NCBI GenBank assembly: GCA_002256025.1
Contig: NKIB01012282.1
Location: forward strand, 62,001 to 84,427
Length of the DNA stretch: 22,427 nt
Reading direction: 5' to 3'
Origin: Asterionella formosa
Taxonomy: Eukaryota
Part shown: positions 1 to 22,427 of the stretch, piece after piece
How positions within the stretch are numbered: position 1 is the stretch's first letter
How the letters are laid out: each line of letters begins with the position of its first letter
The notes under the pieces: model-generated
The model's database searches: none
What the model was told of the DNA's origin: nothing
The model's input: only the letters and a program-made list of their open reading frames with translations
Made by a program: the position numbers and the translations under genes

Positions 1-929
1 TTGAGGTTTAGCTGCTCAATTTCCGTTTCATGAGGAGTAGGTAAGCATTCCTTTGTCTGCCAACATGATTAAAGTCTCTCAATGATGACTCTCCAAATAA
101 TTATATATTGTGAGACTTATATGTTGGATTTGTTGGCTTTTTTCTATATCGTGCATACCAGCCACAGTGCTGATTTGCTAGTAGTTTATTATGCCAGTAC
201 CAGGTACTGCTAAGGTAGAATATATAATATATATATATTGGCTCATTGGCACTTAAACAACTCAACTCGAAATAAAACGAATTATTGTGGTGCTCAACTT
301 AATTATTACTATGGCGCGAAAATACCATAGTACTGGATGTGGAAAAATCTTGAAACTAGCTAATTATTTATATAGCTTCAGCTTCCCCTATCTTTTGAAA
401 AAGCCATGTAGGCTCAATGGGATGAAACTGATTTGGACTAAACAACGTCGACAGTCAATTTTGGGCTGCTATAACTAAAGAACTGGTACAAGATTGCAGT
501 GTTCAAGTACAAACAATGCTGTTCTTTACATGCAAAGAAAGAACTTTTTTGTATAACACTGATATACAATATTACAAATAAGTGGGTCAAACCGTGTGAT
601 TACTCCGTTTTGTTATGACTATCAGCCAGTACAAAAATGAAAGTTGGTATGACTCTCAGTTTCTAGGTGGTAGTCAGTTTTGATCTATTGTGCATAGCAA
701 AGATTTTCACATAGCGGTGGCTTTCAGTGCTAATTTTTTATACATACCTGAATATATTTCCCCCTCAAACCATGTTAATTATTAATCCATTTATACTTCA
801 AAAATTATTTTTATATTACTTAAAATTTTGCACTTTTGTGGGACAGCATCATCAGTGAATTCTTCTGAGTGAGGATGCATTACATAAATCACAAGATTAT
901 CATTCAATTACTTGCAGAGTCTCAAACTT

Positions 930-1580
930 TATCATGGTTTGGTGGATTGGCAGTAGTAGCACCAGTAGCACCAGCCAGCAATAGCAACAGGAGGAGATGC
1001 AGCCATAGTAGCAGCAAGTATAAGAACCACAGGAGGAGGAGGTGCATAGAGAGGGAATGGTGGCTGCTGCTGGTCACCACAGTGATTGATGTTATCAAAT
1101 CTTGTAATTAGAGCTTGCCTTGTTTGTTGAACAGGCAAATCACCTGATTGTTTGTACCAACATGAAATCAAATTCAGCTCTTCCAATTTGTTCTTTTGTT
1201 TTGTTCTGCACTTTCAATGTAAATAATTTTTCTTTAAGTGTATAGAACTTTTGTTGCCTTTTTGTTTCTTTTGTACTAATTACAATGTCTGATATTTGCT
1301 TCCATTCCAGTGTAGCAGCAAAAATATTTGGCCCCAGAGCAAATGTTTGTGCAGAGGCCAGAAGTCCTGCTGTTGTCCTTTTCTTATGTCCTTTGCTTGA
1401 TGTGGGCATCTGCTGTCTCCTTTCTACTTCTAGCTTGGGTCTTCTGGTCAATTTCATTTTGCACATCCTCAACTTGCAAAACTCATTGATGCTTCTAACA
1501 ATTGTTCCAGCAAAGCCAGTACAAATGTTTAAATCATCAGGAGGACAAGGTAGAACAGCAGTAGCCTCTGTTGATGCAGT
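930..1580 (-). pseudogene. Degenerate transposon-derived ORF remnant, resembling the post-catalytic C-terminal part of a pogo/Tc1-mariner-type transposase (tentative)
   Basis: The minus strand reads ...PPDDLNICTGFAGTIVRSINE...KKRTTAGLLASAQTFALGPNIF... (frame of ORF 1140..1472). After a frameshift it continues WYKQSGDLPVQQTRQALITRF...PPPP (ORF 932..1186). The frames are broken and there is no CpG between 717 and 1642. The family call rests on recalled resemblance only; no catalytic DDE region is visible. Confidence 0.45.
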
Positions 1581-1674
1581 GAAAATAAATAATTCTCAAA
1601 ATAACAACTATTGGATCTTTATTATTCCTTGTTTTCATTCTCCGATGCGATGCAACAAATCATCACATACTCAC

Positions 1675-3127
1675 TTAGGATCCAAATGAAGCGAAAAAGT
1701 CATCGGCATTGTTGACCTTCATCTTTTGCACTGTTGGCTTTTGCCCAATGTACGCGCCAGAACTGGGAGCCAATGGAGGAGGCGTGATATTTCCCATAGG
1801 TTGCGTTCCCGTGGAGGATGGAGCCGATGTTGTGGGCTTTTGGGCGAATCCAAATGAGGATGGTGCAGCTGCAGAATACGAGGATGGTCCAGCACTGGAC
1901 AACCCTCCACTACCAAACTTGGCGGCCATGCGCGCCTTTGCTTCATCTCGAAGCCTCGTCTGGCGCATGACATACTGTTCATCAGATTCTCCAGACAATC
2001 GTTCAATGCCATTGCGATCCTCTCCGGGCATACCATGAGCTTCTTGCAACATGGCTCCGCCATTCATCGTAGCGGTTCCTCCATTCATGGTCATACTATC
2101 CGATCCGAAGCCACTGTATTTGGAATTCCCGGTTCGTTGAGATGCCATTTGCCTTTGTAGTTCGGACAATCCGTCGCTTTCTGTATCTGTGCCCACGACG
2201 GAGTTAATCGACGATCCAAACGACGACCACAAGGACGATCCCGCAGCGGTGACACTTCCACCCAAAGCCGACAATTGACGGTGCGTCGATGGATCCGAAA
2301 TCAAACTTGAGGCGCTCTGAGCCGCTGTAGCAGTGAAACTTCCAAAGGTACTGAGCGCTGATCCAAAGCCACTCACCAATGAATCAATTCCACCACTGTT
2401 GCCGCCATTGCCATAATTAGGGTCAGACCCAATCCCAGCCATGCGTGATCCCTGTTGCCCGTTACCACCAAATTTGAGCGCCATACGTTGGCGAGCTTCT
2501 TCTTTGAGTCTTGTTTGACGAATAATGTATTGATCGTCCGTTTCTCCCAAGAGTCTCTGGAGGCCGTTGGGGTCTTGGTGACTCTGTTGACTACCGGTAG
2601 ACGAGTTCGTGGGATTGGAAGCTTTAGGCAATTCAGTTGGTTCAGGGGTTCCTTCGACGCGAGCCCGCAAAACTTCCTTGTAGAGCTGTGCGGCGGGTGA
2701 TTCGTACTTTTGCTTAATAGGCATAGTTGCAGGAACGCCTTTCTGCGAAAGAAAGGCGGCGCATTTTGCATTACCGCCGGCCTTCATGAGCAGGAGTTGT
2801 TTGGGATTCCAAGAGTCCATTGCAACGGATCTGACAAACGAGATGTGTACTCCGAGGGAGCTATAGTACCGAAGTCGCTGGGTTAGCGCATTGACAATAG
2901 CCGGCAGAGCGCTGATGCATGGGTATACACATGCATTCGCCACAGAACCCATCATTGCAAATGACAGTGATTCAGACTCACCGATGAACACCGGAACATT
3001 CCAAGCAAAACAAAGTTCCAAAGCTCACAGAGGCCCATTGTGGTTGCTTCATTCCGCAGTCGGCGCACTTGTCATTTCCAGACAAGGCCTTGACAATTTG
3101 CTGGTCCATGGCTGTCATTTGCGACAT
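1675..3127 (-). CDS. ADP-ribosylation factor GTPase-activating protein, ArfGAP1/Gcs1-like (443 aa, 2 exons)
   Basis: Exon 1 is 3127..2982 (MSQMTAMDQQ...CADC...WASVSFGTLFCLECSGVH). The intron is 2981..2861 (GTGAGT...CTAAC...TAG, 121 nt). Exon 2 is 2860..1675. Splicing restores the zinc finger CxxC-x16-CxxC, the catalytic Arg (HR-SLGVHISFVRS), MDSW and GGN. The tail has Ser/Gly-rich amphipathic ALPS-like segments, a KYSGFGS motif and ends DDFFASFGS. Confidence 0.95.
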
Positions 3128-3242
3128 GGTGGTAACTATTGCACTATGGATTGCGGAAGGAATCACCAACACGGTTCTGTCGATTGAATCAATTTCTAGT
3201 GTGAAGCCTGACGATGCTGCAGCTTTGAATGAATGGAATGAC

Positions 3243-3968
3243 TACCGGTAGTTTAGACGATGCTCGGCGTGTTGATAGGGCTTTGCGACCGGACAGGAAA
3301 CACCTAAAACGCTGGCGACAAGGACAGAAAGTCCAAGAATGAGCGAATGAATAAAACAAAGGTATGGGATGGTACCTGGTATACCAGGTGTACTAGTGGC
3401 ACCGGGTTGTCCATTTCGGCTACCGAACGGCACTTCAGTTGCGAAATATACTGGGTATGATAACTACCGGTACCTGGTACCGGTATTTTCGTTCGGCTGG
3501 TCCTACCGGTATTTTGTGTACCTGGTACCAGGTCCAGGTATAATTTTATAGTATGTACTTGTACTACCTGGTGCTCCGTACCAGGTACAAATATTGTATG
3601 TACACCGTACCGCCATTACACCAGTACCTGGTCCAGTGACCGTGCCTTGTTCAACAAATGACTGTTTTTGTGTGTTGAGTGCGACCAGTTACCTAATATC
3701 GTAGAACAGCATAGTACCTGCAAGCTGCGGTAGGATAAAGAAAGCAAAACGTGTATTTATTACTTTCAGCACAATGACCGTAGCCAACTTGTCGGTACTG
3801 GTACCTGGAATGAAGGTACTGGAATACCGTAATACGTATCGAGTAACGTAATGGTTCATAAAAACCAAACCAATGCTGCCTCGGCTTCTGGCTGTCTCCG
3901 CTTTTGTATTTTTTCTTTCCACCATCCCACATATATACTGTAGGCGTACAGGTATATGTATACCGGTA
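3243..3968. promoter_or_regulatory. Densest cluster of TACC(W)GGTA palindromes, in the ArfGAP/p24 divergent intergenic region
   Basis: Exact copies at 3243, 3373, 3465, 3471, 3478, 3504, 3519, 3579 and 3961, plus many near-matches. The regulatory role is inferred from position only. Confidence 0.5.
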
Positions 3969-4093
3969 TAAATGATAATACGCACGTATAGTATTACCGG
4001 ATGATGCCTGTACGTAGAGTCCAACGCCTTGACCTCTCGTCATTATTATTCCTTGCTTCTCGTCGTATCAACGACACCTTCCTTCCACTGACT

Positions 4094-4978
4094 ATGAAGA
4101 CGCCATGGGCCGTGCTCCCGCTCCTTTCGCTTCTGTCGAACGTCATCTATGGTCTCCCCTACATGTTGATATCGAGCACTCGACCAAAGTGTGTGACTGT
4201 GACGGCGTCGCAAGGTACCACGCTTCATGTGGCGTACTATGCCCCCGACATGATACTGCCTCCGCCGGACGATGTGGAGCCACCGCTGAAGGACTCCGTG
4301 ATCTCAGGCATGAATGTCACAGACGGCATGGATGCACACTACAAACGTCATATTACCAAGTTGCACCTTGAAGACATGAAACGAGCCGGTCACCAAATGA
4401 GGGATCTGAGCATTGTCATTCAACAAGTCGCCCGACAAAATGTGGTGGCCGCGGTCGCGAACGACTTTCGAAGACGGCGAGAAAAAATTGCGGTGGATCG
4501 TTCCGGAGGGACGGTAAAGTTGCGGATGGAACTTGATACGAAGGAAGGCTCGCTTTCGTTTGAAACAGGTGGGACTAATGGGCCTGTAGAAATTTGTTTG
4601 CAGAGCCTGTCCGCGACAGTTACGGCGCCGTCTAGGGTCATGTTGAATATTACACAACAGACAACAGGAGAAGCTGAACATGAAACTGAAACGATTCTCA
4701 AGGAAGTAGACAGAAAGTTGGAGGAAGTGCAAGCAAAGGCAAGGCAGGAAGTTCCACGGTTCCATGCGGATTTGATTGCTTTGGAGGGCAAGGTCGACAT
4801 GATGCTGAGCAATTCCTATTTTGCCAGTGAACAAGAAGATTCGTTTCATGTCACCAGCATTCGACTCAATCGTTCTACTAAGTACTGGCCCATGATTCAT
4901 ATCACGGTCTTGTTTATCGCGGGATTCACGCAAGCGAATCACATAGTAAGGTTTTTCAAGGAAAGGCACATATTCTAA
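4094..4978 (+). CDS. p24/emp24/gp25L (GOLD domain, TMED-like) cargo receptor (294 aa)
   Basis: The ATG at 4094 begins a signal peptide (MKTPWAVLPLLSLLSNVIYG). Two Cys typical of GOLD domains follow (PKCV; EICLQS), then a coiled coil, a C-terminal TM helix (WPMIHITVLFIAGFTQ) and a short tail with an FF motif (RFFKERHIF). An upstream in-frame ATG at 4001 is less likely. Confidence 0.85.
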   Translation: MKTPWAVLPLLSLLSNVIYGLPYMLISSTRPKCVTVTASQGTTLHVAYYAPDMILPPPDDVEPPLKDSVISGMNVTDGMDAHYKRHITKLHLEDMKRAGHQMRDLSIVIQQVARQNVVAAVANDFRRRREKIAVDRSGGTVKLRMELDTKEGSLSFETGGTNGPVEICLQSLSATVTAPSRVMLNITQQTTGEAEHETETILKEVDRKLEEVQAKARQEVPRFHADLIALEGKVDMMLSNSYFASEQEDSFHVTSIRLNRSTKYWPMIHITVLFIAGFTQANHIVRFFKERHIF

Positions 4979-5253
4979 TCCAATGGAGCGATCGATATGT
5001 TTGATCCAGGTTGCTGATTGCAGTGAGTATTTCAAATCTCTCTAATTATTTAGCCTGTTTACAGATAGAATCGATACAAGTCGACTACTAACCATTGCCA
5101 CCAGCATGTTCGTTCGTGAATCCAGATTGATCGGCATCCGAATCTACTAGAAATAATAATACTCCTTGTTTCAACCCCTACTTTCCTCTCCGATAATTTT
5201 TTTTTGAATATATTTCTAGAAGTATCTATGCCACTCTAAACAGATAGATCGCT

Positions 5254-6198
5254 TCAATTGAATTCCGTGGTCATTTGTTTCAGCACGAACTCATAGCACG
5301 GAAAAATGATCCCATTAACCGGAAACGCGCGAACCATTGTCACGCCCAAACCTCTAAACATGATATTCCACCCATGTTGCCTAACAAGATCTCGCCCTAC
5401 TTGCATCATTCTCACCTGAGAATCTAGCGGTGACGTTTGAATCCTTGTTTTAATGACATCGACTGGATAAATGGCCGCCCAAGTAATACATCCAGTGACA
5501 CCGCCAGCAAACGCGGAGGCCAACCATGTGTGAGGATTTCCTTCATGGCCTCCTTCTTCTAAACGGACTGTAACCCAATCCTTTACAGCATCATAAATAG
5601 CAAAGTATGCCCCAAAGGCTGGGACTTCTCGGATGGTCGTACACCACCACCCTCGGTAGAGACCACGCATAACACCGTGGTCCTTGACAATGTGAGATGC
5701 CACTTGGTAGGGTCCCTTGTATAAATAGTCGGGCATGCCCTTACCATGCTGTACTTGAAGCCGACACTTTATATGTTCCATGGGACAAATAACCACAGCC
5801 TGTACCAACCCAGCAAAGCTCCCACAGCAAAAGGCCTTTTGCCAAGGATCGTGATTTGTAATACCTTGTTCATCCAGTCCGACATTCTCGTCCCATAGTC
5901 GAGACGAAGCCCCATAGGAACTGAAGATAATGGCATTGACAATGGCAGCTGTGGATAGTGGAGCTGCCATGCCCCGAAATAGTGAGGATATGCCTCCGAA
6001 GGAAGAGAGCATTGAGGAGGATCCACCCCCGACACCGGTTTGCATACGGACTTTGATAGTGTCGAAAGGATGACCGACCACGACGGAAGCAGATCCAGCA
6101 ATGCCTCCGGCAATCAAGTCATGTATCGCAGTGACTTCTATGGTGCCTTCTTCCATCGGTGTAATGATGTCGTGTTGCGGTGGTGTCGTTTGCTCCAT
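5254..6198 (-). CDS. Mitochondrial carrier family (SLC25) protein, carnitine/acylcarnitine or ornithine/basic amino acid subgroup
   Basis: Three Px[DE]xx[KR]xR signatures (PFDTIKVR, PMEHIKCR, PVDVIKTR), plus REVPAF and RAFPVNG substrate-contact motifs typical of the SLC25A20/A29/A45 group. No intron is needed. The first ATG is at 6198. Confidence 0.93.
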   Translation of the reverse strand: MEQTTPPQHDIITPMEEGTIEVTAIHDLIAGGIAGSASVVVGHPFDTIKVRMQTGVGGGSSSMLSSFGGISSLFRGMAAPLSTAAIVNAIIFSSYGASSRLWDENVGLDEQGITNHDPWQKAFCCGSFAGLVQAVVICPMEHIKCRLQVQHGKGMPDYLYKGPYQVASHIVKDHGVMRGLYRGWWCTTIREVPAFGAYFAIYDAVKDWVTVRLEEGGHEGNPHTWLASAFAGGVTGCITWAAIYPVDVIKTRIQTSPLDSQVRMMQVGRDLVRQHGWNIMFRGLGVTMVRAFPVNGIIFPCYEFVLKQMTTEFN

Positions 6199-6944
6199 GG
6201 TGAGGGTTGCCAGTAGTTTGTTCCTGCGTGACACTAGGCGTGTGAAATATCTTTGAATGAAGGATTAATCGAATCTGAAACAGCTATTTCGCATCGCAAT
6301 TGTGGAATTTGCCACTGGGAACGAGATGGTTACTGAGACTTTGAATAAGGTTCACAGTAGCATATGTAGATACCGACGGAGGAACAAATGAAATGCTAAC
6401 GAAATGCTTGTGAGCCCATTGGTGTTATCTGGACTACCTGGTACTACAGTCAGTGCGTCCGATATCATACTGTTCAAGCAATCATGGCGTCACGTATCAA
6501 TACATACTGCCTCATAATAAGTCTATTAAAAAATGTAGCTAAAAAATACTAGATAGCATTCATACCAAATGAATATTGTAAAATAGCTACGAGGCAGCCA
6601 GCCCTTGAATTAGGTAAAAATAATGAGCAACGAACCCTACCGGTACATAAGACATAGTATTGTACTACCTGGGGTACCAGGTACCGGTAATTCGTCCGCA
6701 TGAGCTACGAAGAAACTTCGACACAATTACCGTCTCGTCCATTTCGTCTTTCTCCATATTTTAGTCTGTGTCGTAGCTTCGTAGATACTTCGCTGGAATA
6801 TATGAAAGCGATCCATAGAATACTAGAATAGCGAGCCAGGAATAGTAAGTAGAAGTAGCATAGATGGTTTTTTGAATTCGGTGCTAAGTAAACGTGTGCC
6901 ATTCCCAAATCCGGGTTTGAGGTCCTGATCCAATCTCTGGGCTC

Positions 6945-7027
6945 TGTGGCAGTCGATTTGCGCTTTGCCGAGGGAGGGACGTAGGGTGGGTGATTTAGAC
7001 TATAAATTGCGAAAGGCTTGGCGATGC
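6945..7027. mobile_element. Isolated fragment resembling the right end of the 8158-10396 element family
   Basis: TTGCGAAAGGCTTGGCGATGC (7007-7027) resembles TTGCGAAAAGCTTGCCGATAGC (10359-10380). It is preceded by the family subterminal motif GGCAGTCGATTT (6948-6959). Confidence 0.45.
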
Positions 7028-7809
7028 TTTAGACTGCTCCTCTGAATCGTTATTCAAAGAATTGTGTGCTTCAGCACCCCTGTACTAGTAGCTAATTTAC
7101 TTGTTTAACCTCGTGTGGTTGCTGTCTCCTTCCCTTGTTGTCTTAGCTGCCAACTCTTGGTTGCTTGTTCGATTGAACTCTAGAAGCTAGAACTTAAAAG
7201 TCGCATTGTTGCTACATTAATCTCTCAGCTTTGACTCCTTCGATTTGCATTGCATGGTTTTTCTAGTGGATGAAGCTGCTTAAAACGAAAAGGGACGAAA
7301 AAACCTTGATTGGGATAAGAATTCCACACCCTGGTCTGGAGCCCTCCATCAAAAGAAACACTTGTTTCCTTAAGTACAAACTATGAAATATTTATGTAAA
7401 TTCATATATTGCTTTGCTACTCTATGATTAGTAGAAGAGCCTGGGTTTGCTTGGAAAAGACAACAATTTTAACCTGACTGAATAGATTGTGACACCAGCA
7501 TCCTTTGCATTCCATGACAAATCTGTTGTCTATCTATATTTCAAGTATCTTTCGTCAATTGAAAAGCACACAACTTTGTATTTCTTACAATCATGTATAA
7601 TGCATGAAGTCTACAGTCTACAAAGTGTTGACTATGCCTTGGGTCACCATTTGTCATGGAACCTGGCTGATAGCACCACTTGAAAACTCCTTTAAACCTC
7701 TATTTCACTAGCTATGTTCAATTGAATAGTACAACTAAATCCCAGATGAGCGGGTGGTTCATTATTGGAACTCATGAAATTTTATTGGGATGTGATGTAG
7801 TACAGCCAA

Positions 7810-8151
7810 AACCCAATACAGGGGCAACCTTGAATTGCAAAATGTTGACACCTTGAAATAGGAAATAAACAGAGCCCAATACAGGGAATACCTTGTATAG
7901 AATGATATTCTCATGACAAATAAAGGAACACCTTGAATTTTTTGGGCTTGACAAATAGACCTTTTGCTAATACAAGGTGAACCTGGTATTGGAATGGTAC
8001 ATCACCTTGTTTTGAAAAAAATATCAAATGACCGAAACCTTGAATTGGAAAACATTGCGACGCCGAATACAAGGTATGCCTGGCTTTGGAGGACAAAAAC
8101 CTGTTGAAATCGTACAAAAATTGCCAATACAGAGTACTTTCGTTTCCTGTG
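7810..8151. repeat. Array of ~12 short motifs (AATACAAGGT / ACCTTGWATT) in both orientations; probable transposon subterminal region ending ...TTTCCTGTG
   Basis: Forward copies at about 7813, 7876, 7967, 8063 and 8124. Reverse copies at about 7827, 7850, 7890, 7930, 7981, 8004 and 8037. Several are paired head-to-head. The end at 8151 reads CACAGGAAAC on the minus strand. Confidence 0.65.
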
Positions 8152-8157
8152 TATACT

Positions 8158-10396
8158 GGCAATCCCCACCCTAGCTATCGCCTTGCTTTTCGATGAGAAC
8201 TGTGGGTGTCTAAGTAATTTTTGGCTTCTTTAAGTAATTTTTTTATTTAGGGGCAATATGGGGCACATTGGATTTTTTGGCAGTCAATTTTAGGTTTGAG
8301 CAGTGGGACCATCGAGCAACGTCAGGAGTAGAGTTTTCATGGGAAAAAGTTTGGACACATCAAAAATGCATGGACCAACGAATATACCGGTACCGGTACA
8401 TGCATGAAAAATAGTTACACAAGAATGATTGGAACAAGCATCGAAAATTCGACACGATGTTGTTAAGCAACCAAAGTATGAAACGGAAATCGAAAGGTAA
8501 GACGTAAAAATGACAAGCAGGGAGTAGAGTAATAAGTGAAAAAGAAAATGGATCAGCGGAAAAATCGTGTGAAATTTTGTCAACGTATATTCATTAACAA
8601 TTGTCAACTCACACTTTTTGTCGTTGCAACGAAATTTCAAAAATTTTCAGATCGGGCCTGGAGGAGCAGAAACCGATGCCTGAATAGATTAAGAAGCAAT
8701 GCTGGTTTCTGAATTGGTTTGGACTTGTGGTTGTGGAGGTGTTGGAGGAGCAACAGCTTGATGGCGGAGGTTTCTTGGTGCTGGCGGCGCAGAATTCTGG
8801 CAGTATCCAGCAGGAGGAGGAGCAGGATGCGTCGAAAATTTACTGGCTGATGTGGGTGTTTGTGAATTGGAAAATTGAGGAGGAAATTTTCGATTAGGTT
8901 TATAGGAAGCAATGGAGTGATATGTTGTTGGTGCTGGCGAGATATGTTGCCCACATTGTTTGCGACCTGGAGACTTTGAAATCTTCTTGCAAGTTTCGAT
9001 AAAAGTGGCTTCCTAGCATTGGGAAACAGGAAAAGAATAATGTTAGTGTGTGTAAATTATACCTCGTACAACAACAATCAACTGGCAACATATTTCACCT
9101 CATTGGACAAGCTGGTTTGACCACTGGATACTGATTTCTTGCATCGTCAGGAAGTGGAGGAGTAACATGATAATAGCCTTCATCAACATTCTGAAGAGGA
9201 AGAAATACGTTTAATAATTAGTATACTTGACCATGGCGGGAACTCAAATATGACAACAACAATCAACAAGCACATACCTGTCTACTCCTCCTTGTTGAAT
9301 ACAAGTTAATGCAGAACACCGGTTCCATCATGTTTCGGCTGCTTTGCAGAGTTTGCGATAGCTCATTGAGATTGACGACTTTTCGTTTGTCATTGTAGAA
9401 GATTATGCAGAAGTAACAAAAGTAATATTGTGATTAGAAAGCAATGAAACAATGCTATTGTAGGGCAGCGGAAAAAAAGCCAACATGTGAGCACTAAAAC
9501 TTGCTGCCGAGATCTGATTTGAGATAGTGTAGGACACGTAGAAAACATACTACAAAATTATGGTTAAAATTTAACGGCTGATCATATCTGACGAAAATAC
9601 CGGTTCCATGGCGAGATGGAAGCCTAACTTTGACCTACCATAACGCTTTGAGTTTTGACACTCAACAACTGATTGAGGTCGATTTTGAACAATCATTAAC
9701 TTATTTATCACCTCATATAAAATCTAGCGAAGGAGTTGACCGGAAAGGCTATCGGAAATCAACAGAAAGGGGAACCGAATTTTGGCGCCACTGTGACGAA
9801 GCAAGCACAATACGACAATATGAATCCCATAAAAAGTCGAATTATCCAACAACCAGCCAGATCCATTTGATAAAGAGTCGATGTTATAGACATCAATGAA
9901 CAGAGTTGTTATACCTCGGAGCATGCTGGATAATAGCAGGGATGTAAATAGAGGAATTGCCATGGACACTTTAAAGAAAACCATCATTTCGTGCCTTCAT
10001 GTAGCTCCTCGTACTCTCGTCCAATTTCGGCAGTCGATTTTCCTTAAGTAAAGGGCAGTCAATTGAGGGGCAATAGATATCATTAATCAAATTCCCTTAA
10101 ATAAACGGCAGTCGATTTCGGCAATAAAATCTAGGGGCCAATGAAAATATTGAAGGTAGTTTGGCAGTCGAAAAACGGAGCATATGAAATATCCAAAATA
10201 TGTTTTATATGATGGGCAATTGCAGGATTGAGTAATCCAAAAACTGTACATATGAAATCTTCAATATATGTTTTATATGATGGGCAATTGGTGAGTTCGT
10301 ATCCAACATACAAAGTACATAAAACAGGTTTTCAATGTTACCAGAAAGGGCAATGTCGTTGCGAAAAGCTTGCCGATAGCTAGTTTGTGAATTGCC
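8158..10396. mobile_element. Non-autonomous or decayed TIR DNA transposon, ~2.24 kb, superfamily unresolved
   Basis: The left end 8158-8192 is GGCAATCCCCACCCTAGCTATCGCCTTGCTTTTCG. The reverse complement of 10362-10396 is GGCAATTCACAAACTAGCTATCGGCAAGCTTTTCG (28/35 identical). GGCA(A/G)T subterminal motifs occur at both ends. A second left end occurs at 21946. No matching target-site duplication is visible. Confidence 0.75.
10181..10290. repeat. 42-bp imperfect direct repeat in the right subterminal region of the TIR element
   Basis: CATATGAAATATCCAAAATATGTTTTATATGATGGGCAATTG (10181-10222) versus CATATGAAATCTTCAATATATGTTTTATATGATGGGCAATTG (10249-10290). Confidence 0.9.
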
Positions 10397-10399
10397 TAG

Positions 10400-10582
10400 G
10401 TAATACCCTACTCGGGAGGAGTCTGCCTACTCGTAATCTTGTGTGCTCGGCTTGGGAGGCCCTCGCAGGGTGACCTTCTCGCAGCGCCGGGGGCGCCACT
10501 CATTCGGTCAACCTACCCGCGCCTCCCAAGCCTCGAACACAAGAATACTCGCAGGGAGTCTCCACCCTCGGTCGCGTATTAC
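10400..10582. repeat. 183-nt GC-rich imperfect palindrome (hairpin), probably a miniature palindromic element
   Basis: It is bounded by GTAATAC...GTATTAC. Paired blocks include TCTTGTGT/ACACAAGA, GGCTTGGGAGGC/GCCTCCCAAGCC, TGACC/GGTCA and GCGCC/GGCGC, with the centre at about 10490. Confidence 0.85.
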
Positions 10583-10757
10583 TGGTACCTTCAGTATCTC
10601 ACCTGAATCAACATCCAAGGATTGTTGAAGTGGTAATAAATAGTCATCAAAAGCTTGCTCATTTTAAATCTTTGACAAATCCCGTCCCCTGCTCATTTCA
10701 ACTTCCACTATGCATCATACAACCTGAACTTAAAAGAGTTCACGCACCACACCTGCC

Positions 10758-11951
10758 ATGGTCCGCTTATCTGTTGCGAAAATTTGCTCTGGTTATCTAC
10801 TGCTTATTGTAACTACCTTTGCTTCCGTGCATTTCCTTCACCAAAACATCGCTCGTCATTGGGACTCTGTAAGCAGCAACTCGGGAAGACATGTCGGGAT
10901 GCCGCTTGAAGTTTCTTCGCTCTCTGCCACCAAAGTACTTTGGATTTGGGATGGTCAACAGAATAGGTCAACTGCTGTTTGCGGAGACGAACCCTTTCAC
11001 GAACTTCCTAGTCCGCCTCGAACTGCGAATCAAGCATTCTTTGGACGAGGTGCAGATGACCTGGCATTTTCCAACCAATCTAACCTGGCTGTATGCAACA
11101 TTGATTGGAACAGACTTGGTCTTCATTTCGACATTCACTTCCCTCACACTATGGAGACAGTCTTTTTATGTTGGTCATGGTGGTGGATGCATCCAATGCA
11201 ACAAAAGGTACTCGAAGTCCCACCTGACTTTGAAGGGAAAATCAAAAAAAGTTCCTTCAACTCTGGATTTTTCGAATGGCTGAGACGAGATGTTATCTTT
11301 ACGCAGCAATCGACGGAATCAATGTCAAGGGTACAAGTCATCCCGCGCCGTGAGGCACGTTGGTTTCACACACCTCCGTACGATGCTCAGGCATTGAGGG
11401 ATAGTGTAGTTGATTACCACTTTCACGGACGAAATATATCTGGTTGCAATGTCCGAGACGAGTCCTTAGTAAGAATAGGAATCTTGAATCGAAAGAAGAC
11501 TCGGGATATTGTAAATATTGTTGAACTCGTGGAGGCACTACAAGTTCTGGTAACCACCAAAATTACCGTTGCTTACTTTGAAAAAGCATCTTTTAAGGAT
11601 CAAGTTGATTTTTTCAGTTCCATTGACATTCTGGTATCTCCTCATGGCGCACAACTCACGGGCGTTATATTTATGCCACGATGCGGGGCATTTTTGGAGT
11701 TGTTTCCAAAAAGCTATTGGATCCCTAATTTCTTCGGGGATATGGCACTAGGTGCAGGTCTGAGGTACAGTTATTTGTACCTTGCCACATCGGACAAGGT
11801 AAAGGACATGGAGGAGTCACAATCCAAGGGCTTTCGATTTAGGGCGCGAGCCCGTGCTGCACACTTTCACGTTCCCGTGGCACGGGTGGTAAGCGAAGTA
11901 TCATGTATGATATCTCAGTGGTCATCCTGTTGCACAGAAAAAGGGCATTAG
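10758..11951 (+). CDS. Glycosyltransferase family 61-like (DUF563) type II membrane protein (397 aa)
   Basis: An N-terminal signal anchor is followed by C-terminal GT61-type motifs: ILNRKKTRDIVN, FEKASFKDQVDFFSSIDILVSPHGAQLT and LELFP. The ORF is intronless. Confidence 0.85.
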   Translation: MVRLSVAKICSGYLLLIVTTFASVHFLHQNIARHWDSVSSNSGRHVGMPLEVSSLSATKVLWIWDGQQNRSTAVCGDEPFHELPSPPRTANQAFFGRGADDLAFSNQSNLAVCNIDWNRLGLHFDIHFPHTMETVFLCWSWWWMHPMQQKVLEVPPDFEGKIKKSSFNSGFFEWLRRDVIFTQQSTESMSRVQVIPRREARWFHTPPYDAQALRDSVVDYHFHGRNISGCNVRDESLVRIGILNRKKTRDIVNIVELVEALQVLVTTKITVAYFEKASFKDQVDFFSSIDILVSPHGAQLTGVIFMPRCGAFLELFPKSYWIPNFFGDMALGAGLRYSYLYLATSDKVKDMEESQSKGFRFRARARAAHFHVPVARVVSEVSCMISQWSSCCTEKGH

Positions 11952-12345
11952 GATGCTCGTCTAAGGGAAATTGAGAATCGGGTGGTAAATCGAACCGTGG
12001 CAATTTAACGGAATCACTTCGGACGATGCTAGTTTAATACGGCAGAAAATCGCACACTAAATTCTGACAGATAAAATGCCAGGTGGCGGCGTAAAGTCAA
12101 CGAGCAGGACATCATACAACAAACTTAATGAATATAGGCTAATCCAGATCCAAACAACCTTTCCGCAAGTATCAATATTCGAAAAAGGCATACACTATTG
12201 CATGCTCATCACAGTATAATCAATTAGAAGGGAACGTACGTCAGTAATCAAATTTGGCTTATCATTTTCCATAACAAGGCAATCCAGATCATATGCAGCT
12301 CCTCCCAAAGGACTAATAACTGGACAGAGGACAAAATGATGACCC

Positions 12346-13778
12346 CTATTTTGCAACTTGCTCAGCAATGGTTAAAGCCCTAGTGAAATCATCAATCAGG
12401 TCGGACACATCTTCCAGTCCAACGCTGATTCGAACAAGCCCAGGGGGGCTAGTGACTCTACCTGGTGGCTCGATACTTGCCCGATGTTCGGCAAGCGTCT
12501 CAGTACCTCCTAGGCTAGTTGCTCGCTGTGCAGTCTGTAGCGCCCCTACAAACGCCATGGCTAGGGCCTCCGAAGGCAGTTCAATGCTCAAAACTCCACC
12601 AAAGCCATTCTTCATTTGTCGTGCAGCAATGTCGTGTTGTGGGTGGGAAATCAATCCAGGATAGTGGACAGTAGTCACTAGAGATTGTTCTGTTAAGAAT
12701 TTTGCCAACGCCAATGCGCTTTGACACGCTCGCTCAGAACGAATATGAAGCGTCCTGAGGCCCCGCATCATTAGCCAAGAATCAAACGGAGCGGCAACGG
12801 CTCCCACATTAGTCTGAACTGTCTTCAGACTTTTACCAATTTCCAGACCTCGCTCAGTCCAAGGAGAGGTAGTCACGACTCCAAGCAATATATCTGAATG
12901 GCCCCCAAGATATTTCGTCCCGGAGTGAAGGACAGCGTCAGCTCCAATCTGCGGATGTATCAGCATAAGGCAAACTACGAATCCTAGAAGAAACCAAGAT
13001 ACAAAATGATGTCAATGCTTCCACTTACCCTCAAAGGTTGAGTTATACAAGGAGGGCATAGGGTCGAATCAACAATGGTTGTGAACTTTGTCGACGAAGT
13101 AGTGCTGAAAGTATCGACAACCTGACAAAGGCGCTCAATATCCAGCACTTGACACATTGGATTGGTCGGACTTTCCATCCATACAATTGCTTGCGGTGTT
13201 GCAATCTCAGCTAGCGCATTCTCCACTGCACTGACGTTGGTCATGTCAACTCGCATCATGGCCACATTGAACCCAGTCAAAACGCTTTCCAACAAAGTTG
13301 GCACGCCATGGTAAAGATGCTGCGGCAGAAGAAGTGTCAGAGGTGCTTGGTGAGCCAAAATAAACATGGACACACCCGCCATGCCCGAAGCAAATGCACA
13401 CGAGACAGCACCAACAGTGGGTCGTTCGTCGTGATGCGTTTCCAGCTCAATCATGGTCTGCTCCAACATCACGCGAGTCGGATTGTCATCTCGCGTGTAT
13501 ATCTTGTCCGTTTCACGATATATTCCATCTGCAGGGCGAGTGTAGGTGGTGGAGAAATGGAGAGGTGGAGACATGGGCGCATTATCGCCGCGAGCAACGC
13601 CAGTGTGAGCCAGGAGGGTGTTCATGGACTTTTTCGGGAGTGTTGCCTCAGAGGCAGACTTATCGAATGCCTGCTGACCGGCTTTTGAAGGATCAGTCGA
13701 GAAAGGCGAAGATGACATTCGGACATAAAATCGTGGACGGGGAGAATGGCAAAGCCTTGACGACAGCAGCGCCATCAT
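12346..13778 (-). CDS. PLP-dependent Cys/Met metabolism enzyme (cystathionine gamma-synthase/lyase or methionine gamma-lyase family; 450 aa, 2 exons)
   Basis: Exon 1 is 13778..13029, the intron is 13028..12949 (GTAAGT...CTGAT...CAG, 80 nt, phase 0) and exon 2 is 12948..12346. Motifs are YTRDDNPT, FASGMA, WMESPTNP, VDST, the PLP lysine in HSGTKYLGGHSD, SLGGTET and RISVGLE. Confidence 0.95.
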
Positions 13779-14209
13779 TTTGTTATGTTTTTCTTCGCCA
13801 TTTGCTCCGCTGGAAAATCATTTGCAATTACTCGACACACGGGAACTCGAGAGTACCTGTTACCTGGTACAGAATAAAGGCACCAGGTACCAGTAGTATT
13901 TAAATGTGTAAACACATGATGTACACTACAAACACACAGTATACTTATTTCTGAATACTGTACTACCGCCAGTTACAGCTACTGCCGGTACGGAACCAGG
14001 GACCTGGTACCGGTACCAGGATATTAACACTGTGTACCGTGTACCATCGTTGGTCACATGCAACCTTATGTGCTCCAAACATTTGTTGATGAAATGGGCC
14101 ATTGAAAATCATTGTAAAAATAATCCCAATCAATTTTGTGTTTTCTTTGCTAAATTAATATTGTTTCATGATGCTGATCGACCAGAGCAATATGAGGGTT
14201 CAATTGCTG

Positions 14210-14780
14210 TCATTTTAATTTTCAACTTCTTCATGATTGCTCTCTCATCGAATCTTGGCAGCATTCTTCCAGACTTAAGCTTTCTCATAGTATGCCTGGA
14301 ATGCTGACAAGATTCGCCAAGAGATGAAGAAGTCGAAAATCACACATCGCAGCAAGCAACTTCATAAGTTTGGAGATTCATCACTCATACATCTATATGT
14401 AGAAAACTTCATCGGCTTTGTTGTCGCTCTGATCACAACGCGGTAAAGCTAGCACAATGAATAATACAGCCTCACCATTCATATTACATCATCACACATG
14501 GGCACCTCTGGAATTGTGAGATCATTGTCCTCCATTTGTCTTGATTGCTCGATTTCTTGTCTTGCAGCATATCACAGGTTTATTGTAGTGTTAAGTTAGT
14601 CGTCTGGAGCCAAGGTAATTGTGCAGACCAGCCATTGTCCCCGATGTGTAAATCAAACAGAGGAGTAACCTTCCAACAGTATGTGACGAGCAGCAGACCA
14701 GATATTATCACACAACTTTGTCCACCAGAATCTCACTCAGTTGTCCCTTTCCATTCCTCGGCATTCTAAAAGATAAGATA
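14210..14780 (-). pseudogene. Possible decayed reading frame of unknown (perhaps transposon) origin
   Basis: One minus frame translates by eye to protein-like sequence (HRGQWLVCTITLAPDD*...ARQEIEQSRQMEDNDLTIPEVPMCDDVI*...AFQAYYEKA*VWKNAAKIR*) interrupted by stops. No recognisable domain. Confidence 0.25.
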
Positions 14781-15227
14781 CATCTAAAATTGCTTGGTCT
14801 GCATGATGCATATGATTTAATAATGATTTTATTTCGTCGGCTGATATACTGCTGCTACCTTTCGACTACATAAAGTGAAAGTTCAATTACGTTTTCGGAC
14901 CGATTTTGGTGTCATTTGGACCAAATTTAGATGTACACATTCATACGTATATTCACACATCGAATTAATTTCGTGAACCGGTAAGGATGCACACATTACC
15001 AGGTGCCAGTAGTACAGGTAAATGAGCTACGTACCAGGTACCTAGAATAATGAAACACCCAACAATGATGCGAATGATAGCATACAGCTAATACATCAAT
15101 GGATTAAGATGCTTAAAATAGAATGTCAACGAGCCTTTCAAAAATGCAATAAGCTTCTAAATTTTCCTTCAAGAACAGAACTTGTCATTCCCGCCTTCGC
15201 TGCTATAAATTGTTAGAAAACAGTCAA

Positions 15228-16316
15228 ATGACCATCATTGGCAACATTCTTGCATTGCCATTTATGGCATTGTTTTTCGCCGTGTGGACGTTGGCCATGG
15301 TGGCTCGCCCTTTTGTAGTGGCGTGTCTCTTGCTGGCACTGAATACACCAACAGCTACCTTGAAAAAGATGTCGCTGACTTTCACAGCGATTCGGTATCT
15401 TATCTTTTGTCATGACAAGAAATGGAAGGCTCCCGTGGAAGATCCAGCGTCGTTCTTCCACGACAATGAAACCTTTGAGACCAAGACCATCATATTTGTG
15501 CGACACGGAGAATCAACATGGAACGACACCTTCAACCGAGGAGACCGAAGCAAGGTACAATTTATCATCAACTTCTTACCCGGTCTTCTCAAATCGATTG
15601 CTTTCGAGTGGTATTTCTTCGTCACTGGGCAAGCGCAAGAAAGTTGGTTTTATGATAGCCCCTTGAGTGAGAAGGGATTGGCCCAGGCCGAAGACGTGTA
15701 CACATTTTTGGGAGAAACCATGGATTACAAGACTCCAAAGGAGCAGCAATTGATCAAGATTATGAATGGAGACTCTCCATCTCAACTTCTTTCGTCAAAT
15801 TTGCGACGAGCGATTTCCACCATGGCGATTGGCTTGCGAGCTCGCTTGAGCAAAAAGACTGAAGGCGACAAAATAATCATCTTATCAGAGTTGCAGGAAA
15901 TATCTCGAAACCCTGATGCTCTCACGATTTTGACGGCTAAAGACTCAACTTTAAAGTGTGCTTGGACAGACCCACCATTTCTCTCAGACATTTTGACCCA
16001 TCAAACCGACACATCCCTCAACCATGGAAACAAACCCATCGACTCGAATGGATTCAAGAGAATACAATCCTTTTGTGATCTCTTATTTAGCGATATCGTC
16101 AATAAGGATGCTGTTGTCGTCGCGGGTCATTCATTGTGGTTTAGATCATTCTTTCAGACCTACCTGCCATACAATTTCGAACACATTGCAAAGAAGAAGA
16201 AATTGATCAATGGGGGATGTGTGGGGCTTGTTCTACAGCGAGTCAAGGCAAAGGAGGGAACATTCAAGTACATGATTGATCCTAAGAGTATTACAGTATT
16301 GCATGGGGGGTTCTAA
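15228..16316 (+). CDS. Histidine phosphatase (phosphoglycerate mutase-like) superfamily protein with hydrophobic N-terminus (362 aa)
   Basis: Motifs FVRHGESTWN, DSPLSEKGLAQA, SSNLRRAIST, LQEISR and VVAGHSLWFR. The first ATG is at 15228. A long hydrophobic N-terminal segment is present. Confidence 0.9.
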   Translation: MTIIGNILALPFMALFFAVWTLAMVARPFVVACLLLALNTPTATLKKMSLTFTAIRYLIFCHDKKWKAPVEDPASFFHDNETFETKTIIFVRHGESTWNDTFNRGDRSKVQFIINFLPGLLKSIAFEWYFFVTGQAQESWFYDSPLSEKGLAQAEDVYTFLGETMDYKTPKEQQLIKIMNGDSPSQLLSSNLRRAISTMAIGLRARLSKKTEGDKIIILSELQEISRNPDALTILTAKDSTLKCAWTDPPFLSDILTHQTDTSLNHGNKPIDSNGFKRIQSFCDLLFSDIVNKDAVVVAGHSLWFRSFFQTYLPYNFEHIAKKKKLINGGCVGLVLQRVKAKEGTFKYMIDPKSITVLHGGF

Positions 16317-16817
16317 GAGTACTGTGACGATTTCTACTACCTGGGTACCTGGATCGATGTTAAATTCGTTTGGAGCACTCCTCATTGGATGACATGCAGC
16401 AGTTCGATGCCAATCGAAATATTCATCTTTGGGGACCAGGCCAATACTGGTTTCTTTCAGCAAAAGTTGTTTCCGAACAAAAAGTTGCAGAATCATATCA
16501 ATAAAAAAATTCTGTTGCAAATCAATTTGTGTCGTTCCATTGCGTAGCTTAATACGTTTCTACCACACGGTCCTCTAACCAACGATGGGATATTAGCAAA
16601 CAAGAAAAGGAATTTCCATCTGCTTTGCCGGCAAAGCAATTGTAAGTTGAATTACTAAAATGTACAAAGGTGGGGTTGTTATCACAAAGCAAAAGCAAAG
16701 ATTTGAGCAGTACTTGGCTAGCATTTTTAGTTTGGTTCCCGGAGGAGGGACATCTTTATTCTTGACGTGCTCCTGCATATAGTAGCGAGCACCCACGCTG
16801 TGCAGCAGTGTTTGCGT

Positions 16818-18346
16818 TCAAAAACCTAACTCACTTGGAACAGTTTTCAGTGCAACACACGAATATTTTGCGTTCTTGTACTTGGCATAGACGCTTTTTA
16901 GTGATGACTCTTCGGCAGACATGTGATAGGTATGCAGCACCTTCACGACATCTTCCAAGTCAAAGACAGTGCACCCCGTGTAAAATTCCAATGTTTTAGT
17001 CCACACGCCATTGGGACTACCGACAGCCGCTTGACTTATCTCAGTTGTGCCCAAGGTAACACGGCACAAGTACACTGCTGCTGCGCACAAAACTGACGGC
17101 TTGACACTTGACAATTCCAAGGGCAATAACGATAGTTCGAGCAAATACAAAGTCAAGTGTCTTGTCAGGTCTGTGACCTTGCCAGAGGCTCGTAAGAATT
17201 CATCCAAAAACATGTGGCTAGTCGTGTACCACAAGCGGAATCGGAGGGAGGAAAATACCGTCATTTCCATGCCAGTAATCTGCTCCTTGGTGTAAGAATT
17301 GTCGGAAATGTAAACAAAGTCTTCGACAGAAGGTGGCTCGACTTCTTCCATTTTGCTGGCCATCCACATACAGGCGCTAAACGAAGTAGATAATGTTAGT
17401 GTGAATTCGACGGCATAAATCATGAACAAAAAAATCATAAAGACACTCACCAACCTAAACATTGCAACATGTCCCGCCCAACAATCAACCTTCCACTTGA
17501 AGCAGTTGAAGTACTCGTTGGACTCTGCGTTAAACTCTCATCGAATACATCTTCATTCGATCCACATTCCAACGCCGCATTAACCAAGGCCACGGCACAA
17601 AATATTGTAGACTCACTTAATTTGTATTCTTCAGTCAATTCAATCAACCAATCAATGAGAATGGCACGCATTTTGGGCGTCAAATGTGGCTGACTCGGCA
17701 TGCATTCCGTCGTCGACGTTGAGGAAACGCTCCCATCGTTGCCCAAGGCTGGACGAGATTCCATATATACGACTCGACGATTGGGTGTCGCAGCCGATTC
17801 GGCCAGGGACGTGGGCGACGATGCATTGCTCGAACTGGTTGGAGCCCGGTTTCCCTTGGTCCCCACTTCGCGTTCTTTCAACAACCGATAATAGTCTTTA
17901 CCATATGCCGCCACATAAGCACGAGTCAAGGAAACAGTAGAGTTGTGATTTTCGTCGGCGTTATATGTATTGTATTTGGTCGAATAAATGTTGACAACGC
18001 CGGCAGGTAGCTTGGGCCGCGACGAAGACGATTTGCTGCTACTACTACTAGACAAAGTGTCCAGTGGTTGAGGCGATGCTCCAATTTCATCGCGTTGCAT
18101 CTTATTCGTGGATGGAGTAACACGATTTCCCACTCTTTTGATGGTTCTAGATGGAGTAGCGACACTCTTTCTGTTGGTCGCATCTGAAAAGGGCCTTGCT
18201 GCAGCTTCTTGCAAAAAGGCGGCAGATAGGTTGGTTGAGGATGAGCTGTTGGATTCACTCCCATCGGCTGGTAATCGAGCGACATTTCGACGTTGTCTTT
18301 TCCATTGTCTTTCTTCCTTCAGATTAGATGCAGGAGTGCGAGGCAT
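16818..18346 (-). CDS. A/B-type mitotic cyclin (484 aa, 2 exons)
   Basis: Exon 1 is 18346..17451, the intron is 17450..17377 (GTGAGT...CTAAC...TAG, 74 nt) and exon 2 is 17376..16818. Splicing restores LQCLGCACMWMASKMEE. Other evidence: MRAILIDWL, FVYISDNSYTKEQITGME, a Cyclin_C domain ending VYAKYKNAKYSCVA, and a disordered N-terminus with the D-box-like RPFSDATN. Confidence 0.93.
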
Positions 18347-19445
18347 GGTGATGGCGAAGAGGTTTAGCTGGTTGCGTGTGTCAACATGTAAAATTATGCG
18401 ATGAGATGGAAGGAACGATATATAATTGAATGAAGGATGGAGTATACTTCTGCGGTCTCTCAACGAAGATGACAAGTGATGCCAAGTGGTGATTGAGGAA
18501 GGAAGGCAAGCGATGCGAGCCAAGCGACGGACAGCAAACCTAATAATATAAAATATAAGGATGGCAGTTGTAACATGAAAAAGTGAGCTGCAGTGCAGGT
18601 TAACGAATTTCTAGATGGCGCACCATAGCTATCACACTTTCTGAATTTCCTCGAGAAAACTAGCTGAGTACAGCACTGCCGGTAATTATCCATGCAGAAA
18701 TCACTGTATCGTCGTGTAGGAGTAATTCTTCAACCCTCGTAACGTTTTCGAAATTCACTGAGTTACCGGTGTTTGTAGGGTTGTAGAATTGGCGCGATGA
18801 ATAGCAATCTCTGCACAGCGTACTGGCATAACCATTCATAAGTACAATACCAGGTAATTAATAGAAAGAAAAGAATACCGTAATAATACAAACCGGAATG
18901 GGCGCACATTCCACTACCTGGTACCTGATGCAAAGTACTCCTATTTATTTAGATTTAGCTTATAAAAAATAGCGCGCCACCGAAAGATGTGACAGATCTT
19001 CGGTACTGGTGCATTGTGATTACTGGTAGCTGTGCAAGTTGCGGTAATTGTGTTGAAACTAAAGGTTTAGCTATCTTTATCCCGAATTAGATTGTTTGTT
19101 TAAGCAAAATGACCGTAACTTGCTGGAAACACCTCTTTTTTTATAGACACCTTGTACCGGTAACCTGGTATCGTAGTGTACCAGTACATCATTAGTTGCA
19201 TGATTACATTGTTGTGACGCCGATGTATATTCCCTTCGTTTCCATGTACCTGGTACATGGTAGTACCGGGTACATCGTTGGTATCGGGTTCATGTCATTT
19301 TAGCTGATACCGATAACCCTTATATTCTCGATGATGCTGCTGTTGTTGCGGTTCACAAGGGCAAGAAAACATCTAAACAACTGGCATTCATCTTCAGCTT
19401 CATCGGCTTTCTCGAGTACCGGTAGTCCACAACACAAATAATCAA

Positions 19446-20361
19446 ATGGCGATTGACTGGCAACTTTCAACATGCTGTCACTCGGAAGAAATTTTGTTTT
19501 TGAGTTTGGCCGGAGCCTACTTTGTCGTGAATTTCGCCCTTTGGAACACATGCCTCCTCAAGCCTATGAAACTCATAGCCGTCTTTTTCCATGAATACTC
19601 TCACGCGGCAGCATGTTGGATCACTGGCGGTAAGGTGACGGCCATTGAAGTCTATAACAACGAAGGCGGTGTCACAAAATACCAGGGTGGACGAAGATGT
19701 ATCATTATTCCAGGTAAGGGGGATAAGTTGGCTTGATACTCTCGACTGTATACTGAACTACATTACTGACACGAATCCATTTTTCGTTTCATTAATAGCT
19801 GGCTACCTTGGAGGTGCTTTCTGGGGAGGCCTCTTTGTTACATTAAGTGGAAATCGGATTTCTGCAACGGTGGCTGCCTCTGGATTCGTTGTGGCACTAC
19901 TCATTTCCCTTCGTTTTTCACCAAATTCCACACTCACAATGATGTCGCTTGGATTCTCTTTACTGACGATTGCATTTTTGTTGGTAGATTGGTTCTTGGT
20001 GACACCATTTATCGAATTCATTACCTTGTATTATGGCGTTTTTATTGGGGCCTTTAGGTAAGAGAACGAATACTCCATGCCTTCACTTTTTCTCGTTCTC
20101 GGAGGGACTTTAGCACAGAAAAAAACTCATGTTCACCCCATGTCGCTCAACACCTGCAACTATTTTGTTCTGTACAGCGTGTATGACATTTATGATGACT
20201 TGATTACCAGGACCGTTGATGGATCCGATGCACATGCATGCCATAAATTGATTCCTTGCTGCTTGCCAAGATGTGTGGGAGTCCAGTTTGCATTGATCGC
20301 CATTGCTTTTCAGGGACTTGGCATCTATCTTGCCTTGGTTTGGATGGTTGCTGATAACTAA
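19446..20361 (+). CDS. Peptidase M50B-like intramembrane zinc metalloprotease (236 aa, 3 exons)
   Basis: Exons are 19446..19713, 19799..20057 and 20178..20361. Introns are 19714..19798 (GTAAGG...TAG) and 20058..20177 (GTAAGA...CAG), and both splices keep the frame. Motifs are HEYSH (HExxH), EGGVT, PAGYLG and YDIYDD...GSDA, with several TM helices. Confidence 0.92.
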
Positions 20362-20596
20362 TTTGCAGCTAAGGAATAAATTGACAAATGATTGTCTAGG
20401 GGTTCGTGTTGTGAAACATTTCTTTCTCACACTTTGCCACGCACTCGTTTGCTCTTGACATTGTATTAAAAAATCTCTAAATAAGTCTACATCGACAACG
20501 GTGTAATTGTTGCCATATTATGCCTTACTGCTCTCAACGCCTTGAACGGGATAAGCAGATTACTGTTGATCGGTCTAGTCTTTGGGAGCAATCGAA

Positions 20597-21583
20597 TTAA
20601 ATGTAACGCCTTGCCTTGAGATGTGAAGTGGCATTCCAAAACGTCAAAATTGCCTTGTTTGTGGTGTTTTTCTTGTGTTTGAAAGCACAAAGTTTTGAAC
20701 CACTGTGATCGACGAGTTCGACGATTTCCATAAGCTTTTCATAATGGCGATTCGAGGGACGATCTCTGTTTTTACTGGGAGAGTAAAATTTAGCATTCGT
20801 TGATGTTTCATTGTCTAGGCCGCAGTCATGAAGAAGAACTTTGGTATGTGCATGATCAGCCCCTCGGGCACTTGCATGAAGAAAACTCAGTGCAACTAAT
20901 GGGACTCTCCATCGGCCATCGACCATGTACACGTCAAAAGGCAGAGGTTCAGATAGGAGAGGCAAGGCTTGGTAATTCAACTCGTTTTTCTGTAGATTTT
21001 TCTTTGGATAACCCCAATTCAAGTTTTCGCCAATATCAGCAAAGTAAAATCTAAAATGAGAAAGGCTCTTATTCCGCGCCATTGCCACCCACAGAGGGTC
21101 AGAATCTACCCCTGAGTATCGAGGCACACGGACATGTGCGGCAATATATGTTGATTCGCCCAAGCCGAATTCAAAGACCGAATCTGAGTTATAATATATT
21201 CTGGATAATAAAACTCTATCGTTGTCTAAAAGGCCGCCTTTTCCTTTTTTTTTCCAAGTTGCGAGATCAAAGACTTTTCTTTCTGGCTTCTTGTAGTCGA
21301 GAGCCTGTACGAATAAAGTGTCTGCAGCAATGTCAAATGCGGTCACTTGCTTGGTGACCCCCAACAGTTTCAATCCACTTTCCGAAGCGAAAGTACCTGG
21401 TGCAACTTCCAGAGCGCGCAATTCTTTCGTAGCAACAATCGAATTGCTGGTCGGTTTTAAAAATTGGTCAAGAGGAGAAGAATAATACTTGGGGACAATC
21501 CATCCAATGACGACTCCAATAAATAAAAAGGAAAATTTGGACTTCGGTACTAGGGAGGGACCATGATGAATCGGTGAGGACAT
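20597..21583 (-). CDS. Type II membrane protein with class I SAM-dependent methyltransferase-like domain (328 aa)
   Basis: The ATG is at 21583 and a signal anchor (FSFLFIGVVIGWIVP) follows. Rossmann-type motifs are VFEFGLGEST, GVDSDPLW, FDVYMVDGRWR and LLHD. The ORF is intronless. Confidence 0.7.
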   Translation of the reverse strand: MSSPIHHGPSLVPKSKFSFLFIGVVIGWIVPKYYSSPLDQFLKPTSNSIVATKELRALEVAPGTFASESGLKLLGVTKQVTAFDIAADTLFVQALDYKKPERKVFDLATWKKKGKGGLLDNDRVLLSRIYYNSDSVFEFGLGESTYIAAHVRVPRYSGVDSDPLWVAMARNKSLSHFRFYFADIGENLNWGYPKKNLQKNELNYQALPLLSEPLPFDVYMVDGRWRVPLVALSFLHASARGADHAHTKVLLHDCGLDNETSTNAKFYSPSKNRDRPSNRHYEKLMEIVELVDHSGSKLCAFKHKKNTTNKAILTFWNATSHLKARRYI

Positions 21584-21945
21584 GATTGTTGAGAGAGGAA
21601 TGTTTCTTAAGTCGAGGGCTTGACTACCACTACATAAAGTAATGTGTTGATAACGGGGACTACCGGTAGAGTCCCACTCCAGCAGCCTGAAAATGTGAGC
21701 GTGCATTACGGCAACATTACAACAGACTCATGTGTACAGGTACCTGGTATACCAGGGTACCAGGTAGTTATGCTAACTAATTATTATACCGGTAGAGTTT
21801 TCCTGACCAAACCGGTATGTACCGGTACGCTACTGACCAATTTTGGATTTGAAATTGTGGTACACTCTACTGTAGAACTCCCTTATGATATAATAATTTG
21901 ATTTCGAATGCTGCTGGCGCATGCTACCTGAATCCATCGTGAAAA

Positions 21946-22250
21946 GGCAATTCCCGCTCCAGCTATCGTCTTTTCTAAGTAATTTTTAGGCTCTAAGTAA
22001 TTTCTTAAGTAATTTTTATTTAAGGGCAATATGGGGCACATCGAATTTTTCGGCAATAAAATTGCCGATTTTAGCATGACAACCAGAATAACGGTAATAT
22101 GCATACCGGTAGAGATGGTACAACAAGCGTAAAACACACGAGAATGATTGTAACATGCAACATCAATGAAAATTGAACATGATGTTTGGAGCAACCAAAG
22201 TATGAAATGCGATGTAATAAGTAGCATCAAATGAGAAATAGAAAAAATTG
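21946..22250. mobile_element. Left end of a second copy of the 8158-10396 element family (probably continues beyond the window)
   Basis: It starts GGCAATTCCCGCTCCAGCTATCG and shares TAAGTAATTT repeats with the first copy. GGGCAATATGGGGCACAT (22024-22041 = 8251-8268) and AGCAACCAAAGTATGAAA (22190-22207 = 8466-8483) are identical and collinear. Confidence 0.8.
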
Positions 22251-22427
22251 TTTTGGGTTAGAAATGAAATAAAAAATAAGAGTTCCAATGGAGACGCAGC
22301 TATGCATTGTGAATCATTGTAGTACTACTTACACACCAGGCAACATTGACTTTCCATCACCACACAATCGAAGACCGAAATAAGAAGGGAAAAGCTGAAC
22401 CCAATCTTGACCTACATCGTTATGTAG

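What the first reader, a model, noticed from the sequence alone, without database searches (positions are those of the whole stretch)
10400..10582. 183-nt hairpin with periodic CTCG/CTCG internal loops
Seen: the arms pair over ~90 nt, but the mismatches are ordered. CTCG occurs on the same strand at 10411, 10430, 10446, 10462 and 10478 (spacing 19, 16, 16, 16). Mirror positions are 10567, 10548, 10532, 10516 (CCCG) and 10499 (CTCA). The folded strand therefore has ~2x2 pyrimidine loops every ~16 bp, while the duplex has ten phased direct CTCG-like sites. Several single mismatches are also like-with-like (A/A, T/T, G/G, C/C). The element keeps its CpGs, begins 4 nt after the transposon TIR and ends 175 nt upstream of the GT61 ATG. 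Inference: random decay would not give this pattern. It suggests a selected ssDNA/RNA structure or a phased protein-binding array, for example a miniature element mobilised via a single-stranded or recombinase intermediate, or a small-RNA precursor.
Basis: partly seen in the sequence, partly recalled or inferred. Interest (0 to 1): 0.72.

Follow-up and report, generated by a model that had tools for sequence, protein, structure and literature searches.

The report
G·A-studded hairpin ending a recombinase transposon
The ordered hairpin is real and forms one end of an abundant jumping gene of an alga that moves with a Cre-like recombinase; its design suggests that the enzyme acts on one folded DNA strand, as in bacterial integrons, but this has not been tested in the laboratory.

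Summary
The hairpin and its ten phased CTCG sites are confirmed. It is not a stand-alone element: it is the terminal part of a 2.43-kb non-autonomous transposon (window 8159-10593) with at least 291 such ends in the genome. This copy derives from a ~4.2-kb element encoding a Crypton-type (DUF3504-like) tyrosine recombinase and no reverse transcriptase. The better-folding strand is the minus strand, where the loops are five tandem G·A/A·G pairs. Two subfamilies differ at 35 of 143 other hairpin positions but at 0 of 40 loop positions, with five compensatory stem changes. Insertions gain or lose no base, at R|GYA targets. The element's own 5-nt spacer stays at the hairpin end (291 ends against 3; 0 of 108 at the other end), which points to one strand being exchanged. 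An inverted copy of the end-to-end junction lies at the hairpin's inner foot, so a single minus-strand circle would fold into a recombination site like integron attC or CTXphi attP(+). That mechanism is inferred (about 55%). The scan reported this family twice before in this genome and similar G·A hairpins in coral Cryptons.

The parts
8159..10593 (-). Non-autonomous copy (subfamily A, 2.43 kb) of a tyrosine-recombinase DNA transposon; strand given as the sense of the recombinase gene in full-length copies, hairpin end first
   Evidence: Shared among copies with sharp boundaries; 71-72% identical over about 9147-10265 and 8159-8827 to recombinase-bearing L119, the catalytic core being lost between
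10400..10582 (-). 183-nt terminal hairpin with five tandem G·A/A·G loops; its outer 7 bp form one arm of the predicted recombination site
   Evidence: folding; conservation and covariation
10589..10593 (+). Terminal 5-nt spacer CTTCA, the last bases of the element
   Evidence: 67 of 80 distinct hairpin ends exact, 75 of 80 within one mismatch; filled versus empty sites
10583..10588 (+). 6-nt insertion private to this copy (reads TA-CTGG-TA) between hairpin arm and terminal spacer; likely a cut-and-paste footprint that spoils this copy's end
   Evidence: Absent from the other aligned copies; footprint reading is inference
10396..10399 (+). Internal 4-nt spacer between sub-terminal inverted repeat and hairpin; with its flanks an inverted copy of the end-to-end junction
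   Evidence: Sequence; CTAG in subfamily A, CTCA in B
10374..10395 (+). Sub-terminal inverted repeat (pairs with 8159-8180)
   Evidence: (I2, 35 nt, 80%)
8159..8180 (+). Terminal inverted repeat starting GCAAT, the other end of the element
   Evidence: (274 exact pattern matches, control 0)
10594..10596 (+). Host half of the target site (GTA); the other half, ending in G, lies at 8152-8158
   Evidence: Target consensus
10168..10290 (.). Two AT-rich 55-nt direct repeats inside the element, upstream of the recombinase gene in full-length copies (possible promoter; inference)
   Evidence: (D5)
10758..11951 (+). Host glycosyltransferase 61 ORF, a bystander
   Evidence: Pfam PF04577 E 9.9e-17; single-copy depth in two DNA runs

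Best explanation
Shown: the hairpin is the first ~190 nt of a Crypton-type tyrosine-recombinase DNA transposon. The order is terminal spacer, hairpin, 4-nt spacer, inverted repeat, recombinase gene, inverted repeat. Inferred: the minus strand is released as a single-stranded circle and folds. The hairpin arms pair, the two inverted repeats pair, and the end-to-end junction (TTGC-5 nt-GCAA) lies opposite its inverted internal copy (TTRC-4 nt-GCAA), giving a recombination site with a mismatched centre. The recombinase exchanges only this strand with a double-stranded TRY-N4-GYA target, and replication completes the insertion, so copy number rises. The periodic CGAG/CGAG loops let that one strand fold almost as a full helix (sheared G·A pairs), while the other strand and the duplex remain a poor palindrome: a strand selector that limits the instability of a perfect inverted repeat.
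For: Recombinase gene inside the element: 59 matches in the genome; full-length copy L115 with hairpin 2.8 kb upstream and the inverted-repeat end 1.4 kb downstream of the catalytic exon; R, H-x-x-R, H, Y motifs; DUF3504-like top atlas hit 0.96; the model of a homolog (P0099) matches QRICH1 and Cre. Loops: 0 of 40 differences vs 35 of 143, Fisher p 7e-5, despite CpG hypermutability; five Watson-Crick-to-Watson-Crick double changes; 10 positions G·T on the minus strand vs 1 A·C, p 0.006; 90.7% of cells paired. No base gained or lost at filled versus empty paralogous sites. One-sided crossover: 291 hairpin ends with the element spacer vs 3 with a 4-nt other spacer, control 1; 0 of 108 host junctions at the other end carry CTTCA. 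Target dyad: T at -7 in 80 of 108, purine at -1 in 107 of 108, G +1 in 73 of 73, A +3 in 71 of 73. With tyrosine-recombinase polarity (PMC3458562 passage) this dyad makes the minus strand the cleaved one, which is also the strand that folds best. At -1, A and G occur in background proportion (59:48, p 0.77), as expected if the target must pair with both T of the junction and G of the internal copy. Deletions of 10 nt or more hit the hairpin in 24 of 36 copies vs 5 of 36 in the adjacent 195 nt (p 9e-6), as expected if it folds in DNA.
Against: No single-stranded or circular intermediate was observed; head-to-tail junctions can also come from insertion into an existing end, which is itself a target. 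One-sided exchange does not need single-stranded DNA (VGJphi does it with duplex DNA; PMC4246890 table). The folded model predicts C and A equally favoured at -2, but only C is enriched (C 42, T 31, A 24, G 11 of 108; A 0.79 x background), and the purine at -1 could be protein read-out. Covariation rests on essentially two subfamilies plus one variant, so few independent events; inverted repeats can also covary by arm-to-arm conversion. Folding and G·T bias cannot tell DNA from RNA, and the minus strand is also the gene's sense strand. A 101-nt deletion removing three of five loops is in 14 of 48 copies, so the full rod may be dispensable. No fully intact recombinase gene was recovered; its intron is inferred. 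No relatives with flanking DNA were found outside this organism or one very near it.
Confidence: 0.55

Rival explanations
1. The element integrates as a double-stranded circle (classical Crypton model, or one exchange resolved by replication as in VGJphi). The ten same-strand CGAG(TA) words are a phased array of binding sites read in duplex DNA, or the hairpin is an extruded origin for copying the circle; folding is secondary.
For: The junction is a valid duplex site with inverted arms; the words are perfectly conserved and phased at 15-21 nt; -2 prefers C/T, which one swap with the junction strand alone explains; a duplex circle is the published model (PMC3212892, PMC13565253 passages).
Against: A duplex array does not need the words to face each other in register, nor compensatory stems and G·T over A·C bias; it leaves the inverted internal junction copy unexplained; a duplex circle should favour A over G at -1, which is not seen.
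Confidence: 0.22
2. The rod works as RNA: a 5' leader or non-coding RNA of the element whose regular G·A loops break long duplex so as to escape or tune Dicer, or a small-RNA precursor.
For: Minus strand is the recombinase sense strand; RNA z-score -10; RNA contigs of two runs cover the hairpin bin (depth 182 and 230).
Against: The stem's foot is exactly the recombination arm and lies at the very first bases of the element, upstream of the AT-rich repeats; no Rfam match; the RNA cover has no strand and can be read-through from host genes; hairpin-centred deletions point to folding in DNA.
Confidence: 0.12
3. The hairpin is a by-product: a fold-back of a short CTCG-containing tandem unit, kept symmetrical by template switching, with no selected role.
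For: Inverted repeats self-correct; copies decay freely after insertion (108 of 150 and 249 of 270 CGAG intact); frequent deletions.
Against: Template switching would erase the ten mismatches, yet they are the only invariant part between subfamilies (0 of 40 vs 35 of 143); five identical loops by chance about 1e-13 under a rough null.
Confidence: 0.05
4. An HLE2/Helentron-like rolling-circle element (same hairpin plus asymmetric inverted repeats) moved in trans by an HUH enzyme, with the recombinase gene as cargo.
For: Architecture matches HLE2-reverse (PMC11417382 passages); no target duplication; one-strand signature.
Against: Target is R|GYA within a TRY-N4-GYA dyad, not T|T; the only recognisable gene is a recombinase; no PF14214 or PF21859 match in the genome (though their controls were silent, so weak).
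Confidence: 0.05

Closest known systems
Crypton DNA transposons (Kojima and Jurka 2011, PMC3212892: passages and supplement 1 read; active CryptonF-1_cRei, PMC9977147: passages)
   Same: Tyrosine recombinase as sole recognisable enzyme, DUF3504-like; about 4 kb; short end/target identity (GYA); abundant non-autonomous derivatives; increase in copy number; known from a diatom (CryptonS-1_PTri).
   Different: Cryptons are described with 4-6-bp direct repeats and without terminal inverted repeats (one 602-bp exception in the supplement). Here there is a terminal plus a sub-terminal inverted repeat, a 183-nt G·A-studded hairpin and an inverted internal junction copy; ends are not TATGG or CTGTAAG. 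Subgroup not established (no tree with Repbase elements).
Integron attC x attI recombination (PMC3458562: passages)
   Same: Works like it if the model holds: one folded strand, imperfect hairpin, unpaired centre, single exchange, replicative resolution.
   Different: Eukaryotic; the recombinase is inside the mobile unit; no attI or cassette array; strand choice would come from tandem G·A loops rather than extrahelical bases.
CTXphi attP(+) (PMC4246890: passages)
   Same: Two recombination sites in inverted orientation joined by a fold-back of 150-190 nt; one pair of strands exchanged.
   Different: Own recombinase, many degenerate targets, no phage or rolling-circle genes.
[quoted passage not shown]
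   Same: Tyrosine recombinase; an internal segment complementary to both termini.
   Different: No reverse transcriptase, RNase H or methyltransferase found in the 4-kb element; the recombinase gene appears to carry an intron.
HLE2-reverse/Helentron (PMC11417382: passages), Replitrons (PMC10288648: passages and section 9 part 1), bacterial SE elements (PMC9345347: passages)
   Same: Terminal hairpin plus asymmetric inverted repeats (HLE2); no target duplication; strand-biased circles made by tyrosine recombinases (SE).
   Different: No HUH enzyme; target not T|T or RG; SEs need four genes and were reported without inverted-repeat structure at their att sites.

Membership tests
Crypton | Encodes a tyrosine recombinase with R-H-R-Y tetrad | tested here: met
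   Motifs in two exons, aligned to full-length homolog P0099 whose model matches QRICH1 and Cre; DUF3504 E 0.03, below cut-off; atlas 0.96
Crypton | DNA element without reverse transcriptase | tested here: met
   0 Pfam families in 8 frames of near-complete L163; no long ORF besides the recombinase. Copies are damaged, so a small decayed gene could be missed
Crypton | Short (4-6 bp) direct repeat, one from the element and one the target; no true target duplication | tested here: met
   Element begins GCAAT, target continues GYAR; filled and empty sites differ by the element only. Strict identity is 3 bp
Crypton | No terminal inverted repeats | tested here: not met
   22-35-nt inverted repeats, one terminal and one sub-terminal
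Crypton | Placement in a described subgroup (F, S, A, I) | not tested
   Repbase sequences not available; no GCR1_C hit
Crypton | Excision as a circular intermediate | not testable with these tools
   Only assembled contigs available; head-to-tail junctions are ambiguous
DIRS | Reverse transcriptase/RNase H gene | tested here: not met
DIRS | Internal region complementary to both termini | tested here: met
   Inner hairpin arm plus sub-terminal repeat complement the two ends
HLE2/Helentron | RepHel transposase | tested here: inconclusive
   None inside the element; PF14214 no match in the genome but control silent
HLE2/Helentron | Insertion between T and T | tested here: not met
   Purine at -1 in 107 of 108, G at +1 in 73 of 73
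Replitron | Replitron HUH gene | tested here: inconclusive
   PF21859 no match, control silent; none inside the element
Integron-like folded-strand recombination (works-like claim) | Only one strand exchanged | tested here: inconclusive
   Spacer ownership 291 vs 3 and 0 of 108 fits, but strongly biased repair is not excluded
Integron-like folded-strand recombination (works-like claim) | Recombinase binds and cleaves the folded strand, not the duplex | not testable with these tools
   Needs biochemistry
Known structured RNA family | Rfam covariance-model match | tested here: not met
   One chance hit (E 3.6) outside the hairpin in 8000-11000

The most novel reading that the evidence does not exclude
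A eukaryotic DNA transposon lineage that transposes by copy-out of one strand: the single-stranded circle folds into its own recombination site, tandem sheared G·A pairs act as a strand-selection code, and a Crypton recombinase performs integron-like single-strand exchange. If the coral elements noted earlier by the scan share it, this would be the general, so far undemonstrated mechanism of DUF3504-type Cryptons.
Probability: 0.4. Interest if true: 0.85.

Novelty: new variant of a known kind. Interest (0 to 1): 0.64.

Why it matters
A 2026 review states that the Crypton transposition mechanism has not been demonstrated experimentally and assumes a duplex circle (PMC13565253, passage). This family supplies a defined enzyme, a defined 190-nt end, a target consensus and a sharp prediction of which strand is cut, so the question can be tested with oligonucleotides. 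If right, folded single-strand recombination, known from integrons and CTXphi, extends to a eukaryotic nucleus, and tandem G·A pairs would be a natural device for making a palindrome fold on one strand only. It also bears on what the domesticated DUF3504 proteins (QRICH1, ZMYM, KCTD1) descend from. For this locus alone the copy is probably dead and the GT61 gene a bystander.

Tried and rejected
Rfam: nothing. Helitron and Replitron profiles: no match, controls silent. A 421-aa pogo-like DDE ORF near one hairpin (L072) is in 1 of 20 loci and was rejected as partner. PDB sequence search with the first exon: 0 hits. Relatives with DNA context: metagenome scan gave 4 loci, all 98-99% identical; three viral scans gave none; the broad alignment was too divergent to search with, and bacterial genomes were not scanned. 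So generality beyond this organism is untested here. A 16-nt-period pattern scan (255 matches, control 16) showed no third subfamily among the 100 listed. Laying four runs showed no empty allele of this locus among the 15 joints listed (50 not shown); contigs of two DNA runs carry the hairpin-end junction; GT61 RNA contigs begin at 10723 and 10648, which contigs cannot establish as a start. The neighbouring repeat did not yield an empty site; nested insertions did. Head-to-tail junctions were rejected as proof of circles. The -2 prediction of the folded model failed in part. L128/L129 (72% hairpins) are too damaged for covariation. Literature searches for a Crypton with such a hairpin found none; Repbase and subscription papers were not searchable.

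Full report
Observation. The ten CTCG-like sites are at the stated positions and the stretch folds as one rod far better than shuffles: as DNA z -5.8 on the plus and -7.6 on the minus strand, as RNA -5.8 and -10.0. On the minus strand each loop is CGAG opposite CGAG, that is C-G, G·A, A·G, G-C. Tandem GA-AG steps are reported to stack very strongly in DNA in a sheared form (PMC8163305, passages); that a pyrimidine-GA-purine context favours this form is recalled, not checked. Rfam has no match.

It is the end of a larger element. The 196-nt query gave full or near-full matches at 40 of 40 scored candidates out of 400 in the 68-Mb own genome, a eukaryote found in freshwater algal samples (a diatom by gene content and earlier notes, not tested). 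Among the 30 loci fetched the sequence left of the hairpin is shared, while the right flank diverges after CTTCA-G-N-A. The other end is the inverted repeat at 8159. Exact patterns count 291 hairpin ends and 274 inverted-repeat ends, controls 0. The window copy has a private 6-nt insertion between hairpin arm and terminal spacer and is probably immobile.

The enzyme. One of 20 pattern-picked copies held a frame with H-x-x-R, H and Y motifs. That fragment has 59 matches in the genome; many of the 30 loci examined have the inverted-repeat end 1.2-1.4 kb downstream, and L115 has both ends, 4.2 kb apart, with the hairpin upstream of the gene. The window copy aligns at 71-72% with recombinase-bearing L119 on both sides of the missing core. 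The first exon has a weak DUF3504 hit (E 0.03), a DUF3504/KIAA1958-like best atlas cluster (0.96) and 264 relatives at E 0.001 or better. A model of one full-length relative, P0099 (28-30% identical to both exons; pLDDT high over the core), matches QRICH1 and Cre. Eight frames of the near-complete metagenome copy L163 gave no other Pfam family. An intron between the two exons is inferred from the GT/AG ends and frame; no intact gene was recovered.

The loops are selected. Two subfamilies exist. I aligned 15 of 27 full-length A and 27 of 30 B copies (those without large indels, all best BLAST hits). Their consensuses differ at 0 of 40 CGAG positions and 35 of 143 others (p 7e-5), although within each subfamily CpG sites mutate about 3 and 11 times faster than other C/G. 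Five pairs change from one Watson-Crick pair to another, and 10 positions are G·T on the minus strand against 1 A·C. Pair counting gives 90.7% of cells paired, 104 cells changed on both sides, against 32-45% paired for slid controls. These counts reflect few independent events, and the structure was derived from the same consensuses.

Insertion signature. Nested insertions give filled and empty versions of one site (L096/L122 and L132 against many uninterrupted copies): no base is gained or lost. Of 114 distinct inverted-repeat junctions, 6 with element-derived flanks were dropped; in the 108 left, -1 is a purine in 107, -7 is T in 80, -5 T in 57. After 73 hairpin ends with host flanks, +1 is G in 73 and +3 A in 71; +2 is T in 16 of 24 A ends and C in 46 of 49 B ends, mirroring each subfamily's own arm. 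The target is thus a loose TRY-N4-GYA dyad, with the crossover at its right edge.

One-sided crossover. If both strands were exchanged across non-matching spacers, about half of the insertions should carry the host spacer at the hairpin end. Genome-wide, 291 ends have the element spacer and 3 a 4-nt other spacer (control 1), of which one is a 1-nt deletion and one the element's own internal spacer. None of the 108 junctions at the other end has CTTCA. In 29 BLAST-picked A copies, not chosen on the spacer, 19 are exact, 3 one off, 3 otherwise and 4 unscorable. A tyrosine recombinase stays on the 3' end and frees the spacer as a 5' end (PMC3458562, passage); a cut at the right edge of this dyad is therefore on the minus strand, the one that folds best.

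Model. Joining the ends gives TTGC-TGAAG-GYAAT on the minus strand. At the inner foot of the hairpin lies its inverted copy with a 4-nt spacer. A single minus-strand circle would pair hairpin arm with arm and repeat with repeat, setting the two spacers opposite each other: a site with a mismatched centre, like attC (PMC3458562) or the two inverted sites of CTXphi attP(+) (PMC4246890). One exchange and replication would insert it. For: at -1, A and G are used in background proportion (59:48, p 0.77), whereas a duplex circle should prefer A. Against: at -2 only C is enriched, not A. The hairpin is a deletion hot spot (33 of 48 pattern-picked copies that reach the sub-terminal repeat, out of 60; 24 vs 5 of 36 against the neighbouring stretch), consistent with folding in DNA. 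A 101-nt deletion between 13-nt direct repeats is in 14 of 48 copies and in two sequence backgrounds, so it arose at least twice; whether such short forms still move is unknown.

RNA. Contigs of two RNA runs cover the hairpin modestly and the inverted-repeat third of the element far more, with a plus-strand GT-AG joint; GT61 contigs begin downstream of the hairpin. Contigs give no strand or start, so an RNA role is neither shown nor excluded.

Comparison and verdict. It works with a Crypton-type enzyme and meets three Crypton features, but fails 'no terminal inverted repeats' (PMC3212892, passages and supplement 1), so I call it a Crypton-like variant. It is not DIRS (no reverse transcriptase) nor HLE2 (target). 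Searches found no paper describing such an end in a Crypton; Repbase was not searchable. A 2026 review says the Crypton mechanism is undemonstrated (PMC13565253, passage). My reading was noted before I looked at earlier scan notes; these report the same family in this genome and similar G·A hairpins in coral Cryptons, which I could not check. Identity as a recombinase-transposon end is near certain; the folded single-strand mechanism about 55%. Interest 0.64.

Noticed in passing
window 8240-9190: RNA contigs from many copies pile up on the inverted-repeat third of the element (depth up to 7000 against 157 for GT61 in one run), with a plus-strand GT-AG joint at 8494-8649: a spliced transcript antisense to the recombinase gene is possible.
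   Followed up: no
window-wide, e.g. 10580-10587: TACCGGTA occurs 17 times in 22 kb, and TA-4/5 nt-TA micro-insertions interrupt many element copies; they look like excision footprints of a very active TA-targeting DDE transposon.
   Followed up: partly
window 21947-22427: Inverted-repeat end of a subfamily B copy of the same element, running off the window.
   Followed up: partly
window about 7770-8152: Another dispersed repeat with internal 25-40-nt repeats, ending CCTGTG then often TA (40 of 40 scored matches); possibly a Tc1/mariner-like MITE abutting the element.
   Followed up: partly
L072 4512-5777 (-): Open 421-aa pogo-like DDE transposase frame (DDE_1 E 1e-21, BrkDBD).
   Followed up: partly
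L008, L012, L128, L129, L294, L301: Copies in which the interior is inverted relative to the hairpin, so that the hairpin abuts the terminal-type repeat; recombination between the two repeats or at the internal site.
   Followed up: no
L065, L096/L122, L132, L116: Copies inserted into other copies of the family, three at the same internal site near the inverted-repeat end and one at the internal spacer site.
   Followed up: partly
L025 1385-1633: A fold-back of the hairpin end onto itself (tail-to-tail duplication of the outer arm).
   Followed up: no
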